A DNA stretch of 64,000 nt. Origin: an uncultured Candidatus Saccharibacteria bacterium. GTDB lineage: Bacteria > Patescibacteriota > Minisyncoccia > 2-02-FULL-40-12. Under the pieces are notes generated by a model. It ran no database searches. It had not been told where the DNA came from and saw nothing but the letters and a program-made list of their open reading frames with translations. The translations under genes were made by a program, and so were the position numbers. Each line of letters starts with the position of its first letter. Positions within the stretch are counted from its first letter, which is position 1. The DNA lies in NCBI GenBank assembly GCA_964368135.1, contig CAYIZI010000001.1:42926-106925 (forward strand). The letters run 5' to 3'. Below are positions 1 through 64,000 of this stretch, piece after piece.

Positions 1-2
1 TC

Positions 3-125
3 AAGGTTGAAATCTGTTCTGCTTGCCATCCTTTTTACACCGGCAAAGGTAAGATAGTTGATACTAAAGGAAGAGTGGAAAGATTTAAACGTAGATTAGA
101 AAAAACCCGAAAGAGAAAAAAATAA
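3..125 (+). CDS. rpmE: 50S ribosomal protein L31, 3' end only (gene truncated by window edge)
   Basis: Frame 3 translates [40 protein letters not shown]-stop. The CHPFYTGK block is the conserved L31 C-terminus. Confidence 0.8.
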
Positions 126-135
126 CATCCCAATC

Positions 136-156
136 TACAAATTCGTAAATTGGAAT
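136..156 (+). promoter_or_regulatory. Upstream box TACAAATTCGTAAATTGGAAT, repeated in related form at 1008-1026 ahead of the next gene
   Basis: Near-identical ~20-nt motif plus a similar start context (AATGAnATATGG) precedes both + strand genes at 169 and 1025. TTCGTAAATT also occurs at 159-169 and 941-950. Confidence 0.3.
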
Positions 157-168
157 TCATTCGTAAAT

Positions 169-906
169 TTGAATGATATGGACGAAGTCATTATGGAAAT
201 CCGGGCCGGAACCGGCGGTGAAGAAGCAGCCCTCTTTGCCTCTAATCTATTCAATATGTATAAAAAATACGCCCTTAAGCAGGGATGGAAATTTAACATT
301 CTTGATTATAGCCCCACTACTTTAGGCGGCTTCAGGCAGATTACTTTTGAAATAGCCGGGCCAGAGGTGTTAAAAAAACTTGCTCGGGAAGCCGGAGTCC
401 ACCGGGTTCAGCGGATCCCTAAAACCGAAAAATCGGGGCGGGTTCACACCTCCACGGCCACGGTGGCCGTCCTGCCTAAAGTAAAAGAAACCGATGTTAA
501 AATAAATCCAAACGACTTAGAGGTCTCTTTCTTCCGTTCATCCGGGCCAGGCGGCCAAAATGTCCAAAAAGTTGAAACCGCCGTCCGGATTAGACATAAA
601 CCGACCGGTATTGTAGTATCCTCTCAAGAAGAACGTTCCCAGCAAAGAAACCGGGATAAAGCCCTGGAAATTCTAAGGTCCAAGCTATGGCAGGCCCGGC
701 AGGAAAAGCAAAGCGGCGAGATAACCGAAGAAAGAAGAAAACAGATCGGGCAAGCCCAAAGGGCGGAAAAAATAAGAACCTATAATTTTCCTCAAGACCG
801 AGTGACTGACCACCGAGTTAAAAAGAGCTGGGGCAATTTAGAAGGAATAATGGATGGTGAATTAGACAAGATCGTTGAAGTTCTTTCAAAAAAGAGTAAT
901 AAATAA
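169..906 (+). CDS. prfA: Peptide chain release factor 1-like protein lacking N-terminal domain 1 (RF domains 2-4 only)
   Basis: GGQ motif (SGPGGQNVQK), an RF1-type PxT tripeptide (RIPKTEKSGR) and strong similarity to RF1 domains 2-4. The frame is closed by TAG at 97-99, so only TTG169 or ATG178 can start it, giving ~245 aa against ~360 for canonical RF1. Confidence 0.8.
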   Translation: MNDMDEVIMEIRAGTGGEEAALFASNLFNMYKKYALKQGWKFNILDYSPTTLGGFRQITFEIAGPEVLKKLAREAGVHRVQRIPKTEKSGRVHTSTATVAVLPKVKETDVKINPNDLEVSFFRSSGPGGQNVQKVETAVRIRHKPTGIVVSSQEERSQQRNRDKALEILRSKLWQARQEKQSGEITEERRKQIGQAQRAEKIRTYNFPQDRVTDHRVKKSWGNLEGIMDGELDKIVEVLSKKSNK

Positions 907-953
907 CACCAAATATACGAATGTATCCCTATCTGCGAATCTTCGTAAATTGA

Positions 954-1003
954 TCGTCGAAGGTTCCGCCGATTAGCGAAGCTAATCGTAGCGGAATCGC
1001 TGT
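954..1003 (+). other. Conserved ~50-nt hairpin-containing motif, copy 1 (second copy at 60408-60456)
   Basis: TCGTCGAAGGTTCCGCC - GATTAGC-GAA-GCTAATC - GTAGCGGAATCGCTGT. Both flanks are identical in copy 2, but the internal hairpin differs there (CCCGAC-GTAA-GTCGGG) while still pairing. Confidence 0.4.
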
Positions 1004-1007
1004 TGAA

Positions 1008-1026
1008 TACATTTGTAGATTGGAAT
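1008..1026 (+). promoter_or_regulatory. Second copy of the upstream box (TACATTTGTAGATTGGAAT)
   Basis: See feature 136-156. It lies immediately 5' of the start at 1025/1034. Confidence 0.3.
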
Positions 1027-1675
1027 GAGATATATGGCCGAAGAACAGCAAAACCAAGGAATGAGAGCTTTGATCCCAGAATCAAGACAATCCGAGTTAA
1101 AGCCAGAGCCGCCTCAACAACCCCCCCAATTACCTGGTCCAGTTTTTGAACCAAAGCCGGGTTGGGGAGGAAAATTCTCAAATTGGTGGAAAAAGAATTT
1201 CATCAAAGTGGCTCTGCCGATAATCATAGCGGCGGTTATAGTAGCAGTAACTATCTTTCTTAGAACCAGGCAAGAACCGGAACAAGAATCCAAGACCCAA
1301 GTTCCCGGAGCTACCGACCAAATTAGGACTGAAGAACAAGTAATCGTTGAAGAAATAACCACTGAAGAAGGCCGGGTTGAAAGCATTTACCGGGCTGCCG
1401 CCCAAAAAGGTGAAGGCACCACTCACTTAGCCAGAAAAGCTTTGAAAGAGTATCTAAAAGAAAACTCATCGGCTGGCGAAGGACTAAGGGCCGAGCATAA
1501 AATTTACATTGAGGACTACCTGAAAGACCAGCACGGAGAAAGATTTTTGGAAATAGGCGAAGAACTGGAATTCTCCTCCAACGACATTACTCAAGCGGTT
1601 GAAATGGCGAAAAGTTTATCGGAAAATCAATTATCCAACTTGAGCCAATTTGTTCCGCTGGTCTCGGGGTTATAG
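1025..1675 (+). CDS. Hypothetical membrane-anchored protein (Pro/Gln-rich N-terminus, single TM helix, Glu-rich C-terminal region)
   Basis: 216-aa ORF with hydrophobic segment VALPIIIAAVIVAVTIF. The alternative ATG at 1034 matches the start context of the preceding gene. No recognisable family. Confidence 0.5.
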   Translation: MRYMAEEQQNQGMRALIPESRQSELKPEPPQQPPQLPGPVFEPKPGWGGKFSNWWKKNFIKVALPIIIAAVIVAVTIFLRTRQEPEQESKTQVPGATDQIRTEEQVIVEEITTEEGRVESIYRAAAQKGEGTTHLARKALKEYLKENSSAGEGLRAEHKIYIEDYLKDQHGERFLEIGEELEFSSNDITQAVEMAKSLSENQLSNLSQFVPLVSGL

Positions 1676-1770
1676 CAAATTGATTTTTTGCTATAACGGG
1701 CATTTTAGGCGAGCGTACTGGCTCGCCGTAAAAATGCCCCGGGTTTCGCCCAGAAGGCGAAAATAAACTA

Positions 1771-1798
1771 AAAATCCGCCTCACCGGCGGATTTTTAG
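1771..1798. terminator. Bidirectional intrinsic terminator between convergent genes
   Basis: AAAAATCCGCC-TCACC-GGCGGATTTTT stem-loop flanked by A-run and T-run, between the + gene ending 1675 and the - gene ending 1800. Confidence 0.6.
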
Positions 1799-1799
1799 T

Positions 1800-2498
1800 T
1801 TATTTCTTTTCCTTGCCCTCCGAAGCCTTGGCGGAGGGAGGTTCTTTCCCTTTTTCCGTAGCCGGCGCTTCTGCCTCTGGTTTTTCCTCCTTTTTAATAA
1901 CCTCAACCTCCTCAACTGACGGCGGCGCCGCTTCTTCAATCTCCTCTTTTCTCGGCTCCTGAACAAGGGCAATCACGTCTTCGGGGTTGGCATTAATTTT
2001 CACCTTATCTGACAAAAGAATATTTTTAATTTTCACTTCATCGCCGAAATTATTTAAAACTGAAATATCAATCTGAAGTTCGTGGGGCAAATCCTGGGGC
2101 AGGGCTTCCACTTCAAGTTCATTGACCGTCTTAACCAAAATACCGCCGCTTTTAACCGCTTCTGATTCGCCTATCACGACAACTTGAACATTTGCCTTTA
2201 TTTTTTCCAAAAGATTAACTTTATAAAAATCGGCGTGAGTAATCTGATCGGTGATCGGATCTCTCTGAATATCTTTTATCACTGCCGGCTCAACTTTCGC
2301 CCCTATTTTTAAATTTATCAAAGTTGACTCACCGGCTTTTTTAAAGACTTTTTCAAAATCTGTGTATTTAATCTGAATCGGAACTGTCGCAAAGTCGTGG
2401 CCATAAACAACCGATGGCAAAAACCCCTCTTTTCTCAAAGAATTAAGCGCCTTCCCGACTGATTCGCGTTTCTGGGCCTGGAGTTCAATACGATCCAT
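1800..2498 (-). CDS. rplY: 50S ribosomal protein L25 / general stress protein Ctc with a Lys/Glu/Pro-rich C-terminal tail
   Basis: MDRIELQAQKRE...GFLPSVVYGH matches the L25/Ctc N-terminal domain. The start is taken at the internal Met (2498), because the 41-aa upstream extension in the ORF track is not protein-like. Confidence 0.8.
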   Translation of the reverse strand: MDRIELQAQKRESVGKALNSLRKEGFLPSVVYGHDFATVPIQIKYTDFEKVFKKAGESTLINLKIGAKVEPAVIKDIQRDPITDQITHADFYKVNLLEKIKANVQVVVIGESEAVKSGGILVKTVNELEVEALPQDLPHELQIDISVLNNFGDEVKIKNILLSDKVKINANPEDVIALVQEPRKEEIEEAAPPSVEEVEVIKKEEKPEAEAPATEKGKEPPSAKASEGKEKK

Positions 2499-2566
2499 AA
2501 CGAAAAAAGTATAGAGTATCTGATAAAAATTATCAAGTATAAAAAGAGGGTCGTTTTTCGCTTTCC

Positions 2567-4033
2567 TTATTCTTCTGGTAATTCTTCTTTCTGAACCTTG
2601 GGCCTCTGTTTCTCCAACCACTCTTTCACCATCATCGTGGCCCGCGCGTCATCTTCATTGTATTTGATGAGCTTATTTAAAAATTCTTTCTTCTGCGTCT
2701 GAAGCCATTGGTCATACCACAAAACCGCTTCTCCCCCGCCCGCGCCTTCATCCTGCCACTTATAACCGGCATAACCAGCCACATCTTTTAAACTATAAAA
2801 ATACAACGGCAGAACTACTGAACCGGTTGTAATGTAATACAAATCTAAACTATTTTCCCTGAATTTCCTCATTAAGTCTGATTGAGGGCCATATCTTTTT
2901 TCCAACCGATTTAAAACATGCTTCTCATAATATCCGTAATGGTAGAGAACAAAATTTTCCTGCTTCTCTAAAAATTTTAAAAAATCTTGCCAGATTTTTT
3001 CCTCGTCTTTTTTGTTTTTAGCCAAATAGTATTCAAAGCTTGGAGTTTTTCGGTCAGCTTTTTTAATTAATAATCCAAAGAGAAAATCTGTCCCCTGGGT
3101 TGGATCGCTTTCAACATCAAAATAAATTTCGGTTTCTGCTTCCGGAAAATTATATTTTTGGATAATTAGGGGTTGGTCTGAAACCAGGACTTGGGCCTGA
3201 TTATGGAGCCGGACCAACTTATCAAAATTCCAGCTCGAGAGACTGTCGCGCAACCAAGACAAATCTGCTTCGGCCATGTCTTTCAATGTTTTTATACCTA
3301 TTTCATAAAGCTCTTTTTGGTCTCTCTGGCTGATTCCGTGAATTAAAGAAACATCATCACAGCCTCTGGAATCTTGCTCGCAAATTGAAAACCAGGGGCT
3401 TCTTTTGCAGCCACCTTTCAAAAAAGGCACTGGTTTTTCACCATTCAGAACTTTTTCTATTTCCTGCAAAGTAAAATTAAATCTATCCAAAAAAGGCTCA
3501 ATTAAAAAAGATCTGGTTTCACCGTCAGCATTTATGATTACTGCTTCGGCCGGCCGGATGCCCTGGATGTTTTCCAGAATCAAACTGGCGAATACCAAAG
3601 GGAATTTATATTCATCCCGAAGCTCTGGGTCGTTTCTGATATCGTAAGCTACATAGTACCAATCACCGAAATTACTCTTGCGGACTTTCTCGCCAAAGTC
3701 TTTAAGTTCGCTAATCGGCCGGGCTTCAATAAAATCAGGCTCGCCGACCCAGTGATGATGCATTAAAACTGGTTTATAAATATTTTTACCCTGTTTCATC
3801 AGTTCAACTGTGGCTAAAAATGCCTCATCAAGATCATTATAAAGTTCTGGCTTTATTTCCACGAATTCTTTTTGAGACAAGACTTTGTGCGGCTCGCGGA
3901 TGCGGCCAGAATAAAGCATCTCCAAAACCGGCGGAATATGTTTATGCTTTTTCTGGTCTTCGTAAATGTCATACCAAATCCAATGAGGGCAAAGGAAAAA
4001 TTTATAGAAGTGTTCGGATTTTATTTTTTGCAT
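2567..4033 (-). CDS. RecB-family PD-(D/E)xK nuclease with a C-terminal RNase H-like (DnaQ-like) domain, TM0106-like
   Basis: 488-aa protein carrying YFDVESDP and HYGYYEK motifs typical of the RNase H-like exonuclease fold, plus an N-terminal Cys/His-containing nuclease-like region. The family assignment is from memory of TIGR03491-type proteins. Confidence 0.5.
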   Translation of the reverse strand: MQKIKSEHFYKFFLCPHWIWYDIYEDQKKHKHIPPVLEMLYSGRIREPHKVLSQKEFVEIKPELYNDLDEAFLATVELMKQGKNIYKPVLMHHHWVGEPDFIEARPISELKDFGEKVRKSNFGDWYYVAYDIRNDPELRDEYKFPLVFASLILENIQGIRPAEAVIINADGETRSFLIEPFLDRFNFTLQEIEKVLNGEKPVPFLKGGCKRSPWFSICEQDSRGCDDVSLIHGISQRDQKELYEIGIKTLKDMAEADLSWLRDSLSSWNFDKLVRLHNQAQVLVSDQPLIIQKYNFPEAETEIYFDVESDPTQGTDFLFGLLIKKADRKTPSFEYYLAKNKKDEEKIWQDFLKFLEKQENFVLYHYGYYEKHVLNRLEKRYGPQSDLMRKFRENSLDLYYITTGSVVLPLYFYSLKDVAGYAGYKWQDEGAGGGEAVLWYDQWLQTQKKEFLNKLIKYNEDDARATMMVKEWLEKQRPKVQKEELPEE

Positions 4034-5289
4034 TATCTAAAAATTGCTTTTAAAAAAATTCTGGTCACGTAAACGGCGCTGAAGATGCTGAAAATTGTGC
4101 CGATGGCCAAGGTTAAGGCAAAACCTTTGACCAGTGAGGCGGCAAAAATGTAAAGAATAACTGCGGCAATCAATGTGGTAATCTGCGAGTCGCGGATTGA
4201 AGACCAGGCCCGGTTAAAACCAATATCAATCGCCGCGGCCCTGTTTTTTCCATCTTTTAATTCTTCTTTAATCCTTGAAAAAATCAAAATGTTGCCGTCC
4301 ACGGCCATACCCAAAGACAAAATGAACCCGGCTATGCCAGATAGAGTCAGGGTCACCGGGATAAGTTTAAAAACAGCAAGAACCAAAACAGTATAAAAAG
4401 CCAGAGCAAAAACTGAAACCAGACCAAAACCGCGGTAAAAAATAATCATAAACAAAACCAAGGCCAATAAACCGTAAACTCCGGCCTGCAAACTTTTTTC
4501 CAAATATTCCCTCCCCAGAGTCGGCCCAATTGTCTGCTGGGAAATAAGACCTATCGGTACCGGCAAAGCTCCAGCTGAAAGCCGCTGAGCCAAGTTTCTA
4601 GCCTCATTAATGGTAAACCGCCCGCTAATTACGGCTTGGCCATTAGCTATCTCATCTTGAACTATGGGAGCGCTGATCGGCTGGCCATCAAGAAAAATAG
4701 CCAGGGGTTTGCCTAAATTTCTTTTTGTAATTTCAGAAAGCAATCTTGTTCCCTCGTCATTAAACTCTAAACTTACCAGCGGCAAATTTGTATTTGGGTC
4801 AAAAGCAAGAAAGGCTCGCTTTAATTGCTTACCGGTTAAGCCGGTTGAAACAAAGCCAGATGCCTCGGCCACAACCTCGCCTTCAGCTTCAATTTCCGGC
4901 AGTTCAATATTAACTAATTCTCTAAACTCCAAAAAAGGCGTTTCCCCTATCAGTTTAATCGCTTCGGCAGTATCTTTGACTTGAGGTAATTCAACAATCA
5001 ATCTATTCTCGCCGCTCACCTGAATATTTGGCTCAGCGACGCCAAAAATATTAACCCGCCTTTCGATAACGTCTCTAACCCCTGCCATTGAATCTTCTCT
5101 ATCGCCCGGCGGCACCGCGGTTAAATCAGCCTCATAAACTAAATGGGCCCCGCCAAGCAAATCAAGGCCTAATCGAAACGGTTTTTCCGGAATTTTTATG
5201 TTTAAAGAAACAAGCCACCCACTGGCCAGTTGCGGATAAACAAAAAAAGCCAGGAGAACTAAAACTATTGTTAAAATTAAAACCTTCAT
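4033..5289 (-). CDS. secD: Protein translocase subunit SecD
   Basis: N-terminal TM helix, the LGLDLLGGAHLVYEAD periplasmic-domain signature and a C-terminal 6-TM bundle. No secF is adjacent. Confidence 0.85.
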   Translation of the reverse strand: MKVLILTIVLVLLAFFVYPQLASGWLVSLNIKIPEKPFRLGLDLLGGAHLVYEADLTAVPPGDREDSMAGVRDVIERRVNIFGVAEPNIQVSGENRLIVELPQVKDTAEAIKLIGETPFLEFRELVNIELPEIEAEGEVVAEASGFVSTGLTGKQLKRAFLAFDPNTNLPLVSLEFNDEGTRLLSEITKRNLGKPLAIFLDGQPISAPIVQDEIANGQAVISGRFTINEARNLAQRLSAGALPVPIGLISQQTIGPTLGREYLEKSLQAGVYGLLALVLFMIIFYRGFGLVSVFALAFYTVLVLAVFKLIPVTLTLSGIAGFILSLGMAVDGNILIFSRIKEELKDGKNRAAAIDIGFNRAWSSIRDSQITTLIAAVILYIFAASLVKGFALTLAIGTIFSIFSAVYVTRIFLKAIFR

Positions 5290-6164
5290 AAATTCAGAAA
5301 TACTTTCACTTTTTTTTCTACGACTTCTTGCATTTTTTCAACCGCTTCTTCTAAGAACTTGTAAGGCGTTGTTTCAGCCGGAGCTTCTTTTAACTTCTCG
5401 TCTAATCCTTTACGATAAGCCACTCTGACTTCGGTGTTTATATGAATATTAATGACGCCGTTTTCAATAGCTTTTTTAAAATCTTTATCGTCCAAACCAG
5501 AACCGCCGTGTAAGACAAGAAAAGTTTGGGGCACGGCCTCGTTTATTTTTCTAAGCAAAGAGAAATCTAATTTTTCTTCTTGTTTGGTGACTACGCCGTG
5601 AATATTGCCGAAAACCACGGCTAATCGGTCAACCCCGGTTTTTTCAACGAACTCCTTAGCTTCCTCGGGTTTAGTAAAATCTTCTGATTTTATCGCAATT
5701 GTTTCCTGAAGTTTTGACTCCCCTTTTAAATAACCCAACTCGCCCTCAACGGTAATTCGTCCATTTTTGGATTTGGCATAATCTCTAACCCGGTGTGCCA
5801 CTTTTATATTTTCTTCAAATGGCAAAGATGAGGAATCAATCAGTACGGTGTCATAACCAGCGTCCAGGGCCTCTTTGCAGGATTCAAAGCTTTTATGGTG
5901 GTCAGCGTTTAAAAAAATAGCTAAGTTAGTGTCTGACTTCCAAGCATCAACCAATTTTCTGGCTTCTTTATAGCCCAAAAACTTCGCCTCGCCCTCGCTT
6001 GTACCGACCATTAAAGCATACTGATCGTAGGGTAAATTATAAAAATCCAAGACCTTCTTAAATCCCAAAACAATGGCCTTCAATTGTTCCGCCGACGCAA
6101 AATTAAAATGCGGGACAGCAAAATGTTTTTCCTTGGCAATTTTTAAATAATCATTTAAATTCAT
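5286..6164 (-). CDS. fba: Class II fructose-bisphosphate aldolase family protein
   Basis: KHFAVPHFNF ... LVLHGGSGL ... INIHINTE motifs of class II FBA/tagatose-bisphosphate aldolases. Confidence 0.8.
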   Translation of the reverse strand: MNLNDYLKIAKEKHFAVPHFNFASAEQLKAIVLGFKKVLDFYNLPYDQYALMVGTSEGEAKFLGYKEARKLVDAWKSDTNLAIFLNADHHKSFESCKEALDAGYDTVLIDSSSLPFEENIKVAHRVRDYAKSKNGRITVEGELGYLKGESKLQETIAIKSEDFTKPEEAKEFVEKTGVDRLAVVFGNIHGVVTKQEEKLDFSLLRKINEAVPQTFLVLHGGSGLDDKDFKKAIENGVINIHINTEVRVAYRKGLDEKLKEAPAETTPYKFLEEAVEKMQEVVEKKVKVFLNL

Positions 6165-7441
6165 TAAAGTTCAATATATCCCTTTATGATATTGTCTTCA
6201 ATCAGTTCATTCATTTTCTCGCGGCCCAAATACTCAATAAAAATCTTGTTCCAAAGCGCTTCCTCTTGATGGTATAAATATTTAACTTCTTCTTTTTTGA
6301 CCAAAGTCATTACCAAATCAATCAAATCAAAACTAACCAGCTCATCACCGAAAAAGTCGCCGACAAAATCCAGTTCTTTCCATAAAAAACCAGAACCAAG
6401 TTTGCCTAAGCTTTCCTCGGCTTTAAACCAATGCTCTGCCTCCGGATTAACATGCGGTTCAAAAAGCCGGAAATCATTTTCGTCATCCTTAGCTAAATAT
6501 CTTTGAACAATTCGCCAATTTAATTTTCCCTTATCCGACAAAGGCCCTTCTAAAATATCTCCGCGAAGAAGCGATTTTAACCTCCCAACGAAATCTGACC
6601 CTGTTGAAAAACGCCTGAATAATTTTGAGTAAAACGGAACTTCGTTAAGATAATGGAGAAGTAAAGTAAAGATTCTTAAGATTTCGCCGGGCGTATCCAG
6701 TTTAAGAGGAATTATAAAAATTATTCCGAGTTCTTTAAGATGGCTCACATTATGATATTTCTTTTCCAGAAACTTTCCTACCCCGTAGGGTCGCGAAGCG
6801 ACTCCTTCGGGGTCGGCCACGCCCAACCACTTCTCTTCCAAAACCTTTAATTGTATCGGCCGTTCTTCAAAATCTTCGGGCTTTAAATTATCGTAGGCCT
6901 CGTCAAAAAACTTGTGCATCCACTCGGTATTTTGGGTGAATCGCAAAGCCGCAAAAACCGATTCAAGGGATTCTTTGTCTATCAGTTCGCGAACATCTTT
7001 ATAGCCGAAAAAATCCAAAAGATTCTGCGGCGGATATTCCCCCAGGAGTTCAACTGCCTTATCTTTCTTTATAAAAAAGCCGGCTGTGCCCTCCGAAGCT
7101 TTAGCGAAGGAGGGTTCTTTTACTAAATTAACAGCTACTTCACACATCTTGCCGCAAACCATAGAAATTTTACTTAAATCCGGCCTATCTAAAATCTCAA
7201 AAAGCTCTTTATCTAAATGAATGAGTCTTGCCTGCAAAGCATCGCGGACTTTCTTCGCCCCGGCCTCTTTTGATAAACCCAATTCATCCAAAGTCCGATT
7301 AACCAATAAATCATTCTCCTCAACGATTTTCTCAATCACCCCCCTTTTCCCGGTAATTGAAGACATTTTTTGTTCCAAATCCAAAAGCACCTCCGGCCTT
7401 ACTCGTAAAATTTTTGCTAATCGATTAAACGGATCAAGCAT
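6164..7441 (-). CDS. Hypothetical soluble protein (425 aa), translationally coupled to fba
   Basis: Long ORF with protein-like composition. Its stop overlaps the fba start. I could not recognise a family-specific motif. Confidence 0.5.
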   Translation of the reverse strand: MLDPFNRLAKILRVRPEVLLDLEQKMSSITGKRGVIEKIVEENDLLVNRTLDELGLSKEAGAKKVRDALQARLIHLDKELFEILDRPDLSKISMVCGKMCEVAVNLVKEPSFAKASEGTAGFFIKKDKAVELLGEYPPQNLLDFFGYKDVRELIDKESLESVFAALRFTQNTEWMHKFFDEAYDNLKPEDFEERPIQLKVLEEKWLGVADPEGVASRPYGVGKFLEKKYHNVSHLKELGIIFIIPLKLDTPGEILRIFTLLLHYLNEVPFYSKLFRRFSTGSDFVGRLKSLLRGDILEGPLSDKGKLNWRIVQRYLAKDDENDFRLFEPHVNPEAEHWFKAEESLGKLGSGFLWKELDFVGDFFGDELVSFDLIDLVMTLVKKEEVKYLYHQEEALWNKIFIEYLGREKMNELIEDNIIKGYIEL

Positions 7442-7482
7442 GAAACCAGTATAAAATATTTGGTATTAAATATAAAGAAAAT

Positions 7483-7511
7483 GGCGGGAACTCTGCAAAA
7501 GAATTCCCGCC
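7483..7511 (-). terminator. Intrinsic terminator downstream of the sigma-factor gene
   Basis: GGCGGGAACTC-TGCAAAA-GAATTCCCGCC stem-loop. On the minus strand it is followed by a T-rich tract. Confidence 0.5.
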
Positions 7512-7512
7512 T

Positions 7513-8193
7513 TTAACTATCTAAAAGTTTGATCCGAATCTTGTTGATGGCTTTGGTGTGAAGTTGCCGGACTTTGCTCTCAACGACCCCGAGAACCTGT
7601 CCGATCTGCTTAAAGGTGGCATCTTCGAAGTAATAAAGATGCACCACAATTCTTTCTTGCCGAGACAGCGTTGCAATTACATTCCTGAGACGCTTTTGGG
7701 TTTCTTTTCTTTCATATATTTTTTCTGGCGACTCAGGTTGGGGCGGGACAACTTCATCCGGCAACATCGCCGTTTCACCATTCAAACCGGCTATTGATTC
7801 CATGGCTCTGATCCGCCAAATCGTTCGCCTTATGCCTTTCTTCCAGCCGAGTCGAGCAGCTAACTCGGCATAAGAAGGTCCTTCTCCCAGTTCGGCTCGC
7901 AAGGATTCTTCAGCCTCCAAAAGCCGCCGCCTTTGTTTACGTATGGACCGCGGCCAAGCATCATGACGCATACCGTCCATCATCGCCCCGCGAATCCGTT
8001 TTGCAGCAAAAGTCTTGAGCTTGATGCCGCGGCTTTCATCAAATCGGCTGAGAGCATCAATCAAACCGATTACGCCGTATTGAACAAGGTCGTTCGCCTC
8101 AACGCTGGACGGCAGTCCTTTTGCCATATTCCAGGCAATCTGCTTAATAAGTGGAAGGGTCTCAACAATTTTCGAAGAATGATCTTCTGTCAA
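7513..8193 (-). CDS. RNA polymerase sigma factor, sigma-70 family group 3 (FliA/WhiG/SigB-like)
   Basis: The region 2 motif LVQYGVIGLIDALSRFD and the region 4 HTH LSRQERIVVHLYYFEDATFKQIGQVLGVVESKVRQLH. Visibly more GC-rich than neighbouring genes. Confidence 0.75.
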   Translation of the reverse strand: MTEDHSSKIVETLPLIKQIAWNMAKGLPSSVEANDLVQYGVIGLIDALSRFDESRGIKLKTFAAKRIRGAMMDGMRHDAWPRSIRKQRRRLLEAEESLRAELGEGPSYAELAARLGWKKGIRRTIWRIRAMESIAGLNGETAMLPDEVVPPQPESPEKIYERKETQKRLRNVIATLSRQERIVVHLYYFEDATFKQIGQVLGVVESKVRQLHTKAINKIRIKLLDS

Positions 8194-8361
8194 AGTACAT
8201 CACCTCCTAACCGTTAAACCTACTCTATACCTATCAAAAAATTTCAACTTCTACCTGATAGAGATTGATTCCGGAAAAGCTGACTCTGAATTCACCTTGT
8301 ATACTTCACCTCTTTTCCAATCAAAATATATTACTTTTAAAATAAAGCGGCAAGTTAAAAT

Positions 8362-8388
8362 AAAAAAATGGCGAGGAATACTCGCCCC
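8362..8388 (-). terminator. Intrinsic terminator downstream of the PfkB-kinase gene
   Basis: On the minus strand GGCGAG-TATTC-CTCGCC is followed by TTTTTTT. Confidence 0.5.
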
Positions 8389-8413
8389 CACACTATTTCA
8401 AAGTTAGTCAAGA

Positions 8414-9463
8414 TTACAAAACTTCAACCTCCACCAGCGGCCACGGACCAAAGTCGCCTTTGTGAAGAATCCCGGCTTTGGGACCGTATTGAGCCACTAC
8501 CGAAGAAGCATTAGCTGTGGCGAATTGGATTGATTTAGTGATATCGCCATTAGATAAAATGTATTGAGCAGTAAAACCTGAAACAAAAGCGTCGCCGGCG
8601 CCGGTGCGTTCAACTTTCGGCGAATCCGGTGTCCCAGCCCGATAAATATTTTTCTTATCTGAAACCAAAACTCCTTTTGGCCCGAGCGTCAAAACCACAA
8701 TCCCCTTCACCAGCTTATCCAATTCTTTTAAAACATCTTCTTTGGTCATTCCTCCATTAGAGTTTGACTGGTCATTGGGATTTGTAATTTGGGATTTTAG
8801 CAAGCTTTTTGCTTCTTCCAAATTGACGCTGAAAATATCAACCTCCGTCAGATAAGGTCTTAAATTCTCTAACCCATTAGCTATCTCTTTTCCGCCAGGA
8901 TTAAAAGCAATTTTAAAATTCCTGGTACTAATATATTCAAATGCTTTTTGTAATAAATCCAAGTTCCCGCCCAGACTGCCTAAAAAAAACCACTTGGCTT
9001 TTAATTTTTTCCATTTAATTTCCTGAAGATTAAGATGTTGACCCTCGCCTTTGTAGCTTAAAATAGTTCGTTCAGCATTTGGATGGACTAAGATAACCGA
9101 GTAAGCGGTGTAATCATCTTTATGAGTCACAAAAAATAGCTTAACTCTTTCTCGTTTTAACTCTTTAATCACCTCTTTTCCGTTAAAATCATTGCCAACC
9201 ATACTGACACAGCCGGTCTTAAGGCCTTGCCTGGCAAAAGTTACGGCTGTATTGGTTGCTCCACCGCCGGTGGTAAAAACAACCTCTCTTATTTCAATCT
9301 TCGCGCCCAAAGGAAAACACTGCTCCACACCGGTCGGCGAATCAGCCCGGCCTTCACTTGCACGCAAGTGAGGGCCGTGCTTGCGGATTTCAAAACCCTC
9401 GCTTTTCAAAAAGACATCGCGGGTAGCCGAACCAATCGTAATAATATCTAATATACTAAACAT
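8414..9463 (-). CDS. PfkB-family carbohydrate/nucleoside kinase (ribokinase-like)
   Basis: Begins MFSILDIITIGSATRDVF and ends with the GAGDAFVSGF anion-hole/ATP motif characteristic of the PfkB family. Confidence 0.75.
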   Translation of the reverse strand: MFSILDIITIGSATRDVFLKSEGFEIRKHGPHLRASEGRADSPTGVEQCFPLGAKIEIREVVFTTGGGATNTAVTFARQGLKTGCVSMVGNDFNGKEVIKELKRERVKLFFVTHKDDYTAYSVILVHPNAERTILSYKGEGQHLNLQEIKWKKLKAKWFFLGSLGGNLDLLQKAFEYISTRNFKIAFNPGGKEIANGLENLRPYLTEVDIFSVNLEEAKSLLKSQITNPNDQSNSNGGMTKEDVLKELDKLVKGIVVLTLGPKGVLVSDKKNIYRAGTPDSPKVERTGAGDAFVSGFTAQYILSNGDITKSIQFATANASSVVAQYGPKAGILHKGDFGPWPLVEVEVL

Positions 9464-10091
9464 TGCTCGTCGTTAATTCTTTTAATGCCTCTCCAATATT
9501 ATCGCTCTTAAAAATATAGCTTCCGACTGCTGCCCGGCTAACCCCGACAGCTTCAACCAACTTTACTATTTCGGGTTTAATTCCGCCATCAACCTGAATT
9601 ACCTTATTTGGATATTGGCTTTGGAAATTCTTGATTTTCTCCAAAACTTCTGGCAAAAACGGCGAACCGTAAAAACCAGGGTCTACAGTCATGAACTGGA
9701 CTAAATCAATCCGATCTGTATAAGGTTCCGATACTATCCAGTTTGTTTGGGGATTAAAAACAAGGCCAATCTCTTTACCATTGGTGCTTAATTCATTTAT
9801 AACGGCATCAATCTCGGCGGTACTCTCCCAATGAATTAGAAACCTTATGGCTTTTGTTTTTAGCCAGCGGCCGATCTGGCCCTCCGGATTATTAACCATC
9901 AAATGAACTTCAAAGTTAAGTTTTGTGTTTATTTTTTGCAATTCCTCATAGCCGCCGATAGTTTTATTCGGCACAAATGCACCATCGGCAATATCTAAGT
10001 GGACTAAATCAGTATGAGGCTCTACCGCGCGAATCATTGTTTCAAATTCTTCTGGCGTTTTAGCGAGGATGGCAGGAATAATTTTTATCAT
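9456..10091 (-). CDS. rpe: Ribulose-phosphate 3-epimerase
   Basis: LHLDIADGAFVPN, HLMV and MTVDPGF...VDGGI motifs. Confidence 0.85.
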   Translation of the reverse strand: MIKIIPAILAKTPEEFETMIRAVEPHTDLVHLDIADGAFVPNKTIGGYEELQKINTKLNFEVHLMVNNPEGQIGRWLKTKAIRFLIHWESTAEIDAVINELSTNGKEIGLVFNPQTNWIVSEPYTDRIDLVQFMTVDPGFYGSPFLPEVLEKIKNFQSQYPNKVIQVDGGIKPEIVKLVEAVGVSRAAVGSYIFKSDNIGEALKELTTSNV

Positions 10092-11053
10092 ATCAAATTC
10101 GGCGGTGTTTTCCCTTCCAGTGCCTCAATTATATTTTTCGCGGTCAGTTCGGCCATCTTATTTCTTGTTTCTTCGGTGGCCGAAGCAATGTGGGGAGTCA
10201 AAATTATGTTGTTTAATCTTAACAGCTCGGGCTCCACTTTAGGCTCGTTTTCAAAAACATCAATCGCCGCTCCGCGAATCCAGCCATCGCTCAAAGCCCT
10301 GGCTAAAGCTTTTTCATCTATCACCGGCCCTCGGGAAGTATTTACTAAATAAGACGTTCTCTTCATTGACTTTAACCGGTTCTCATTGATTAAGTGGCGA
10401 GTTGATTCAAGAAGCGGAACGTGCAAAGAAACATAATCGCATTGGGGCAGTAGATTATCAATATTATTAAAAAAACTGGCCCCAAATTCTTCTTCAAACT
10501 TCTCGTCCTGTTTTACGTCAGTGTATAAAACTTTCATTCCAAAACCTTTGACCGCATGATAAGCAACCCGCGAACCGATTCGGCCAAGCCCAACCACGCC
10601 CAAATTTTTACCAGACAAATCACTGCCGAGCATTAGCATCGGCCCCCAGGCCTGATACAATCCGGCTCGGGTAAATTTATCGGCTTCGGCAATGCGATGG
10701 CTTATTGCCAACATCAAAGCAAAGGTGTGCTCGGCTACGGTATCGGTCAAGACGCCGGGCGTATTAGTAACCATTATGTTTCTTGTTTTGGCCGCTTCTA
10801 AATCAATATTGTCAAAACCAACCGCCATATTGGCGATTATTTTCAGACTCGGCAAGCCGGCATCCATAACTTCTCCATCAATCTGGTCGGTTAAAACAGA
10901 AAGTAAAGCATCAGCCCCTTTAATGCCAACTAAAATTTCCTCTTTGTCTGCCGGTCGATCCCTTGCCTGTTCGTTAACTAAAATCTCATAGCCCTTGCCG
11001 CGCAGCATTTCCACTCCTGCCTCCGGAATTGGTCTGGTAATAAATATTTTCAT
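10088..11053 (-). CDS. D-isomer-specific 2-hydroxyacid dehydrogenase family protein (glyoxylate/hydroxypyruvate reductase or PGDH-like)
   Basis: NAD-binding GKNLGVVGLGRIGSRVA motif and the catalytic region ending ...TPHIASAT. Confidence 0.75.
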   Translation of the reverse strand: MKIFITRPIPEAGVEMLRGKGYEILVNEQARDRPADKEEILVGIKGADALLSVLTDQIDGEVMDAGLPSLKIIANMAVGFDNIDLEAAKTRNIMVTNTPGVLTDTVAEHTFALMLAISHRIAEADKFTRAGLYQAWGPMLMLGSDLSGKNLGVVGLGRIGSRVAYHAVKGFGMKVLYTDVKQDEKFEEEFGASFFNNIDNLLPQCDYVSLHVPLLESTRHLINENRLKSMKRTSYLVNTSRGPVIDEKALARALSDGWIRGAAIDVFENEPKVEPELLRLNNIILTPHIASATEETRNKMAELTAKNIIEALEGKTPPNLI

Positions 11054-11493
11054 AATTGATCAATCTTATTGATCCTTCTGACGTGTCTCTCTTCGCCGGT
11101 AAATTTGGTCTTGAACCAAATCTCAAGCGCTTTTTTAGCCGCTTCTTCATTTACAAAAAAAGTGCCAAGCGATAATACATTAGCGTTATTATGCTCGCGA
11201 GCCAGCTTAATGATTTCTTCTGAACCTCCCTCATATACGGCAGCCCTTACTCCTCTATACCGATTAGCCACCATTGCCTCGCCCTGGCCGGACATACCCA
11301 AAACTATAGCTTCCGAGTTTTCCGGGTCTTGAGAAACTTTTTGGGCAGCTTTGTGAACAAAATCCGGATAATCATCGTCTTTATCATAAACGAAAGCACC
11401 CATGTCTACATATGGATAACCCCACTCGGTCAACCATTCTTTAATTTTCTCTTTAAGTTTAAAACCGCGATGATCGGTAGCTAGGTATATCAT
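11050..11493 (-). CDS. rpiB: Ribose-5-phosphate isomerase B (RpiB/LacA/LacB family)
   Basis: MIYLATDHRGFKLKEKI...AIVLGMSGQGEAMVANRYRGVRAA. Confidence 0.85.
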   Translation of the reverse strand: MIYLATDHRGFKLKEKIKEWLTEWGYPYVDMGAFVYDKDDDYPDFVHKAAQKVSQDPENSEAIVLGMSGQGEAMVANRYRGVRAAVYEGGSEEIIKLAREHNNANVLSLGTFFVNEEAAKKALEIWFKTKFTGEERHVRRINKIDQL

Positions 11494-12497
11494 CTTAGTC
11501 TATTAAGATAATTAACCGCTTGGAGCAGGGCGCAAGTACCCTGTCCGGCGGCAATGACAATCTGCTTAAACGGCACATCAGTCACGTCGCCGGCGGCAAA
11601 AAGACCCGGAATATTAGTTTCACAGTTTTTGGAAACCACAATTTCGCCGAAATTATTCTTCTCGACGCCTTCGGACACAAGACCGCTATTTGGCACCATG
11701 CCGATATGAATAAAAATACCGTCAACTTTCAGCTCCGACGTTTCAGTCGGAGCCCCGACTTCCGACGTCGGGGTTCCTTTATTTATTTGATACATTAATC
11801 CCCTAACAAAACCATCGCCAAAAATACTGGTGGTTTTAGCATTATAAATCACCTCCACATTTTTCTTGTTCAATAAATTATCTATCAAAACCTGGTCGCC
11901 CTTGAAAGCCGGGTTTTTGTTTATAACATAAACTTTTGAAGCAATATCAGCCATCATTATGCCAGCTTCCAAAGCCGAGTTGCCGCCGCCGATTACAGCC
12001 ACAGTTTTCCCCGGAAACAGGGGGCCGTCGCAAACCGTACAATAACTCACCCCTTTGTTTCTTAATTCTTTCTCGCCCGGGACATTCAACTCTCGGGGGT
12101 GGACGCCGGTGGTTACTATCACGGTTTTAGCGATATAATCGCATTTTGGGGCGCTATTTCCATCTTCTGATATCTTCTCGGCGGCCATAGTCGTTTCTTT
12201 TCCGGTCTTGGCGGTTATACAAAAAGTGCCGTCTTCCTGTTTTGAAATTTTTTCAACTTCAACTCCGATTTCCGGCTCAACGCCGTAGTCGGACAGATGC
12301 TTTTTGAATTTATCGGCCAATTCAATGCCGTCGGTATCAGGCACACCCGGATAATTATCTACTTCGCCGGAAGTAGCCACCTCCCCGCCAAAATCCTTGG
12401 AAATTATTTTGAAACTCAAGTTCCGCCGCACCGCATAAATGGCGGCAGCCGTTGCGGCCGCCGAACCACCAATAATAATTAAATCGTATTTATTCAT
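11490..12497 (-). CDS. trxB: Thioredoxin-disulfide reductase
   Basis: FAD motif DLIIIGGSAAATAAAIYA, redox-active CTVCDG and NADPH motif VAVIGGGNSALE. The start is taken at MNKYDL (12497), because the upstream extension is hydrophobic junk. Confidence 0.8.
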   Translation of the reverse strand: MNKYDLIIIGGSAAATAAAIYAVRRNLSFKIISKDFGGEVATSGEVDNYPGVPDTDGIELADKFKKHLSDYGVEPEIGVEVEKISKQEDGTFCITAKTGKETTMAAEKISEDGNSAPKCDYIAKTVIVTTGVHPRELNVPGEKELRNKGVSYCTVCDGPLFPGKTVAVIGGGNSALEAGIMMADIASKVYVINKNPAFKGDQVLIDNLLNKKNVEVIYNAKTTSIFGDGFVRGLMYQINKGTPTSEVGAPTETSELKVDGIFIHIGMVPNSGLVSEGVEKNNFGEIVVSKNCETNIPGLFAAGDVTDVPFKQIVIAAGQGTCALLQAVNYLNRLR

Positions 12498-12560
12498 AAA
12501 ATAATCATAACAGATAATCCCGCAAACAAAAAACCCAACTGGGGTTAAAACCAACTGGGT

Positions 12561-12950
12561 TTAAAAACTGATCGCTATCCTCAAATTATGAGTTCCGGCA
12601 ATGGTGTGGGCAACGGTTATGGCAACAGGCAACAGATACCACAGTTTGTGGTCTCTTTTCTTCATTTCATAGCTAGCATAGAACACCCCGGCGTCGACAG
12701 ATCCTTGAACCACATAGAGCCACGGCTTCCCTGCTTCTACAAAAGGTCTCATCAAGGGATTTAGCTCTCGGCCATTCTCATGCCTGCTAAAGGCAAAATA
12801 GGTGCTCTCCACGTCATAAATTGTGGAGCCGATCATAAGGGAATTCACGGTCCAGAATTTACTGTCGGCCACTTTTTCTTGCGTCTGGGCAAATGCCATA
12901 GAGCCGATCAGTAGTAAAAAAATGCTCAAAATCAGTGTTTTCTTCGGCAT
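12561..12950 (-). CDS. Hypothetical secreted protein (signal peptide)
   Basis: N-terminal MPKKTLILSIFLLLIGSMAFAQ signal-peptide-like segment. 129 aa with no known family. Confidence 0.45.
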   Translation of the reverse strand: MPKKTLILSIFLLLIGSMAFAQTQEKVADSKFWTVNSLMIGSTIYDVESTYFAFSRHENGRELNPLMRPFVEAGKPWLYVVQGSVDAGVFYASYEMKKRDHKLWYLLPVAITVAHTIAGTHNLRIAISF

Positions 12951-13006
12951 TTCCTTCCGCCTTTCTTTTTAAACTGCTAATATATATTATACCACTAAAC
13001 GCCAAA

Positions 13007-14404
13007 ATGAAAAGGTACCTGCTGATAATCCTGGCTCTAAGTATTGCGACTCATTTCGCTTTTTTCGGCTATCCGCCAGAAACGGTCTTTGACGAAGTTC
13101 ACTTTGGGAAGTTTGTTTCCGGCTACTTTACCGGCGAATACTATTTTGACATTCATCCGCCGCTGGGAAAACTTATCATTGCCGGCATGGCTAAAATTTC
13201 GGGCTTTGAGCCGGGCTTTTCTTTTGAAACCATCGGCCAGGAATACCAGGATAACTCTTATAAATGGTTAAGATTTTTACCAAAACTTGCCGGTAGCCTA
13301 TTACCGGCAATTGCTTTCTTAATCGCATTGGAGTTAGGCATCAGCCAGAAATTCGCCTTTCTGGCCGGACTGCTGATTGTTTTTGAAAACTCATTACTTG
13401 TTCAGTCGCGTCTTATTCTACTTGACTCTTTTCTGCTTCTTTTTGGATTTTTAGGAATCCTTTTTTATCTTAAATTTAGAAAAACCGACGATCTAAAACC
13501 TAAAACCTATCCGGCTATCTGGCTTTTTCTTGCTGGTTTCTTCGCCGCCTTAGCCGCCTCAATAAAATGGACTGGCCTTGGCTTTCTGGCTTTAATGGGG
13601 ATTTTTTATTTTATCAATTTACTCAAATCCCCAGTAGCAGAACCTCGCAGACTCGGCTCACTACGGGGCACGGCAGAAGAAAAGTTAAAACTGGCACTTA
13701 AGGGCCTGGTGTTTTTAATAGTCATACCGTTTATGATTTACTTTTTAATTTTCGCTGTTCATTTTACCTTCCTTGATAAACCAGGGCCAGGTCTTGCCTT
13801 CCATCCGCCTAATTTTCAGGAAGATAATATTTTTAAAAAATTTGTTGAACTGAATACTGAACTTTATGCAAGCAATGCCCGGCTTACCGCCACTCATCCC
13901 TATTCCAGCCAGTGGTATGAGTGGCCGCTTATGATTCGCTCGGTTTTTTACTGGCAAGGAGACAACGAACGCATCTATCTTTTAGGCAATCCGCTGATTT
14001 ACTGGCTCTCAACAGTTGCCGTGATTTATTTTTTAGTTAACTTTTTCAAAAATAGAAAAAATTTCAGTTATTCGTCCCGATTCGCTTCCAGCGAATCGAG
14101 GATCCTCGATTTTCGTTTACGAAAATCGGGATTATTAGTTATCGGTTATTTGTTAAACTTATTGCCTTTCATCTTCATCGGCCGGGTGATGTTTCTGTAC
14201 CATTACTTCATCTCCCTGATTTTCGCGGTTTTAATTACGGCTTATTCACTGGATAAACTTGATTTTGAGCATAAAAAAACTGCCTTCAATGCAATTTTAG
14301 CTGGTTCAGTAGTTTTGTTTCTATTTTTCTCGCCATTGACTTACGGCTTCTCGATTCCAGAATGGTATTATAAGCTTTTAGTCTGGTTACCTTCTTGGAG
14401 ATAA
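13007..14404 (+). CDS. GT-C fold membrane glycosyltransferase, PMT/GT39-like (dolichyl-phosphate-mannose-protein mannosyltransferase family)
   Basis: Polytopic membrane protein with the first-loop motif DEVHFGKF...YYFDIHPPLGK typical of PMT-family transferases. Start taken at MKRYLL. Confidence 0.7.
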   Translation: MKRYLLIILALSIATHFAFFGYPPETVFDEVHFGKFVSGYFTGEYYFDIHPPLGKLIIAGMAKISGFEPGFSFETIGQEYQDNSYKWLRFLPKLAGSLLPAIAFLIALELGISQKFAFLAGLLIVFENSLLVQSRLILLDSFLLLFGFLGILFYLKFRKTDDLKPKTYPAIWLFLAGFFAALAASIKWTGLGFLALMGIFYFINLLKSPVAEPRRLGSLRGTAEEKLKLALKGLVFLIVIPFMIYFLIFAVHFTFLDKPGPGLAFHPPNFQEDNIFKKFVELNTELYASNARLTATHPYSSQWYEWPLMIRSVFYWQGDNERIYLLGNPLIYWLSTVAVIYFLVNFFKNRKNFSYSSRFASSESRILDFRLRKSGLLVIGYLLNLLPFIFIGRVMFLYHYFISLIFAVLITAYSLDKLDFEHKKTAFNAILAGSVVLFLFFSPLTYGFSIPEWYYKLLVWLPSWR

Positions 14405-14606
14405 AAAAAGAGCCTCGTTTCTCCTTGCGAAGAAACGGGGCTGGCGAATCACCTGATATAAAGAAGTTCCTTAGTGGAAATAATAGTACTAAACCTCAAT
14501 TTTTCTTAATTTAATGTTGATTTTTACCATTACTGTCCACTAAGCAACCTCCCCTTTTCCCCTGATAATGCCATTATAACACAGCTATATTTGTTGTCAA
14601 GTTTTG

Positions 14607-14849
14607 TTAATTTACCCCGAGTGCTTCATCTATCGCCCCTCGGTCAAATCCAACAATCACCTTGCCGTCAATTAAAATCAGCGGCACAGCCATTTGGCCG
14701 CTTATCTGAACAAGCTCCTGAATTCTGTCAGGATTCTTGCCCAAATCTATTTCTTCATACTCAACTCCTTTTTCTTTAAAGTATTCTTTAGCCCCCTTGC
14801 AGTAAACGCAAGTCGGAGTGGTGTAAATTTTTACGGTTTTTTGTTCCAT
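14607..14849 (-). CDS. Glutaredoxin-like protein
   Basis: 80 aa with a CVYC active site in a thioredoxin-fold context (KIYTTPTCVYCKGAKEYF). Confidence 0.75.
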   Translation of the reverse strand: MEQKTVKIYTTPTCVYCKGAKEYFKEKGVEYEEIDLGKNPDRIQELVQISGQMAVPLILIDGKVIVGFDRGAIDEALGVN

Positions 14850-14901
14850 TAATTTAATTATAACAAAAGAAAAAATATCATCAAGATGATATAATCAAAA
14901 T

Positions 14902-16050
14902 ATGAGAACAGGAATTGCGAATTTTACTTTAGATTACGGAAAAGCCCCCCGGTGGCTGATTGAACGGATGGTAAAACTCGGCCGGATAATCGGCATTGCT
15001 ATTGTTGAAGAATTCGGAACCGAGGAATTCATAAAACGGCTGTCTGATCCGGTCTGGTTTCAGAGTCTTGGCTGTGTCCTTGCTTTTGACTGGAACGCAT
15101 CGGGTCTCACCACAACCACCATGGGCGCCCTAAAAGAGGCCTTTCGCGGACTTGAGCAAGAATTCGGCATTTATATTTGCGGCGGCAAAGGCAAAACCTC
15201 GCGCAAAACGCCTGATGAAATTTTTGATTGGGGATTAAAAATTGGGCTGGACGAAAACAAGGGTAAACGGTTGATTTTTGCTTCCAAAGCCGCGGCCAAA
15301 GTAGATAGTTCTCTGATTCAAGACGGTTTTCAAATCTATCACCATAATTTTATCTTCACTCATAACGGAAAATGGTCAGTAATCCAGCAAGGCATGAATA
15401 CAATTTGGCAAAAAGCCAGGCGCTACCACTGGTTCGGCGATTTAACTTTGTCTGATTTTGTGAACGAGCCTCATAGCGGTATCGCCAGTCAGGCAAAATT
15501 AAAACAGGTATTAAATCTAACCTCTGGCCATAGCGAGAAAAATAGAGTCATATCAACTCAATTGGTGGATGACCGGAAAAATTTAGTCAAAGATATTAAT
15601 CTTATCCAAACATTCTCAAACCCAACAGCTTCCCTTTTTGAAAATGATGGAGTAAAAATCCTCAACCTGACTGACAATGACTTTAGAACTCATCGGGTGG
15701 TAGATGAAAAAATCAATTTTGAATCGCCGCATCTCAAAAAAAGCTTTGATAAAATTTTCACCGAACAGCCAAAAACCTTTCAAGATTTAATGATGATCCG
15801 CGGCGTCGGGCCAAAAACTATTCGCGCCTTGTCTTTGGTCGCCGAAATAATCTATGGCGCCAAGCCCTCATACGAGGACCCGGCCCGCTACTCATTTGCC
15901 CATGGCGGCAAAGACCATATCCCCTACCCGGTTGACCGCCAGACTTATGACAAAACCATTGACATTATGGGGCGAGCCGTCAGAAACGCTAAGAATCTCT
16001 CCTCAAAAGAAAAAGACGGCGTCCAGCGCCGCCTTGCCCAGATAAATTGA
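14902..16050 (+). CDS. DUF763-like protein with a C-terminal helix-hairpin-helix motif
   Basis: The N-terminus MRTGIANFTLDYGKAPRWLIERM resembles DUF763 proteins as I recall them. The C-terminal IRGVGPKTIRAL is an HhH motif. Function unknown. Confidence 0.45.
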   Translation: MRTGIANFTLDYGKAPRWLIERMVKLGRIIGIAIVEEFGTEEFIKRLSDPVWFQSLGCVLAFDWNASGLTTTTMGALKEAFRGLEQEFGIYICGGKGKTSRKTPDEIFDWGLKIGLDENKGKRLIFASKAAAKVDSSLIQDGFQIYHHNFIFTHNGKWSVIQQGMNTIWQKARRYHWFGDLTLSDFVNEPHSGIASQAKLKQVLNLTSGHSEKNRVISTQLVDDRKNLVKDINLIQTFSNPTASLFENDGVKILNLTDNDFRTHRVVDEKINFESPHLKKSFDKIFTEQPKTFQDLMMIRGVGPKTIRALSLVAEIIYGAKPSYEDPARYSFAHGGKDHIPYPVDRQTYDKTIDIMGRAVRNAKNLSSKEKDGVQRRLAQIN

Positions 16051-16055
16051 GAGTT

Positions 16056-16813
16056 TCAAAGATTAATGAGCTTCTGGGCCAGCTTTCTCACCCCCTCTTT
16101 CCACAGAGCCGGTTCGGTCGTGTCAATGTCAGCCAGAAGATAAGCCGGCGGTTTTTTCAAAATCCACTTGCCGCCGCCTTCTCTGGACCAGCGATAATGG
16201 TGCGGCGTTCTCCGCCACATCTCCTTGAATTTAATCACTGCTCCTTTCTGCTGTCCCTTGCCTTCTTTCCAGGTGCTCTTTGCACCGCCGAAGAAATCTT
16301 CAGACGAATCTTCGTAAGAGGCTGAGAGCATTCGGCCCAACATCACTTCTGGATCAGTATAGGTTCGGATAAAGAAGAGTTCTGCTCCGGCCTTGGCGAC
16401 TTTTGCTTTCAAGCTGGCTCTTTTTTTCTCATCAGCAAAGTCAGCATCAAAAATGACATTGCCGCCCCGTTTCAAGATTTCAAGAGATACATTTTCGGCA
16501 ATCTGCCGGACATAGAGATACTTCTCGCCGACTTTTCGAAGCTGGACCCTGATCGCATCTCCTTCAATTACCACGCCGCCGATCCTCAAGCCAGCTCTTT
16601 GGCCACCGAGCTCTTGCCCGAACCGACAAGTCCCAAAAGAGCAACAACAACCCTGTTTTTGGTCTTGCGTTTGACAGGCCCAATATCAGACTGAACCTTG
16701 TTGATGAAGGCTTCTTGGGCCTTTTTTGCTTTAGCAGAGAGGGTTTCTTTCCTATGAACCATTACCTTCATGATAAAAGGCAGAATGGCCTCGGTCAATC
16801 TTCTAAACATCAC
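16056..16813 (-). pseudogene. P-loop (AAA-domain) kinase/ATPase gene interrupted by a frameshift
   Basis: The Walker A segment ...LLGLVGSGKSSVAKELA-stop (16586-16813) continues in another frame as GLRIGGVVIEGDAIR... (16056-16589). The two ORFs overlap by 4 nt, and together they give a ~250-aa kinase-like protein. Confidence 0.55.
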
Positions 16814-16936
16814 TCACCTCCGTATACGTATAAAAGTTTAAAACCAACCCAAACGAGCTAATTTAAAAATACCACGAAAAACTAAGAGTGTCAAAAACAA
16901 AAACTGCAAACATGAAACTTTAGCTTAAGGGCCGCA

Positions 16937-17137
16937 GGGTATAGCCAATTTCCGAGAGTTCGGCCGGAGCAGATACAAATAACCGAAGCGAGTAAAAATT
17001 TGCCGGTAACACAAAGTTGGTGGAGGATCCAATTTTGTCGGCAAATTTTAGTGAGTAAATTCTTATTTACGAACAATACTCGCTGAGGATTATTTGTCTG
17101 CGGAGGTTGCTTGAGGAAATTGGCTATACCCGAGAGC
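16937..17137. repeat. ~200-bp element bounded by perfect 17-bp terminal inverted repeats (GGGTATAGCCAATTTCC ... GGAAATTGGCTATACCC), with internal nested hairpins
   Basis: The terminal IRs were read directly (16937-16953 and 17115-17131) and each is followed by CGAGAG. The internal long hairpin AAAATTTGCCG...CGGCAAATTTT is at ~16996-17050. The element is non-coding and lies between the clpC 3' end and the kinase pseudogene 5' end. Confidence 0.6.
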
Positions 17138-17159
17138 CCTAATTGGATGTTTGCGGTTT

Positions 17160-19856
17160 TTAGTGCCTCATTTGCTCCTTAATCCTCACCTTGAAATTTT
17201 TATCGTAATCAATCTCAATGGCGCTGCCCCGCTCCGGTTCTTCTTTTAAAAGCAATTCCGAAATTCTATTCTCAATCTGCCGCTGAATCACCCGGCGAAG
17301 TTCCCTGGCCCCAAAATGCGGGTCATAACCCTCTTCAGCTAATTTTTTAATCGCTTGAGACGAAATATTTAGATTATAGCCGAGCATCTTCAGTTTCTCG
17401 GTCAGCTTTTCCAGCTGAAGAACAACAATCTTTTGAATCTGTTCTTTCTCAAGCGATTTAAAGACAATCACTTCGTCAAAACGATTCAAAAACTCAGGCC
17501 GGAAATAGGTCCTTAAATTGTTTACCAAAAGCTCGCGCAAAGATTCATAGCCCATTCGGTCGCTGTCGGACTTATCAAATTCGCGGTGAATTATATCAGA
17601 ACCGACATTAGAAGTGGCGATAATAATGGTGTTTGAAAAATCAACCTTGCGGCCCTGGCCGTCAGTCAAACGGCCGTCTTCCAAAACCTGAAGCAGAATA
17701 TTAAAAACATCGGGGTGGGCTTTTTCAATTTCATCCAGTAAAATTATTGAATGCGGACGGCGGCGGACAATTTCTGTCAGCTGTCCCCCTTCTTCGTAGC
17801 CGACATATCCGGGCGGCGCGCCGATTAAACGGGAAACATTGTGCTTTTCCATATATTCAGACATATCCAGGCGGGCCATTGCATTTTCATCGCCAAAAAG
17901 CACATTAGCCAAAGTCCGAACCATTTCGGTTTTGCCGACACCGGTCGGCCCAAGAAACAAAAACGAAGCAATCGGCCGGTGAACATCGCCCAATCCGGCC
18001 CGGCCCCGCCTGATTGCTTCAGCCACAGCCTTAACCGCCTCTTCCTGGTCAATTAACCGTTCGTGAATCCTATTTTCCAGATTCAGCAGCTTCTCCTTTT
18101 CGGCCTGGGTCAATTGAGTCACCGGAACTCCGGTCAGCTTAGAGACCACTTCCGCCACATTTTCAAAGGTAACTTCTGGGATAATCTTCGCTTTTTTATT
18201 TTCCCAGGTGTCAAGCTTCTCGGCTCTTTCTTTTTCCAATTCAACAAGTTCCTTTTCAATCAGCGACACTTTTTTGCTTTTAGAATGCTTGGCCGCATCA
18301 AGCTCTTTTTTCAGGCCGCGAATTTTTTCTTCAATTCTTTTCAGCTCATCCGGCTCGGTAGTGAACTTAATCCTGACTCGCGAGGCGGCCTGGTCAATTA
18401 AATCAATAGCTTTGTCCGGCAAGAAGCGGCCGGTGATGTAGCGATGCGAAAGTTCGGCCGCGCCGACAATGGCTTCATCAGAAATCTTAACCCGGTGATG
18501 CGACTCATAGCGGTCGCGTAAACCATGCAATATCTCCACGGTTTCGCCAACTGTCGGCTCACTGACATAAATCGGTTGGAAGCGACGCTCCAGAGCCGCA
18601 TCTTTCTCAATGTGCTTTTGGTACTCTTTCAAAGTGGTGGCGCCGACAATATGAAGCTCGCCCCGAGCCAAAGCCGGCTTAAACATATTAGCCGCGTCCA
18701 TTGCCCCGCCTTCAGCCCGGCCAGCACCGACAAGTAAATGCAATTCATCAATAAAAACAATCAACTTGTTGGAATTGGCAACTATTTCTTCCAAAACTGA
18801 CTTTAGCCGCTCTTCAAACTGGCCGCGAAACTGGGTGCCGGCTAAGATGCCGGACAAATCTAATTCAACCACTCTTTTACCTTGCAAGGGCTCGGGCACA
18901 TTTCCAGAAACGATTCTTTGGGCGAGCCCTTCAATAATGGCTGTTTTACCGACTCCGGGCTCGCCGATTAAAACCGGGTTGTTCTTGGTTCGGCGGGCCA
19001 AAACTTCAATTGCCGTTTCAATCTCTTTGTGCCGGCCAATAACCGGGTCTAACTTCCCTATTCTGGCAAGTTGGGTAAGGTCGCGGGAAAACTGATCCAA
19101 AGCAGGGGTCTGCATCATCGGAATAAAACCTTCTTTGGCTCCCCGGCCCACCGCCTTAACCACCGCGTTCCTTAGTTTCTCGTAATCAAGCTTTTGTTTC
19201 TTTAAAACACGAGCACCCAAACCCTCACCCTCCTGCATCAAAGCCAAAAGCAGATGTTCTGGACCGACATAGTTGTGGTGTAAATTTTGGGCTTCAGGCA
19301 AAGCAATATCCAGAATTCTTTTCATTCGCGGTGAAAACTCTAACTCGTCTTCAGCAGTCCCGCCCTTTTGAATACTTTTTTCAAGATTAGACCTGACTTC
19401 TGTTTCCGAAATTCTTAAATTATTCAAAATCTTTTTGATGACCTGGTCATTTATCAAAGCCAAAAGCAGGTGCTCGGTGTCAACTTCCGAACTGCCGAAA
19501 GCTTGAGCCTGACCGCCGGCCTCTCCTAAAATGTGCTTGGCTGATTCGGAAAGGTAATCCTGGACGTCAACTCTTTCCTGAACTCTTGGCTCGGCCTGAA
19601 ATATGTCGCCGAAAAAATCGCCGAAAATATCGTCGCCAAAAATACTGCCAAACCCAAACGGATCGCGCGGATCGCGGCCGCGACCGCTTGGTTTTTTAGG
19701 GCTATCTCCTTGCCCTGAACCTGCTGAACCGCCAAAACTAAAACTCACTCCTTTGGCAGAGCACTGGTCACAAACATTGGTCACCGACTGGACCCCATTA
19801 ACTATCTTAACCACTCGCCGTGTAGCAGAATTTTTCTTGCAAATATCACAGAGCAT
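17160..19856 (-). CDS. clpC: ATP-dependent Clp protease ATP-binding subunit ClpC-like (two AAA+ modules) with an N-terminal Cys4 zinc-ribbon extension
   Basis: NBD1 GEPGVGKT, NBD2 GPTGVGKT, Clp_N repeats and a short ClpC-type M-domain. An extra N-terminus CDICKKN...CDQC is followed by a Gly/Phe/Asp-rich linker. Confidence 0.8.
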   Translation of the reverse strand: MLCDICKKNSATRRVVKIVNGVQSVTNVCDQCSAKGVSFSFGGSAGSGQGDSPKKPSGRGRDPRDPFGFGSIFGDDIFGDFFGDIFQAEPRVQERVDVQDYLSESAKHILGEAGGQAQAFGSSEVDTEHLLLALINDQVIKKILNNLRISETEVRSNLEKSIQKGGTAEDELEFSPRMKRILDIALPEAQNLHHNYVGPEHLLLALMQEGEGLGARVLKKQKLDYEKLRNAVVKAVGRGAKEGFIPMMQTPALDQFSRDLTQLARIGKLDPVIGRHKEIETAIEVLARRTKNNPVLIGEPGVGKTAIIEGLAQRIVSGNVPEPLQGKRVVELDLSGILAGTQFRGQFEERLKSVLEEIVANSNKLIVFIDELHLLVGAGRAEGGAMDAANMFKPALARGELHIVGATTLKEYQKHIEKDAALERRFQPIYVSEPTVGETVEILHGLRDRYESHHRVKISDEAIVGAAELSHRYITGRFLPDKAIDLIDQAASRVRIKFTTEPDELKRIEEKIRGLKKELDAAKHSKSKKVSLIEKELVELEKERAEKLDTWENKKAKIIPEVTFENVAEVVSKLTGVPVTQLTQAEKEKLLNLENRIHERLIDQEEAVKAVAEAIRRGRAGLGDVHRPIASFLFLGPTGVGKTEMVRTLANVLFGDENAMARLDMSEYMEKHNVSRLIGAPPGYVGYEEGGQLTEIVRRRPHSIILLDEIEKAHPDVFNILLQVLEDGRLTDGQGRKVDFSNTIIIATSNVGSDIIHREFDKSDSDRMGYESLRELLVNNLRTYFRPEFLNRFDEVIVFKSLEKEQIQKIVVLQLEKLTEKLKMLGYNLNISSQAIKKLAEEGYDPHFGARELRRVIQRQIENRISELLLKEEPERGSAIEIDYDKNFKVRIKEQMRH

Positions 19857-19918
19857 AAATATAAAAAACTAACCATTATATTTTATGATTTTTTAAAAAG
19901 AGAGTCAATAGAAGACCG

Positions 19919-20275
19919 CTACTTCATCGCAAATCCGCCGCCGATCAGTGCACCGACCATATTCATTTCAAGGGCAAAAACAGCCAAAGGCCAAACATCG
20001 TTAACGCCCATTGCCTTAACTACTCCCCATCCTAAAACTATTAATATTGCCCAAACCACACCAATCACAACTCCGCTCGAGAATGCTTTGCCCCAGCCCT
20101 GGCCTCCGTTTTGATAACCAACCCAAAGACCAAAAGCCAAAGCAATCAATGCCCAAGTGTCTACCGACATCATTGATTCCACTCCTTCAACATAGCTTAA
20201 AATAACCGCTACAACAGCAACTAAGACGGCTGCGGTAACAGGCACTCTCATCATTCCTCCCATATTTAGTTCCAA
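19919..20275 (-). CDS. Hypothetical small integral membrane protein (3-4 TM helices, Gly/Trp-rich)
   Basis: 118-aa hydrophobic ORF, visibly GC-richer than its surroundings. No known family. Confidence 0.4.
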   Translation of the reverse strand: MELNMGGMMRVPVTAAVLVAVVAVILSYVEGVESMMSVDTWALIALAFGLWVGYQNGGQGWGKAFSSGVVIGVVWAILIVLGWGVVKAMGVNDVWPLAVFALEMNMVGALIGGGFAMK

Positions 20276-20410
20276 TTACTTAAGCTGCTTAAGTTTAAGT
20301 AACCAGATAAATTATTAAAGTTCCCGAAACACTTATTTTATAAGTGTACGGATAAACAGCTGCTCGACTCGCCTGCTTTTCGCAGACCTTATATCAGCCG
20401 ATTATATCGT

Positions 20411-20438
20411 GAATATATGGATTTGAATCCATATATTC
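20411..20438. promoter_or_regulatory. Perfect palindrome GAATATATGGATT-T-AATCCATATATTC just 3' of the Cas4-like gene
   Basis: 13-bp arms read directly. Possible terminator or protein-binding site. Confidence 0.35.
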
Positions 20439-20465
20439 ATTTCGCTCGGTCGAAATAAATGACAA

Positions 20466-21143
20466 TCATTCATTTCTTCCTCGCTCGTGAATATCATCTA
20501 CCCAGCGGCAGTAATCGCATTTTTCATGCTTGTCCGGTATTGGACCAGCCAGTAAACTGATTGCCTTGTAAAATAACTCTTTGGCGTTTTCTTTTGATGT
20601 CTCTATCCTCTTTGGTATTATATCAAATTCTATCAAATTGTTGCTGTGGATTTTTAAGGGCGCGAAAAAGACCAGGTAGCCGATATCTTTGGTCGGATAG
20701 CCGTTTTCGTCCAAAAGCCAGGTGTAAATATTAAGCTGATTTTGATGAAAGATATGGGAATCATCCCTGATTTCACCTTTTGATTTGTAATCCAAGGGTA
20801 AAAAGCGGTTGTCTTCAGAAACAAGGCAATCGTCCAAAGCACTAACTAACTTTGTATCGGCTTTTTTGTCAATAAAACTTAAACCGGTCCGCCAATTCCG
20901 CCATTTTTTCAAAAGCTCCTGGTTATCCATCAACCGATCTTCAACCAAGTTCTCAAGCTGGGGCGGCAATTTACCTTTGGCTCGGAAACCGTCAAAATAA
21001 CTTTTAATCAAAAGATCCATCTTGGTGTAAAGCGGCATCGGGATGCCCTGGGGCCGCCTGACTCTTTCTTTTACTTGTAAATAAAAACAGCGCGGACACT
21101 CGTTGAACAAAGCTAAACTTGAAGCGGATAAAATAGTCATCAA
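20466..21143 (-). CDS. Cas4-like PD-(D/E)xK nuclease (DUF83-type) with Fe-S-cluster cysteines, stand-alone
   Basis: N-terminal ...LFNECPRCFYLQ, central LDYKSKGE (D/ExK) and C-terminal KCDYCRW. The Cys arrangement (1 N-terminal + 3 C-terminal) is typical of Cas4/AddB-type nucleases. No CRISPR repeats or other cas genes lie nearby. Confidence 0.6.
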   Translation of the reverse strand: MMTILSASSLALFNECPRCFYLQVKERVRRPQGIPMPLYTKMDLLIKSYFDGFRAKGKLPPQLENLVEDRLMDNQELLKKWRNWRTGLSFIDKKADTKLVSALDDCLVSEDNRFLPLDYKSKGEIRDDSHIFHQNQLNIYTWLLDENGYPTKDIGYLVFFAPLKIHSNNLIEFDIIPKRIETSKENAKELFYKAISLLAGPIPDKHEKCDYCRWVDDIHERGRNE

Positions 21144-21914
21144 TTATTTTTTCCCGAATAAACTCAATAAAAATATGCCGACGCCAATTAAAATAATAAT
21201 CGGGCCAGGCGGCAAGCCATATGTTCTGGCGATCATTAAACCGGACGGTGCGGTCAATAAACCAAAAATAGTACTCAAAGAAGCATATCTTCCAATACTG
21301 CGGCTTAAATTTTTAGCGGCCGTGGCTGAAACTATTATTAAAGCACCCATTAGTAGTGTGCCGACAACCTTTACTCCCAAAGCCACCACGGCCGAGACCA
21401 AAACCAAAAACAATAAGTTAATTTTCCTCAACTTCACGCCATTGGCAATGGCCAAATCCTCGGAAATAGTTCCCAAAACCAGGCCTCTGTAAATTTTAGC
21501 CCCGATAGTAAACACGGCAGCTGAAAGTAAAATCGCCAGCGCGGTATCAAAAAAATCAATTTCGGAAATATCGCCGAAAAGCGCCTCACCAAGCTCTTCC
21601 AAATCAGGAATAAGCATTACGCCAATGGCCAGCGAAGCGACAAAGAAAATACCGATTAAGGCCTCGGTTGGAATTCTGGTCCTGCCTTCAAGCAGCCAAA
21701 TCAGCCACGAGGCGGCAAAGAGAAACACAAAAGCCAGCAAAAACGGATTAAGATTAAAAAGCAAGGCAAGGCCGATACCGGGCAAAGCGACATGGCTTAA
21801 AACATCGCCGGCCAAAGCCAGCCGCCTCAAAACCATTATTGAGCCAAGATATCCGGCGGCCGCGCCGACCACTCCGGCGGTGATTAGCGAAAAAAGTAAA
21901 TTTTGGTCAATCAT
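21144..21914 (-). CDS. Metal (Zn/Mn-type, ABC-3 family) ABC transporter permease
   Basis: Polytopic; RRLALAGDVLSHVALPGIGLALL resembles ZnuB/MntB family permeases. Start taken at MIDQNLL, giving an ATGA overlap with the ATPase gene. Confidence 0.75.
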   Translation of the reverse strand: MIDQNLLFSLITAGVVGAAAGYLGSIMVLRRLALAGDVLSHVALPGIGLALLFNLNPFLLAFVFLFAASWLIWLLEGRTRIPTEALIGIFFVASLAIGVMLIPDLEELGEALFGDISEIDFFDTALAILLSAAVFTIGAKIYRGLVLGTISEDLAIANGVKLRKINLLFLVLVSAVVALGVKVVGTLLMGALIIVSATAAKNLSRSIGRYASLSTIFGLLTAPSGLMIARTYGLPPGPIIILIGVGIFLLSLFGKK

Positions 21915-22669
21915 ATACGTTTGTGAGTATGCGGATAAATTCCAACTTCTGTTCCATAAAGTTTTTTTAACTCCTCCCTGCTTAACGCCTCCTGGGGAGG
22001 ACCAAAACAAACTTTTTCCTTGTTGATGCACAAAACGCTGGAGGCCTGTTCATAAACAACATGAATGTCATGGGAAATAAAAATTATAGTCAAATCATGC
22101 TCGTCTCTTAACTTACGAAGGAGATTGTAAATCGTTTCTTCACCGCCGATATCTACTCCGGTGGTTGGCTCATCAAAAAGCAAAACTTTTGGATTACCCA
22201 AAAGAGCAAAAGCAATTAAAACCTTCTGAAGCTCACCGCCAGACAGCACCCCAAGTGGCTGGTTTAAAATGTGATGGACTAAGTGGTGCTCATCATGGGT
22301 ACCTGCCCCGTAGCTCGCCGCAGGCGATGGTTCGGGGTGAAAACCGACCCATTTTAAAACCTCGGCTACTTTACTCTTGCCGGCTTTTTTATAGTTCAAA
22401 AACTCTTTGACACTCAAAGGCAGATCGCGTTCAACAATGAAACGCTGGGGCACGTAGCCGACTTTAATATTTTTATACCAAAGGAACTTTCCTGAATAAG
22501 GCACCAGGCCCAGCAAAGTCCGGAATAAAACCGTCTTCCCGGCGCCGTTTGGTCCGACCACGGCCATGATGTCGCCTTTCTTGACTTCAAAACTCAAATC
22601 GCTGATAACTTTATCGCCGTTAAACTGAACATTCAGGTTCTCCACTTTGAGGATTAAATCGTTGGGCAT
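21911..22669 (-). CDS. Metal ABC transporter ATP-binding protein (ZnuC/MntA-like)
   Basis: Walker A GPNGAGKT, signature LSGGELQKV and Walker B LLLFDEPT. Confidence 0.8.
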   Translation of the reverse strand: MPNDLILKVENLNVQFNGDKVISDLSFEVKKGDIMAVVGPNGAGKTVLFRTLLGLVPYSGKFLWYKNIKVGYVPQRFIVERDLPLSVKEFLNYKKAGKSKVAEVLKWVGFHPEPSPAASYGAGTHDEHHLVHHILNQPLGVLSGGELQKVLIAFALLGNPKVLLFDEPTTGVDIGGEETIYNLLRKLRDEHDLTIIFISHDIHVVYEQASSVLCINKEKVCFGPPQEALSREELKKLYGTEVGIYPHTHKRI

Positions 22670-22691
22670 CGGTTTTAATGATAACAGATTG

Positions 22692-22742
22692 CTCGGGTAT
22701 AGCCAATTTCTTTTCTGACTTTTTTAGACAAATAATCCTCAG
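22692..22742. repeat. Partial inverted-orientation copy of the right end of the 16937-17137 element (CTCGGGTATAGCCAATTTC - 15 nt - AGACAAATAATCCTCAG)
   Basis: Two conserved blocks, 19 and 17 nt, match the reverse complement of 17085-17137 in the same order and with similar spacing. The copy lies in the divergent promoter region between the ABC ATPase and the ClpP-like gene. Confidence 0.55.
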
Positions 22743-22831
22743 AGAGTATCCGGTTTTCGTTTTTTAAAAATTTTATTGACAAATACCTTAAATTATTTTA
22801 CTCTTTCCAAAGCTCAAAAGGAGGTGTAGTA

Positions 22832-23437
22832 ATGGAACCAAAGGAAGAAATAGCCAAAAAGTTGCTGGAAAGACGGATTTTAGTGATGACCGGCGAAATA
22901 ACCAAAGAGAAAGTTGATGAAGTGAGGAGTGGCCTGATATGGCTGAATGCCCTCTCCAATGACGAAATCAAACTGATCATTGACACAAAAGGAGGTGAAT
23001 GTGAGCCTGGGTTTTGGTTGGTAGATTTCGTCCAGATGCTTAGTGCTCCTGTTATAGGTATAGTGAACGGGGAATGTTACTCAATAGGCATCGCCATTCT
23101 CCAAGGATGCCGCAAGAGGCTGGCGACGCCCCATAGCTGGTTCCAAGTTCATTTCACCGGTGGCACCTTCAGGTACGCTCCCCGCGACGAGAAAAGAGAA
23201 AAGAAGTTTGAAATCAGATTGACACAGAGCCAAAAAGTCCAGGAACAGATGCTCCAACTTCTTTCCTCCAGAACCGGCAAAACTCCGAAGGAAATAATCG
23301 CTCTCTGTGAAAAAGGAGAGAAGTACGATTGGAGGTTTTCGGCCTCCGAAGCAAAGGAGCTGGGATTCGTTGACAAGGTAGTGGAAAAGTTCGAGTTATT
23401 TCCTGCTCCACCTTTGACAACACCGCCAACGCCTTAG
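22832..23437 (+). CDS. ClpP-family (S14) serine protease, atypical/possibly acquired copy
   Basis: Aligns to ClpP with the catalytic Ser (CYSIG), His (QVHFTGG) and Asp (KYDWRF) conserved. It is preceded by a strong SD (AAAGGAGGTG) and a TTGACA -35-like hexamer. Codon usage is visibly GC3-richer than the genome background. Confidence 0.7.
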   Translation: MEPKEEIAKKLLERRILVMTGEITKEKVDEVRSGLIWLNALSNDEIKLIIDTKGGECEPGFWLVDFVQMLSAPVIGIVNGECYSIGIAILQGCRKRLATPHSWFQVHFTGGTFRYAPRDEKREKKFEIRLTQSQKVQEQMLQLLSSRTGKTPKEIIALCEKGEKYDWRFSASEAKELGFVDKVVEKFELFPAPPLTTPPTP

Positions 23438-23459
23438 GGCCGCGGCGGTTTTTCGTTTT

Positions 23460-23717
23460 TTATTTATACAAATTCGGGTGAGTATCTAAAGCAATAAAGT
23501 ATGCAGTATTATCATCAACTAACTCATAAACCGCTCGATAATTTCCGGTAATATTAATACTGCGACAGCCTTTATACTTTCCAGTGAGTCCGTGATTATT
23601 CAAAATTGGATCAAACGGGTCTTTCGAAAATAAAACAAGTCGTTCATCGACTTTTTTCTGAATAGCTCGTAGTTTCTTAAACTTCTTCTTAAAATTTTGG
23701 TGAAAAAGAATTTTCAC
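23460..23717 (-). CDS. relE: Type II toxin, RelE/ParE (YafQ-like) family
   Basis: 85 aa; ...LTGKYKGCRSINITGNYRAVYEL...IALDTHPNLY is typical of RelE/YafQ toxins. It lies directly downstream of an antitoxin gene with a 1-nt gap. Confidence 0.7.
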   Translation of the reverse strand: MKILFHQNFKKKFKKLRAIQKKVDERLVLFSKDPFDPILNNHGLTGKYKGCRSINITGNYRAVYELVDDNTAYFIALDTHPNLYK

Positions 23718-23990
23718 TTACGAATGCAGGTAATCAAAGGCTTCTTCAATAGAATCAAAAACAGGAGAAATATTCTTCTTGGCTTTATAATCTTTTCTGG
23801 CCTGACCAATAAGCTTTTCTAATTCCGGAGTCATTTTAGGCATAACTGAAAAGTAAAGTCTTCGGCTTCTAATAAACTGTTTAAGGTTTGCATTTATAAT
23901 TGTACTTAAATTAAGACCTAATTCTTTGGCTAATTTTTGAGCATTCTCTTTAACTTCCTTATCTGCTTTTATATTGATCATCGTCTTCAT
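23718..23990 (-). CDS. relB: Type II antitoxin, RelB/DinJ family
   Basis: MKTMINIKADKEVKENAQKLAKELGLNLSTIINANLKQFI is a ribbon-helix-helix DinJ-like N-terminus. Start taken at 23990. Confidence 0.7.
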   Translation of the reverse strand: MKTMINIKADKEVKENAQKLAKELGLNLSTIINANLKQFIRSRRLYFSVMPKMTPELEKLIGQARKDYKAKKNISPVFDSIEEAFDYLHS

Positions 23991-24078
23991 CCCGTTAGAA
24001 ATTTTACAGACCGTCAACCACTCTAAGCTGGTAGCTAAACTTATAAAACTTCATATCACTTAATTTGTGTTTATTCCC

Positions 24079-24105
24079 GTTAGGGCTAACTTCTAACGGG
24101 ATTCA
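24079..24105. promoter_or_regulatory. Hairpin TCCCGTTAG-GGCTAACTT-CTAACGGGA, with a third CCCGTTAG half-site at 23995-24002. Candidate operator of the relBE promoter or topA terminator
   Basis: 9-bp perfect stem read directly. The same octamer recurs just upstream of the antitoxin start. Confidence 0.35.
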
Positions 24106-24136
24106 TATCTAAAGTATATACAACGGATATTTAATG

Positions 24137-25960
24137 TCAAGGGTTAATATTTTTTAATTCCAAGTTTTTCGTATTCTTGCATTTCGGGAAATTCGAGCAG
24201 GCCAGGAATTTGCCGAAGCGGCCCATCCGAATGACCATCTTGCCGCCGCATTTCTCGCAGATTTCATCGGTCTCCTCCACTTCCTTTCCGCCGACTTCTT
24301 TGTACTTCTTTTCAAGGTTAGCCGAAAACGGTCCGTAAAATTCTCTAATCAAACTAACCCACTTTTCTTTACCTTCAGCCACATCATCCAATTCGTTTTC
24401 CATATTGCTGGTAAATTTTATATCAACCACGTCCGGGAAGTGCTCAACAAGAAGGTCGTTGACCATTTTGCCAATTTCGGTCGGGTGAAAATAACGAGAA
24501 CGGTCTTTTTGAACATAGTTCCTTAGCTGAATGGTGGAAATTATCGGCGCGTAAGTTGAGGGTCGGCCGATTCCGTATTTTTCCAAAATTTTAACCAATG
24601 AGGCTTCGTTATAACGGGCCGGCGGTTTGGTAAAATGCTGTTCCGGCTTTAATTCCAAAAGTCTTAATTTTTCTTTTTCCTCAAGCGGCGGTAACTCGGT
24701 TTCTTCGTATTTAATCGGATAGACTTTTAAAAAGCCGTCAAATTTCAAAGTCTGGCCATTGGAGCTGAAAGTATAATTCTTGGCCAAAATTTCCACGCTC
24801 ATCGTGTCAAACACCGCCTCTTTCATCTGAGTGGCCATAAAGCGCCGCCAGATTAAATCATAGAGTTTGAACTGCTGGGGGGTTAAACCGCTTTTGATGC
24901 TTTCCGGTGTTCGCGAAGGCTCGGTCGGCCGGATAGCTTCGTGAGCTTCTTGGGCCAAACGAGACTTGGTTTTATATTTTCTCGGAAATCCGGCATAGTA
25001 TCTTTGGCCAAACAGATTTATAATCGCCTCTTTAGCCGCAAAAAGTGATTGTTCCGAAAGATTAGTGGAGTCGGTCCTCATATAGGTAATATAGCCGTTT
25101 TCGTAAAGCTGCTGAGCTATCATCATTGTCTGCTTTGAGGAGAATCTTAATTTTTTAAACCCTTCCTGCTGGAGGGTGCTGGTGGTAAATGCCGCCGCCG
25201 GAATTCTTTTCATCTCTTTTCGCTCAATTTTTGAAACGGCATAATCCGCGCCTTCCAAATCTTTCAAAATCTTATCGGCTTCGGCTTTGTTTTTTATCCC
25301 TAATTTTTCTATTGCTTCACCGTTCAATTTTGAAAGCAAAGCTGTAAGTTTGCCTTGTTTTGCTTTCAATAACGCCTCAATACTCCAATATTCCTGGGGT
25401 TTAAAATTCTCAATTTCTCTTTCCCGCTCAACCACCAGCCGCACCGCCACTGACTGAACCCGGCCGGCTGAAAGGCCGCGGGCAACTTTCTTCCATAAAA
25501 ACGGCGAGAGCTTATAACCAACCAAACGGTCAAGTACTCTGCGGGCCTGCTGGGCATCAACCAAATTCATATCAATATCGCGCGGATTTTTGAGAGCTTC
25601 TTCAATTGCCCGCTTGGTGACTTCGTGAAAAACAATTCTTTCAACTGCTTTTTTACCGCCCTTATCCAAACCTAAGGCCTTAACCAAATGCCAGGAAATT
25701 GCCTCCCCTTCTCGGTCTTCATCAGTGGCCATTATCACTTTTTCCGCCTTTGGCAGAAATTTCTTCAAAATAGTAATGGTTTTTCTGGCTTTTGGCGGAA
25801 TCACATACTTTGGCTGAAAATCATTTTCAACATCCACGCCCAAATCGGTCTTGGGCAAATCCCGCACATGGCCAAACGAAGACTGAACCGAATAATCCCG
25901 GCCTAAAAACTGACTTATTGTCCGCGCTTTGATCGGACTCTCAACCACAATCAACTTCAT
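24137..25960 (-). CDS. topA: DNA topoisomerase I (type IA), short form with a single C-terminal zinc ribbon
   Basis: Toprim N-terminus MKLIVVESPIKARTI...GHVRDLP, active-site Tyr region and C-terminal CEKCGGKM...CSNFPKC. Confidence 0.9.
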   Translation of the reverse strand: MKLIVVESPIKARTISQFLGRDYSVQSSFGHVRDLPKTDLGVDVENDFQPKYVIPPKARKTITILKKFLPKAEKVIMATDEDREGEAISWHLVKALGLDKGGKKAVERIVFHEVTKRAIEEALKNPRDIDMNLVDAQQARRVLDRLVGYKLSPFLWKKVARGLSAGRVQSVAVRLVVEREREIENFKPQEYWSIEALLKAKQGKLTALLSKLNGEAIEKLGIKNKAEADKILKDLEGADYAVSKIERKEMKRIPAAAFTTSTLQQEGFKKLRFSSKQTMMIAQQLYENGYITYMRTDSTNLSEQSLFAAKEAIINLFGQRYYAGFPRKYKTKSRLAQEAHEAIRPTEPSRTPESIKSGLTPQQFKLYDLIWRRFMATQMKEAVFDTMSVEILAKNYTFSSNGQTLKFDGFLKVYPIKYEETELPPLEEKEKLRLLELKPEQHFTKPPARYNEASLVKILEKYGIGRPSTYAPIISTIQLRNYVQKDRSRYFHPTEIGKMVNDLLVEHFPDVVDIKFTSNMENELDDVAEGKEKWVSLIREFYGPFSANLEKKYKEVGGKEVEETDEICEKCGGKMVIRMGRFGKFLACSNFPKCKNTKNLELKNINP

Positions 25961-25966
25961 AACTTA

Positions 25967-27103
25967 TTATGCTTCTTCATCTTCAACTTCGGTTAAATAT
26001 TTTTCTTCCAAGACATACTGCCCATTGCCTAAGTTCTTGATTATTCCCTTAACTTCCATTGCTGTCAATGCAGAATTAACTTTTTGAACAGTAAAATCCG
26101 AGTTTCTTGCAATTTCGTCAATATTTTTCGGCTCGCCGGTTTTGTTTAAAATGTCAAAAATCCTCTCTTCAATCTGGTTGTCGGGTTTAAATTCTTTTTT
26201 CAAAACAGATCCAAGGTTAAATTTCAAATTCAGCTCCTGAAAAATGTCTTCGGCTCGGGTAACTAAGGCTGCCCCTTGTTTGATGAGCAGATTGGTTCCA
26301 TAAGACATTCTTGAAGAAATATTTCCCGGAATAGCAAAAACCTCGCGGTTTTGCTCAAGGGCATGCCGGGCCGTAATCAAAGCGCCTGACCGCAAAGGTG
26401 CTTCAACAATTAAAACGCCGCGCGATAAACCGCTGATGATTCGGTTTCTGGCAACAAATTTCTCTCTGTCGGCATTCATTCCAAGGGCATGTTCGGAAAT
26501 TAAAGCACCCCGTTCAATAATTTTTCTGGATAGCCCCGCATTTTCCTGCGGAAACAAACTCTTTTCATCCAAACCAGAAGCAACCACGGCGATAGTTCGG
26601 CCTTTGGCGGCTAAAGCCCCTTTATGAGCCTCGGTATCAATCCCTACGGCCATTCCGCTGACAATAGTCAAGCCGGTTTGAGCGAGCTTAAAACCAATCG
26701 TGTAAGCGGTTTCTTTGCCATAACCCGTAGCCAGTCTCGTCCCGACTATCCCGAATGAAAAATCATCTTCTTTCTTTAGCTCTCCTTTGACATAAAAAAA
26801 GAGCGGCGCCGCTGGTATCTGTTTTAAAAGTTTAGGGAACTCCGCCTCATCAGAAACAATCATCTTAACTCTCTCTTTTTCAAGCTTGCGCCACTCTTTT
26901 TCAGGATTTATTTTACTTCGGCCATTCAAAACCGCGGCTAACTCGGTATTTTCTACCGCCCCAGCCCTAAGTTGACTCTCGGATGCTTCAAAACCAGCTT
27001 CAAAATCACCGCCAAAAAAAATTTCAATCTTTTTCAGCGTCTCATAGCCAACACCGGGAACACAATTTAGAGCATTTAAAAATATTTTTTGACTTTGAAT
27101 CAT
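25967..27103 (-). CDS. dprA: DNA-processing protein DprA (Smf)
   Basis: Rossmann-like core GIVGTRLATGYGKETAYTIG...IVSGMAVGIDTEAHKGAL. The dprA-topA arrangement is conserved. Confidence 0.85.
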   Translation of the reverse strand: MIQSQKIFLNALNCVPGVGYETLKKIEIFFGGDFEAGFEASESQLRAGAVENTELAAVLNGRSKINPEKEWRKLEKERVKMIVSDEAEFPKLLKQIPAAPLFFYVKGELKKEDDFSFGIVGTRLATGYGKETAYTIGFKLAQTGLTIVSGMAVGIDTEAHKGALAAKGRTIAVVASGLDEKSLFPQENAGLSRKIIERGALISEHALGMNADREKFVARNRIISGLSRGVLIVEAPLRSGALITARHALEQNREVFAIPGNISSRMSYGTNLLIKQGAALVTRAEDIFQELNLKFNLGSVLKKEFKPDNQIEERIFDILNKTGEPKNIDEIARNSDFTVQKVNSALTAMEVKGIIKNLGNGQYVLEEKYLTEVEDEEA

Positions 27104-27666
27104 AAAATAGAAATAATTTTCTGGGCCGTTTCTTTTACTACTTTACTTACTTTTGTTTTTTCGCTCGCGCCGAAAGGGCTAATCACGAATTTGTTCATTT
27201 CACTCAACCTTTTCCTTTTATCTTTGATTTTTCTTATTTTAGCAAGCTGATTATTAAAAGTGCCGATTCTGATTCGGTAGAATTTATCGGTTTTCAAAGC
27301 CCTGATTATTGATTCAACTCCTTTGTGGCCGGCGGAACCACGAGCAAAAGACATTTTTACCTTGCCGAAAGGAATATCCAGATCGTCATGAACGATGACT
27401 AAATTTTCAATTTTAAATTTTAAATTTTCAATTAACTTCTTAATGGCTTGGCCGGAGTTATTCATAAAAATCTGGGGCTTGGCTAATAATATTTTTTTAC
27501 CGTTGACCTTAATTTCCGAAACTTCTGAATCTGATTTTTTATCAAAAGTGAAACTGCGGCCGTACTCTTTATTTAAATAACCGACCACTCTAAACCCAAG
27601 ATTATGACGAGTATTTTCGTATTCTTCACCGGGATTGCCAAGACCAACAATTAATTTCACTTTCAT
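27100..27666 (-). CDS. pth: Peptidyl-tRNA hydrolase
   Basis: MKVKLIVGLGNPGEEYENTRHNLGF. Start taken at MKVKL (27666). Confidence 0.85.
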   Translation of the reverse strand: MKVKLIVGLGNPGEEYENTRHNLGFRVVGYLNKEYGRSFTFDKKSDSEVSEIKVNGKKILLAKPQIFMNNSGQAIKKLIENLKFKIENLVIVHDDLDIPFGKVKMSFARGSAGHKGVESIIRALKTDKFYRIRIGTFNNQLAKIRKIKDKRKRLSEMNKFVISPFGASEKTKVSKVVKETAQKIISIL

Positions 27667-27700
27667 TTTTCTGAATTTTATTTTATATTTACAAATGAGA

Positions 27701-27762
27701 TAGAAATGAATGAAATTCATTTCTATCGAATGAAATAAATATATAGATACTTATCTATATAT
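27701..27762. promoter_or_regulatory. Two perfect palindromes in the pth/lepB divergent intergenic region
   Basis: TAGAAATGAAT-GAA-ATTCATTTCTA (27701-27725) and ATATAGATA-CTT-ATCTATATAT (27741-27762), read directly. Confidence 0.35.
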
Positions 27763-27767
27763 CATCT

Positions 27768-28370
27768 ATGTTAATGGACGGAGAGATACAAAGTCAAAAG
27801 GAAGAAAGGGGTGGAGGCTTTTTTTTATTTGTCTGGGAAATAGTCAAAATCACTATTCTGGCTTTGGTGATAATCGTGCCGATCCGTTACTTTATCGCCC
27901 AGCCGTTTTTCGTCAAAGGCGCTTCAATGGAGCCGAGTTTTGAGAACGGCGACTATCTAATAATTGACGAAATAAGCTACCGATTCGCAAAGCCCTTGCG
28001 GGGCGATGTGGTTGTTTTCCGTTTCCCCGAAGACCCGAAGCAGTTTTTTATAAAAAGAATTGTCGCTCTGCCCGAGGAAACAATCCAGATAAAAAACGGG
28101 GAAATTATGATTTTCAACGAGTCAAATCCGCTGGGCTTTGTTTTGGACGAATCCGGCTATCTTAGCCCGAATGAAACCACTACCGGCGATTTAAGAATGA
28201 AGCTCGACGATAATGAATACTTTGTTATAGGCGACAATCGCTCCCAAAGCTCTGATTCAAGAAGATGGGGCGCTTTAAACAGACATTTTATTATCGGGAA
28301 AACTTTTATCAGGGCTTGGCCAATAGATAGAGCTAAATATTTCAGGCCAGTCCCCTATCCGGCGAATTAA
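27768..28370 (+). CDS. lepB: Signal peptidase I
   Basis: S26 motifs: GASMEPSF (Ser nucleophile), GDNRSQSSDSRRWG and catalytic-Lys region FIKRIVALPE. Confidence 0.85.
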   Translation: MLMDGEIQSQKEERGGGFFLFVWEIVKITILALVIIVPIRYFIAQPFFVKGASMEPSFENGDYLIIDEISYRFAKPLRGDVVVFRFPEDPKQFFIKRIVALPEETIQIKNGEIMIFNESNPLGFVLDESGYLSPNETTTGDLRMKLDDNEYFVIGDNRSQSSDSRRWGALNRHFIIGKTFIRAWPIDRAKYFRPVPYPAN

Positions 28371-28417
28371 GTTTTTGGAGTAATAAGAGTTGTTCTTTGG
28401 TGAAATTAGACCAAATT

Positions 28418-29212
28418 TTATCTAATCTCGTAAGTAAGAGTAACGTTAATAATTACTTCCTGGGAACCGGGCTCAATTGATGGACCGGCGCCGCCTGCAT
28501 CTTTTGCTATTGTTTCTAATCTAAAAGGAATCGGTCCGCCAAATCCTTCCTGAATTGAAATGAGTTTTCCCAGTCTAAACTTTCCTGCCTTCGACATCAG
28601 TACCGCTTTCTCTCTGGCTTCTTTGATTGCTTTTTCTCGAGCTTCATTTTGAAGTCCAACCGGGTCGTCAATTGTGAAATTAGGACCATAAATCGCATTC
28701 GCCCCGCGCTCAACCGTTCCGGCTAAAATATCCCCGGCTTTATTTAAATCTCTTACCTTAACCGAAAGGCTCTGGCTGATGCTATAACCGATAATTTCCG
28801 GGACATCTGTTGGACAAGGCCGAACTATTTCCGGGAAAGTTTGTAAAATGACCGGCGGACAGTAAACATTGCTGTATCTTGGCGAAATATTATAATACTC
28901 GGTTTTAATATCTTCCTTTTTTATCCCCTGCTCTTTTAAATAATCAATGACTCTATTTATTTTTTCGGTGTTTTGTTTTTGCAAATCAGTCAGATTTTTG
29001 CCGCCTTCAGTCAAGACGCCGATAGAAAGCTGGGCGATATCAGGCACGGCCACCACTTTTCCTTCGCCCGAAACAGTGAAGCTGCGTTCGGGCACCACCG
29101 AACGCGAATAAGCGCTGACGTACCAAAAAACGGCAATTATAAAAAGAAAAAGTAAAACAACTTTTGTTTCTCTAAACCAAAAACCGTGGTAATTTTTAAT
29201 TTCTTTATCCAT
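28418..29212 (-). CDS. SIMPL-domain (DUF541) secreted/membrane-anchored protein
   Basis: N-terminal TM anchor followed by a domain resembling the SIMPL/26-kDa periplasmic protein family (memory-based assignment). Confidence 0.55.
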   Translation of the reverse strand: MDKEIKNYHGFWFRETKVVLLFLFIIAVFWYVSAYSRSVVPERSFTVSGEGKVVAVPDIAQLSIGVLTEGGKNLTDLQKQNTEKINRVIDYLKEQGIKKEDIKTEYYNISPRYSNVYCPPVILQTFPEIVRPCPTDVPEIIGYSISQSLSVKVRDLNKAGDILAGTVERGANAIYGPNFTIDDPVGLQNEAREKAIKEAREKAVLMSKAGKFRLGKLISIQEGFGGPIPFRLETIAKDAGGAGPSIEPGSQEVIINVTLTYEIR

Positions 29213-29226
29213 ATTTTAAGTATAGA

Positions 29227-29370
29227 CTATTTCTGCAATTTTTTCCAGAGCCAGCCAATTGCCAAAATCCCGACGATCAGCCAGACAATAGAGTTTAAAC
29301 CAAGAATGAACCCCCAAAAGCCCAGCCATCCGGAGTCCATCATACCGTACCCCCAAAAATTCCCCATCAT
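29227..29370 (-). CDS. Possible unannotated 47-aa small membrane protein
   Basis: Minus-strand ORF MMGNFWGYGMMDSGWLGFWGFILGLNSIVWLIVGILAIGWLWKKLQK, read manually. It is below the length cut-off of the ORF track and fills the gap between two genes. Confidence 0.25.
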   Translation of the reverse strand: MMGNFWGYGMMDSGWLGFWGFILGLNSIVWLIVGILAIGWLWKKLQK

Positions 29371-29376
29371 AAACTT

Positions 29377-29748
29377 TTATATCTTATTTTTAATTCTTCG
29401 ACCTGATAGAAAATAAAGCGCTAACGGCGCTCCCCAATTAGCCCAACGTTCAACAAAATCCCAGACTGGCTGGCCGACAAGCGGCCGGATAAGCGCCGTC
29501 CAAAATCCCCAAAACGCCATCCATAATAAAACGGGGCGAATTGGTTTAACTAACACTAAAATTGCCAAAGCGACATCTATAATGCCGATAAAAACTAAAA
29601 GTTGGGTTGCTAACCCAGTATCATAAACACCAAAATTTAAAAACCAGTTAATCCAATCTTTTTTACCCTGTAAAGCAAGCACGCCATGGCCCAAAAACTC
29701 ACCAAAAACCGCAACCCGTAAAATCCATTCAATAAGTTTTGTATTCAT
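29377..29748 (-). CDS. DoxX-family membrane protein
   Basis: 123 aa with 4 TM helices and a DoxX-like N-terminus (LRVAVFGEFLGHGVLAL). Confidence 0.6.
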   Translation of the reverse strand: MNTKLIEWILRVAVFGEFLGHGVLALQGKKDWINWFLNFGVYDTGLATQLLVFIGIIDVALAILVLVKPIRPVLLWMAFWGFWTALIRPLVGQPVWDFVERWANWGAPLALYFLSGRRIKNKI

Positions 29749-31781
29749 AAAACTTTCTTTTTTAATAATAGCGCGTTTACCGCCACAATTACAGTTGATA
29801 AAGACATAAACAAAGCGGCTAAAGCCGGTTCAAGTATAATTCCTTTTGAGTACATCGCGCCGGCCGCCAAAGGCAAAGCCACCACATTGTAGCCGGTTGC
29901 CCAGAAAAGATTCTGCATCATTTTGGCATAAGTCAGGTGAGAAAGCTTAATAATCTTAACGATGTCTCTTGGGTCATTTTTAGCTAAAATTATCCCGGCC
30001 GACTCAATCGCCACATTAGTGCCGGCGCCAATGGCAATGCCTAAATCTGCCTGAACCAAGGCCGGAGCATCATTAATCCCATCCCCCACCATTGCCACTT
30101 TAACTCCCTTTGCTTGTAAAGCTCTGATTTTTTCCGACTTCTCATGAGGAAGAACTTTTGAAAAATATTCCTCGATGACAAGCTCTTTTGCCACCCAAGA
30201 AGCAACATCTTCCGAATCGCCGGTAATCATCGAAACTTTTACACCCATTTTCTTCAAATCTTTTATTGCTTCCTTTGATTCGTCTCTGATTAAATCGGCT
30301 AAAGCTAAAACTCCGGCCAACTCTTTTTCTTGAATGACGTAGATAATCGTCTCTCCTTTCCCGCTCTCAGCGTCAACTTCTTTTTTGATTTCCGGCGGAA
30401 CTGAAACTCCGGAATCAATTAAAATAACATAACCGCCCACCATAACTTCCCTGCCGTTCAAAATTCCCTTAACCCCTTTGCCGGGAATCCTGACAAAATC
30501 TTTTACTTCCGAAGTCACTACTCCTACTTCCTTTGCCTTTTTCACAATAGCCCTTGAAATATAATGCTCGGAATGAAAACCTATTGAAGCCGCCAATCGC
30601 AAAACTTCTTTCTCATCTTGGACCTTAAGGGACCAGATTTTGGTTATACCAAACTCACCCTTAGTCAAAGTTCCTGTTTTATCAAAGATAACCAGGTTAA
30701 CTTTTCGAGCAAGCTCTAAAGCAAGGCGTTGTTTCACTAAAAAACCCTGCCTGGCAGCAAGAGTGGTTGAAATCGACGCCACCAAAGGAACAGCCAAACC
30801 CAAAGCATGAGGACAAGCAATGACTAAAACCGCCACTAATCGTTCAAGAGCAAACCCGAACCCAGCTTGTGCCAGAATCCATAATACAAATGTAAGAGCT
30901 CCGCCACCGATGGCGATTATGGTAAGGTAAAAAGCGGCTCGGTCAGAAAGAATCTGAAGCCGCGATTTTGAGGCCTGGGCTTCTTTGACCAGCCGCATCA
31001 CTCCGGCTAAAAACGTCTTCTCGCCTACTTTGATTACTTTGACTTTTAACGAACCGTCACCGTTAATGGTACCGGCAATAACTTCTTTACTGATATCTTT
31101 TTCAACTGGTTTTGATTCTCCAGTAATCGCCGCTTCATTGACATGCGACTTTCCTTCTATAACCCTTCCGTCAGCCGGAATTCTGGCTCCAGGCCTGATG
31201 AAAACAATGTCGCCTTCTTTCAACTCCGCCAACTGAATTGTTTCCAGCTTTCCGTCCCTTTCAATTTCGGCTGTATCCGGCAAAAGTTTTGAAAGTTCTT
31301 TTAATGCCCCTTGAGCCGAACTGACAGCCCGCATTTCCATATAGTGACCAAGGAGCATAACCGTAATTAAAGTGGTCAATTCCCAGAAAAGCGTTTCCCT
31401 CTGACCTAAAATAACGGCTCCAACGCTGTAAAAATAAGCTGTTGAAATGGCCAGACCGATTAAAGTCATCATCCCGGGCAGTCGGGCTTTTAATTCGCGG
31501 GCTGCCCCCTCAAGGAAAATCCAGCCGCCATAGAAAAAAACAATTGAGCCAAAAATAAGCGGAAAAAATACAGGGAATTCCTTAAAAACAAAATTGTAAA
31601 GAACCACTGGAACGGTCAAAACCAAACTGACCCAAAATTTTTTGAGAAACATCTCAGTAGTGTGACCGGCGTGTTTTTTATATTCTTCTTCTCTGGCCGG
31701 CAAAAGATTCATTCCGCACTCACTGCAAATGCCCGGAGTCTCACTCCTTATATTTGGATGCATCGGACAAGTATAAATCAT
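29745..31781 (-). CDS. Heavy-metal-translocating P1B-type ATPase with a CPH transmembrane motif (CopB-like) and an N-terminal TCPMHP...CxxC metal-binding motif
   Basis: DKTGTLT phosphorylation site, GDGINDAP hinge, IACPHALGLA in TM6 and N-terminal YTCPMHPNIRSETPGICSECGM. Confidence 0.85.
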   Translation of the reverse strand: MIYTCPMHPNIRSETPGICSECGMNLLPAREEEYKKHAGHTTEMFLKKFWVSLVLTVPVVLYNFVFKEFPVFFPLIFGSIVFFYGGWIFLEGAARELKARLPGMMTLIGLAISTAYFYSVGAVILGQRETLFWELTTLITVMLLGHYMEMRAVSSAQGALKELSKLLPDTAEIERDGKLETIQLAELKEGDIVFIRPGARIPADGRVIEGKSHVNEAAITGESKPVEKDISKEVIAGTINGDGSLKVKVIKVGEKTFLAGVMRLVKEAQASKSRLQILSDRAAFYLTIIAIGGGALTFVLWILAQAGFGFALERLVAVLVIACPHALGLAVPLVASISTTLAARQGFLVKQRLALELARKVNLVIFDKTGTLTKGEFGITKIWSLKVQDEKEVLRLAASIGFHSEHYISRAIVKKAKEVGVVTSEVKDFVRIPGKGVKGILNGREVMVGGYVILIDSGVSVPPEIKKEVDAESGKGETIIYVIQEKELAGVLALADLIRDESKEAIKDLKKMGVKVSMITGDSEDVASWVAKELVIEEYFSKVLPHEKSEKIRALQAKGVKVAMVGDGINDAPALVQADLGIAIGAGTNVAIESAGIILAKNDPRDIVKIIKLSHLTYAKMMQNLFWATGYNVVALPLAAGAMYSKGIILEPALAALFMSLSTVIVAVNALLLKKKVL

Positions 31782-31790
31782 ATAAAGAAA

Positions 31791-32249
31791 CTACTTAAAC
31801 CAAATTGGTATTTCCAGGGCGTCATCATATTCCGGTAGACCGGAGGGATTGCTTTTTTGTAAAATCAAGTACCCGCGCCGACTAAAATGGTTTTCATCTG
31901 CCCCGGGGAAGGCCGGACTTTCAAATTCCAGCACCGCCTTAAACGGCACATACTCTTCGGTCATCCATTCGTCTTGGGCCTGGGCATAATGCTGGGCGAT
32001 TATCAGACCGTCCCAGTTTGTGAGCACCACCGGAAAAGTGGCTTCAAAAAACCAATAACCCCGCGCCTCGCCTTCTATTATAAGAGGGCTTGAGATGGCT
32101 TGGTTTGGCCTGGGCGTAAAAACTCTGATTAAACCGGGTTTTTCAGCAATGGGTTCTACTTTTTCACCTTCTTTAGAAAAAAAGGAAAACCACGAAGCCA
32201 AGGCAGCCGCAGCGATAATTATTAAAATAACAGGTAATCTCTTAGACAT
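31791..32249 (-). CDS. Gmad2-like immunoglobulin-like domain lipoprotein/secreted protein
   Basis: Signal/TM N-terminus. The fold assignment is from memory of PF10648-type sequences (PLIIEGEARGYWFFEATFPVVL). Confidence 0.45.
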   Translation of the reverse strand: MSKRLPVILIIIAAAALASWFSFFSKEGEKVEPIAEKPGLIRVFTPRPNQAISSPLIIEGEARGYWFFEATFPVVLTNWDGLIIAQHYAQAQDEWMTEEYVPFKAVLEFESPAFPGADENHFSRRGYLILQKSNPSGLPEYDDALEIPIWFK

Positions 32250-32261
32250 TATTTGAAAATA

Positions 32262-33482
32262 CTATAATGCTTCTTCGGTGTAAATATTGGCCGGGTTCCA
32301 GAGCATAAAGCCGCGGTACTGTTCGGCATCTTCTCCGCCAAAAGCATCAATCACCGCCTGAATCTGGGCCTGGACTTTTTCAACGTCATAATCAGCGCCA
32401 AGGTCAAAATCCTGAAGCCAAGGCCGCAAAGAAACACTGGCCTTGCTATTATTTAATCTAACCAAAGCCGCATCCATTGACTTGCGAACCACTTCATAAG
32501 GATATTCGGCCGGTTTTCTCTGTCCTTCGGAGGCGATTCCCGTGCCTTCGGCACGTGAACCTTCGCCTGAACCTGGCGGGTCAAGAAACGACAGCGGGAA
32601 ATGGGACGGATAAAGCATCGGTGAAACAAAATCAAAATAATCATAGGCATCTTCAATCATCTGGCCGACTCCAAAATCATAAAAAGTGTCGGCGGCCAAA
32701 CCGAAAAGGTCTACTGAAAGCGTCGCGTCAGGCATTTGGCGCCGAATCTCTTTGTAAAAATCTTTTATCACTAAACTCATCAGCCGTTTGCCGTCCCAAA
32801 CCGGAAACTTTCGGTCGTCCAAATCGCCATCGGTCGGAAAACGGATGTAGTCAAAATTTATCTCGTCAAAGCCGCGGTCCCAGGTATCGCGGGCAATTTT
32901 AATATTGTAATCCCATGAGACGCTGGCCGCCGGGTCAATCCAAGCCAAACCTTTGTAATCGCGCCAAATATCGTCGGAGGCAGTAGCACTTTCGCTCAAC
33001 TTTATGCTTTTAACCGCCAGCTCTGGCCGAGCCGCAGCTAAAACTGGATCCTGAAACACCGCGAGCCGGGCAATGACATAAATATTTTCATCATGAAGCC
33101 GCTTGATTAAAGCATTGGGTCTCGGGAAAAGATACGTTTTACCGGAAAAATCTTTTATGTCTATGACCACCGCGTTTATTTTCCCGGCCCGGGCCAAATT
33201 TATCACCTCCTGAATCTTGGCTTCTTTGCCGCCTGACCAGCCGGTCAAATAAATTGCTCTCACCACCTTTGGCGGGTCTTCAATTTGCTTTTGCGCTTCA
33301 ATATCCGGAAGAAAAGCGGTTCTTAAAACTGTTGGTAAAGGAGTAGCCGGAGTTGGAGAAACTAAAGATTCGGCCTCGGATAATGAATTTTCCACCTCAA
33401 TCATTCTACCGGGCAGATAAAAGAAAAAAAATCCGACTGCGGCCAGAGCCAAAATTATTAAGATCAGAATCAGAAACTTCAC
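32262..33482 (-). CDS. Membrane-anchored putative glycoside-hydrolase-like TIM-barrel protein (DUF4015/GHL-like)
   Basis: N-terminal TM anchor, then a domain with VRAIYLTGW...AVVIDIKD...YVIARL pattern resembling hypothetical glycosyl-hydrolase-like families. Tentative. Confidence 0.4.
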   Translation of the reverse strand: MKFLILILIILALAAVGFFFFYLPGRMIEVENSLSEAESLVSPTPATPLPTVLRTAFLPDIEAQKQIEDPPKVVRAIYLTGWSGGKEAKIQEVINLARAGKINAVVIDIKDFSGKTYLFPRPNALIKRLHDENIYVIARLAVFQDPVLAAARPELAVKSIKLSESATASDDIWRDYKGLAWIDPAASVSWDYNIKIARDTWDRGFDEINFDYIRFPTDGDLDDRKFPVWDGKRLMSLVIKDFYKEIRRQMPDATLSVDLFGLAADTFYDFGVGQMIEDAYDYFDFVSPMLYPSHFPLSFLDPPGSGEGSRAEGTGIASEGQRKPAEYPYEVVRKSMDAALVRLNNSKASVSLRPWLQDFDLGADYDVEKVQAQIQAVIDAFGGEDAEQYRGFMLWNPANIYTEEAL

Positions 33483-33523
33483 TCTTTAATTATTATATAG
33501 AGTATTGAAAAAAACCGCCAAAC

Positions 33524-34279
33524 TCATAGAGTATGACCAAAATCAAGCGGATATATTCCGCCCGAAGAACGGACAAAACAAAACCGTATGACGGTATCAA
33601 CAAATTCCTGAACCCCTTCTTTATCACTTATCGGGTATTTGATAATTGAGCCGGCTCGAATCTCCTGCCACTCTTTATCAGTAATATCATCTGGCTTTAG
33701 AACCGGCCCGGGGGCAATTGAATTTATGAAAATACCTCTCGGCCCGAGTTCAACCGCCAAAGCCCGGGTCATGGCCGCGACTGCCGATTTAGTAACCACA
33801 TAGGGCAGATGATCCGCATAGATTTTTCCGATTGAAGTCCGGTCAGCCACGGTAATAATGTGTGAACCGGCTGGCATCAAAGGCAAACTCAACTGAACCG
33901 GCCAGAAAGTGCCTTTAATGTGGGCCGCGAAATTTCCATCCCAGTCCTTGTCTAAAATTTCTTCCAGCTTCACCGGCTTAAACATAGATGCCAGTAAAAT
34001 CAGGATATCCAATTTGCCAAACTTGTTTTTGATTTGCTTAACGGCTGTGACAACACTTTCCCGATCACTTACATCAACCTGAATCAATAAAACTTTTCTT
34101 TTAAATTTTTTGACTTTTTTGGCAGTCTGGTCAGCTTCTTCTTTTGATGACCGATAGCTGATCGCTAAATCCGCACCCAGCTCGGCCAAAGCCGCAGCAA
34201 TTTCCTGGCCAATCCGTTTTCCGCCGGTAATCCAGACAGTCTTGCCTCTTAGAGAGTGTCGTTTTAAAAATTCAGTCAT
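33524..34279 (-). CDS. SDR-family oxidoreductase
   Basis: TGGKRIGQEIA Rossmann motif and a short-chain dehydrogenase core. Confidence 0.75.
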   Translation of the reverse strand: MTEFLKRHSLRGKTVWITGGKRIGQEIAAALAELGADLAISYRSSKEEADQTAKKVKKFKRKVLLIQVDVSDRESVVTAVKQIKNKFGKLDILILLASMFKPVKLEEILDKDWDGNFAAHIKGTFWPVQLSLPLMPAGSHIITVADRTSIGKIYADHLPYVVTKSAVAAMTRALAVELGPRGIFINSIAPGPVLKPDDITDKEWQEIRAGSIIKYPISDKEGVQEFVDTVIRFCFVRSSGGIYPLDFGHTL

Positions 34280-34328
34280 AACTATATCCTACCAGATTTT
34301 TGAACTAAAATATGCAGGCTAAAAACGA

Positions 34329-35579
34329 TTAGTGTCTAAAACTGAAAATCATCTTAATAAATGAAAGTAAGTAATAGACAAAATTTCCCCCTTGTTTAAC
34401 AAGAGTTATCTCAACTTGCTGGTTTTGAGTCGCTACGTTTAAAACCTCGTCCAAGTAGCCTTCAGCAGAAACGTTTAACTGAAGGAGGCTGTCATTTTTC
34501 AGATAAGGAAGCTCAAAATAACCGTTGCTTCTGGTTGTCGCGGACCTGTAATTATTTTTAACAATGGCTCCGGCAATGGGCCTATCCAGCCTATCTTTAA
34601 CAAAACCGGAAATAAGTAAAGGTTTATAAAAAGACTTTATGACTTCAACTGCCGGGGCAGGCATTCCTTTTTCATTCCACAACTGGGTTGAACCTCCGAT
34701 ATTAGTCCAATAGTTTATGCCTTTTAATTCTTCAATTTTTACTAACTCTTCCAGGGCGCTTTCTATCCAAGCCGCCTGGCCAGCTTTAGAAAGCCGGCCG
34801 TGGATATCCGGAATCGGAGCCCCGAACTCGCCCAAAACAACTTCTCCTCCGCTTATCTTGGCAAAATTTTTGATATCGCTGACGAGTTTCTCCACGGTTC
34901 TTACATAGTGGTCAATAGTAACTGCGCCGCCAAGGTTTTCAGTCGTGCTTTTATTCATAACCAACCTGGCAACATCTCCGTTCATTGAAAAATAGCTGGC
35001 TTTGACATCCTTATCTATTTTTTCAAAGGCGGCTTGGACTTTGTTGTACTCGTTGATCAAAAACTGCCTGTGGCCTGAAACATCGCCGTTATGCCTTGGG
35101 TCGCCCGGCCCGCCGTTCTCGCATTCAGGACAAGCGGTAAATATGTCGCCGTCTTCAAATAAGTTTTCGTTGTTCAATATAAACTTTTCGGTCAAAGCAA
35201 TATGGTTAGCCCTTGATATAATAGGATAATCAAACCAACCTTCCCAGCCTGACCAGTTACCCCTGAACCAAACATTAAGGTTATATTTTCTCGCCGCCGC
35301 CACCCACCGCCTAAGCATCGGCAGAAACTCCGCGTCATAAGGCGTGCCGACGGCCACATGGGTGGCGCCGGTGCCAGCGATAGCTTTTATTTGTTGGTCT
35401 ATTACCGCGTCAAAAGAACGGACATTAAGTTTTTCTCTGGCCAAATCTCTTGAATACTTCATTGTGTCTATGGATTGGACTTCCCAGAAAGTTGTCCTGC
35501 TCTCTTCCTGCGCATTTGAAATAGAAAAAACCGTAAATAGATAGATGATAAAAACAAAAATAAACGATTTGATTTTCAT
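34329..35579 (-). CDS. Secreted glycosyl-hydrolase-like protein with a C-terminal carboxypeptidase-regulatory-like beta-sandwich domain
   Basis: Signal peptide. The C-terminal ISGFVKDRLDRPIAGAIVK...SNGYFEL matches the CarboxypepD_reg-like pattern. The catalytic-domain family is uncertain. Confidence 0.4.
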   Translation of the reverse strand: MKIKSFIFVFIIYLFTVFSISNAQEESRTTFWEVQSIDTMKYSRDLAREKLNVRSFDAVIDQQIKAIAGTGATHVAVGTPYDAEFLPMLRRWVAAARKYNLNVWFRGNWSGWEGWFDYPIISRANHIALTEKFILNNENLFEDGDIFTACPECENGGPGDPRHNGDVSGHRQFLINEYNKVQAAFEKIDKDVKASYFSMNGDVARLVMNKSTTENLGGAVTIDHYVRTVEKLVSDIKNFAKISGGEVVLGEFGAPIPDIHGRLSKAGQAAWIESALEELVKIEELKGINYWTNIGGSTQLWNEKGMPAPAVEVIKSFYKPLLISGFVKDRLDRPIAGAIVKNNYRSATTRSNGYFELPYLKNDSLLQLNVSAEGYLDEVLNVATQNQQVEITLVKQGGNFVYYLLSFIKMIFSFRH

Positions 35580-35580
35580 A

Positions 35581-37206
35581 TTAATCTTGGTTTTCCAAAA
35601 TTGGCTCGGTATTCAAAATATCCAAATACTCATCCCTTAATTGGTAAATATCGGCAAACGGATAAGAATCAACTAAATCGTATCTTTCAAATCCGGGCGT
35701 TCTTGAAACAAAACTCCATACCGAATCATTATCATCATGAGTCCGCATCACTATCCATCTTGCCCAATGGTCAGGCAGAGTTGTCGCCTCTTTCCAATAA
35801 TCGCCTGTTCCTTCATGGATGAATTTTTTCATCGGCATGCCGGACGAGAATATGATGGCGTCATGCGAAGCGGCGGATATTAATACAAATCCATCTTTAC
35901 CAGCGGCGTTTTGAGCCAGCCAGCCGCTTACTTCGGCGACGTTCTTCTGGCTTGAACCGACTCTGGCATCATCTATAGTAACCGCATCACCGCTTGAAAA
36001 CTGGAAAAAGAGAACAAAAAGAATCAATCCGATGATGACCGGCCTTAATTTTGAAACATAATGAATAAGATATCCGACAAATATCGCGATTGTCGGCATC
36101 AGCATTACTCCGTATCGGGCGTTAAACCAGGTGTCTCCTGATAAACCCTGAATAAATAATACCGAATGGCCAAGATAAAGAGCTAATATATTGAAGAAAA
36201 GGGGGGCCAACAAAACAAAAGTGGCAAAACGCACGCCTCGTCTTATATTCCCTGAAAACCAAAGAGCGACCGCCCCAACAAGACCCATAAGCGCTAAAAA
36301 CGCATTGGAATTATATGCCAAAGCGTAGAAATAGACTTTTAATGAAAAAAACCAATCCCCTTTTGTTGAAAGAACTCCGGCCGCTTCAAGCTGGGTCTGC
36401 TGGGTTCTGGCCGAATAAGGCCCGAAGGCAAAGTAAAGAGGATCGCCGAATATCAAAAGATTCCATAAAAACCACAATACTATGCCAAGCCCGGCCAGAG
36501 TAATGAATAAAATAAGCTTGCCCTCGGCCTGCTTATAGCCGTTTTTCTTCCATACGTAAAAAACAATCATCATTGAGGCTAAAACTAAAAGGAGCCAGCC
36601 GTCATACCTGACCAAGGTTGAAAGCATTATCCAAAAAGCTGACTTGACCAAGTCTACAACCTTGTCATCTTTGAACCACAGCATCAGATAATACGCACCC
36701 GCGGTCATAGCGGCGACAAGCGTTAATTCAGTCATGGCCGTTGACTGAAGATAAAGAACATTCAAATTTGAAGCAAATATCCCCACCCCGATTAATCTGC
36801 CGGTCATTTTAACTCCTATTTTTTCTAAGAACTTATAGATTATCAACCCGGTCAAAACAAAACCAAACATTGACCAGATCGTGCCGGCTAAGCCGGAATG
36901 CCACATAAAATCATTCCAGATTGTCAGGACCATAAGAAGGTGGGTAAGCGGCAGCCAGACGCTTCCCAACTGGGCAAACCCCGGCTTTAATCCCTCAACG
37001 ACCCGGCGGCCAATATCCAAGTGAGAACGGGCATCGTTATAAGCCAAGCTAAGCCCGTTCTGGAAATAAAACATGAAACTTAACACCGAGATAACTGATA
37101 GTATCGCCGCCACAATGGCAAAACCGTTTCTTTCAAAGAAAACTCCGACTCTATTTAGAGCATCGCTGCTTATATTGATTTTAATTACGCCCTTACTTTT
37201 GTTCAT
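35581..37206 (-). CDS. Polytopic membrane protein, putative GT-C fold glycosyltransferase (ArnT/PMT-like)
   Basis: 541 aa with >10 TM helices and a first-loop Asp/Arg/His motif (YNDARSHLDIGRR). Tentative. Confidence 0.35.
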   Translation of the reverse strand: MNKSKGVIKINISSDALNRVGVFFERNGFAIVAAILSVISVLSFMFYFQNGLSLAYNDARSHLDIGRRVVEGLKPGFAQLGSVWLPLTHLLMVLTIWNDFMWHSGLAGTIWSMFGFVLTGLIIYKFLEKIGVKMTGRLIGVGIFASNLNVLYLQSTAMTELTLVAAMTAGAYYLMLWFKDDKVVDLVKSAFWIMLSTLVRYDGWLLLVLASMMIVFYVWKKNGYKQAEGKLILFITLAGLGIVLWFLWNLLIFGDPLYFAFGPYSARTQQTQLEAAGVLSTKGDWFFSLKVYFYALAYNSNAFLALMGLVGAVALWFSGNIRRGVRFATFVLLAPLFFNILALYLGHSVLFIQGLSGDTWFNARYGVMLMPTIAIFVGYLIHYVSKLRPVIIGLILFVLFFQFSSGDAVTIDDARVGSSQKNVAEVSGWLAQNAAGKDGFVLISAASHDAIIFSSGMPMKKFIHEGTGDYWKEATTLPDHWARWIVMRTHDDNDSVWSFVSRTPGFERYDLVDSYPFADIYQLRDEYLDILNTEPILENQD

Positions 37207-38764
37207 TTTTTAAGAAAAATAAACTAACCATTAATGATAAAGTCACGGCTATTACTAAAGCTGTCATCATCTGATGATACTCTTGAGCGGTTAGGTATTG
37301 GCTGGCATATCTTTGGAATATAAACGACTTGGATTTATTCTTTTTCAATAAATCAAAATTTCTCTCATAAGTGAACTTTTCTTCTTTTCCTGACACCTCT
37401 TCAAGAGAAAGGACCTGCGCTTGCGGAGGATTAGTATCAGAAGTTATTGCTCCAAGAACATTAACCCAAACTGAATAGCTTACTAAAACAATAAATATTA
37501 TGCCGAATAAATAATTTTTCCTGAATTTAGTAAGAGCGAGTGAAAGGCCTATCCCTCCCAAGGCATAAGACGGAATCAGATATCTTGAACCAAATGCCCA
37601 CCCACCCCAAGGATCTCCCCAAAGAGAATAAAGAATTATATTAAATCCAATAGTTGCCAAAATTAAATTAGCGGCGGATCTATTTAACTTATACAAATAA
37701 GCAAAGCCCAAAATGCTTAAAAGAATAACCGGCGTGAACCAGACAATTCCCCTATCCGGACTTATGAAGTGGATATAAAATCCGTTAAGTAAATTCCTGG
37801 TTTTGAAAAATCCGACTGCTGTTTTCTCTTTATGGTAAGTTTTCTGTAGATTTAATAACTTGCTTATTTCTGATTGGGTTGGTAAACCTTTTTCATCTAT
37901 GGCCTCGACTGATTGAAGCGTACCGGGCAACTGGAATGGGTTGCCGGTAGAAGCCTGGTTAAACCATAGAAATAAAACGATGGGGGGGATAACGGCAAGT
38001 AGGGTTAAAAACCCGAGTATGTTGAAATTAATCTTTAATTTGAATTTTTCTTTTTCAATCCAGATTATTCTGGCCAAGGCAAAAACTCCAAGCGGAATCA
38101 TAAAAAATATGTTCGGGTTGTCCACCACGACCGAAAAGGCGATTAAAAACCATATCAAAGCCACTGACCAAAGATTATTCCAGCGGATAAGCGCATAAAT
38201 ACCCAATAGAATCAAAAAAGTTGATATATGATGCTGGTATAAAGTGGCGGCATAAGCAAAAGCCGGCGAAGCAAAAGCAAAAACAAGAGCCCCGATACTG
38301 GCCGCCAAAGGATTAGACCCTAACCTTATCGCTATCAACCTCACAAAGATTATATTCAAAAGAGCGAATAAAGCTGCGGTTGAAAATGCTCCCACTTGTG
38401 ATAATCCAAACTCTCTTCCTATCACGTAACCAGGTATAGCCAAAAAAGAAACACCCGGATTAAAAAGAGAAACATAACCGCCATTAACATAAGCAACATC
38501 TGGGGTAGTGAATTTGGCTAATGGCACTGAAAACTGAAAAGACTTATCCTCAACTAAAGAATAAGTCAAAGCAAATCTGCCCCTTTCCGGAGATAATTCA
38601 AAAGGCGCGCTTTCTGTAGGTTCATTAGGCTTCCACTGAGAAGTATTTAAGGCATCTTTGTTTGGATTTCCGGGAATGCCGCGCAAACCAAGAATTAAGA
38701 TAGCGGCGCAAAATAGTATAAACAATATGGCCGGAATTAATTGTAATATTTTAATTTTATCCAT
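37193..38764 (-). CDS. Polytopic membrane protein, putative GT-C fold glycosyltransferase or polymerase
   Basis: 523 aa with many TM helices. It is co-located with glycan genes. No confident family. Confidence 0.3.
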   Translation of the reverse strand: MDKIKILQLIPAILFILFCAAILILGLRGIPGNPNKDALNTSQWKPNEPTESAPFELSPERGRFALTYSLVEDKSFQFSVPLAKFTTPDVAYVNGGYVSLFNPGVSFLAIPGYVIGREFGLSQVGAFSTAALFALLNIIFVRLIAIRLGSNPLAASIGALVFAFASPAFAYAATLYQHHISTFLILLGIYALIRWNNLWSVALIWFLIAFSVVVDNPNIFFMIPLGVFALARIIWIEKEKFKLKINFNILGFLTLLAVIPPIVLFLWFNQASTGNPFQLPGTLQSVEAIDEKGLPTQSEISKLLNLQKTYHKEKTAVGFFKTRNLLNGFYIHFISPDRGIVWFTPVILLSILGFAYLYKLNRSAANLILATIGFNIILYSLWGDPWGGWAFGSRYLIPSYALGGIGLSLALTKFRKNYLFGIIFIVLVSYSVWVNVLGAITSDTNPPQAQVLSLEEVSGKEEKFTYERNFDLLKKNKSKSFIFQRYASQYLTAQEYHQMMTALVIAVTLSLMVSLFFLKNEQK

Positions 38765-40010
38765 TATATTGGTGATTTATCCTGCTATACGACTGAATAC
38801 CTATATCCTTTGAACTATTAGGGTTTTTGACTATCTGTTTATATAAACTATTCATACTATCGGCAACTTCCCTCCAAGAATTTCCAAGACTAAAGTTCAC
38901 GCAGTTTTTTTGCATATCTTTTATAAATTTGGAGCCATTATTTTTAAGGACAAAATCTATTTTCTTAGCTAAGGCTTTGTGATCACGAATCCCGATGCAG
39001 TATCCGTTTATTCCATTCTTAATCAAATATGTCAGGGCTTCATTATTAGAAACAATACATATTAAACCTTGACTTAAACCTTCATTTATAACATTTGGAT
39101 AAGCTTCTTTAATAGACATCAGAATCATCATCCCGGCCTTTTTAATTATATAGTACTTATCTATGCCTTTTATCAGCCCAGTAAATACCACTCTGTCTTG
39201 TAAACCTAATTTTTCTATAAGCTCCTGGAGGTATTTTTTATAAGAATTATCATCTTCTGGCCCTACAATCACAAACTTAAGATTTTTAGGCAGTATGGCC
39301 AGGGCTTTAATAGCGGTTTCGTAATTTTTAATTGGGTGGATCCTGCCTACCTGAATTATGTAATTACCTAATCCCTCAACTATTTTCTTTATTTCGGGAC
39401 TGGCCTTAGTTTCAACATCTTCAAAGGCCTCGCTTTCAATCCCGTTCTCAATAACCACAACAAGTTCTGGTTTTACTCCTTTTTCAATTATTTCAGATTT
39501 TTCTAATTCAGAAACAGCCCTGACCGCATCAACAACAAGATTTATAAAAAGTATTCCCGCTGTATAATGGTAGACTATTTTTATTATCTTCTGGATGGGA
39601 TTGAATATGGACCAGTCTGGAGTAAAGCCGCCGTGAGGAGTTAAAACCAAAGCAAAATTCTTTTTGCCTAAGATTTTTAGGAACAAAGCTTTAAACAAAA
39701 TGTGGAAGTGCGGAAAGATATTAAAATTGTGAAGGCAAACAAGGTTTGTATTTTTCCAGTTTATACTTGGCAAATAGCCATACCATTTAAAAGGATATCT
39801 TCTAATCTTGATGCTTCTAACTTCGTCTGTGTTAGGCAGATAATTTTTATTCGTAAACGTGTCTTTAGAAGTGTGGATAGTAACATCCCATCCTTTTTCG
39901 GCAAGAACGCTGTAAGTCTCCAAAATATTTGTCTCGGCGCCGGCTACAACCGGATAGAAGTACTTTTGTACTATATCAATATGACCAAGTTTTTCTGATT
40001 TTATATTCAT
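38757..40010 (-). CDS. GT4-family glycosyltransferase
   Basis: C-terminal GT4 signature ...EAYPNVINEGLSQGLICIVSNNEAL. Confidence 0.7.
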   Translation of the reverse strand: MNIKSEKLGHIDIVQKYFYPVVAGAETNILETYSVLAEKGWDVTIHTSKDTFTNKNYLPNTDEVRSIKIRRYPFKWYGYLPSINWKNTNLVCLHNFNIFPHFHILFKALFLKILGKKNFALVLTPHGGFTPDWSIFNPIQKIIKIVYHYTAGILFINLVVDAVRAVSELEKSEIIEKGVKPELVVVIENGIESEAFEDVETKASPEIKKIVEGLGNYIIQVGRIHPIKNYETAIKALAILPKNLKFVIVGPEDDNSYKKYLQELIEKLGLQDRVVFTGLIKGIDKYYIIKKAGMMILMSIKEAYPNVINEGLSQGLICIVSNNEALTYLIKNGINGYCIGIRDHKALAKKIDFVLKNNGSKFIKDMQKNCVNFSLGNSWREVADSMNSLYKQIVKNPNSSKDIGIQSYSRINHQYNG

Positions 40011-40019
40011 GATAATTTT

Positions 40020-40961
40020 TTATTCAGTTTGTTTATAAATTAATGTTTTGGATGACCTGTGAGGCATAAATAGAGGATCAAATTTTGAAACTTTTAATGT
40101 CGTAATCCTATTGATACATACCTCCAATAAATACAAGACGATCAAAACAGGATTCCTGAAAAAGCTTGATAAAACAGACTTAACGACCAACCCGAACGGC
40201 GGGCTATATTCCTTTTTAATCCAGGCTGGTTCAAAATACTTACAAAATGATCTTCGGCCGCTTATGAATTTAGTGCACTGCTTTTTCCTATCTTTGAAAT
40301 TGGTAACATTCCTAAAATAAAATCTTGCGCGATGTTGTTTAACCATTTTTAAATTCAACTGTTTTAACCTGAAATAAGTGTAAACGTCTTCTGGAAGGTC
40401 TAATGGCCATGTGAGATTTTGGGTAAAGTTCCTTGATAAAATTTTGGCTGAATTGCAACAATAAATATTATCGCCTCCTCGCCACTCACTGAACATCTTA
40501 CTTTTCATACGACTACCTTGAGTCATTACCTTTTCAAATAAACCAACGGGTTTAACCGGCTCTGCATTGCCGACTGCAATGCCCAGATTTTTAATACTTG
40601 ATTTCTTAAATGGATGCACCAACTCATCAATAACTCCTGTGTCGGCGGGCAAGGCGTCGCCTTCCACTATCATTAATAAGTCGCCGGAATATTTTTTAAG
40701 CATCAAGTTCTGCATAGCTTGCTGGCCTGATCTTTTTTTAAAGATAAACATTTTAATTATCTTAAATCTATTTGCCAAAGATTTAACAATATCTACAGAA
40801 TTATCTGTGGTGCCATCAAAGAAAACCATAATTTCTTTAAGCATATAATTATCCTGTTCCTGTTTAACCAGCCTCAAAATAAGCTCTTTAATATTGGCTT
40901 CCTCGTTGTAAACCGGAATGCCTATAGAAACCGTCAATTTTCTTGTTTTTTTCTGGTTCAT
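40020..40961 (-). CDS. GT2-family glycosyltransferase
   Basis: The N-terminal SIGIPVYNEEANIKELI and DGTTDNS motifs. Confidence 0.7.
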   Translation of the reverse strand: MNQKKTRKLTVSIGIPVYNEEANIKELILRLVKQEQDNYMLKEIMVFFDGTTDNSVDIVKSLANRFKIIKMFIFKKRSGQQAMQNLMLKKYSGDLLMIVEGDALPADTGVIDELVHPFKKSSIKNLGIAVGNAEPVKPVGLFEKVMTQGSRMKSKMFSEWRGGDNIYCCNSAKILSRNFTQNLTWPLDLPEDVYTYFRLKQLNLKMVKQHRARFYFRNVTNFKDRKKQCTKFISGRRSFCKYFEPAWIKKEYSPPFGLVVKSVLSSFFRNPVLIVLYLLEVCINRITTLKVSKFDPLFMPHRSSKTLIYKQTE

Positions 40962-40962
40962 T

Positions 40963-41871
40963 TTATTTATTTATTTGCTTAGTCGACGCATCAACATCCC
41001 AAACAGGATCAATAACTTTCTTTTCCGGTTGTTTATTTAATCTGGTATAAATAAACACACCCATATAAGAAACCAAAGATATAGGATGCCTAATAAATTC
41101 CTCTAAAAAGCTTAAAACTAATGCCTTGATTGGGATTTTATATTCGGCTGCTACTTGCTGACCAAAATAAGACACCATTTCTTTTAGAGCATATTGGTAG
41201 CGGCTGCTTGGACCCACCTGGTCGCTAATTTTTTGGGGACAGCGGATTTTAACAATAGCTTTGTCTGCTAAGGCAAACCTTCCGCCTAATCTCCTGTTTT
41301 CCAAGTACATATACATATCGCCGGTTACAATATTTTCGCGAAGATTAAACCTTTTAAAATGCTCGGTTCTAAATGCAAGACAACGACCGCTGGCCAATAG
41401 ATGGTTGCTCTTGCCTTTTAATTTTAAGACCATGTGGTCAATAACCCTGACCATACTTGCCATTGCCGACTCAAAAAAAGTTTCAGGCGGCAAAGGCAAA
41501 ACTCTTGCCCCAACCATGGTTGCTTCTGGATTACTCTGAAAAACAGACAGTATTTCTTTTAAAGTCCCGGGTTCAAAGGTTATATCGTCTTGAGTGGAAA
41601 CATAAATATCGCTATTGCATACATCAACCGTCTGCTTAATTTTTTTAAGCTGGCTCCCCTCTTTTTCATTCCAAATCAATTCAACTCCCAATTTGGAAAG
41701 CTCGGATTTAATTTCAGGCGATATCGGCGTGCGGTCAGCGCAAATTATAAATCTGAAGTTGCCCACTCCTTTTGAATTTCTAAGACCTTTGGCGGTGTCC
41801 GAAAGAGATTCGCCTCCGTAGCAAGTGGGTATAGCGACGGTTAATGTCAATTGTTTTTCTTTGTTATCCAT
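40963..41871 (-). CDS. GT2-like glycosyltransferase
   Basis: The GT-A-like N-terminus LTVAIPTCYGGESL. Weaker match. Confidence 0.5.
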   Translation of the reverse strand: MDNKEKQLTLTVAIPTCYGGESLSDTAKGLRNSKGVGNFRFIICADRTPISPEIKSELSKLGVELIWNEKEGSQLKKIKQTVDVCNSDIYVSTQDDITFEPGTLKEILSVFQSNPEATMVGARVLPLPPETFFESAMASMVRVIDHMVLKLKGKSNHLLASGRCLAFRTEHFKRFNLRENIVTGDMYMYLENRRLGGRFALADKAIVKIRCPQKISDQVGPSSRYQYALKEMVSYFGQQVAAEYKIPIKALVLSFLEEFIRHPISLVSYMGVFIYTRLNKQPEKKVIDPVWDVDASTKQINK

Positions 41872-43150
41872 TTTTGAAATGTTTGGTTTGTTCTTCTCTT
41901 AACTTATCTGATAAACGACCGTCCGGCCGCTCAACATCGGCATATGTAATTACTTCATCTTGTTTTATATCTCTCTTTAAAACACAGCCGTCCGTTAAAC
42001 CCATCGACAAGAGATTTTCTTTCAAACTGACATCATAATTTTCAATAACTCCATAACAGGTGAATCCGCCGATTCCGTCCAAAACTTCTCCTTTCTTAAG
42101 ATCTTTTTTGGCTAAAGTAATGACATCACAAAATGGCCTGCCGACTGGAGCCAAGGTGGCGTCTTTCATTAATACGGCTCTGGCCACACTGGCTGGTGTC
42201 TCAATAGGACTTAAATGATATGGCCTGTAAAATGTATATACTGGGCCATTGCCCATCTTATAGACCTTCATATACCTCTGTTTTATCGGGTGCTCGCTAT
42301 AAGCCAAGACAAAAACTCCAAAACTTGGTTCGGCTCCCAAGATATAATCCACTATCGGCCTGTCTTTTATTTCTTCAAACGGAAATAAATTAACGGCTTG
42401 CTCCACTCTCTCACAGCGATGGCCGAACATTCCTCTTTTTCCGACTCCAAACCCGACGGCATTGCCGATTGTGGCCATTTCCATGGCTATCTTTGTGCCA
42501 TCGGCAAAAGAAGTAATCATTTTCGGCCTCTGGAAATGGGCTTCGGCAAACGCCTTCTGGGTCTCCGGAGTTCTCCTCGCATCAATCAAGCTTTTTATAT
42601 TGCCCGCTAATATGGGTTTAAACCCCCACATTTTTACTTCCCTAATCAAATTCATTAAAACCGCAGGCTGGTCTCCGTCTCCTTGGGTATAGATAACTCC
42701 GGCAGCGTCAGCGTACTTTTTTAATATCGGCCCCAAAGTTGCATCAAGCTCGGCATTTATCAAAACGATGTGCTTTTTATTTTTTATCGCCTCCATCGCC
42801 ACTTTTGCCCCAAATTCAACTTCTCCGGTAGCATCAACAATTGCATCAATATAGGAAGAATTGCATAACAGCATTGGATTATCGGTGATAACATATTCTC
42901 CTGACTTAATAGCCGAATCTAAATCATTTTGATTATCCGCGCGCCTAATCGGACTGGCATTAAGTTCTTTCAGCGCCTCCTCCGCCGTATCTATAGTCCT
43001 ATTGGAAACTGCGCTCAACTTCATCCCCGGAGTTGAAGTAATAAGCTGAAGCATAAAACCCTTAGCCGCAAAGCCGGCGCCAACAAGGCCTACTCTTATG
43101 AGTTGGCTGTTGTTCTTTAATTCCTCTAATTTTTTATCAATGATAATCAT
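41864..43150 (-). CDS. NAD(P)-binding oxidoreductase with a C-terminal SAF-like domain (COG4091-like), sugar-nucleotide modification
   Basis: Rossmann N-terminus RVGLVGAGFAAKGF. Overall architecture recalled from homoserine-DH-like/SAF proteins found in polysaccharide loci. Confidence 0.45.
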   Translation of the reverse strand: MIIIDKKLEELKNNSQLIRVGLVGAGFAAKGFMLQLITSTPGMKLSAVSNRTIDTAEEALKELNASPIRRADNQNDLDSAIKSGEYVITDNPMLLCNSSYIDAIVDATGEVEFGAKVAMEAIKNKKHIVLINAELDATLGPILKKYADAAGVIYTQGDGDQPAVLMNLIREVKMWGFKPILAGNIKSLIDARRTPETQKAFAEAHFQRPKMITSFADGTKIAMEMATIGNAVGFGVGKRGMFGHRCERVEQAVNLFPFEEIKDRPIVDYILGAEPSFGVFVLAYSEHPIKQRYMKVYKMGNGPVYTFYRPYHLSPIETPASVARAVLMKDATLAPVGRPFCDVITLAKKDLKKGEVLDGIGGFTCYGVIENYDVSLKENLLSMGLTDGCVLKRDIKQDEVITYADVERPDGRLSDKLREEQTKHFKNG

Positions 43151-43159
43151 ATTTATTTA

Positions 43160-43690
43160 TTAGCTTTTAAAATCCGGCCAAGATGAATCTTTTTCAGAAA
43201 CATGCTCTACCGCTACCGGCCAATCAAAATTAAATTTCTTATCATTAAATCTAATTCCTTTTTCACATTCGGCCGTAAACGGCGCCGTATATAAATTTAT
43301 AAATTCAACATCGTCTCCCAGGGTTAAAAATCCGTGGGCAACGCCTTTAGGAACATACAGTGATTTCATATCTGAATCGCTAAGCTTAAAACCCTGCCAC
43401 TTCAGGTATGTCGGAGAGTTAGGTCTTACATCAACAATAACTTCATAGATAGAACCCCTGGTAACTCTGGTCAACTGGGCCATCTCTTGAGGTTTAATCT
43501 GATAATGGATTCCTCTGATTGTGCCTTTATTTTTTGTAAAAGAAATATAGCCCTGAACAATTTCATTGCTTATATTTACTTTTTTAAACTCATCCTTGCC
43601 GAATATGCGGGTTAAATTGCCTCGGTCATCCTCTCGCTTGGCAAGTTGAATTAAATACGAACCTTCAATGTTTGTTTTTATAAATTCCAT
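43160..43690 (-). CDS. dTDP/CDP-4-dehydro-6-deoxyhexose 3,5-epimerase (RmlC-like cupin)
   Basis: The RmlC core ...REDDRGNLTRIF...GIHYQ. Confidence 0.75.
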   Translation of the reverse strand: MEFIKTNIEGSYLIQLAKREDDRGNLTRIFGKDEFKKVNISNEIVQGYISFTKNKGTIRGIHYQIKPQEMAQLTRVTRGSIYEVIVDVRPNSPTYLKWQGFKLSDSDMKSLYVPKGVAHGFLTLGDDVEFINLYTAPFTAECEKGIRFNDKKFNFDWPVAVEHVSEKDSSWPDFKS

Positions 43691-43691
43691 A

Positions 43692-44723
43692 TTATTTTTT
43701 AACTTTCCAATTAAGCATATTGTCCAACTGGCCAGTTTCCATCAGGTATTTTATTTCTTTTAATCTGGTGAATGGATTCGACTCAAATACCTCCTTGGTC
43801 ATGGAAATTTTTTCAAATATTTGTTTTAACTGCTCGGCCCCGTCTTTAATGCTCCACTGGCATTTAAATCCGGGCAGTTTAGAATATATTTTGTCAAAAT
43901 TTACTCTGTAACTTCTGTTGTCGCTGCCGGCCTGGTCCATTGTAATTTTGCAATTGGGGAATACGTCAGATATTACTTTGGCAATATCTCTGACCTGATA
44001 ATTCCCTTTGTTGCTCCCAACATTGAATACTTGATTATGGACGACTTCTTTAGGCGCTTTAGCGGCGCAAATCATTGCCTGGCAAATATCAAGAATATGA
44101 ACCAATGGCCTCCAGGGAGTACCGTCGCTATTTAGTTTTATCTCTTTATCAACCCAGGCCAAGCCACTAAGGTTATTCAATACGATATCAAATCTCATTC
44201 TTGGAGAGGGTCCGTAAGCCGTGGCATTTCTTAAAAATACGGGCGAAAAATTATCATCGGCCAGTTTAAATAATTCTTTTTCCACCAATATTTTGCATTT
44301 AGCATAAGCTGTCTGGGGATTGACGGCAGACTCTTCAGTCACCAAATCATCTTTGGCAATGCCGTAAACGCTGCACGAAGACGAATATATAAACCTTTTG
44401 ACACCGGCTTTCTTGCATTTTTCAGCCAGTGAAACCGAGCCATGATAGTTTATGGAATAGGTTAAATCAGGGTTAATTTCGCCGAGAGGATCATTAGACA
44501 GCTCGGCCAGATGAATAACAACGTCAAATCCTCTTAAATCATCTTCGGTCACATCACGGGTATCTTTGCGCAGAATTTCCGGCTGTTTGCCAAAACCGTT
44601 ATAAAGCTGGCCGGACTTATAAAATCCGGCATCTAAACCAACCACCTCATATCCTTTTTCGATCATTTTAGGAGCTAAGACAGAACCGATATATCCGTCT
44701 GCTCCGGTTATTAATATTTTCAT
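43692..44723 (-). CDS. NAD-dependent epimerase/dehydratase (extended SDR; CDP/dTDP-glucose 4,6-dehydratase or 4-epimerase-like)
   Basis: MKILITGADGYIGSVL Rossmann motif. Start taken at MKILITG. Confidence 0.8.
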   Translation of the reverse strand: MKILITGADGYIGSVLAPKMIEKGYEVVGLDAGFYKSGQLYNGFGKQPEILRKDTRDVTEDDLRGFDVVIHLAELSNDPLGEINPDLTYSINYHGSVSLAEKCKKAGVKRFIYSSSCSVYGIAKDDLVTEESAVNPQTAYAKCKILVEKELFKLADDNFSPVFLRNATAYGPSPRMRFDIVLNNLSGLAWVDKEIKLNSDGTPWRPLVHILDICQAMICAAKAPKEVVHNQVFNVGSNKGNYQVRDIAKVISDVFPNCKITMDQAGSDNRSYRVNFDKIYSKLPGFKCQWSIKDGAEQLKQIFEKISMTKEVFESNPFTRLKEIKYLMETGQLDNMLNWKVKK

Positions 44724-44725
44724 AA

Positions 44726-45448
44726 TTACCAAACCTTCCAAAGGGCCTGGCCTTTTTGCCAAAGCTCCTCCAGAATATTTTTATCTCTTAGCGTATCCAG
44801 ACACATCCAAAATCCTTTGTGGCGATACGCGGCTAATTTACCGTCTTCGACCAACTGCTTCATTGGTTCTTGTTCAAAAACAGTTTCATCTCCTTGGATG
44901 TAATCAATTACTTTCGGGTCAAGAATAAAAAATCCGCCGTTTATCCACGAACCCCCATTTTTTGGTTTTTCCCTGAAACTTGATACCAATCCATTCTTGC
45001 CCTCAATTTTTAAAATACCGAACCTCCCTTCCGGCTGAACTGCTGTTACGGTGGCTGGTAAATTATGGCCATTATGGAATTCTAAAAGTTTTTTTAAATC
45101 AACATCGGCAACACCGTCGCCATAAGTAAGGAAAAACTGGCCATTACCAAGATAATCTTTTATTCTCTTTATCCTGCCGCCGGTCATGGTTTCCTGTCCG
45201 GTATCAACAATGGTTATATTCCAATTTTCATTATCAATCCCTTTGCTAAAATACTCCTTTATCATGTCGCCTTTGTAGCCGGCACAAATGATAAAGTCGT
45301 TAAAACCCTGGGTTGAAAATATTTTCATAACATGCCAAAGCATCGGTTTGCCGCCGATTTCAACCATTGGCTTAGGCCTGACCGAAGTTTCCTCGGCTAT
45401 CCTGGTGCCATAACCGCCTGCTAAAATTACCACTTTCATATCATTCAT
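44726..45448 (-). CDS. rfbF: Glucose-1-phosphate cytidylyltransferase
   Basis: MKVVILAGGYGTRIAEETSVRPKPMVEIGGKPMLWHVMKIF closely matches RfbF (CDP-glucose pyrophosphorylase). Confidence 0.8.
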   Translation of the reverse strand: MNDMKVVILAGGYGTRIAEETSVRPKPMVEIGGKPMLWHVMKIFSTQGFNDFIICAGYKGDMIKEYFSKGIDNENWNITIVDTGQETMTGGRIKRIKDYLGNGQFFLTYGDGVADVDLKKLLEFHNGHNLPATVTAVQPEGRFGILKIEGKNGLVSSFREKPKNGGSWINGGFFILDPKVIDYIQGDETVFEQEPMKQLVEDGKLAAYRHKGFWMCLDTLRDKNILEELWQKGQALWKVW

Positions 45449-45452
45449 ATAG

Positions 45453-46364
45453 TTAATTATTCTTACAAAAATCTTTGACGTAATTTATGTCTTCCTGGGA
45501 CAGCTTCGGCCAATACGAACTCACCAGCCACTTGCCGCCTAACATCACTGAATTACTGTTAAAAGCTTCCTGCGTCTTCAGATTGGACAGACCAATGGCG
45601 TGACCAAAACCGTGAATCATTTCTCTTATCAAGGCGGATTCTATTAATTTCCCTTCATCTGCTAAACTGCCTAAATAAACATTACTGTTGGCTGCATAGT
45701 CAAATAAGGCCGTAAAAATATTCAGCATAAAATGATCCACGGTTCCATTGCTATATATCTTTTGATACGAAACATCAGTATAATCATAATCTTCCCCATT
45801 CTTAAATTTAAAGGCCGGGTCAAGAATAAAGTTAACCGTATTTACGGTTCCTTGGTAATTATTGAATAAATCAATACCCAAAGCATCTTCCCACTGTTTT
45901 TCGGCATAACCGAGAAGCTCGTTAAGCCGCTGGCGGCTATAACCCAGTTCAAATAATCTCACATCAACATTCCCTAATTTGTAGGTTAGTTGAATTGAAC
46001 AATGAGCCGGAGGCGGCAGAGGCGTAGGCGTGGGAGTTGGAGTTGGGGTCGGAGTTGGAGTTGGGGTCGGTTTCGGAACTGGTTTTGGTTTTTGCGTAGA
46101 ACTTGGAGTAGAAACCGGCCCAATCGGCGATTCAGACGGTTCTGACGTAGCCGATGGACTTAAAATAGGAGTCGGCGTCGGAGTTGATTCTTCAAATAAT
46201 TGGGCAATGAGGGCCGCCGGGTTATTATCAGTATTCATTATCTTACTTAAACCAAAAGTAAATCCGACTGAAATAATCAATGCAAAAGCAGGAACTAATA
46301 CAGACAGTGGGATGAAACCTGACTTTATGCTTATTATTTTTTTGTTTTTGTTGGTTTTATTCAT
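45453..46364 (-). CDS. Membrane-anchored protein with a Pro/Thr-rich (PTPT) linker and a C-terminal domain carrying a HGFGH motif
   Basis: TM anchor, (TP)n linker, then the conserved-looking MIHGFGHAIGL. Possibly a degenerate metallopeptidase-like domain. Confidence 0.45.
   Translation of the reverse strand: MNKTNKNKKIISIKSGFIPLSVLVPAFALIISVGFTFGLSKIMNTDNNPAALIAQLFEESTPTPTPILSPSATSEPSESPIGPVSTPSSTQKPKPVPKPTPTPTPTPTPTPTPTPLPPPAHCSIQLTYKLGNVDVRLFELGYSRQRLNELLGYAEKQWEDALGIDLFNNYQGTVNTVNFILDPAFKFKNGEDYDYTDVSYQKIYSNGTVDHFMLNIFTALFDYAANSNVYLGSLADEGKLIESALIREMIHGFGHAIGLSNLKTQEAFNSNSVMLGGKWLVSSYWPKLSQEDINYVKDFCKNN
46030..46072. repeat. Tandem hexanucleotide repeat (GGAGTTGGAGTTGGGGTC)n encoding the (TP)n linker
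   Basis: Read directly. The ORF track shows antisense (GV)n and sense PTPTPT. Confidence 0.6.
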
Positions 46365-46370
46365 ATTTTT

Positions 46371-49300
46371 TTACTTACTGATTATTGATAAAAACGCCTT
46401 GCTTGTTTTACTCCAGTCAAAATTACTGGCCCATTTTACTGCTTCCTGGCTCATCCGGTCGCGGAGATCCTTGTCTCGAATTATCGTTAAGATACTCTCC
46501 GCGAATGCATCGCTATTGCCGTAAGAAACAAGGCGGCCAGTTTCCATATTTTTCACAGAATCCCTTAAGCCCGGTACGTCAGAAGCCACTATCGGGGTGC
46601 CGCAAGCATTGGCTTCAATCGTGGTAATGCCCCACCCTTCCATAAACGAAGGATTTACAAATACCCAGGCTTTTTGAAAAAGTTCTATTTTCTCTTTTTC
46701 AGAAACCTTTCCTCTAAATACTACTTTGCCGTTAAGATTAAGTTCAGAGGCTAATCTTTTTAACGAATTTTCTTCTTCGCCGCTGCCGACAATGACCAAC
46801 CGGGCATCATCAACTTGTCTTATAACCTTTTCAAAAGCTCTTACTAAAACATCAACCGACTTATAGGCTTTAAGCCTTCCCAAATAAAGAATAGTCGGTT
46901 CCGGACTCTTTCTCCCAAGAGTTAAATTTTTAGAATTGACTCCGGGATGGACTATTTCAATTCCTTTCTTAGTTCCAAGGCCAAAACTCTGAATATCTTT
47001 TTTGCTTGATTCCGAAACCGTAATAAACTTTACATTCCGGTAGACTATGGGCATCAAATCCTTCTCTAAAAATATTGCCAGCTTTGCTAAGGGTTTAGGC
47101 AAAGAATGCCTGAAGACTTCCTGATGGATATGATGGATAAGACAATAAATCGGCTTCCTTGAATAGATGGGCGTAAAAAAAGGAATGCCGTTATGACAAT
47201 CAACTATGATGTCATATTTGCCTCTGAATTGGGTCAGGTAGTAAATAAAAGCCCAGAGGTAAACAAAGTAAAACCCGCCTCTTCTTATGATTTCAACCCC
47301 ATCTATAATTTCTCTTCTCTTTGAATAACTGTCATTGCCGCAAAAAACAGTGACCTGGTGTCCATCCTTGACCCACTGTTTGGCGATTTCGTGGACATAA
47401 AGTTCTGCTCCGCCACCATATATATGCCTTGTGTCTCTCCAGTTAAATATAAGAATCCTCTTGCCGAGCTTCGCCATCGGAGCCTCGGTTTCAATAGGTC
47501 TAAACGCATCTTTCAAATCAATAATGCCCCTCCAGACAAACTTAAGCCTGCCCTCAAGTACGTGGAATAAATAAACCAGGCCCAACCCAAAGATGCTGGC
47601 CCATAAAATAACATTGACTATCTCTTCGACGCTGCCGTGATTTAGGATTATGCCGATAGACATAAACAATGAAGCAGTCATTGAAATAATCGGGAATATA
47701 AATTGCCTTTTAGCCAAATGATAGACGACTATAGAATTTGAAATCGTGAAAACAGTAAGCGCGAGAGTGTAAATATTAAGATAAGGCAGAATGGCCAGCG
47801 TCTTGGAGCCAAAAAGTATCGGCACGGTTAAATTGCCCAGAGGGCCCAAAAAAATAAACCCGGCTAATGACAAAAGGACGGTTGAACCAACCAGCAGCTC
47901 AAATGTCTTTTTAGTATTTCTCTTTAATCCCTCGTCTCGGCCAATCAAAGTAATCATAAATATATTGGGCAGAGAGCCGAGAAAATATATCATCTTGCCG
48001 ACAAGCGATATTAGAGTGTACTCGCCGGCCAAACGCGGCGATAAAAAGTGTTTGACTAAAATAATGTCAATGCTTAAAAATATCGTCGCCGACATTAAAG
48101 TAAGTATTGAGGCGTAGAAAAACCTGCCCGGAAACTTATGGTTTTTAGTCTGAATAAAATCTTCAGAATGCCTTGAAACAGCCAAAACAGAAGCCATTGA
48201 AGCAACCGCTATGGATATCGGAATTGAAAGATAAACTAAATGATTTAACCCATACCAGGCGAAAAGAGCCGCCGCAATAAACTTACTTACTGATTCAAAA
48301 AGAATAACGAAAGCAACACTGGTAAAGTAAAGATTGCCATTAAGAAACCCCCTGTTTGCCGACGCAATCACTCCCAAAGTCAGAACCGGAGTGAACATAA
48401 AAAGGATGGACTGGCTGCTTATGTTAAAGAAATTAGAAAGGAATGAAACTGAAACTATCCACATTACCGATATGCCTAAGGCAATAGGAATTGCTTTGTT
48501 CAAAGTTGATTTGAGAAACGCAAGCGCCGACCCCTCACCCTTTTCAACGGCCAGATGAGCAGTCTTATGGTTTACCGTTGAGGAAACCGCGCCCATAAAT
48601 ATCGCCGCTACTGACCATAAAGTATTAACCAGTATCACTAGACTAAGTTCTTCAAAAGACAAAACCCTTCCCAGGAAAGCGTTAAAAAGAAAATTAAGGA
48701 AATTGGCGAACATCATCGCCGCAATCATAAGCGCCGCTCCCGAAAGAGCATTTTCGGTCAGCGATAACGGCAAAAATTTATTAGTGGTTTTTTTCAGCCA
48801 AGAATCTTTCTTTATAAAATTAAGAGTCAATTCAGGTTTCGGGGCCGGTCCCGATTTTATCGTCCCTAAAACAGGTAAGGGTTTTAATTTCTTTAAATGC
48901 AGGCCGTGCTTGGTCTTTTCCCAGAAATGCGGCTTAATGAAAAGCTGGTAAGTTGCCATTACCGCGGCAATACTCATAAAGAACCAATAGAAAGGTATTA
49001 AAAAGACATATTTTATTATTGGCCAGTGGCCCCTTTTGGCACAGCCGATCATGTAATAGTAAAAATAGAGAAAATTCCCGAAGACCAGAGAAAAAACGGC
49101 GATATAAAAGACCGGGGTCGGATATATTGATTCTATGGTCGGACCGACAACGGAACGCAGGGCGAAATAAGAGATCGTCATAAACCACAAAATTGGATTT
49201 ATAAGCATAAAGACAATTTTGCCGCCGATGTTAAGCTGGAAAAGAAAAGTATGGATGCCGCTTTTTTTCAAAAATTCCATCGGCTTTCTCATATGAACCA

Positions 49301-51047
49301 GATATGTCTGCATATAGCCCTTAATCCACCTTGACCTCTGCCTTATCCAGTTCCAAACCTGACTATTTGCTTCTTCAAGAGTTATTGAATCAATAATCGC
49401 CGTGTTGAAACCCTGTTTAAATAACCGCACCCCCAAGTCGGCGTCTTCGGTAACGTTGAAGGGATCCCAACCCTTAAGATTCCTTAAGTCGGCGGTCCGG
49501 AAATGGTTGCTGGTGCCGCCAAGAGGAATTGAAGTATTAATTGACTGAAGACCCGGCAGAATGATTTCAAACCACAACGAGTACTCGGCCGTAAAAAGCC
49601 GGGTCAAAAGATTTTGATTGGTGTTATAATAATTGAGTTTTGCCTGAAGACATTTAACTTTTTCTGGCACTCTTTGAAAAGCCAAATAAGCTTTCTTAAG
49701 CTGCTGGGGTTCGGGCATATCTTCGGCGTCGTAAACGACAAGATACTCACCCTTGGCTGAATTAAGACCATAATTGCAGGCCTTGGGCTTGGTCTTAGGC
49801 AAAGAGTGAGGAACGATTACTATCCTTACGTAGCTTGGCAAATCTATTGACCTGGCAGTATCTATTGTCTCTAAGTCGTTTTCTTCTAAAAGCAGCTGGA
49901 CATCCAATTTATCCTTAGGCCACTCCAATTTGCTTATTGAATTTAAAAATTTTGGAAGAACCGCTGATTCCCGATAAAGCGGGCAGAGAATCGCATAAAC
50001 CGGCAGAGAACTTTCGTCTATCCGGGAAAGTTCCTCATCAGTAAAACTAAGTTCCGGAGGATTATGCAGACTTTTTGTGATAAGGAATAAATTAAACAAA
50101 ACGTCAAAAAAGTATAGAGAGCTTAAAACAGCCATTAAAGCTATGGCCGTATAGAGCGGGAAAAATAAAAATCCGGCAACAGCCAAAATAACGGATAGAA
50201 ATATTAAAAATTTCTGGCTGGCGGTAAATGTGATTAGGGCCGAGGTTTCACTGTCAAGATTAGAATGAGTAATGAACCTTCTGCCTTTATGGGCCATTCC
50301 GGCGCCGATCATACTTGATTCGTCTTGCGGCGGTATTTGAATCGGCTTTTTCTTTTTTAACTTGTTGGCCAACGCGTTAGTGCCTATTTCCCAACTGGCT
50401 TTTATGACATTGATTTTTGATTCACCGGAATGCCTCTTTTCAAAATCTATATTAACGGTGGCTATTTCATGGCCGGCGTATCTGGCGTTAACCAAGAATT
50501 CCAGATCAAAGGTCCACTGGGACGGATTAACTGCTATTTCCTTGGTTATCTGTTTTTTAAAAACTTTTAACCCTGACTGGACATCGCACTTAAGCCCGTG
50601 AAGAATCCGGCCAAAAACAAAATTAAAACCTTTGCTGGCCAGCTTTCTTAAGGGGCTTATGCCTTTATAACGTCTATTGGCCACAACTACGCCGGCGCCA
50701 TCTCTAATTTTTCTCACCATTTCCGGTATCGCTTCCGGCGGGTACTGCAGGTCAGCGTCAATCATCCCGACAGTGTCATACTTGGCATAATCAAAACCCT
50801 CAAGAATAGAAAAGGCCTTACCCTTTTTGCCTTTCTTCAAATGACAACTAATTGGATATTCGTCGGCCAGATTATTGGCAATCTTAACCGTATTATCGGT
50901 TGAGTGGTCATCTATTGTGACTATTTCATACTCAATACCGCCTTTTTTTAAAGCATTATCAATCCTCTTGACTAACTTCTGGATATTTCCTTCTTCATTA
51001 AAAGTAGGAATAATTATTGATACTTTTTCAGTGTTTTTGGCCTCCAT
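46371..51047 (-). CDS. 1558-aa multidomain glycan-synthesis fusion protein: DPM1-like GT2 + processive QxxRW GT2 + multi-TM flippase-like block + GT4
   Basis: aa 1-230 IIIPTFNEEGN...DADLQYPPE (DPM1/GtrB-like GT2). aa ~340-600 YDAEDMP, TEDADLG and QRSRW (cellulose-synthase/NodC-like). aa ~760-1170 give about 12 predicted TM helices. The C-terminal ~380 aa ...EGWGITTIEANACGTPIVASDVPG is GT4. It is one uninterrupted ORF. Confidence 0.8.
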   Translation of the reverse strand: MEAKNTEKVSIIIPTFNEEGNIQKLVKRIDNALKKGGIEYEIVTIDDHSTDNTVKIANNLADEYPISCHLKKGKKGKAFSILEGFDYAKYDTVGMIDADLQYPPEAIPEMVRKIRDGAGVVVANRRYKGISPLRKLASKGFNFVFGRILHGLKCDVQSGLKVFKKQITKEIAVNPSQWTFDLEFLVNARYAGHEIATVNIDFEKRHSGESKINVIKASWEIGTNALANKLKKKKPIQIPPQDESSMIGAGMAHKGRRFITHSNLDSETSALITFTASQKFLIFLSVILAVAGFLFFPLYTAIALMAVLSSLYFFDVLFNLFLITKSLHNPPELSFTDEELSRIDESSLPVYAILCPLYRESAVLPKFLNSISKLEWPKDKLDVQLLLEENDLETIDTARSIDLPSYVRIVIVPHSLPKTKPKACNYGLNSAKGEYLVVYDAEDMPEPQQLKKAYLAFQRVPEKVKCLQAKLNYYNTNQNLLTRLFTAEYSLWFEIILPGLQSINTSIPLGGTSNHFRTADLRNLKGWDPFNVTEDADLGVRLFKQGFNTAIIDSITLEEANSQVWNWIRQRSRWIKGYMQTYLVHMRKPMEFLKKSGIHTFLFQLNIGGKIVFMLINPILWFMTISYFALRSVVGPTIESIYPTPVFYIAVFSLVFGNFLYFYYYMIGCAKRGHWPIIKYVFLIPFYWFFMSIAAVMATYQLFIKPHFWEKTKHGLHLKKLKPLPVLGTIKSGPAPKPELTLNFIKKDSWLKKTTNKFLPLSLTENALSGAALMIAAMMFANFLNFLFNAFLGRVLSFEELSLVILVNTLWSVAAIFMGAVSSTVNHKTAHLAVEKGEGSALAFLKSTLNKAIPIALGISVMWIVSVSFLSNFFNISSQSILFMFTPVLTLGVIASANRGFLNGNLYFTSVAFVILFESVSKFIAAALFAWYGLNHLVYLSIPISIAVASMASVLAVSRHSEDFIQTKNHKFPGRFFYASILTLMSATIFLSIDIILVKHFLSPRLAGEYTLISLVGKMIYFLGSLPNIFMITLIGRDEGLKRNTKKTFELLVGSTVLLSLAGFIFLGPLGNLTVPILFGSKTLAILPYLNIYTLALTVFTISNSIVVYHLAKRQFIFPIISMTASLFMSIGIILNHGSVEEIVNVILWASIFGLGLVYLFHVLEGRLKFVWRGIIDLKDAFRPIETEAPMAKLGKRILIFNWRDTRHIYGGGAELYVHEIAKQWVKDGHQVTVFCGNDSYSKRREIIDGVEIIRRGGFYFVYLWAFIYYLTQFRGKYDIIVDCHNGIPFFTPIYSRKPIYCLIHHIHQEVFRHSLPKPLAKLAIFLEKDLMPIVYRNVKFITVSESSKKDIQSFGLGTKKGIEIVHPGVNSKNLTLGRKSPEPTILYLGRLKAYKSVDVLVRAFEKVIRQVDDARLVIVGSGEEENSLKRLASELNLNGKVVFRGKVSEKEKIELFQKAWVFVNPSFMEGWGITTIEANACGTPIVASDVPGLRDSVKNMETGRLVSYGNSDAFAESILTIIRDKDLRDRMSQEAVKWASNFDWSKTSKAFLSIISK

Positions 51048-51070
51048 TTCTCAAATTTAACCAAATAAAA

Positions 51071-51087
51071 ATCCCATATTATGGGAT
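51071..51087. promoter_or_regulatory. Palindrome ATCCCATA-T-TATGGGAT immediately 5' of the giant gene start (a T-run follows on the minus strand)
   Basis: Read directly. It could be a weak terminator of the GNAT gene or an operator. Confidence 0.3.
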
Positions 51088-51146
51088 ATTAGGTATCTAT
51101 CTAACCTATCGCCCTACTTTACATCATCTTAATGAAAACAGTCAAG

Positions 51147-51614
51147 TTAGAGGTTTGGCCTGAATTCAAGACGATGAAACTTATGGCCATTATACTGGCC
51201 TGGCTCATCCAGCAGTTGAAAGCCATTTTTTATGTAAAAATCTTTCACGCCGTACTCGTAAAAAGAAGTTGTCCGTAAAATTTTAAAGCCATTTTCCCGA
51301 GCAAATTGTTTGGCAAACTCAATTAGCCTTGAACCGACTCCCTTGGCCTGCCCCCCACTTGCGGGCAAGCGGGGGGCCTGAATATCTTTGGCCACAGCCA
51401 ATGTTTCAATATAAAGCATCTTGTTTCTTTCTCTTAAACTCATTACTCCGGTTGTTTTACCATTCTCTTCGCTTAAATAATACTCCCCTTTCTCAATTTG
51501 CTTCCTAATAAATTTTTCGGTCGTCCACACAAAATCAGGTATCTCTAAATAAAGAACTTGGGCTATTTCAACGACTCTTTCTACATCTTCAGAAACTGCT
51601 TTTCTTATACTCAT
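51147..51614 (-). CDS. GNAT-family N-acetyltransferase
   Basis: Acetyl-CoA-binding motif region ...Q--GVGSRLIEFA and a GNAT-fold-length protein. Confidence 0.7.
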   Translation of the reverse strand: MSIRKAVSEDVERVVEIAQVLYLEIPDFVWTTEKFIRKQIEKGEYYLSEENGKTTGVMSLRERNKMLYIETLAVAKDIQAPRLPASGGQAKGVGSRLIEFAKQFARENGFKILRTTSFYEYGVKDFYIKNGFQLLDEPGQYNGHKFHRLEFRPNL

Positions 51615-52159
51615 TTCTTTAATCTATCCTTGAACTTTTTTCTGAATTTTTCCAGCTTCGGATTAATCACTGCCTGGCAATAAGGCGCCTCTGGATTATG
51701 GGAATAATAATCCTGATGATATTGTTCGGCCGGGTAAAATTTATCAAGCGGCACAATTTCGGTAACGATTGGTTTTTCAAATTCACCCGAATCACCCAAC
51801 CGCTTCTTTGACTCCTCGGCCAACCTCTTTTGTTCATCATCATAGTAAAAAATCATTGACCGATACTGATGACCCACATCCGGCCCCTGGCGGTTTACTT
51901 GGGTCGGATCATGAGTCGCCCAGAAAACTTCCAGTAAATCTGCATAAGAAATCTTTTCCGGGTCATAAGTTATCTGAATGGCTTCGGCATGGCCGGTTCG
52001 GCCGCCGGAAACTTTTTCGTAAGTTGGTTTTTCTTTACCGCCGCCAGCATAACCGTTCTCAACTAAAACTACGCCTTCAAGTTCCTCAAATATTGCCTCT
52101 CCGCACCAAAAACAGCCGGAGGCAAAAGTCGCTTTTTCAAAATTTTTATTTTCACTCAT
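51611..52159 (-). CDS. msrA: Peptide-methionine (S)-S-oxide reductase MsrA
   Basis: ATFASGCFWCGEAIF active-site motif. Confidence 0.85.
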   Translation of the reverse strand: MSENKNFEKATFASGCFWCGEAIFEELEGVVLVENGYAGGGKEKPTYEKVSGGRTGHAEAIQITYDPEKISYADLLEVFWATHDPTQVNRQGPDVGHQYRSMIFYYDDEQKRLAEESKKRLGDSGEFEKPIVTEIVPLDKFYPAEQYHQDYYSHNPEAPYCQAVINPKLEKFRKKFKDRLKK

Positions 52160-52587
52160 TGTAAAAATTCTATCATGCCACCAATTCTAATTCCGTTCTT
52201 TTCGGTAAAACCGGCGTTGACTTCCAGAATATATAGGGCCGGCGCTCGCGGTTCAAATACTTCCGGAAACGAATCTGACTGAACATCAGAAGCAATGTCT
52301 ACCACCCGGTAATTTCCGTCCAGCCAAATCACATCAATCGGAAACTTCATATCTTTCATCCAGATGCCGTAGATGCCAGGTTTATCGTGGATAAAAAGAA
52401 GACCGGTGCTCTTATCTAAACTCTCACGGCCGGAAAGGCCTTTAGCTCTTTCGTCAGGCGTATCAGCTATTTCAATAGTGATATCAATATCCCTGACCCC
52501 TGCCATTTCACCTTTATTCTCGTTTCGGCTGAAAACATAAAATCCAAGCCCAATGATAATTACTATTATTAATAATAAAATCTTCAT
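52156..52587 (-). CDS. DUF192-domain protein
   Basis: Signal/TM N-terminus, then GLSGRESLDKSTGLLFIH...MKDMKFPIDVIWLD typical of DUF192. Start taken at MKILLL. Confidence 0.6.
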   Translation of the reverse strand: MKILLLIIVIIIGLGFYVFSRNENKGEMAGVRDIDITIEIADTPDERAKGLSGRESLDKSTGLLFIHDKPGIYGIWMKDMKFPIDVIWLDGNYRVVDIASDVQSDSFPEVFEPRAPALYILEVNAGFTEKNGIRIGGMIEFLQ

Positions 52588-52639
52588 ATATCTTAGATTA
52601 TACCTATGAAATGGGATACTGAAAATTAGAATCATAAAA

Positions 52640-52700
52640 CCGCCTCTTGGGTGGTTTTATGATTTAGTTTACCCACTCATATATGAGTGAGGGGTTGCTC
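52640..52700 (-). terminator. Tandem hairpins and a T-tract downstream of the major pilin gene
   Basis: CCACTCATATATGAGTG(A)GG and AAAACCGCCTCTTGGGTGGTTTT stem-loops. On the minus strand a T-rich tract follows, then a TATAAT hexamer sits 9 nt before the DUF192 ATG. Confidence 0.45.
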
Positions 52701-52702
52701 TC

Positions 52703-53179
52703 TTAACGAGTGACTTCGATTATTTGTCCAAGCTCAGCTGAAGGCGCACTAATTGTAACCCTTCCAGCTGAATCAACTTCTAAATCATAGCCAGTATCGT
52801 CTCCTACTGCTGATGTTGGATCTGTAGGAAATGACGGAACGTATGTTGGTGTAAGGCAAGAAAGATCAATATCTCCTGCCACGGCACCAGAAGTAACAAT
52901 ATCGACTGCCGAACCGGCAGCTGGAAGCGATGGACATGTATATGTAGTGCCGCCGATTGTGAATGAACCGCTGAAAATTCCTTTATTATCAGCAATCCTT
53001 TGGCCAACTGAGTTCAAAATAGTGTTAGCATTACTGGTTCTCTGGGTATTTCTGCCTTGGGCAAACTGTCTGGCTGGGTTTATGGCGATCAAGACAATAG
53101 TTGCTAAAATAGCAATAATCCCGATAACTACCAGAATTTCAATAAGGGTAAAGCCCCTATTTTTTCTTTGATTTTTCAT
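52703..53179 (-). CDS. Type IV pilin (prepilin with an N-terminal G/FTLIE class III signal), likely major pilin
   Basis: KNRG-FTLIEILVVIGIIAILATIVL and two C-terminal Cys. Confidence 0.8.
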   Translation of the reverse strand: MKNQRKNRGFTLIEILVVIGIIAILATIVLIAINPARQFAQGRNTQRTSNANTILNSVGQRIADNKGIFSGSFTIGGTTYTCPSLPAAGSAVDIVTSGAVAGDIDLSCLTPTYVPSFPTDPTSAVGDDTGYDLEVDSAGRVTISAPSAELGQIIEVTR

Positions 53180-53269
53180 AATCTCCTGATTTTTTAAACT
53201 ATATCAATTTATCGACCTGATTTTTAAAGATAAAGAGAGGTTATAATGGGATATGGGTCTTGTCAATAT

Positions 53270-53731
53270 TTATGGAAAATTTCCTATCTCTTCCCAAGAT
53301 TCAACTTCTATTTTGCCAAATGGTTTTGAAACAATTATTTCAAGATTAGTATAGGAACTTTTATTGCCGTCTTGAGGGTATTTGCCTTGAACTTGGATTG
53401 TCTTAGTCCCAGAGCCGGATATTGAATAAATAATACATGAATCATCACCAACCGGAATAGTTTCGCCAGGCGGCGAAAGCGAGTAATCATTAAATTCGTC
53501 ATCATTTAGCGCCTGTAATTTTAAAATCGCGGTGTCGGCGCAGGCCTCGGCCAAGCCAATGCTTTTTTCCTTAAACTCTGAATCAAGAACATTTATCCTG
53601 GCGAAAAAACTGCGAAAGCCCAAAGCAAAAGTAATAGTCATCAAAATAATGGCAATAATGACCGTAGAAATCAAAGCAATATAGCCGTTTTTATTTCCGG
53701 ATAAATTTGGTGGTCTCATAATAAAAATCAT
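53270..53731 (-). CDS. Minor pilin-like protein with a non-canonical leader (PilX-like)
   Basis: Hydrophobic N-terminal helix NGYIALISTVIIAIILMTI, but no Glu at +5. Confidence 0.45.
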   Translation of the reverse strand: MIFIMRPPNLSGNKNGYIALISTVIIAIILMTITFALGFRSFFARINVLDSEFKEKSIGLAEACADTAILKLQALNDDEFNDYSLSPPGETIPVGDDSCIIYSISGSGTKTIQVQGKYPQDGNKSSYTNLEIIVSKPFGKIEVESWEEIGNFP

Positions 53732-54209
53732 TTAAGTAAAAGTTGGTCTTGACTGCTGGGGGCTGGCCAGTGGCTGAAGGAGGAATATACTCAAAGCTCA
53801 AAGTGGCGGCTTTTACGCTATCGCTGTCTAAGGCCAAAAAAACTCCTATCCCTGGATCAATCTCAATATTTTCGTTAACCAATCTAAATTTGACTCGTTG
53901 GGATAAACCATATTTATCAACTGACAGTTCATCCCCTTCTGGCGGGATAATTATTGGAGTTGGGTTTGATAAATCTATTCCAGTCAACGCCCAATTTATT
54001 TTCCGCAAAACAAAGTTGGCCTCGTCGCTGATTAAAACCTTAATGTTGGAACGGTCGGTTGCTTCAATAACTGAATAAACCGAAACAATCACTCCGGCCA
54101 TTAATAGAGAAAAAAGAGCTATATATATTAGCACTTCAATAATGGTAAATCCATTTTCGTGACTAAATTTAGACATCAGAAAATCAATTGCAAACTGGTG
54201 ATGGTTCAA
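53691..54209 (-). CDS. Minor pilin/pseudopilin (prepilin-type N-terminal cleavage/methylation domain)
   Basis: HENG-FTIIEVLIYIALFSLL. Confidence 0.7.
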   Translation of the reverse strand: MNHHQFAIDFLMSKFSHENGFTIIEVLIYIALFSLLMAGVIVSVYSVIEATDRSNIKVLISDEANFVLRKINWALTGIDLSNPTPIIIPPEGDELSVDKYGLSQRVKFRLVNENIEIDPGIGVFLALDSDSVKAATLSFEYIPPSATGQPPAVKTNFYLNDFYYETTKFIRK

Positions 54210-55785
54210 TAATCCGCAGTTTGCTTTGTTGGTTAGTTACTGTGTAGATAACGTCGTTCTCATAAGCAAAGTTTTGCGGGTCTACTGAAAAGTTATAGGG
54301 ACAGGTATCCCATCTCTCAATATTGGCCGGATCACTTACATCTAAAACAAGAAAGGGGTCGTTGGGATCTCTTGTTGTAACAAAAGCTAACTGTCCTGAA
54401 ACTTTAATGCCGGTAATGCCCGCACCCTGGTTATAATTAAAAAAATCATTAAAGTTTACTGACCCAGGAGCAGAAGATAAGTCGTTAGTATCAACAACGT
54501 AAAAATCTCGGTCATTCCCTGGATTTGAACGTCCTATTCCAAGATAAATTTTATTTCCAATAACATATAAATCTCTCCCGTCTTTTGAACTTGCCGAACC
54601 GTCGGCTCTTTCCGCATCAAAGGTACCGGCAATAGTTATATTTAAAGGATTGGCTATATTAAGAACGATAATTTCCTCGTTATTAGAAGAAGTGGCAAGA
54701 TAGGCCCTATCCTCTCTTACTTCAATATCATTGATATTATGATCTACTTGGGTAGAGCCTGTATTCCCAAGGTGAACGGGGTTTGTTGGATCAGTTACAT
54801 CAAAAATGTGAAACTCCGAACCGCCAACTCTATGGGTACCTATATAAATGCGGTTATTGTAATAAGCAATGCTTCGTCCGCCGGGACAAGTAAAATTACA
54901 AGTTCCACTTACTCCGGGTAAAGACACAGAAGCAATTTGAATAGGCGCCGCGGGGTCAGTCACATCAATTACCTGGAGTTGGCCGCTGGCTTTTTCATTG
55001 CCGCTGCCACTGCCGTCATCCGGATCGTAAAAATCTCCGTGGATACTGGCCGCAAAAATATAACGTTTATTTAACGATTGAAAATCAACGGCCACTAAAT
55101 CAACAATCCCGTTTAGTTTTTTACCTGGTCCCCAATCCACCCCGATACTCCCTAAAAAAACTGGGTTTGAAGTATTAGCCGCATCATAAATAAATAGGTC
55201 ATCTAAATTTTCATTAGAATCATAGACCCCTAAGTAAACAATCTTATTCAGGACGGCAATACTTTCACCGTTAACAGTATTTATAATAATATTGTCGTGA
55301 TTGGTTACGGGATTCCTCCAATTATCATTTGACGGAGATATTATGGAACAATTACTGCCAGCATCAATAAAAGCTTTTAGACTGCCGATAATACTAGAAA
55401 TACTTATTGATTGAGGCCTGTTTTCCACATCCCAATCAATAGTACTTTTAATTTCTTTGACACAGGGAGAGATATCTAATACTTCTAAAGTTTTAGTGTA
55501 AATGTCAGTCGTAGTCGGAGTTGTAGAAATAATGGAGTTAAATTCTCCGACTGTACCACGAGATTGAGCTCGAGTATTCTCAAGTTCCTCTTGAGCAAAA
55601 TACAAAGCTTCCTGATTTGTCTCGGTGTCTATTTCGGTTGACTGACCGCCAAACAAAACCATTATCACCGCGGAAATCGTCAAAACGAAAATAAACATCG
55701 CAATCATAATTTCCATTGTGGTCAGACCGCTTTCTAACCCGCTCTGGCGCTTAAGTTTCTTAGTAATTGATCCGGCCTTGTTCAT
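54184..55785 (-). CDS. Prepilin-leader protein fused to an LVIVD-repeat beta-propeller domain, candidate pilus tip adhesin
   Basis: N-terminal SG-LTTMEIMIAMFIF (Glu at +5). The C-terminal ~430 aa carry repeated LQVIDVTDPAAP / FHIFDVTDPTNP / FLVLDVSDPAN / IIVLNIANPLN LVIVD-type repeats. Confidence 0.7.
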   Translation of the reverse strand: MNKAGSITKKLKRQSGLESGLTTMEIMIAMFIFVLTISAVIMVLFGGQSTEIDTETNQEALYFAQEELENTRAQSRGTVGEFNSIISTTPTTTDIYTKTLEVLDISPCVKEIKSTIDWDVENRPQSISISSIIGSLKAFIDAGSNCSIISPSNDNWRNPVTNHDNIIINTVNGESIAVLNKIVYLGVYDSNENLDDLFIYDAANTSNPVFLGSIGVDWGPGKKLNGIVDLVAVDFQSLNKRYIFAASIHGDFYDPDDGSGSGNEKASGQLQVIDVTDPAAPIQIASVSLPGVSGTCNFTCPGGRSIAYYNNRIYIGTHRVGGSEFHIFDVTDPTNPVHLGNTGSTQVDHNINDIEVREDRAYLATSSNNEEIIVLNIANPLNITIAGTFDAERADGSASSKDGRDLYVIGNKIYLGIGRSNPGNDRDFYVVDTNDLSSAPGSVNFNDFFNYNQGAGITGIKVSGQLAFVTTRDPNDPFLVLDVSDPANIERWDTCPYNFSVDPQNFAYENDVIYTVTNQQSKLRIIEPSPVCN

Positions 55786-56233
55786 TGATGGTTATGGTTA
55801 AGGGAGGTTTACCCACGCTAATCAGAGTAATCTCAAGCGGCGCCGCCGCTACATTCCCAGTCAGCTGCTCAAAATTTATAATCCCGGACCAGGCTATCCC
55901 TAATCTTTCTATCGGGATACTTTCATTGCTTGGATCATTTGGAACGTAAACTGAACCTTCAAAAATTACAAGCTCTTTTTTAGCGTCATCATAATAAACG
56001 CTGTAAGACGACTGATTAATATTGCTGACGGCCTGATTCCTGGCTTTCTGCAAAATACTTATCACTATATCTTTGTCGTAATTAAAAGAATAGGTTCGGT
56101 AAAAATCCATACTCAAAAAAAGGCCGATGCCCATTAGCAGAACCAAAATACCGATGGCAACCAGAATTTCAATAATAGAGAATCCGTTACTACGCCGGCC
56201 GGCTAAATTAAGGCGAGAGGTTCCTGGTAATTT
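55760..56233 (-). CDS. Pseudopilin (GspH/FimT-like)
   Basis: RRSNG-FSIIEILVAIGILVLL. Start taken at MKLPGT. Confidence 0.7.
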   Translation of the reverse strand, partial: KLPGTSRLNLAGRRSNGFSIIEILVAIGILVLLMGIGLFLSMDFYRTYSFNYDKDIVISILQKARNQAVSNINQSSYSVYYDDAKKELVIFEGSVYVPNDPSNESIPIERLGIAWSGIINFEQLTGNVAAAPLEITLISVGKPPLTITINEQGRINY

Positions 56234-57278
56234 CATAAATCGGGGTAATGATTGAAACAGCAATAAAGCCGACAATCAAACCCATAAACACCATCAAAGC
56301 CGGCTCAAGGATCGTAGATAAATTCTTAGTCAGTTCGTCCATCTCGGCCTCATACATTTCGGCCAGATAAAGTAAAGTTTCATCCAAGCGGCCGGTTGAT
56401 TCGCCGATTTCAATCAAATGAGTCAAAATATGCGGGAAAAGGTCTGGCCTTCTTTCCATCTGACTGACTATTTTTTCGCCCTTAACCACGCACTTTGAAA
56501 TCTTCACAAGTTCGTTTCGGTAGACCAGATTAGTGGTCGTCTGCGAGGCAATTAAAAAAGCATTAATCACTCTGATGTCGCTTTTGATCAAAATTCCAAG
56601 GGTCCGGCAAATATTGGCCAAGTGATAATTCTTGAATATCGGACCAATCAAAGGCATTTTAAAGCTGGCCAGGTGCAGAAGATAGCGAAACTTATCCGAA
56701 GTCCTAAAAAAAACAATTAAACCAACCGCCAAAACAATAATCCCGGCAACTAAAAACAACCCATAGGCCTTCAAAAAATCAACGCTGGCAATCAGGGCCC
56801 GGGTAGTAAGGGGCAGGTTCACATTCAAACTGGCGAAAATCGGCAAAATCTTCGGGAAAATATAAAGAGTTAAAAGGCCGGCCAAACCTAAAGTAGCAAT
56901 AATTATAAAAATCGGATAAACCAGCGCGCCCATCACTTTACGCTGCAGGGCCTGCTTTTTCTTCATCTCATCGGCCAAATAGTTCAGGTTCTCGTCCAGA
57001 GTACCGCTCTCTTCGCCGACCCGAATCAAATTAATGGCCAGCTGGTCAAAGTTATGCCGAAACTTAGCCAAACTGCTTGAAAGATACTGACCGTTGGAAA
57101 CGTCTTTAATCACCTGGTCAAGAACCAATGACTTGGCGCCCGATGGACTTTGTTTTCTTAAAATATTTAAACTCTGGAGCAAGGGCACGCCGGCCTTAAC
57201 CAAAAAAGACAGCCGCTTGGCAAAAAGGGTTTTCTCTTTTACGGAAATTCTGGTAAATAACTCTCTTAATCTACTCAT
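56208..57278 (-). CDS. pilC: Type IV pilus assembly platform protein PilC (GspF family)
   Basis: Two GspF repeats and the conserved ...LVYPIFIIIATLGLAG and ...MVFMGLIVGFIAVSII helices. Confidence 0.85.
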   Translation of the reverse strand: MSRLRELFTRISVKEKTLFAKRLSFLVKAGVPLLQSLNILRKQSPSGAKSLVLDQVIKDVSNGQYLSSSLAKFRHNFDQLAINLIRVGEESGTLDENLNYLADEMKKKQALQRKVMGALVYPIFIIIATLGLAGLLTLYIFPKILPIFASLNVNLPLTTRALIASVDFLKAYGLFLVAGIIVLAVGLIVFFRTSDKFRYLLHLASFKMPLIGPIFKNYHLANICRTLGILIKSDIRVINAFLIASQTTTNLVYRNELVKISKCVVKGEKIVSQMERRPDLFPHILTHLIEIGESTGRLDETLLYLAEMYEAEMDELTKNLSTILEPALMVFMGLIVGFIAVSIITPIYEITRNLSP

Positions 57279-58503
57279 TGATCACTCTCAAAACTTCCTC
57301 CAGAGTGGTAATGCCTTCTTTGGCTTTCCTGATGCCGTCCTCAACTATAGTGGTCATCCCATTGCCGGAAGCGATTAACTTAATCTCATTGGCCGAAGCC
57401 CTCCTTAAAAAAGCTTCTCTGACCATATTGTCTACAACCATCACTTCAAATATGCCGACTCGGCCCTGAAAACCGGTCTCGCCGCATTTCTCACAGCCCC
57501 TGCCGTAATAAAACTGCCAGTTGGAATCTGAACCCAAAACCGAATTCTGGAAAAAATTTTCCAAGCTCTTCTTTTCGGCGTCGGTCAGCTTTCTTAAAGT
57601 TTTGCATTTGGGGCAAATTTTCCTGACCAATCTCTGGGCAATGGCCAAGTTGACCGTTGAAGCAACCAGGTACGGCTCAACTTTCATATCTAATAATCTG
57701 GGCAAAGTGGTGGCCGCGTCATTGGTATGCAAAGTGGACAAAAGCAGGTGGCCGGTTAAAGCGGTGTTGACAGCTAAGGCCGCGGTCTCAACATCTCTGA
57801 TTTCGCCAACCATTATTATATCGGGGTCCTGCCGTAAAATTGACCTTAGTCCGTTGGCAAAGTTTAAGCCGACCCGGGAATTAACCTGAATCTGTTCAAT
57901 TCCTTCAACCGCGTATTCAATCGGGTCCTCCACCGTGACAATTGAAACATCTTTGTTGTTTAAAAATTTTAAAACGGTGTAAAGAGTGGTGGTTTTGCCA
58001 GATCCGGTCGGTCCGGTGGCTAAAATCATGCCGTGACTTTTTTTGGCGGCCCTCAAAACCTTTTCCTTGTCTGACGGACTAAAGCCAAGTTTATCCAAAG
58101 TGTATTCTTCTTCCTTATCTGATAAAAGACGCAAAACCGCGTTCTCGCCGTAATAGGTTGGAGCTACGGAAACGCGAATATCAATCGGCGCCTGCCCGTC
58201 AAAAGCAATACTGAACCGGCCGTCTTGAGCAGTCTGGTGTTCGTCAGTCCTTAAGTTTGATAAAATTTTAATTCTGGAAACCACCTCTGATTTGATTTCT
58301 CTTGGAAAAGTAAAAAAATCCTGCAAAACGCCGTCAATTCTAAACCTGATTCTGACTCCCTTTGTGCCCGGGTCAATATGAATATCCGAAGCCCGCGAGT
58401 TGTGGGCGTATTCTATTAAGTTGTCCACCAGGCTGATTAAGGAAATCTGTTCAGAGTTTTGCTCAATTTCCCGCTCAATTTTATTTCTTAGTTCTGTTGA
58501 CAT
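57271..58503 (-). CDS. pilB: Type IV pilus assembly ATPase PilB (GspE family), short form
   Basis: Walker A GPTGSGKTTT, Asp box, His box and the tetracysteine CPKC...CEKC motif that distinguishes PilB/GspE from PilT. Confidence 0.85.
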   Translation of the reverse strand: MSTELRNKIEREIEQNSEQISLISLVDNLIEYAHNSRASDIHIDPGTKGVRIRFRIDGVLQDFFTFPREIKSEVVSRIKILSNLRTDEHQTAQDGRFSIAFDGQAPIDIRVSVAPTYYGENAVLRLLSDKEEEYTLDKLGFSPSDKEKVLRAAKKSHGMILATGPTGSGKTTTLYTVLKFLNNKDVSIVTVEDPIEYAVEGIEQIQVNSRVGLNFANGLRSILRQDPDIIMVGEIRDVETAALAVNTALTGHLLLSTLHTNDAATTLPRLLDMKVEPYLVASTVNLAIAQRLVRKICPKCKTLRKLTDAEKKSLENFFQNSVLGSDSNWQFYYGRGCEKCGETGFQGRVGIFEVMVVDNMVREAFLRRASANEIKLIASGNGMTTIVEDGIRKAKEGITTLEEVLRVINE

Positions 58504-58583
58504 TAGAGAAAAATTAATCTTAATCGTATAATCTTATATCTTTCCTTTGAATATAGTCAACAAAAAAAGCCCAAAGAGCCATG

Positions 58584-58613
58584 GAACATAATAAATTCAG
58601 AAAAGGTGCGGGG
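58584..58613. repeat. 30-bp perfect direct repeat, copy 1 (GAACATAATAAATTCAGAAAAGGTGCGGGG)
   Basis: Identical to 59430-59459. On the minus strand it encodes the last 6 codons of dedA (YTPHLF-stop) followed by ATGTTC. Confidence 0.7.
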
Positions 58614-59181
58614 TGTATAGGCCAATAAACGCAGCCAGGGTGTTAAAAACGATATTGCCTAAAGTCATCGGAATCATCAGCCGCCAGTAAGGATAGTGAA
58701 TAAAACCAAGGGGCATGACCACCAAATCATCAGGCAGAGGGATAAAAGCGCCGTAGCTGAAAATGGCCAGACTGGCCAGCCACTTGGGATGAGACAAAGA
58801 CCATTCATAAGCCCGGTCAATGGTTTTTTGAATTCTTGAAGGGATAATTTCCCGGCCATGATATGCAATAACATAAGAAGTTGAATCACCCAAGAAAAGG
58901 CCGATGCCGGCCACAAAACCCAAAAGAAATGGGTTTAACCCGCCGGCGGCAAAAGTCATCACAAAGAGATAATAAGGAATCGGAACAAAGGTTGAGATGC
59001 CGCCCAAGAAAGCCAAAACAAAGGTAATCAAATAGCCGTTTCGGACGCCCAGAATCTCAATAATGTCAGCCGGCGGAATCCGGTAAATAAAAACTGTCCA
59101 GGCGACAAAAAGAGCAATCAGGATTAAAAAAGGAAATTGGGCTTTACTAACTATCCCCCGCACCTTTTCTGAATAGGTCAA
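58597..59181 (-). CDS. dedA: DedA-family (VTT/SNARE-associated domain) membrane protein
   Basis: FLGGISTFVPIPYYLFVMTFAAGG...GDSTSYVIAYHG matches the DedA core. Confidence 0.7.
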   Translation of the reverse strand: MTYSEKVRGIVSKAQFPFLILIALFVAWTVFIYRIPPADIIEILGVRNGYLITFVLAFLGGISTFVPIPYYLFVMTFAAGGLNPFLLGFVAGIGLFLGDSTSYVIAYHGREIIPSRIQKTIDRAYEWSLSHPKWLASLAIFSYGAFIPLPDDLVVMPLGFIHYPYWRLMIPMTLGNIVFNTLAAFIGLYTPHLF

Positions 59182-59435
59182 GACGACAAACTGCCGAGTA
59201 TTCTTCTCTTAAGCTGAGAATATACTTTACCGAACTGTTTCAGTTTTTTCTCACGGTTTCTGACGTCTTGACCGTTTAGATAACCTTCACAATAAACTAA
59301 CTTCCAAGGAATGAAAGCTTTAGTCGACCGATTATATCCTAAATTATGTTCTCTTATCCTTTTTAAAATATTAGTTGTTATGCCAATATATAATTTCTTG
59401 TTTTTATCGCTTTTCAATAAATAGACATAGAACAT
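59178..59435 (-). CDS. Stand-alone GIY-YIG nuclease family protein (~85 aa)
   Basis: MFYVYLLKSDKNKKLYIGITTNILKRIREHN...KLKQFGKV gives the GIY-YIG core. The ORF-track N-terminal 110 aa overlap the upstream gene in another frame and are rejected. Confidence 0.7.
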   Translation of the reverse strand: MFYVYLLKSDKNKKLYIGITTNILKRIREHNLGYNRSTKAFIPWKLVYCEGYLNGQDVRNREKKLKQFGKVYSQLKRRILGSLSS

Positions 59436-59459
59436 AATAAATTCAGAAAAGGTGCGGGG
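59430..59459. repeat. 30-bp perfect direct repeat, copy 2
   Basis: On the minus strand it holds the ATG and the 21 nt upstream of the GIY-YIG gene. Confidence 0.7.
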
Positions 59460-59463
59460 TTCA

Positions 59464-60501
59464 CTATTTGTTTTGATTCTTGAAAGACGGATAGCGGTCT
59501 GGGTCAATGGTTCGGCTGAAGCAAGTTCTTTCAGCGTCATGGAGCCAGCTTTCTTCAGTAATGCCAGGGTAAGGATAATAAAGCTCGCGGGGGGCCAAAG
59601 GCACTGGTTTTGCTCCGCTCTTTTCCGGCTCCTGCTTGTTTGAGGTCTTAAAAGTGGCGCAAAGCTCAAACTGCAAAGTACCGCGAACTCGGTATTCATA
59701 CGAGTCCCCTGTTTCCGGGTCAGCCGGCGGGATGAAGCCACGGATATCGTCGCGAAGCTGATCAAGATTTTGAGGCAATGTTTCTTTGGCCTGCCAAAAG
59801 TTTATAATTTCATTCTGAATCGCCTGTAGATCCGAAATTCTCCGCTCATCAAATCTCTTCAAGCGCTGGGCAATTGGCGAACCGGCCGTAACAAAGCCGA
59901 TGACGATGAAAAAAATGCCAGCCAGGGAAACCAACCAAACGAACCATCTCATTTTCGGGTCTTTAGCGGCCGGAACTTTCCGCCGGATATTCCACAAGTA
60001 ATAGGTAAACACCGCTAAAGCAATAACCAGAACGGTCAAAATCTTAAGCACAAATTGAGTGGTTAAATCTCCATTAAGATAGCGATAAATAAGAGCGATT
60101 AAATCAGCGACAATAATGATGGCGGCAACAAAAAGCGTAAAATGCAAAAGCCATTTCCTGACTTTTAATTCTTTTTTCTCGGGATTCCGTTCAAGGTCTT
60201 TCTGAAGATAGGAGTTATACCAAAGATACAAAGGGAAAACCACGATCAGGGTAGCCAAAGGCCATCTGATGGCCTGGCGGTTATAAAAATCGTAGCTTAA
60301 AACATCGGGGAAATATATATCAATCAAACCGAAAATTAAAACACCAAAAGAAATTACCAGGACATAAAGGCCGATAATGACCAAGAGTTGGCCAAACACG
60401 TCTTTGCTCGTCGAAGGTTCCGCCCCCGACGTAAGTCGGGGTTGCGGAATCGCTGTCGGCCCGGTTTTTGCAGAATCAGTCATTGTTTTAAATTCTACCA
60501 A
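59464..60501 (-). CDS. Hypothetical integral membrane protein (5-6 TM helices, C-terminal soluble domain; DUF5671-like)
   Basis: The true start is uncertain. The annotated N-terminal ~30 aa overlap the 60408-60456 motif, and a GTG just downstream (MFGQLLVIIG...) would start at the first TM helix. Confidence 0.45.
   Translation of the reverse strand: MVEFKTMTDSAKTGPTAIPQPRLTSGAEPSTSKDVFGQLLVIIGLYVLVISFGVLIFGLIDIYFPDVLSYDFYNRQAIRWPLATLIVVFPLYLWYNSYLQKDLERNPEKKELKVRKWLLHFTLFVAAIIIVADLIALIYRYLNGDLTTQFVLKILTVLVIALAVFTYYLWNIRRKVPAAKDPKMRWFVWLVSLAGIFFIVIGFVTAGSPIAQRLKRFDERRISDLQAIQNEIINFWQAKETLPQNLDQLRDDIRGFIPPADPETGDSYEYRVRGTLQFELCATFKTSNKQEPEKSGAKPVPLAPRELYYPYPGITEESWLHDAERTCFSRTIDPDRYPSFKNQNK
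60408..60456 (+). other. Conserved ~50-nt hairpin-containing motif, copy 2
   Basis: TCGTCGAAGGTTCCGCC - CCCGAC-GTAA-GTCGGGG - TTGCGGAATCGCTGT. The flanks are identical to copy 1 at 954-1003, and the central hairpin differs but is self-complementary. Confidence 0.4.
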
Positions 60502-60522
60502 ACTTATCTAATTTTTACAAAT

Positions 60523-61005
60523 TTATTTCTTTAACTTATCATAATTTTTCCTAAACTCTTCCAGTACTTCTTGGGCGTGGATTTCCGGCTTCACCTTTTC
60601 GTAAATTTTGGCGATTTTGCCTTTAGGGTCAATTAAAAAAGAAGTGCGCAAGGTTCCGTAATACTCGCGGCCCATCATTTTTTTCTTAGCCCAAACACCG
60701 TATTTTTTAAGTACTTCTTCCCCTTCGTCAGCTAAAATCGTGAAGGGCAAGCTGTATTTTTCGGAAAATTTTTTGTGGCTTTTAACCGAATCCGCGCTCA
60801 GGCCTAAAACCTTGACCTTTATTTTTTTGAAATCCGGAAAGTTGTCGCGGATGGCGCAGGCCTCTTTGGTGCAGCCAGGCGTATCGTCTTTAGGATAAAA
60901 ATACAAAAGCACCCACTGACCCCGATAATCGGAAAGTTTGTGAATTTTACTATCTTGGTCCGGCAAATTGAAATCCGGCGCAACTTGCCCTATTTTCAGC
61001 TTCAT
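60523..61005 (-). CDS. bcp: Thioredoxin-dependent thiol peroxidase (Bcp/PrxQ peroxiredoxin)
   Basis: [19 protein letters not shown] with the peroxidatic and resolving Cys. Confidence 0.85.
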
Positions 61006-61029
61006 ATAAAAATTCTATCATAATATCAT

Positions 61030-61647
61030 ATGAATCCAAAAACTATTAGATACTTTATAATAGGATTTGCCTATCTGGCGGTGGCTTATCCTTTATGGGT
61101 GAGATTTAGAAGTTTAACCTGGGTTTTTGATTTTGATTTGCTGCTGTCCAATCTCTTTCCGATGTTCGGGCTGGCCGCTTTTGCAATTTTATGGCTTCAT
61201 GTTGTAAGCGGCGTGTTTGAACCGTGGCTAAGAGAAAATTTTGACTTTGACCGCTTCGTCAACAACACCTCGTTTCTGCTTTTTATTTTTATAATCCTCC
61301 ACCCGCTTTTACTGCTGATCAGTTTGAATTTCAGTTTCAGCAATTTGTTTCTGGCTTACGGCGTTCGCTCCGTTTGGCTTGGCATTATCGCCTGGCTTTT
61401 GCTTATCACCTATGACATTGGCAAGGCCTTTAAAAAACGGGGCTTCTTTAGCTCAAATTGGAATAATATTTTAATCATAAGCACAGTTGGAATTATATTG
61501 ATATTTTTCCACTCTTTAGATTTAGGAAGCGATTTGCAGTCAGGACACTTGAGAGTTATTTGGCTTTTTTACGGCCTGACCGCCATCATTGCCGCGATTT
61601 ATGTTTATGGAATAAAAAGATTTTTGATCTCCTCTCATAAAATTTGA
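61030..61647 (+). CDS. Hypothetical integral membrane protein (6 TM helices, His residues within the helices)
   Basis: 205-aa hydrophobic ORF, divergent from bcp. No family assigned. Confidence 0.5.
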   Translation: MNPKTIRYFIIGFAYLAVAYPLWVRFRSLTWVFDFDLLLSNLFPMFGLAAFAILWLHVVSGVFEPWLRENFDFDRFVNNTSFLLFIFIILHPLLLLISLNFSFSNLFLAYGVRSVWLGIIAWLLLITYDIGKAFKKRGFFSSNWNNILIISTVGIILIFFHSLDLGSDLQSGHLRVIWLFYGLTAIIAAIYVYGIKRFLISSHKI

Positions 61648-61712
61648 TTTCCCATTTTTACTCAACAATCCGGAAAATCTCTGGATTTAGAGTATTAACA
61701 ACAAGGACTCAT

Positions 61713-61868
61713 TTATATCCCAAGAAATCTCAGCAACTCGTAAACAAGAAAAGCTGGCCAGAGAATCGCTTTTAGCAGACCTAAAACTATCGCCCCAAAG
61801 CCATCAGCTTGGGACAAATAGTATATCGCCGCGCCAATGAAGCCTAATCCGTAGACAGGACTTTTCAT
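61713..61868 (-). CDS. Possible unannotated 51-aa small membrane protein
   Basis: Manually read minus-strand ORF MKSPVYGLGFIGAAIYYLSQADGFGAIVLGLLKAILWPAFLVYELLRFLGI, with two predicted TM helices. Confidence 0.25.
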   Translation of the reverse strand: MKSPVYGLGFIGAAIYYLSQADGFGAIVLGLLKAILWPAFLVYELLRFLGI

Positions 61869-62245
61869 AGCTGCACTATCTTTGTGAAAAAAGCCAATCC
61901 ATCAACCGCTTGCGGTGCTTCTCAATTGACCAATCTTCAGATTTTTTGAAAAGCGAAGAGTGGGTAATCTGAAATTCTTTCAAGGCTTTGCTTGTTGCTT
62001 GCGGAAAATCTTCGGGAATACTCTTATTATAATTTTCAATAAAAACACCTAAAGATGTAGTAATTTGATTTTGCTCAAATTCGTTGCTCTTAGATCTCAT
62101 CAGTTTAAGATAGCATAAATCACTCGAAAATGAAAGAGATAACTTACTTATTAGATAAGGCGCGAGCTTCTTGAAAAAAAATGCAAAAAGACTATAGTAT
62201 TTTCAATTAGGTCGATTCAGGTTTATTAAAGAAAACCCAACAAAT

Positions 62246-62449
62246 ATGAGCAAATTCTCAATGACCTGTTCCTGCGGCCACACAATGGCGGTTGAAGCAG
62301 CCAGCCAGGCCGAAGCAGTCAAAAAGCTTAAAGGCATGATGAATAAAGCAGCGGTTAAAGCTCACCTGGCTGAAAAACACGCTGGCCAGCCAATGATGAC
62401 CGTGGCAGACGTTCACGCCGCAATTGAAAAGACCACTGTTCTCGTCTAA
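62246..62449 (+). CDS. Small putative metal-binding protein (CSCGH motif), GC-richer than background
   Basis: 67 aa with a Cys-x-Cys-Gly-His motif and an Ala/Lys-rich helix. Followed by a clean terminator. Confidence 0.4.
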   Translation: MSKFSMTCSCGHTMAVEAASQAEAVKKLKGMMNKAAVKAHLAEKHAGQPMMTVADVHAAIEKTTVLV

Positions 62450-62467
62450 GTTTTTATCAGCATAAAT

Positions 62468-62497
62468 AAAACCGCTTAAAAATTAAAAGCGGTTTTA
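62468..62497. terminator. Intrinsic terminator AAACCGCTT-AAAAATTAA-AAGCGGTTT with flanking A/T runs
   Basis: Read directly, 20 nt after the stop of the 62246-62449 gene. Confidence 0.6.
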
Positions 62498-62573
62498 TTT
62501 ATGCTCCGACTGTTGGATGCGTTTAGAATGGAGTTATGGACTAGGAGTCGGGGTTGGACTGGGGCTTCCTATT

Positions 62574-63062
62574 TTATGGTTTCACCTCGCCTGGTTCGGT
62601 TGCATCCTTGGTCACTATAAAAATCGTCATCACCGATTCGCCGCTGATAGAATCCTTTGCGGGGTAGTCTTCCCCGGCCTCAAATACTTTGTCTCCGTCA
62701 TCGAGATGAATCATGGCGTAGAGCGTCTCACCATCCACGGTCATCCGGGAAAAAACGACCAAGACATCTTTTGTTTCGCCTTTAGAGAGTAAAGCGCTGG
62801 CGCCCAAAATTTTGCCGGGCCTGCCGTTTATATCTTCATGAATAACCACAAAACCAGGTCTCTCAAATTGGACAACCGCCACTGACACATTTTTGGCCGG
62901 TACCTGCTCCGCAACATAGATCGCATTTTTCGCGATAATAAGACCGGTGGAGTCTCCATTAAGGCGGCCGGGCTCGGGAGTTTCTCTAAGGAATAAAAAT
63001 GTTGCGCCGAGGCCAATAGCAATAAGAATAACAAGAATAAAGAAGGTTTTTGTATTCATCAT
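62574..63062 (-). CDS. Hypothetical N-terminally membrane-anchored secreted protein
   Basis: TM anchor KTFFILVILIAIGLGATFLF followed by a ~140-aa soluble domain. Start taken at MMNTK. Confidence 0.45.
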   Translation of the reverse strand: MMNTKTFFILVILIAIGLGATFLFLRETPEPGRLNGDSTGLIIAKNAIYVAEQVPAKNVSVAVVQFERPGFVVIHEDINGRPGKILGASALLSKGETKDVLVVFSRMTVDGETLYAMIHLDDGDKVFEAGEDYPAKDSISGESVMTIFIVTKDATEPGEVKP

Positions 63063-63137
63063 ATTAAGAATATATAATCTACAAAAATAAACAACCCCTT
63101 GCAAGGGATTGTTTATTTTTATTCTCTCAAAGCAATT

Positions 63138-63917
63138 TTAGTCAGCCCAGATAATAAAGGTGAATACCTTCTCGTTATTTCCGAGCTCATGGACATAAAG
63201 CGAAGTCCTGCCTTTTGAATCTTTTCGAAGCTCTTTACCCCATTCAGCCGCCTCTGCCCCATTACCATTTCCGAAGCGGTTAGAAACCGTCTGATTAATC
63301 GTGGTTATGGAATCAACATGGCTGTAAATTGCCTCAAGCTGTTCATAGTCGTGCGAATTGGGATGCTCGTTTGAAGGCGGACCATCTGGATCGCTGGTGT
63401 AGTCCATGCAGGTGCCGAGATTCGGATTCGAAAAGTTTTCATCTTGGTGATCAAGACCAAACTCATGACCAACTTCCTGGCACATTACCAGACGCCTCCA
63501 AGCTGGAGTATTATAGGCAGAAGTATCGAAGTAGTTATCATTCATCTTCACGGTACCTTGGACAATGTGGCTGCCGCTTACCCAAATTGAAGCAACCCCA
63601 AGCCAACCGTTAAAACCATATCTGTAGTTACAAACCTCAACGCGGCCATTCGTCGCTCGACACCTTCGAGGGGTCGTGCCGCCTCCAACAACTGTAGTAT
63701 TCAAGACACTTGATTTACTCCAGTCACTCGAGGCCTCGGCCAGATAGGCATCCCAGGCCGTGGAAACATTATCACCCAATTTCAGAGTAAAGGGATTGGC
63801 TGTCCGCGCCCAGTGGTAAGAACCCCATGAATGAAACGCATATGCCGCCGTCCCTGCTGTCAGAACCGCGATAAGAACCAAAAGTCCGACTGTTTTCCCG
63901 CGATAATTTGAAAACAT
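63138..63917 (-). CDS. Secreted putative zinc metalloprotease (HExxH), GC-richer than background
   Basis: Signal peptide MFSNYRGKTVGLLVLIAVLTAGTAAYA and the VGHEFGLDHQDE zinc-binding HExxH motif, with Cys pairs consistent with a small secreted protease. Confidence 0.55.
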   Translation of the reverse strand: MFSNYRGKTVGLLVLIAVLTAGTAAYAFHSWGSYHWARTANPFTLKLGDNVSTAWDAYLAEASSDWSKSSVLNTTVVGGGTTPRRCRATNGRVEVCNYRYGFNGWLGVASIWVSGSHIVQGTVKMNDNYFDTSAYNTPAWRRLVMCQEVGHEFGLDHQDENFSNPNLGTCMDYTSDPDGPPSNEHPNSHDYEQLEAIYSHVDSITTINQTVSNRFGNGNGAEAAEWGKELRKDSKGRTSLYVHELGNNEKVFTFIIWAD

Positions 63918-64000
63918 AAATTATAAAGTTATGAAATAAAATTTAATTAATTTTCGACCCTGGTTTTATATTAGTGTCAATTATAGCAAATCTATAAATC

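What the first reader, a model, noticed from the sequence alone, without database searches (positions are those of the whole stretch)
54184..55785. Prepilin leader fused to an LVIVD-repeat beta-propeller inside the type IV pilus operon, a candidate pilus-tip adhesin
The N-terminus (SG/LTTMEIMIAMFIF, Glu at +5) is a class III prepilin signal like the four neighbouring pilins. The remaining ~430 aa consist of six or more LVIVD-type repeats (LQVIDVTDPAAP, FHIFDVTDPTNP, FLVLDVSDPAN ...), which form beta-propellers. A pilin-anchored propeller would sit at the pilus tip or along the fibre. In episymbiotic CPR bacteria, type IV pili are the presumed host-attachment organ, so this is a plausible host-recognition determinant. 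The fusion itself (pilin + LVIVD propeller) is not a described minor-pilin architecture to my knowledge, since PilY1-type adhesins lack the pilin leader.
Basis: partly seen in the sequence, partly recalled or inferred. Interest (0 to 1): 0.65.

Follow-up and report, generated by a model that had tools for sequence, protein, structure and literature searches.

The report
Minor pilin fused to beta-propeller
A gene inside the type IV pilus operon of an ultrasmall groundwater bacterium encodes a pilus subunit with a seven-bladed propeller domain grafted onto it, most likely the binding tip of the pilus. The design is a known kind (a modular pilin), but this large family is uncharacterised and its propeller appears to be swapped between close relatives.

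Summary
ORF 54184-55785(-) encodes 533 aa with four parts: a 20-residue basic leader ending in Gly; Leu+1...Glu+5 and a 55-residue alpha1 helix; a small beta-sheet pilin head; and a seven-bladed LVIVD beta-propeller (AF2 pLDDT 90). It lies second in a block of four minor-pilin genes between pilB/pilC and the major pilin. The same cassette surrounds homologues down to 24% identity in seven other Patescibacteria loci. The pilin module scores best against ComGE/PilV/GspI models, the "I-type" core minor pilin, though below curated cut-offs. Most likely this is a prepilin-peptidase-processed minor pilin that sits in the pilus-priming tip complex and displays the propeller as a ligand-binding module.

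Raynaud et al. 2021 already tabulate N_methyl + LVIVD architectures among "modular pilins". In Saccharibacteria TM7x, a propeller-bearing minor pilin (PilX2) contributes to host binding.

New here:
- The family is large: 166 clusters at E<=1e-30.
- It appears to occupy the I-type position.
- It is mosaic. In the closest relative alpha1 is 100% identical but the propeller only 37%, while more distant genomes keep a 66-68% identical propeller.

Function, cleavage and tip location are inferred, not shown. Interest is moderate.

The parts
54184..55785 (-). Whole gene: 533-aa modular minor pilin (stop codon 54184-54186)
   Evidence: ORF listing. The identical product is called on three independent assemblies. 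152 homologues were found.
55726..55785 (-). Leader peptide, residues 1-20 (MNKAGSITKKLKRQSGLESG): basic, ending in Gly-1. This is the predicted prepilin-peptidase cleavage site.
   Evidence: Read from the sequence. Gly-1 is conserved in 67 of 69 family members. pLDDT is below 50 for residues 1-16. No other in-frame start lies between this ATG and Gly20.
55561..55725 (-). alpha1 helix, residues 21-75: Leu+1, Glu+5, the hydrophobic alpha1N, then an amphipathic alpha1C carrying the conserved TNQEALYxAQxxLExxRA motif
   Evidence: AF2 predicts a helix over 21-75 and over 3-59 of the isolated module. Glu+5 is present in 71 of 73 members.
55348..55560 (-). Pilin head, residues 76-146: antiparallel beta-sheet plus a short helix, with a covarying Cys108/Cys146 pair
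   Evidence: AF2 strands 91-134, pLDDT above 90. Cys108/Cys146: both present in 57, neither in 11, one only in 6 of 74. The module matches ComGE in 30/35, PilV in 21/35, XpsI in 16/35 and GspI in 9/35 members.
54187..55347 (-). Connector and seven-bladed LVIVD beta-propeller, residues 147-533, with covarying Cys296/300 and Cys495/532 pairs
   Evidence: Pfam LVIVD 26.2 bits against a 20.2 cut-off, and 70 of 74 members hit. Seven LVIVD-like strands. AF2 model. Foldseek top hits are seven-bladed propellers. Cys covariation.
54190..55600 (-). Segment that is replaced in the closest relative (L011). Nucleotide identity falls from 99-100% to 31-64% here and returns to 93-94% just past the stop codon.
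   Evidence: Sliding-window identity. Per-gene and per-module protein identities. BLASTP alignment with P0009.
57271..58503 (-). PilB/GspE-type assembly ATPase (410 aa)
   Evidence: Pfam T2SSE, 8e-123. NCBIfam GspE/PilB core, below the equivalog cut-offs.
56208..57278 (-). PilC/GspF-type platform protein (356 aa)
   Evidence: Pfam T2SSF, 4.8e-51. NCBIfam GspF/PilC.
55760..56236 (-). First minor pilin (158 aa; the longest ORF runs to 56275), G|FSIIE, GspH/ComGD/FimU-like. It overlaps the start of the target gene by 26 nt.
   Evidence: Pfam N_methyl. Weak ComGD/PpdA hits. Orthologues hit GspH at 1.5e-9 and ComGD at 1.7e-5.
53691..54176 (-). Third minor pilin (161 aa; the longest ORF runs to 54209), G|FTIIE, weakly GspJ-like
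   Evidence: Pfam N_methyl. Weak GspI/GspJ hits. Orthologues hit GspJ at 0.012 and 0.007.
53270..53719 (-). Fourth pilin-like gene (149 aa; the longest ORF runs to 53731), G|YIALI without Glu+5, in the GspK/PilX/ComGG position
   Evidence: Read from the sequence. No family hit. One orthologue hits GspK at 0.007.
52703..53179 (-). Likely major pilin (158 aa), G|FTLIE
   Evidence: Pfam N_methyl at 1.2e-9 and TIGR02532 at 2.7e-8, the strongest class III signal in the operon. It is last in the cassette in seven of the eight related loci; L011's contig ends before that position.

Best explanation
The gene encodes a modular minor pilin of a type IV filament system.

**Proposed mechanism**
1. The 20-residue basic leader is removed at Gly20|Leu21 by a prepilin peptidase encoded elsewhere in the genome.
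2. The hydrophobic alpha1 helix (with Glu+5) and a small beta-sheet head form a GspI/PilV/ComGE-type ("I-type") core minor pilin.
3. This subunit assembles with the three neighbouring minor pilins (H-, J- and K-like) into the complex that primes pilus assembly on PilC/PilB. That complex ends up at the distal tip of the fibre built from the 158-aa major pilin.
4. A disulfide-stabilised seven-bladed LVIVD propeller of about 385 residues is joined to the head by a confidently modelled connector rather than a floppy linker. It is too bulky for the body of the fibre, so it is displayed at the tip.
5. At the tip it acts as the ligand-binding (adhesin) module. In an episymbiotic Patescibacterium the ligand is most plausibly a host-cell surface structure.
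6. The propeller-coding part of the gene is exchanged between lineages by recombination, using the conserved alpha1-coding 5' end and the downstream pilin gene as flanks. This alters binding specificity without touching the assembly interface.

**Shown:** the architecture, the conservation, the synteny, the fold prediction, the Cys covariation and the mosaic pattern.
**Inferred:** cleavage, incorporation into the fibre, tip location, adhesion and the nature of the ligand.
For: **Architecture**
- One ORF is found identical on three assemblies.
- The AF2 model has pLDDT 90.2 and pTM 0.87, with helix 21-75, sheet 91-134 and a propeller from about 160 to 533. The isolated pilin module has pLDDT 90.9.

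**Class III signal**
- Gly-1 is present in 67/69 and Glu+5 in 71/73 family members. Leader lengths are mostly 4-25 residues.
- In the orthologue from L004, a 92-aa GIY-YIG domain sits inside the leader and ends exactly at ...LTG|FSTLE. Such an insert is tolerable only if the leader is cut off.

**I-type identity**
- The pilin module hits ComGE in 30/35 members, PilV in 21/35 (best 8.3e-10), XpsI in 16/35 and GspI in 9/35.
- It is the second of four minor-pilin genes. The neighbours weakly match GspH/ComGD, GspJ and GspK. The fourth lacks Glu+5, as GspK-type pilins do (established knowledge).

**Machinery linkage**
- The order PilB - PilC - pilin - LVIVD pilin - pilin is seen in all eight related loci examined. 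Seven of them also show a further pilin-like gene and the major pilin; L011's contig ends after the third pilin. The loci are L001, L004, L005, L006, L007, L008, L009 and L011, reaching down to 24% identity. L001 is the window's own population, so seven are independent. In a ninth locus, L010, the order PilB - PilC - pilin - LVIVD pilin - pilin is kept, but the fourth position holds a 641-aa SpaA_2+VWA protein and the N_methyl pilin lies further downstream.

**Extracytoplasmic location**
- Three Cys pairs covary across the family.

**Family coherence**
- A profile of the pilin module alone finds 166 representatives (50% clusters) at E<=1e-30. Nearly all are 460-560 aa. The short ones are fragments that run into the propeller.

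**Precedent**
- S. sanguinis PilB and PilC are modular pilins (PMC8179133).
- TM7x PilX2 is a propeller-bearing minor pilin, and its deletion lowers host binding from 10.6% to 4.6% (PMC11623550).

**Module exchange**
- Against L011, PilB is 88%, the H pilin 88% and the J pilin 89% identical. Within the target, residues 1-65 are 100%, the head 63% and the propeller 37% identical.
- Against the more distant L004 and L005, the propeller is 66-68% identical while the other pilins are 38-57%.
- The nearest relatives of the L011 propeller belong to another subgroup.
Against: - Pfam N_methyl and TIGR02532 do not hit this protein. All ComGE/PilV/GspI scores seen for the window protein are below the curated cut-offs.
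- Foldseek of the pilin module against the PDB found nothing significant (best E = 0.16), so the pilin fold rests on the AF2 topology read by eye.
- Leu at +1 is unusual in this family, where Phe is commonest.
- No prepilin peptidase, PilT or PilM/N/O was found in the window.
- No ligand, binding site or expression evidence exists.
- The LVIVD propeller has no characterised function and no solved homologue by sequence.
- Blades 3-4 are strongly conserved across the family (E324 98%, Y362 97%). This fits a conserved partner or activity better than a purely host-specific surface.
- The mosaic pattern comes from metagenome assemblies. A chimeric contig cannot be fully excluded, although it would need two junctions.
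Confidence: 0.62

Rival explanations
1. It is a tip-displayed module with a non-adhesive job. One option is an enzyme, such as a hydrolase or lyase acting on the host envelope or on polymers. Another is a DNA-binding module of a competence-type pilus. The pilin part works as in the best explanation, but the propeller does not recognise a host.
For: - The best PDB fold hit is a seven-bladed phosphotriesterase, 5hrm, at E = 8e-11.
- Polar residues in blades 3-4 are nearly invariant across the whole family: E324 98%, H326 82%, N352 79%.
- The cassette layout (ATPase, platform, four minor pilins, major pilin, no PilT nearby) resembles ComG operons. The pilin module's most frequent hit is ComGE.
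- Modular pilins with DNA-binding or peptidase modules are known, for example ComZ and IPR030392 (PMC8179133).
Against: - Similarity to 5hrm is generic: 12% identity, TM 0.5, and WD40 proteins score alike.
- No catalytic family is hit in Pfam or NCBIfam.
- The ATPase and platform score higher against GspE/PilB and GspF/PilC than against ComGA/ComGB.
- Wholesale replacement of the propeller between close relatives fits a specificity determinant better than a housekeeping enzyme.
- In TM7x the pilus that carries the propeller pilin was not needed for competence.
Confidence: 0.2
2. It is not a pilus subunit. The N-terminus acts as an uncleaved signal-anchor, or as a pseudopilin that never leaves the membrane, and holds the propeller at the cell surface. 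There it could serve as an assembly, alignment or envelope-spanning accessory of the machine, comparable to a "choice-of-anchor" LVIVD surface protein.
For: - N_methyl models do not reach threshold.
- No PilD is present in the window.
- LVIVD propellers are commonly cell-surface proteins carrying other anchors. TIGR04312 choice-of-anchor B hits at 3e-8, below its cut-off. Many non-pilin LVIVD homologues exist.
- TM7x PilX1 and PilX2 are not predicted to have PilD signals.
Against: - Gly-1 and Glu+5 are 95-97% conserved among ungapped members. A plain membrane anchor would not need them.
- The head has pilin topology and I-type HMM affinity.
- The gene always occupies the same slot among the minor pilins.
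- A folded GIY-YIG domain tolerated upstream of the G|F site in an orthologue implies processing.
Confidence: 0.13
3. It is an artefact. Two genes (a small pilin and a secreted propeller protein) were joined by a sequencing or assembly error, or the repeats are a chance pattern.
For: The data are metagenome-assembled, and the start codon overlaps the upstream gene by 26 nt.
Against: - The identical 533-aa product occurs on three independent assemblies.
- More than 100 full-length homologues of 460-560 aa keep the same fusion.
- AF2 models the junction with pLDDT above 90.
- The LVIVD hit is above the Pfam gathering score.
Confidence: 0.01

Closest known systems
Modular type IV pilins (Raynaud et al. 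2021, PMC8179133), including the catalogued architecture IPR012902 (N_methyl) + IPR013211 (LVIVD)
   Same: An N-terminal pilin module carries a bulky module that is not specific to T4P. The proposed role is tip display and ligand binding. The exact domain combination is already listed: 30 proteins with 1-13 LVIVD hits, including an 860-residue Ca. Falkowbacteria protein.
   Different: That paper only tabulates the architecture and calls the motif "of unknown function". It gives no structure, gene context or minor-pilin type. The studied examples, S. sanguinis PilB (vWA) and PilC (lectin), carry unrelated modules. Most members of the present family escape an N_methyl-based census, since only 12 of 74 are hit.
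PilX2 of Nanosynbacter lyticus TM7x (Saccharibacteria) T4P-2 (Grossman et al., PMC11623550)
   Same: [quoted passage not shown] Its deletion roughly halves host binding, and it is proposed to be the tip adhesin.
   Different: The PilX2 propeller is described as having RCC1 repeats, and no RCC1 family is hit here. PilX2 is reported to lack a predicted PilD signal, whereas this family has conserved Gly-1 and Glu+5. PilX2 is named for the X position, whereas this protein is I-type (PilV/GspI/ComGE-like) by HMM and gene order. I did not compare the two sequences directly.
PilY1/PilC tip adhesins of diderm T4aP (Pseudomonas, Neisseria, Myxococcus)
   Same: A beta-propeller is presented at the pilus tip together with the four core minor pilins, with roles in adhesion and priming (established knowledge; discussed).
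   Different: PilY1 is a separate, non-pilin protein with a Sec signal that docks onto the minor-pilin complex. Here the propeller is covalently part of a minor pilin. The Pfam PilY1 propeller family is not hit, and no PilY1 structure is among the 50 best fold matches.
GspI / PilV / ComGE core minor (pseudo)pilins
   Same: A class III signal with Glu+5, a small head made of alpha1 plus a short antiparallel sheet, second place in the H-I-J-K gene order, and best HMM affinities to these families.
   Different: All hits seen for the window protein are below the curated cut-offs. Known members are about 100-140 aa with no extra domain, whereas this one carries a C-terminal propeller of about 385 aa.
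Other large minor pilins with grafted domains: CofB/TcpB (T4bP), ComZ (Thermus), GspK
   Same: Tip-located minor pilins whose extra structural domains mediate ligand, DNA or partner binding (PMC8179133 discussion).
   Different: Their folds differ (beta-repeat/beta-sandwich, beta-solenoid, alpha-domain) and they belong to different pilus classes. None is a propeller.
LVIVD-repeat cell-surface proteins (Adindla et al. 2004, PMC2447325; NCBIfam choice-of-anchor B, TIGR04312)
   Same: The same repeat family forms a propeller on extracytoplasmic proteins that use interchangeable anchoring devices.
   Different: Those proteins use Sec signals with other anchors. Here the anchor is a pilin. The TIGR04312 score of 33 bits is far below its cut-off of 100.

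Membership tests
Type IV pilin / class III signal peptide protein | Short, positively charged leader ending in Gly at -1 | tested here: met
   The leader is MNKAGSITKKLKRQSGLESG, with 5 Lys/Arg. Gly-1 is present in 67/69 family members.
Type IV pilin / class III signal peptide protein | Glu at +5 within an otherwise uncharged hydrophobic stretch of about 20 residues | tested here: met
   The stretch is LTTMEIMIAMFIFVLTISAVIMVLFGG. Glu+5 is present in 71/73 members.
Type IV pilin / class III signal peptide protein | Curated HMM for the N-terminal methylation motif (Pfam PF07963, TIGR02532) above threshold | tested here: not met
   There is no hit for the window protein at E<=1. Only 12/74 family members hit N_methyl at E<=0.01, and 5/35 hit TIGR02532. 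The miss probably reflects Leu+1/Thr+2/Thr+3 in place of the consensus FTLIE.
Type IV pilin / class III signal peptide protein | Lollipop fold: a long N-terminal alpha1 helix packed on an antiparallel beta-sheet | tested here: inconclusive
Type IV pilin / class III signal peptide protein | Cleavage and N-methylation by a prepilin peptidase (PilD, peptidase A24) | not testable with these tools
   No PilD-like gene was found in the window: ten candidate ORFs gave other families, and there is no GxGD[VIFLAM]K motif in any frame. The rest of the genome is not available.
Type IV pilin / class III signal peptide protein | Encoded with type IV filament machinery (assembly ATPase, platform protein, other pilins) | tested here: met
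   T2SSE and T2SSF genes lie immediately upstream, and four pilin-like genes surround the target. The same order PilB-PilC-pilin-LVIVD pilin-pilin is seen in L001, L004-L009 and L011. L010 keeps that order, but its fourth position holds a SpaA_2+VWA protein.
GspI / PilV / ComGE (I-type core minor pilin) | Sequence similarity to the family models | tested here: inconclusive
   The window module scores ComGE 3e-5 (24 bits against a cut-off of 49) and PilV 0.007. Across the family, ComGE hits 30/35, PilV 21/35 (best 8.3e-10), XpsI 16/35 and GspI 9/35 members. These are consistently the top families, but the window protein's scores are below curated thresholds.
GspI / PilV / ComGE (I-type core minor pilin) | Second position in a four-gene H-I-J-K minor-pilin block, with a K-type partner lacking Glu+5 | tested here: met
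   Gene order is given. The first gene matches GspH/ComGD, the third weakly GspJ, and the fourth weakly GspK with G|YIALI.
Modular pilins (sensu Raynaud et al. 2021) | An N-terminal pilin module followed by a module that also occurs outside type IV filament proteins | tested here: met
   The pilin module spans residues 21-146 and the LVIVD propeller 147-533. The same propeller family occurs in non-pilin proteins of Anaerolineae and others.
LVIVD-repeat beta-propeller (PF08309) | Pfam gathering score reached, with repeats forming propeller blades | tested here: met
   The score is 26.2 bits against 20.2, and 70/74 family members hit. There are seven LVIVD-like strands and an AF2 strand pattern consistent with seven blades. 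Top fold matches are seven-bladed propellers.
PilY1 / PilC adhesin family | PilY1-type C-terminal propeller domain (Pfam Neisseria_PilC / IPR008707), a Sec-type signal and no pilin N-terminus | tested here: not met
   No such Pfam hit appears at E<=1 or across 74 members. No PilY1 chain is among the 50 best PDB fold matches. The protein has a pilin-type N-terminus.
TM7x PilX2-like propeller pilins | RCC1-repeat heptabladed propeller on a pilin without a predicted PilD signal | tested here: not met
   No RCC1 family is hit, and this family has conserved Gly-1 and Glu+5. A direct sequence or structure comparison with PilX2 was not possible because its sequence was not held.
Choice-of-anchor B family (TIGR04312) | NCBIfam curated cut-off (100 bits) | tested here: not met
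   The score is 33.3 bits at E = 3e-8, covering residues 326-490 only. The propeller is related, but the protein is not a member.

The most novel reading that the evidence does not exclude
Across Parcubacteria-type Patescibacteria, the GspI/PilV-type core minor pilin is itself the pilus-tip receptor-binding protein, a built-in counterpart of PilY1. Its LVIVD propeller is a swappable cassette. Recombination between the invariant alpha1-coding 5' end and the downstream pilin gene moves propeller alleles between lineages and so sets which hosts an episymbiont can attach to. This is analogous to the exchange of tail-fibre tips among phages. Propeller allele class would then predict host range in uncultivated CPR.
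Probability: 0.25. Interest if true: 0.7.

Novelty: new member of a known kind. Interest (0 to 1): 0.42.

Why it matters
How uncultivated Patescibacteria find and hold their hosts is largely unknown outside a few cultured Saccharibacteria. This family offers a concrete, widespread candidate for the binding end of the pilus in Parcubacteria-type lineages.

It also has a clear modular boundary and evidence that the binding module is exchanged between close relatives. Three things become testable as a result:
- recombinant propellers can be used as probes for host cells or glycans;
- allele classes can be correlated with co-occurring hosts in time-series metagenomes such as Hainich;
- the pilin module can be used to ask how a bulky domain is accommodated in a priming complex.

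There is a methodological point as well. Domain-architecture censuses that rely on the N_methyl model miss most of this family (12 of 74 detected).

Conceptually it adds little: modular pilins and a propeller-bearing CPR minor pilin are already published.

Tried and rejected
2. **Profile searches of PDB sequences.** The pilin module gave only N-terminal-helix similarity to geopilin and PilA at E = 0.13. The whole family gave no solved homologue.
3. **The search for related loci.** The 74- and 15-sequence alignments failed because no conserved stretch was found. Context was obtained through the look-up of encoding contigs instead.
4. **Looking for PilD, PilT or PilM in the window.** Ten candidate ORFs proved to be unrelated families. 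No peptidase A24 motif occurs in six frames.
5. **PilY1 and RCC1/PilX2 membership.** No family hits were found, so both were rejected.
6. **Enzyme reading from the 5hrm phosphotriesterase match.** This is generic propeller similarity only. It is kept as a minor rival, not adopted.
7. **Viral structure library.** It returned generic propellers in giant-virus and phage proteins, with no specific receptor-binding-protein relationship.
8. **The listing of cluster members.** It gave no organism names. Taxonomy therefore rests on named homologues and the sample source.
9. **Alternative start at Met24.** This would remove the leader. It was rejected because Gly20 and the residues at +1 to +3 upstream of Met24 are conserved in the family.


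Full report
**1. What is in the sequence**

It overlaps the end of the upstream pilin gene by 26 nt. No other in-frame start lies between this ATG and Gly20. The identical protein is called on three independently assembled contigs. Two come from Hainich groundwater well H51 (0.1 um fraction) and one from a Logan assembly. The window has about 41% G+C.

The nearest named homologues are Candidatus Yanofskybacteria and "Patescibacteria group" MAGs at 62-66% identity. The CPR assignment is therefore reasonable, although it rests on homologues and sample type; an exact look-up returned no organism names.

**2. The N-terminus**

The sequence is MNKAGSITKKLKRQSGLESG|LTTMEIMIAMFIFVLTISAVIMVLFGG. It has a basic 20-residue leader, Gly at -1, Glu at +5 and an uncharged hydrophobic stretch.

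The curated N_methyl/TIGR02532 models do not hit it. The family settles the question instead. In an alignment of 74 full-length relatives, Gly-1 is present in 67 of 69 ungapped sequences and Glu+5 in 71 of 73. The consensus is G-F-S-T-L-E-I-L-I-A. Position +1 is variable (F 30, Q 12, V 7, S 6, I 6), and leaders are mostly 4-25 residues long. Only 12 of the 74 are recognised by Pfam N_methyl at E<=0.01, so model insensitivity is the more likely reason for the miss than absence of the motif.

A start at Met24 would remove the leader. It is unlikely, because the residues upstream of Met24 are conserved as protein.

**3. The fold**

AlphaFold2 with the 74-sequence alignment gives pLDDT 90.2 and pTM 0.87. 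The model has these elements:
- a disordered leader;
- a 55-residue helix (21-75);
- an antiparallel sheet (strands 91-134) with a short helix;
- a confidently modelled connector (pLDDT above 90 for residues 141-160);
- a propeller to the C-terminus.

The isolated module (residues 17-150) folds the same way, with pLDDT 90.9.

Seven LVIVD-type strands are present: LFIYD, LQVID, FHIFD, IIVLN, FYVVD, FLVLD and LRIIE. Together with the strand pattern they indicate seven blades. Pfam LVIVD is above its gathering score (26.2 against 20.2 bits). Foldseek against the PDB returns generic seven-bladed propellers at about 10-12% identity: the 5hrm phosphotriesterase and WD40 proteins. No PilY1 chain is in the top 50. 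No solved structure is related by sequence.

Three cysteine pairs covary across the family:

| Pair | Both present | Neither | One only |
|---|---|---|---|
| 108/146 | 57 | 11 | 6 |
| 296/300 | 22 | 51 | 1 |
| 495/C-terminal | 32 | 37 | 5 |

This is what disulfides in an extracytoplasmic protein would produce.

**4. Which pilin it is**

Scanning 35 family pilin modules against NCBIfam gave the hits below.

| Model | Members hit (of 35) | Note |
|---|---|---|
| ComGE | 30 | |
| PilV | 21 | best E = 8.3e-10 |
| XpsI | 16 | |
| GspI | 9 | |

These are the mutually equivalent "I-type" core minor pilins of Com pili, T4aP and T2SS (established knowledge). All scores seen for the window protein are below curated cut-offs, so this is an affinity, not a proven membership.

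Gene order agrees. The cassette reads as follows:

| Order | Gene | Size | Site or type |
|---|---|---|---|
| 1 | PilB-like ATPase | 410 aa | T2SSE |
| 2 | PilC-like platform | 356 aa | T2SSF |
| 3 | minor pilin | 158 aa | G\|FSIIE |
| 4 | the target | 533 aa | G\|LTTME |
| 5 | minor pilin | 161 aa | G\|FTIIE |
| 6 | pilin-like gene | 149 aa | G\|YIALI, no Glu+5 |
| 7 | probable major pilin | 158 aa | G\|FTLIE |

Orthologues of the first, third and fourth minor pilins weakly match GspH/ComGD (1.5e-9, 1.7e-5), GspJ (0.012, 0.007) and GspK (0.007). Lack of Glu+5 is typical of the K-type. The ATPase and platform score as truncated GspE/PilB and GspF/PilC cores, and lower against ComGA/ComGB.

**5. 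Conservation of the arrangement**

The order PilB - PilC - pilin - LVIVD pilin - pilin is seen around every related locus examined. In most loci a further pilin-like gene and the major pilin follow:
- the window's own population, L001;
- P0009, whose contig ends after the third pilin;
- Ca. Yanofskybacteria L004 and L005;
- P0023 at 36% identity;
- Ca. Jorgensenbacteria P0052 at 30%, with one extra gene;
- Ca. Pacebacteria P0062 at 28%;
- P0096 at 24%;
- P0077 at 28%, where the fourth position holds a 641-aa SpaA_2+VWA protein instead.

A profile of the pilin module alone, searched against 1.84 billion cluster representatives, finds 166 proteins at E<=1e-30 and 2718 at E<=1e-10. Of the 150 best, nearly all are 460-560 aa. 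The short ones are contig-end fragments that already run into the propeller. The long ones (700-1073 aa) mostly keep LVIVD and several add C-terminal Big_3_5 Ig-like domains.

So this particular pilin module is essentially always joined to the propeller. The family is a large, coherent and so far unnamed family. Every full-length homologue that carries an organism name is from Patescibacteria, apart from P0070, which NCBI labels Acetobacteraceae.

**6. Mosaic structure**

P0009 (locus L011) comes from the genome whose neighbouring genes are closest to the window. Identities to the window protein and its neighbours are as follows:

| Gene or region | L011 (closest) | L004 / L005 (more distant) |
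|---|---|---|
| PilB | 88% | 70% (L004) |
| PilC | 73% | 65-69% |
| H pilin | 88% | 38% |
| J pilin | 89% | 47-56% |
| major pilin | not on contig | 48-57% |
| target residues 1-65 | 100% | 53-58% |
| target head, 66-150 | 63% | 48-56% |
| target propeller, 151-533 | 37% | 66-68% |

At nucleotide level the pattern against L011 is sharp:
- about 80% through pilB and pilC;
- 94-100% from about 56055 to 55600;
- 31-64% from there to the stop codon;
- 93-94% again from 54144.

In L004 and L005 the propeller is better conserved than any other pilin in the cassette. The nearest relatives of the L011 propeller (44-47%) belong to a different subgroup, while its head is of the window's class.

The simplest reading is that the extracellular part, and especially the propeller, has been replaced by recombination. 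The conserved alpha1-coding region and the downstream gene serve as flanks. The caveat is that these are metagenome assemblies. A chimeric contig would need two junctions, which is unlikely but not excluded.

**7. Mechanism proposed**

Shown:
- a single gene with a class III-type N-terminus, a pilin-like head and a seven-bladed LVIVD propeller;
- conserved placement among minor pilins next to PilB and PilC;
- covarying cysteines;
- a modular mosaic.

Inferred:
- cleavage at Gly20|Leu21 by a prepilin peptidase encoded elsewhere (none found in the window);
- assembly with the H-, J- and K-like neighbours into the priming complex that becomes the pilus tip, by analogy with GspI-J-K and FimU-PilVWX (established knowledge);
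- display of the propeller at the tip, because a rigidly attached 385-residue domain cannot be packed in the fibre body;
- ligand binding, plausibly to a host surface.

Indirect support for processing comes from L004. There the orthologue carries a whole GIY-YIG domain inside its leader, ending precisely at ...LTG|FSTLE. That would be incompatible with pilin function unless the leader is removed.

Points against a purely host-specific adhesin:
- blades 3-4 are strongly conserved family-wide (E324 98%, Y362 97%, H326 82%), which may reflect an interface or a common ligand or activity;
- there is no functional precedent for LVIVD propellers.

**8. Comparison with what is known**

- The kind is known. 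Raynaud et al. 2021 defined modular pilins from S. sanguinis PilB. Their InterPro census lists IPR012902 followed by one to thirteen IPR013211 hits, 30 proteins by my count, with a Ca. Falkowbacteria example in the text. IPR013211 is the LVIVD repeat. They describe it only as a motif of unknown function.
- In Saccharibacteria TM7x, the minor pilin PilX2 carries a heptabladed propeller with RCC1 repeats. Its deletion lowers host binding from 10.6% to 4.6% without abolishing the filament.
- The present protein works like these but is not a member of the PilX2 or PilY1 families. No RCC1 or PilY1 domain is hit.
- It differs in having a conserved canonical cleavage motif and an I-type pilin module.
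- No paper in the searchable library links LVIVD with pilins beyond the dataset entry.

**9. Verdict**

- I file it as a new member of a known kind (a modular minor pilin).
- Three additions are worth recording: the size and coherence of the family, its I-type position in a conserved cassette, and the evidence for propeller swapping.
- Interest is moderate, at 0.42.

**10. Side observation**

GIY-YIG nuclease domains are inserted in frame in prepilin leaders, in L004 and in many other CPR pilins. I found no published description of this. It may deserve its own follow-up, but it is not a feature of this window's pilin genes.

Noticed in passing
L004:6996-7295, 7754-8053 and 9607-9906 (Ca. Yanofskybacteria RIFCSPHIGHO2_01_FULL_44_17, MGJI01000027.1; orthologous pilus cassette): Three consecutive minor-pilin genes (H-type, the LVIVD pilin P0006 and J-type) each carry an in-frame 300-nt insert encoding a GIY-YIG nuclease domain inside the leader. 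The layout is leader-G FTPLETT-MFYTYVL...KNRLKRSL(P/S)LTG|F(T/S)xxE-alpha1. Copies 1 and 3 are 98% identical and copy 2 is 82%. The insert ends exactly at the prepilin cleavage site, and its 5' junction mimics a second G|FxxxE site. This looks like a mobile element that targets pilin-leader DNA and would be removed from the pilin by prepilin peptidase.
   Followed up: partly
Proteins P0261-P0377 (search with L004:9611-10060 translated): The GIY-YIG-prepilin fusion is recurrent. 25 of the 120 best hits are at least 190 aa, and in 19 of them the domain abuts a canonical G|F(T)(L/I/V)(I/V/L)E site, often serving as the whole leader. The pilins include T2SSG-type major pseudopilins (P0270, P0317). 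The rest include K-type pilins (P0302, P0311) and proteins from Ca. Lloydbacteria (P0327) and Terrybacteria (P0377). One canonical fusion is from Omnitrophica (P0290). The remaining 2025 hits are mostly free-standing 86-aa GIY-YIG proteins. A literature search for GIY-YIG plus prepilin found nothing on this.
   Followed up: partly
window:59178-59438 (-): A free-standing GIY-YIG mini-ORF of 86 aa (MFYVYLLKSDKNKKLYIGITT...) lies between the DUF5671 gene and the DedA/VTT gene, about 3.4 kb upstream of the target. The gene caller did not call it on the orthologous contig L001. It belongs to the same broad family as the leader-inserted elements but is not fused to a pilin here.
   Followed up: no
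L010:8052-9977 (JGI 3300045502, context of P0077): In an otherwise syntenic cassette, the fourth (K-type) minor-pilin position is occupied by a 641-aa protein with SpaA_2 and VWA domains. It may be a second adhesin-like module in the same tip complex, reminiscent of the vWA modules in S. sanguinis PilB and PilY1.
   Followed up: no
P0175 (1073 aa), P0205, P0241 and other 700-1073 aa members: Longer members of the same pilin-module family add Big_3_5 Ig-like domains after the LVIVD propeller (P0175, P0205). P0241 shows Big_3_5 but no LVIVD hit at the threshold used, and P0175 has four Big_3_5 domains. The tip module can therefore be extended further.
   Followed up: partly
window:46371-51047 (-): A 1558-aa single ORF fuses several glycosyltransferase domains (GT2, GT2-like, GT4/GT1) with a long polytopic membrane region. 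It lies 1.6 kb downstream of the pilus cassette. This is an unusually large fusion, possibly a surface-glycan synthase.
   Followed up: no
window:52156-52635 (-): A DUF192 (COG1430) gene with an N-terminal membrane anchor follows the major pilin directly. It is not part of the cassette in the other loci, so the adjacency is probably incidental.
   Followed up: partly
L009:2153-4203 (GCA_964578695.1, context of P0096): In this distant cassette the PilB ATPase carries an N-terminal MshEN domain (555 aa) and is preceded by a response-regulator gene. The window's 410-aa ATPase lacks N-terminal domains.
   Followed up: no

Follow-up and report, generated by a model that had tools for sequence, protein, structure and literature searches.

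The biochemistry of small hairpin-flanked GIY-YIG genes dates only from 2025, when the Ssn enzymes were shown to be single-stranded-DNA nucleases that bind the hairpins flanking their own genes (Chenal et al., Nat Commun 2025, PMC11893778). The authors noted the insertion-sequence-like look of this architecture and left it as a hypothesis (PMC11893778). A literature search for prokaryotic GIY-YIG elements with inverted repeats, flank duplications or MITEs returned only that paper as relevant. In CPR bacteria, GIY-YIG ORFs have been described, according to excerpts of PMC11270868, within insertions of rRNA genes; these insertions fit no group I or group II intron, and their sites are scattered and poorly conserved.

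The locus compared here lies in a 64-kb stretch of CPR DNA, referred to as the window, in which a direct repeat of 30 bp had been noticed around dedA and a GIY-YIG gene. Its closest known system is Ssn/SRM, the small single-stranded-DNA GIY-YIG nucleases with hairpin repeats, of which the CPR element is a new variant. The 30-bp repeat probably forms the left end of a very small mobile element, composed of inverted repeats and an 85-codon GIY-YIG gene and mobilised in an Ssn-like manner.

The repeat, the element and its nuclease

Exact matching confirmed the perfect direct repeats described in the earlier note: the 30-mer GAACATAATAAATTCAGAAAAGGTGCGGGG occurs in exactly two copies, at 58584-58613 and 59430-59459, spaced by 846 bp, and no additional match was found in the window with up to three mismatches allowed. 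Two matches were reached in 0 of 100 shuffles, which excludes chance. The similarity extends around the 30-mer over 42 nt, 39 of them identical (58573-58614 versus 59419-59460). Its 19-nt core, CCCCGCACCTTTTCTGAAT, is present three times in the window, twice in direct orientation and once inverted. The inverted copy, which separates the GIY-YIG gene from dedA at 59156-59174, was absent from the earlier note and changes the reading of the repeat: the actual unit is not the 846-bp segment but a 304-bp element bounded by inverted repeats. The features of the locus, listed in the order of transcription, are the following.

59464-60501, minus strand: upstream gene for a DUF5671 membrane protein (PF18920, E 7e-25)
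59460-59464, minus strand: GTGAA, five bases left behind from the start of the ancestral dedA ORF, which overlap the DUF5671 stop (TAGTG)
59156-59459, minus strand: intact element of 304 bp (19-bp inverted repeat, 5 nt, GIY-YIG ORF, 3 nt, 19-bp inverted repeat)
59441-59459, minus strand: left (ORF-proximal) terminal inverted repeat, reading CCCCGCACCTTTTCTGAAT on the minus strand, inside the second copy of the 30-mer
59178-59435, minus strand: single-domain GIY-YIG nuclease gene, 85 aa plus stop (Pfam PF01541, E 8.8e-15)
59156-59174, minus strand: right terminal inverted repeat, reading ATTCAGAAAAGGTGCGGGG on the minus strand and holding the GTG at which dedA now starts
58597-59163, minus strand: dedA, encoding a VTT-domain membrane protein, 188 aa when started at the right-repeat GTG (PF09335, E 5.3e-11)
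58573-58613, minus strand: decayed second element (left repeat at 58595-58613, TTATT, ATGTTCcATGgCTcTTT), including the first copy of the 30-mer
58531-58560, minus strand: pilB promoter-like site (TTGACT-18-TAAGAT), adjoining the decayed element on its downstream side

The two arms of the intact element (59156-59174 and 59441-59459) are complementary at 19/19 positions. Single-strand folding of the elements includes the terminal stem, with z-scores of -4.8 to -9.2, and an Rfam search of 57500-61000 at E <= 1 gave no match. No target duplication was found at both ends of the window's intact copy, and an offset ATAG on either side of it is probably due to chance.

The reading frames agree with what had been proposed for both repeats. 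Copy 2 holds the leader and the ATG-TTC of the GIY-YIG gene (85-aa ORF, 59178-59435, minus strand), while copy 1 supplies the end of dedA (...T-P-H-L-F-stop) and is followed by a second ATG TTC that runs to a stop after 10 codons. The suggestion that copy 1 is the remnant of a second GIY-YIG copy was essentially right, as it consists of a left repeat, 5 nt and about six diverged codons. The sequence ATGTTCcATGgCTcTTT is the diverged start of a GIY-YIG ORF (39/42 over the 42-nt repeat), and tblastn found no GIY-YIG-like coding sequence after this left repeat. The decayed element is a 41-nt stump, 846 bp downstream of the intact copy on the coding strand.

The PF01541 match spans residues 1-67 of the 85-aa protein, and its AlphaFold model (pLDDT 94) has the GIY-YIG fold without an extra domain; no DNA-binding domain stands beside the GIY-YIG domain. 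The nearest folds among solved structures are UPF0213 BH0048 and Slx1, with I-TevI as fold match 9. Residues Y5, Y16, G18, R26, H30, R61, E62 and K66 are invariant across 42 homologues, and the catalytic GIY-YIG residues are conserved in the window protein. Pfam and NCBIfam scans of the element's ORF gave GIY-YIG only, and no DDE, DEDD, HUH, serine or tyrosine transposase. The protein aligns with Azospirillum WP_014249537.1 (38% identity, E 4e-15), whose gene has SRM hairpins of the published type on either side. An exact look-up of the protein gave no record, and neither additional GIY-YIG genes nor dedA paralogues were found in the window. In a public copy of the contig (L048, 99.99% identical), no gene is called in the 300-bp gap.

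The host locus and its empty site

In a relative (L049) the site is empty: the DUF5671 gene is followed by 17 nt and an ATG-initiated dedA ending in ...GLYAPI and the stop, without repeats. Since DUF5671 there leads directly to dedA, the latter is resident, and the earlier alternative of a cassette insertion with duplication of its target is not supported. In-silico deletion of 59156-59459 from the window yields GTG AAG ATA GTT AGT AAA GCC, that is (M)KIVSKAQFPF, which matches MKVNRAQFPF of the empty-site relative, and removal of the 304 bp also restores the native operon junction TAGTG. The insertion has split dedA after its fifth base, and the element repeats now give its start codon, last codons and stop. 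The dedA protein call P0051 begins at the GTG within the right repeat, and the final five codons and stop fall in the left repeat of the decayed element; an alternative TTG start at 59181, with which the GIY-YIG gene shares a TTGA overlap, would give 194 aa. For annotation, the element accounts for odd gene starts and ends, as dedA both begins and ends in repeat sequence.

According to the earlier note, orthologous dedA genes with the same ending and a repeat found nowhere else would speak for coincidental re-use of a leader. An 85%-identical DedA orthologue ends in ...GLYAPI, against ...GLYTPHLF in the window, and the repeat does exist elsewhere, which favours mobility.

One empty site was found (L049). 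The other close relative, L002, where DUF5671 seemed to lead directly to pilB, was rejected as a second one because a 10-N scaffold gap sits at exactly that place. To the right of this gap the sequence reads TATATCT-CCCCGCAttTT, like the window junction of the dedA end with the repeat. At the pilB promoter-like site, TTGACTAT is kept in L002 and L005.

A promoter scan placed a promoter-like site for the DUF5671 gene at 60520-60492, and read-through from this gene probably accounts for transcription of the GIY-YIG gene and dedA, which would then be co-transcribed. Two further readings of the repeat were discarded. A hybrid or outward promoter arising from it (TTGA+CC as -35, TATTAT as -10) would place the transcription start inside the ORF. 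A pilin-leader fragment on its plus strand (FRKGAG|F) is at odds with the flank of copy 2, which is the conserved 3' end of DUF5671; this reading is true of a solo repeat in L002, which encodes the leader of a pseudopilin.

Related elements, mobility and alternative explanations

Scans and homologue look-ups revealed the same repeat-GIY-YIG-repeat design in other CPR contigs (L013, L016, L027, L043, L050, L053, L056 and L057). The gene-bearing elements of relatives measure 293-307 bp and carry seven inner-repeat variants, all beginning with CCCCGCACCTTT and all still complementary. L013 and L016 have the same 19-mer as the window, in inverted pairs 302 bp apart around a 66-67%-identical GIY-YIG gene; in the other six, homologues of 59-64% identity lie inside perfect 19-bp repeats that have CCCCGCACCTTT in common but vary across the inner 7 nt. 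In eleven related gene-bearing elements the two repeats correspond perfectly or at 18/19 positions. Among nine elements compared, 99.4% of repeat positions pair and 5 pairs have changed on both sides (18 cells), values reached by 0 of 500 shuffles. The window's 19-mer bounds elements at unrelated sites in other genomes, and the earlier assignment of the GIY-YIG gene to a mobile element is supported.

Inverted pairs of the 19-mer also occur 40, 69, 136 or 144 bp apart with no gene inside. Copies of 136 bp recur with 99-100% identity at four different sites and stand in either orientation relative to their TTGA/TCAA flank. Gene-less and gene-bearing copies were found together in metagenome Ga0210057, a co-occurrence established at the level of the metagenome. 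A 19-mer scan of viral contigs gave no match.

TTGA stands on both sides in ten insertions. Nine of these ten sites are promoter-like, the TTGA falling on the -35 box, compared with 12% when every TTGA in those loci is counted (p = 4e-8), and insertion sites include those upstream of 16S rRNA, tmRNA, infA and secG. Other flank duplications in relatives are TAAA, AAA, CAGGG and CTGTGG, so that lengths range from 3 to 6 bp overall; a clean duplication is absent from the window copy and from the same-repeat copies in L013 and L016. The varied length and sequence of these duplications do not fit a single fixed staggered cut. That TTGA belongs to the element rather than to the target was considered and rejected: TTGA or TCAA flanks 99%-identical copies whatever their internal orientation, and other copies show different duplications.

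In the Ssn-like mobilisation model, both copies would have inserted into a resident DUF5671-dedA-pilB region, the first landing behind base five of the dedA ORF, the second a few codons ahead of its stop, so that dedA would now be read from the element's GTG (or TTG) and stop in the decayed copy. The GIY-YIG nuclease would recognise the stem formed by the two repeats paired in single-stranded DNA and cut at its base, thereby mobilising 300-bp autonomous copies as well as gene-less copies of 40-144 bp that retain only the repeats. New copies would usually land on TTGA, typically in a promoter -35 box, leaving TTGA on both sides. Since GIY-YIG enzymes are hydrolytic nucleases, rejoining of the cut DNA would need a host ligase or repair copying, and the transposition chemistry proposed here is inferred; we know of no strand transfer by a GIY-YIG enzyme.

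A bolder and more tentative proposal is that a transposable element of about 300 bp may be autonomous with the 85-residue single-domain nuclease as its sole protein, and would then form an enzymatically new class of insertion sequence. The ends of the element would pair as a 19-bp stem in single-stranded DNA, and the element and its 40-144-bp derivatives would prefer the TTGA of -35 boxes of highly expressed CPR genes. If the nuclease does drive movement, transposition would require no more than a 300-bp unit with an 85-aa hydrolytic nuclease, which would amount to a new class of mechanism; if autonomous, the element would be, to our knowledge, the smallest autonomous mobile element described in bacteria. 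Promoter-edge targeting, as at the rRNA, tmRNA, infA and secG upstream sites, would allow persistence in genomes with almost no spare DNA.

It is rather unlikely, though conceivable, that the host has domesticated an Ssn-like system and keeps the nuclease and paired repeats for its own use, for example cutting incoming or replicating single-stranded DNA that bears the repeat and so modulating transformation or recombination around pilus genes; the repeats would then mark loci and not move. Neisseria offers a parallel, as SsnA and the NTS modulate natural transformation there and the authors propose domestication (PMC11893778). Type IV pilus genes hold or adjoin several of the insertions, namely in the window (upstream of pilB), in L002/L005 (pilin leader) and in L050 (between two pilins after pilC), but this pilus association amounts to three loci. 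Embedding of the GIY-YIG gene in an operon, its TTGA overlap with the alternative TTG start of dedA, and the missing clean duplications in the window, L013 and L016 also fit a host function, whereas near-identical gene-less copies at four sites, in both orientations and with flank duplications, and the empty site in a relative argue for movement. The decayed copy and the disrupted dedA start resemble parasitic insertion, not design.

An action of the inverted repeats mainly in RNA appears improbable. Here the 19-bp stem, or a pairing of the middle copy with the one after dedA, would serve in the DUF5671-GIY-YIG-dedA transcript as a processing or stability signal or as a control on how the nuclease and dedA are translated. 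Folded as RNA, the element is closed by the 19-bp stem (z = -9.2), pairing is maintained through compensatory changes, and the GTG start of dedA lies inside the middle repeat; CPR rRNA genes moreover hold non-intron insertions bearing GIY-YIG genes beside IVS-like elements cut by RNase III, as excerpts of PMC11270868 relate. The same covariation is however explained by pairing in single-stranded DNA, the majority of gene-less copies are placed upstream of promoters, in positions not expected to be transcribed, the Rfam search gave no family, and Ssn enzymes do not act on RNA (PMC11893778).

Very improbable is a composite transposon, close to the cassette of the earlier note, in which two direct-orientation GIY-YIG elements captured dedA and carried it here as cargo. 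Direct-orientation element ends do bracket dedA, with its start and stop in element sequence, but DUF5671 and dedA are adjacent without an element in a relative, removal of 304 bp restores the TAGTG junction, and just a 41-nt stump of the second copy is left.

That an inserted GIY-YIG (plus dedA) cassette duplicated its target site, or that a leader was re-used by chance, is hardly credible despite the direct orientation and the 30/30 identity, since the repeated sequence is the element's own conserved terminus, the same 19-mer bounding elements at unrelated sites in other genomes and forming inverted pairs around other GIY-YIG genes, since actual flank duplications measure 3-6 bp, and since the shuffles exclude chance. 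Of the interpretation first put forward, the mobile element and the second-copy remnant therefore stand, and the target-duplication cassette does not.

Comparison with known systems

Insertion sequences and MITEs, such as the Correia elements of Neisseria, share with the CPR elements terminal inverted repeats, gene-less miniatures, promoter-adjacent insertion and, for most relatives though not for the window copy or L013/L016, short direct flank duplications; presence/absence polymorphism (L049) and near-identical multiple copies are further features of this kind. Known insertion sequences measure from roughly 0.7 kb upward, far above the 0.3 kb of the present element, whose sole ORF belongs to no recognised transposase class, whose repeats are perfect over 19 bp and whose duplication length is not fixed.

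The REP/REPIN sequences with their RAYT (TnpA-REP) and the IS200/IS605 elements likewise combine a small nuclease gene, set between inverted palindromic repeats, with short non-autonomous copies that form hairpins and are scattered in intergenic DNA, and they too have a short preferred target (TTGA here, TTAC or TTGAT there); recognition of a single-stranded hairpin is likely to be common to both. However, Pfam and NCBIfam scans identify a GIY-YIG protein and no HUH Y1 tyrosine transposase, so neither a covalent intermediate nor strand transfer is expected, and the repeats here are terminal, pair with each other and have flank duplications in most copies.

GIY-YIG homing endonucleases (I-TevI, Seg proteins) have the same catalytic fold and selfish lifestyle, but the element's protein is without a DNA-binding extension, no Rfam intron is present, and the insertion sites are diverse, with inverted repeats and flank duplications in place of one conserved homing site. 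The GIY-YIG-bearing insertions of CPR rRNA genes resemble the present elements in their CPR hosts, non-intron GIY-YIG ORFs and scattered sites; the excerpts of PMC11270868 describe neither inverted repeats nor flank duplications, and the elements here are intergenic or at promoters, not within rRNA.

Likeness is greatest with Ssn/SRM. Each encodes a GIY-YIG protein of one domain and about 85-97 aa, and in both an inverted-repeat sequence lies on either side of the gene and is also found gene-free elsewhere. The window protein is 38% identical to the SRM-flanked Azospirillum homologue, and the 5' half of the SRM, GTCAT-CCCCGCG, resembles the usual flank and repeat here, GTCAA-CCCCGCA. The SRM consensus HGTCWYN(0-2)YYVSBRHN(0-5)WNVSBRGN(0-2)RNCYNB nevertheless gave no match at the window element or any related element, while its regular expression does find the Azospirillum SRMs. 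On each Ssn flank the hairpins are local and complete, their stems about 7 bp long, whereas the CPR element has one 19-nt half on each flank, pairing across the gene, which lies in the loop. Flank duplications, empty sites, promoter targeting and a gene-less series are not reported for Ssn, and CPR bacteria are not mentioned in PMC11893778. The CPR elements provide the genomic footprints of movement that were missing for small hairpin-flanked GIY-YIG genes, namely compensatory complementarity of the repeats, flank duplications, an empty site and near-identical gene-less copies.

Anatomy of the element in the window

The 30-mer GAACATAATAAATTCAGAAAAGGTGCGGGG occurs exactly at 58584-58613 and 59430-59459. 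The earlier note had described two perfect direct repeats and the reading frames of both copies correctly; its suggested search for further copies, run on the 64-kb window with up to three mismatches, returned only these two, and none of 100 shuffles contained two matches. The similarity extends beyond the 30-mer to 42 nt (39/42 identical; 58573-58614 versus 59419-59460). This is a genuine feature, and more than an ordinary repeat. Its 19-nt core, CCCCGCACCTTTTCTGAAT, is present in a third, inverted copy at 59156-59174, overlooked in the earlier note and located 3 nt past the GIY-YIG stop codon, so that perfect 19-bp inverted repeats bound the GIY-YIG ORF at both ends.

Features of the locus, genes in order of transcription
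59464-60501, minus strand: DUF5671 membrane protein gene
59178-59435, minus strand: GIY-YIG protein gene, 85 aa
58597-59181, minus strand: VTT/DedA protein gene (dedA)
Downstream of dedA, minus strand: PilB, PilC and pseudopilin genes, in this order
59156-59459, minus strand: intact element, 304 bp (repeat, TTATT, ATG...TGA, CCT, repeat)

The copy at 58584-58613 is a second left repeat (the side of the ORF start), followed by TTATT and ATGTTCcATGgCTcTTT, the opening codons of a GIY-YIG ORF with three changes. No GIY-YIG-like similarity was found past ATGTTCcATGgCTcTTT in this decayed copy, which stops just short of a weak hairpin and the promoter-like site of pilB (TTGACT-18-TAAGAT).

The 85-aa protein matches the Pfam GIY-YIG family (E 8.8e-15), has no second domain, and carries residues Y5, Y16, G18, R26, H30, R61, E62 and K66, invariant among 42 homologues. 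Its AlphaFold model is confident (pLDDT 94); among solved structures its fold comes closest to UPF0213 BH0048 and the structure-specific nuclease Slx1, and next to the catalytic domains of I-TevI and UvrC.

Related elements and their insertion sites

Scans for the exact 19-mer matched 4 genome and 22 metagenome stretches. About eight of them have high-GC or unrelated surroundings and are apparently chance matches, close to the number expected; the remaining ones are CPR/Patescibacteria contigs.

Inverted pairs of the 19-mer, by distance
302 bp: L013, L016; GIY-YIG gene inside, 66-67% identical
144 bp: L004, L015, L017, L025; a single locus, upstream of infA
136 bp: L011, L012, two in L021
69 bp: L019
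40 bp: L026; decayed versions in L006, L008

The 40-bp mini elements consist of the same stem as the gene-bearing elements, without the gene. A repeat variant, TCCCGCACCTTTTTAGGAT (18/19), is found in L012/L014. In L013, a second GIY-YIG gene (978-1226, 46% identical), with its own 18-bp inverted repeat CTCCCACACCTTTTAAGT and CAGGG on both flanks, directly adjoins the first and is followed by a solo CTCCCACACC, which places two repeat 'dialects' in tandem.

Contigs of more distant homologues (59-64% identity) were also inspected for repeats. In L027, L043, L050, L053, L056 and L057, the GIY-YIG gene lies between perfect 19-bp inverted repeats with a common start, CCCCGCACCTTT, and seven variable inner bases (AGAGCAC, TGTGCAC, TTAGGAT, TCACAAT, TGGTCAC and TCACGAT, respectively). 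Homologues at 51% (P0037) and 47% (P0044) identity are without these inverted repeats. Complementarity of the ends is maintained: across nine aligned elements, 99.4% of 162 repeat cells are paired, with five pairs changed on both sides (18 cells). In 500 shuffles, neither the pairing nor the covariation score of the real alignment was attained; in slid registers pairing fell to 37-58%.

A full-library search returned 5203 cluster representatives at E <= 1e-3, 376 of them at E <= 1e-10. Called termini translate the repeat (C-terminus KVRG or KGAG, N-terminus PAPF or PHLF) in 8 of the 150 best, which suggests that many more such elements exist. P0084, P0088, P0094 and about 30 other representatives of 200-340 aa have the GIY-YIG domain at residues 1-80; these may be gene calls that continue past the right repeat into the following gene, in the manner of the window's 194-aa dedA ORF, or real fusions.

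Ten distinct elements, three gene-bearing (L027, L043, L056) and seven gene-less, are flanked on both sides by TTGA (TCAA on the other strand). Four 136-bp copies, 99-100% identical, have TTGA or TCAA flanks for one internal orientation; the flanks therefore come from the target, and TTGA as a part of the element is ruled out. Elements other than these ten have TAAA, AAA, CAGGG or CTGTGG as flank duplications. Nine of these ten elements have, on one side, a TTGA that opens a hexamer (e.g. TTGACA, TTGACT, TTGAAA) with a TATAAT-like hexamer 15-18 nt on, an arrangement found at only 12% of all 1154 TTGA sites of the same loci (binomial p = 4e-8). Genes downstream of such promoter-like insertion sites include infA (L004), secG (L043), tmRNA (L012) and 16S rRNA (L021). 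In L021, the two 136-bp gene-less copies (2578-2713 and 5805-5940, same orientation) bracket a 16S rRNA gene (2954-4698) together with a LAGLIDADG-type ORF (5070-5498); of these copies, the upstream one is on the promoter-like site TTGACA-16-TAAAAT.

Two Pacebacteria contigs, L054 and L055 1100-1830 (JAHZTK010000519, JAGOQP010000003), carry a 47%-identical GIY-YIG gene without CCCCGCACC repeats. At its 3' end this gene overlaps tRNA-Glu(ttc) (1746-1820), and it is preceded by a copy of the 5' half of that tRNA. In L055, two GIY-YIG genes stand in tandem, with a tRNA 5' half before each. The arrangement seems to represent another mode of insertion, with a tRNA as its target. At L001 4867-4885 and L010 10133-10151 (Patescibacteria bin, same aquifer), a solo 19-mer directly adjoins the stop codon of a GAPDH-like gene. 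The last codons of that gene may be element-derived, since the bases before the 19-mer (CTTGTCTAA) resemble the 3' ends of GIY-YIG ORFs (CTTGACTAA).

Effects on dedA and proximity to pilus genes

The Hainich H51 groundwater metagenome includes a public 9.8-kb contig, L048, that matches window 53597-63047 at 99.99% identity. Its gene table has no gene call within the 300-bp interval holding the GIY-YIG ORF (3584-3885), and the protein collection searched has no record of the 85-aa protein; elements of this kind may be under-annotated.

The comparison with relatives proposed in the earlier note was provided by L049, an 830-bp contig from the same site, whose DedA is 85% identical to that of the window. 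Here the DUF5671 stop is followed by 17 nt and ATG AAA GTT AAT CGG GCC CAA (MKVNRAQFPF...), dedA ends in ...GLYAPI* rather than the window's TPHLF, and no repeat lies on either side of dedA. L049 shows the locus in its uninterrupted state. In-silico deletion of 59156-59459 yields ...AAA TAG TGA AGA TAG..., in which the DUF5671 stop TAG overlaps GTG AAG ATA GTT AGT AAA GCC, or (M)KIVSKAQFPF; the intact element accordingly interrupts the ancestral dedA ORF behind base five. No flank duplication is seen at this element. The start codon of dedA is now a GTG within the right repeat (MRGIVSK..., the start called for P0051) or a TTG overlapping the GIY-YIG stop, and the gene's last five codons and stop (TPHLF*) are supplied by the left repeat of the decayed copy.

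A close relative, L002/L005 (PilB 88% identical), was rejected as an empty site because of a 10-N scaffold gap between DUF5671 and pilB; to the right of this gap, the contig is similar to the window's dedA-end/repeat junction. Gene content around the locus varies further: between a 74-aa gene (61876-62100) and DUF5671, the window has genes for a peroxiredoxin (60523-61005) and for a 205-aa membrane protein (61030-61647), and in L002 (1-260) DUF5671 directly follows the 74-aa gene.

In L002 (3723-3741) and L005 (2402-2420), a solo 19-mer lies in the 5' end of a pseudopilin gene after pilC, where it encodes the leader ...FRKGAG|FSIIE and has a (TTTTCAA)x4 tandem repeat beside it; in the window, the orthologue (55760-56275, minus strand) has another leader, ...RRSNG|FSIIE. 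A remnant of the repeat was apparently co-opted to code for the prepilin leader. Further independent insertions in or beside type IV pilus or pilin genes are window 58503-59459, upstream of pilB, L050 1020-2486, between two pilins after pilC, and L043 2511-3294, two genes from a T4SS-pilin gene. This association may be due to chance, given so few loci; it is notable because Ssn/NTS, small single-stranded-DNA GIY-YIG nucleases and their hairpin repeats, affects natural transformation in Neisseria (PMC11893778).

Possible mechanism and comparison with Ssn nucleases

We consider it probable that the window element belongs to a family of GIY-YIG elements bounded by inverted repeats and mobile now or until recently. 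The nuclease is proposed to recognise the stem of the two paired ends in single-stranded DNA; as single strands, the elements fold with that stem (z-scores -4.8 to -9.2). The nuclease would cut at the stem base, and copies would then be reinserted with a preference for TTGA. That the 85-aa nuclease alone is the transposase is rather doubtful. GIY-YIG enzymes hydrolyse DNA and are not known to carry out strand transfer. The duplication length ranges from 0 to 6 bp across elements, which is inconsistent with one fixed staggered cut. The main rivals are that the nuclease has been domesticated for an Ssn-like role in the host, and that the stem acts mainly at the RNA level. L049, and the fact that the repeat recurs as the end of other elements, contradict two further readings: a composite transposon with dedA as cargo, and the repeat as a target duplication left by a cassette insertion. 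The observation of the earlier note stood; its interpretation was partly supported.

The Ssn family was defined by Chenal et al. 2025 as single-domain GIY-YIG proteins of ~94 aa, which bind single-stranded DNA at a hairpin repeat (NTS/SRM), cut beside the hairpin, and are inactive on double-stranded DNA or RNA (PMC11893778). Their genes have NTS/SRM repeats on both flanks, an arrangement that the authors likened to an insertion sequence, and they proposed domestication; no flank duplications were reported and CPR bacteria were not mentioned (PMC11893778). A tblastn search of plasmids identified an Azospirillum lipoferum gene 38% identical to the window protein (pairwise E 4e-15), with doublets of CGTCATCCCCGCGAAGGCGGGGATCCAG on both flanks that match the published SRM consensus; this homologue indicates that the window protein is related to SRM-associated nucleases. 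The repeats of the window element and related elements do not match that consensus, with a partial likeness between SRM GTCAT-CCCCGCG and the usual flank plus repeat here, GTCAA-CCCCGCA. An SRM-associated gene has complete local hairpins on either flank, whereas the CPR elements have one 19-nt arm per side and the arms pair across the gene. The element is a variant of a recently described kind; its signs of mobility are unusually clear, and its target preference is unexpected.
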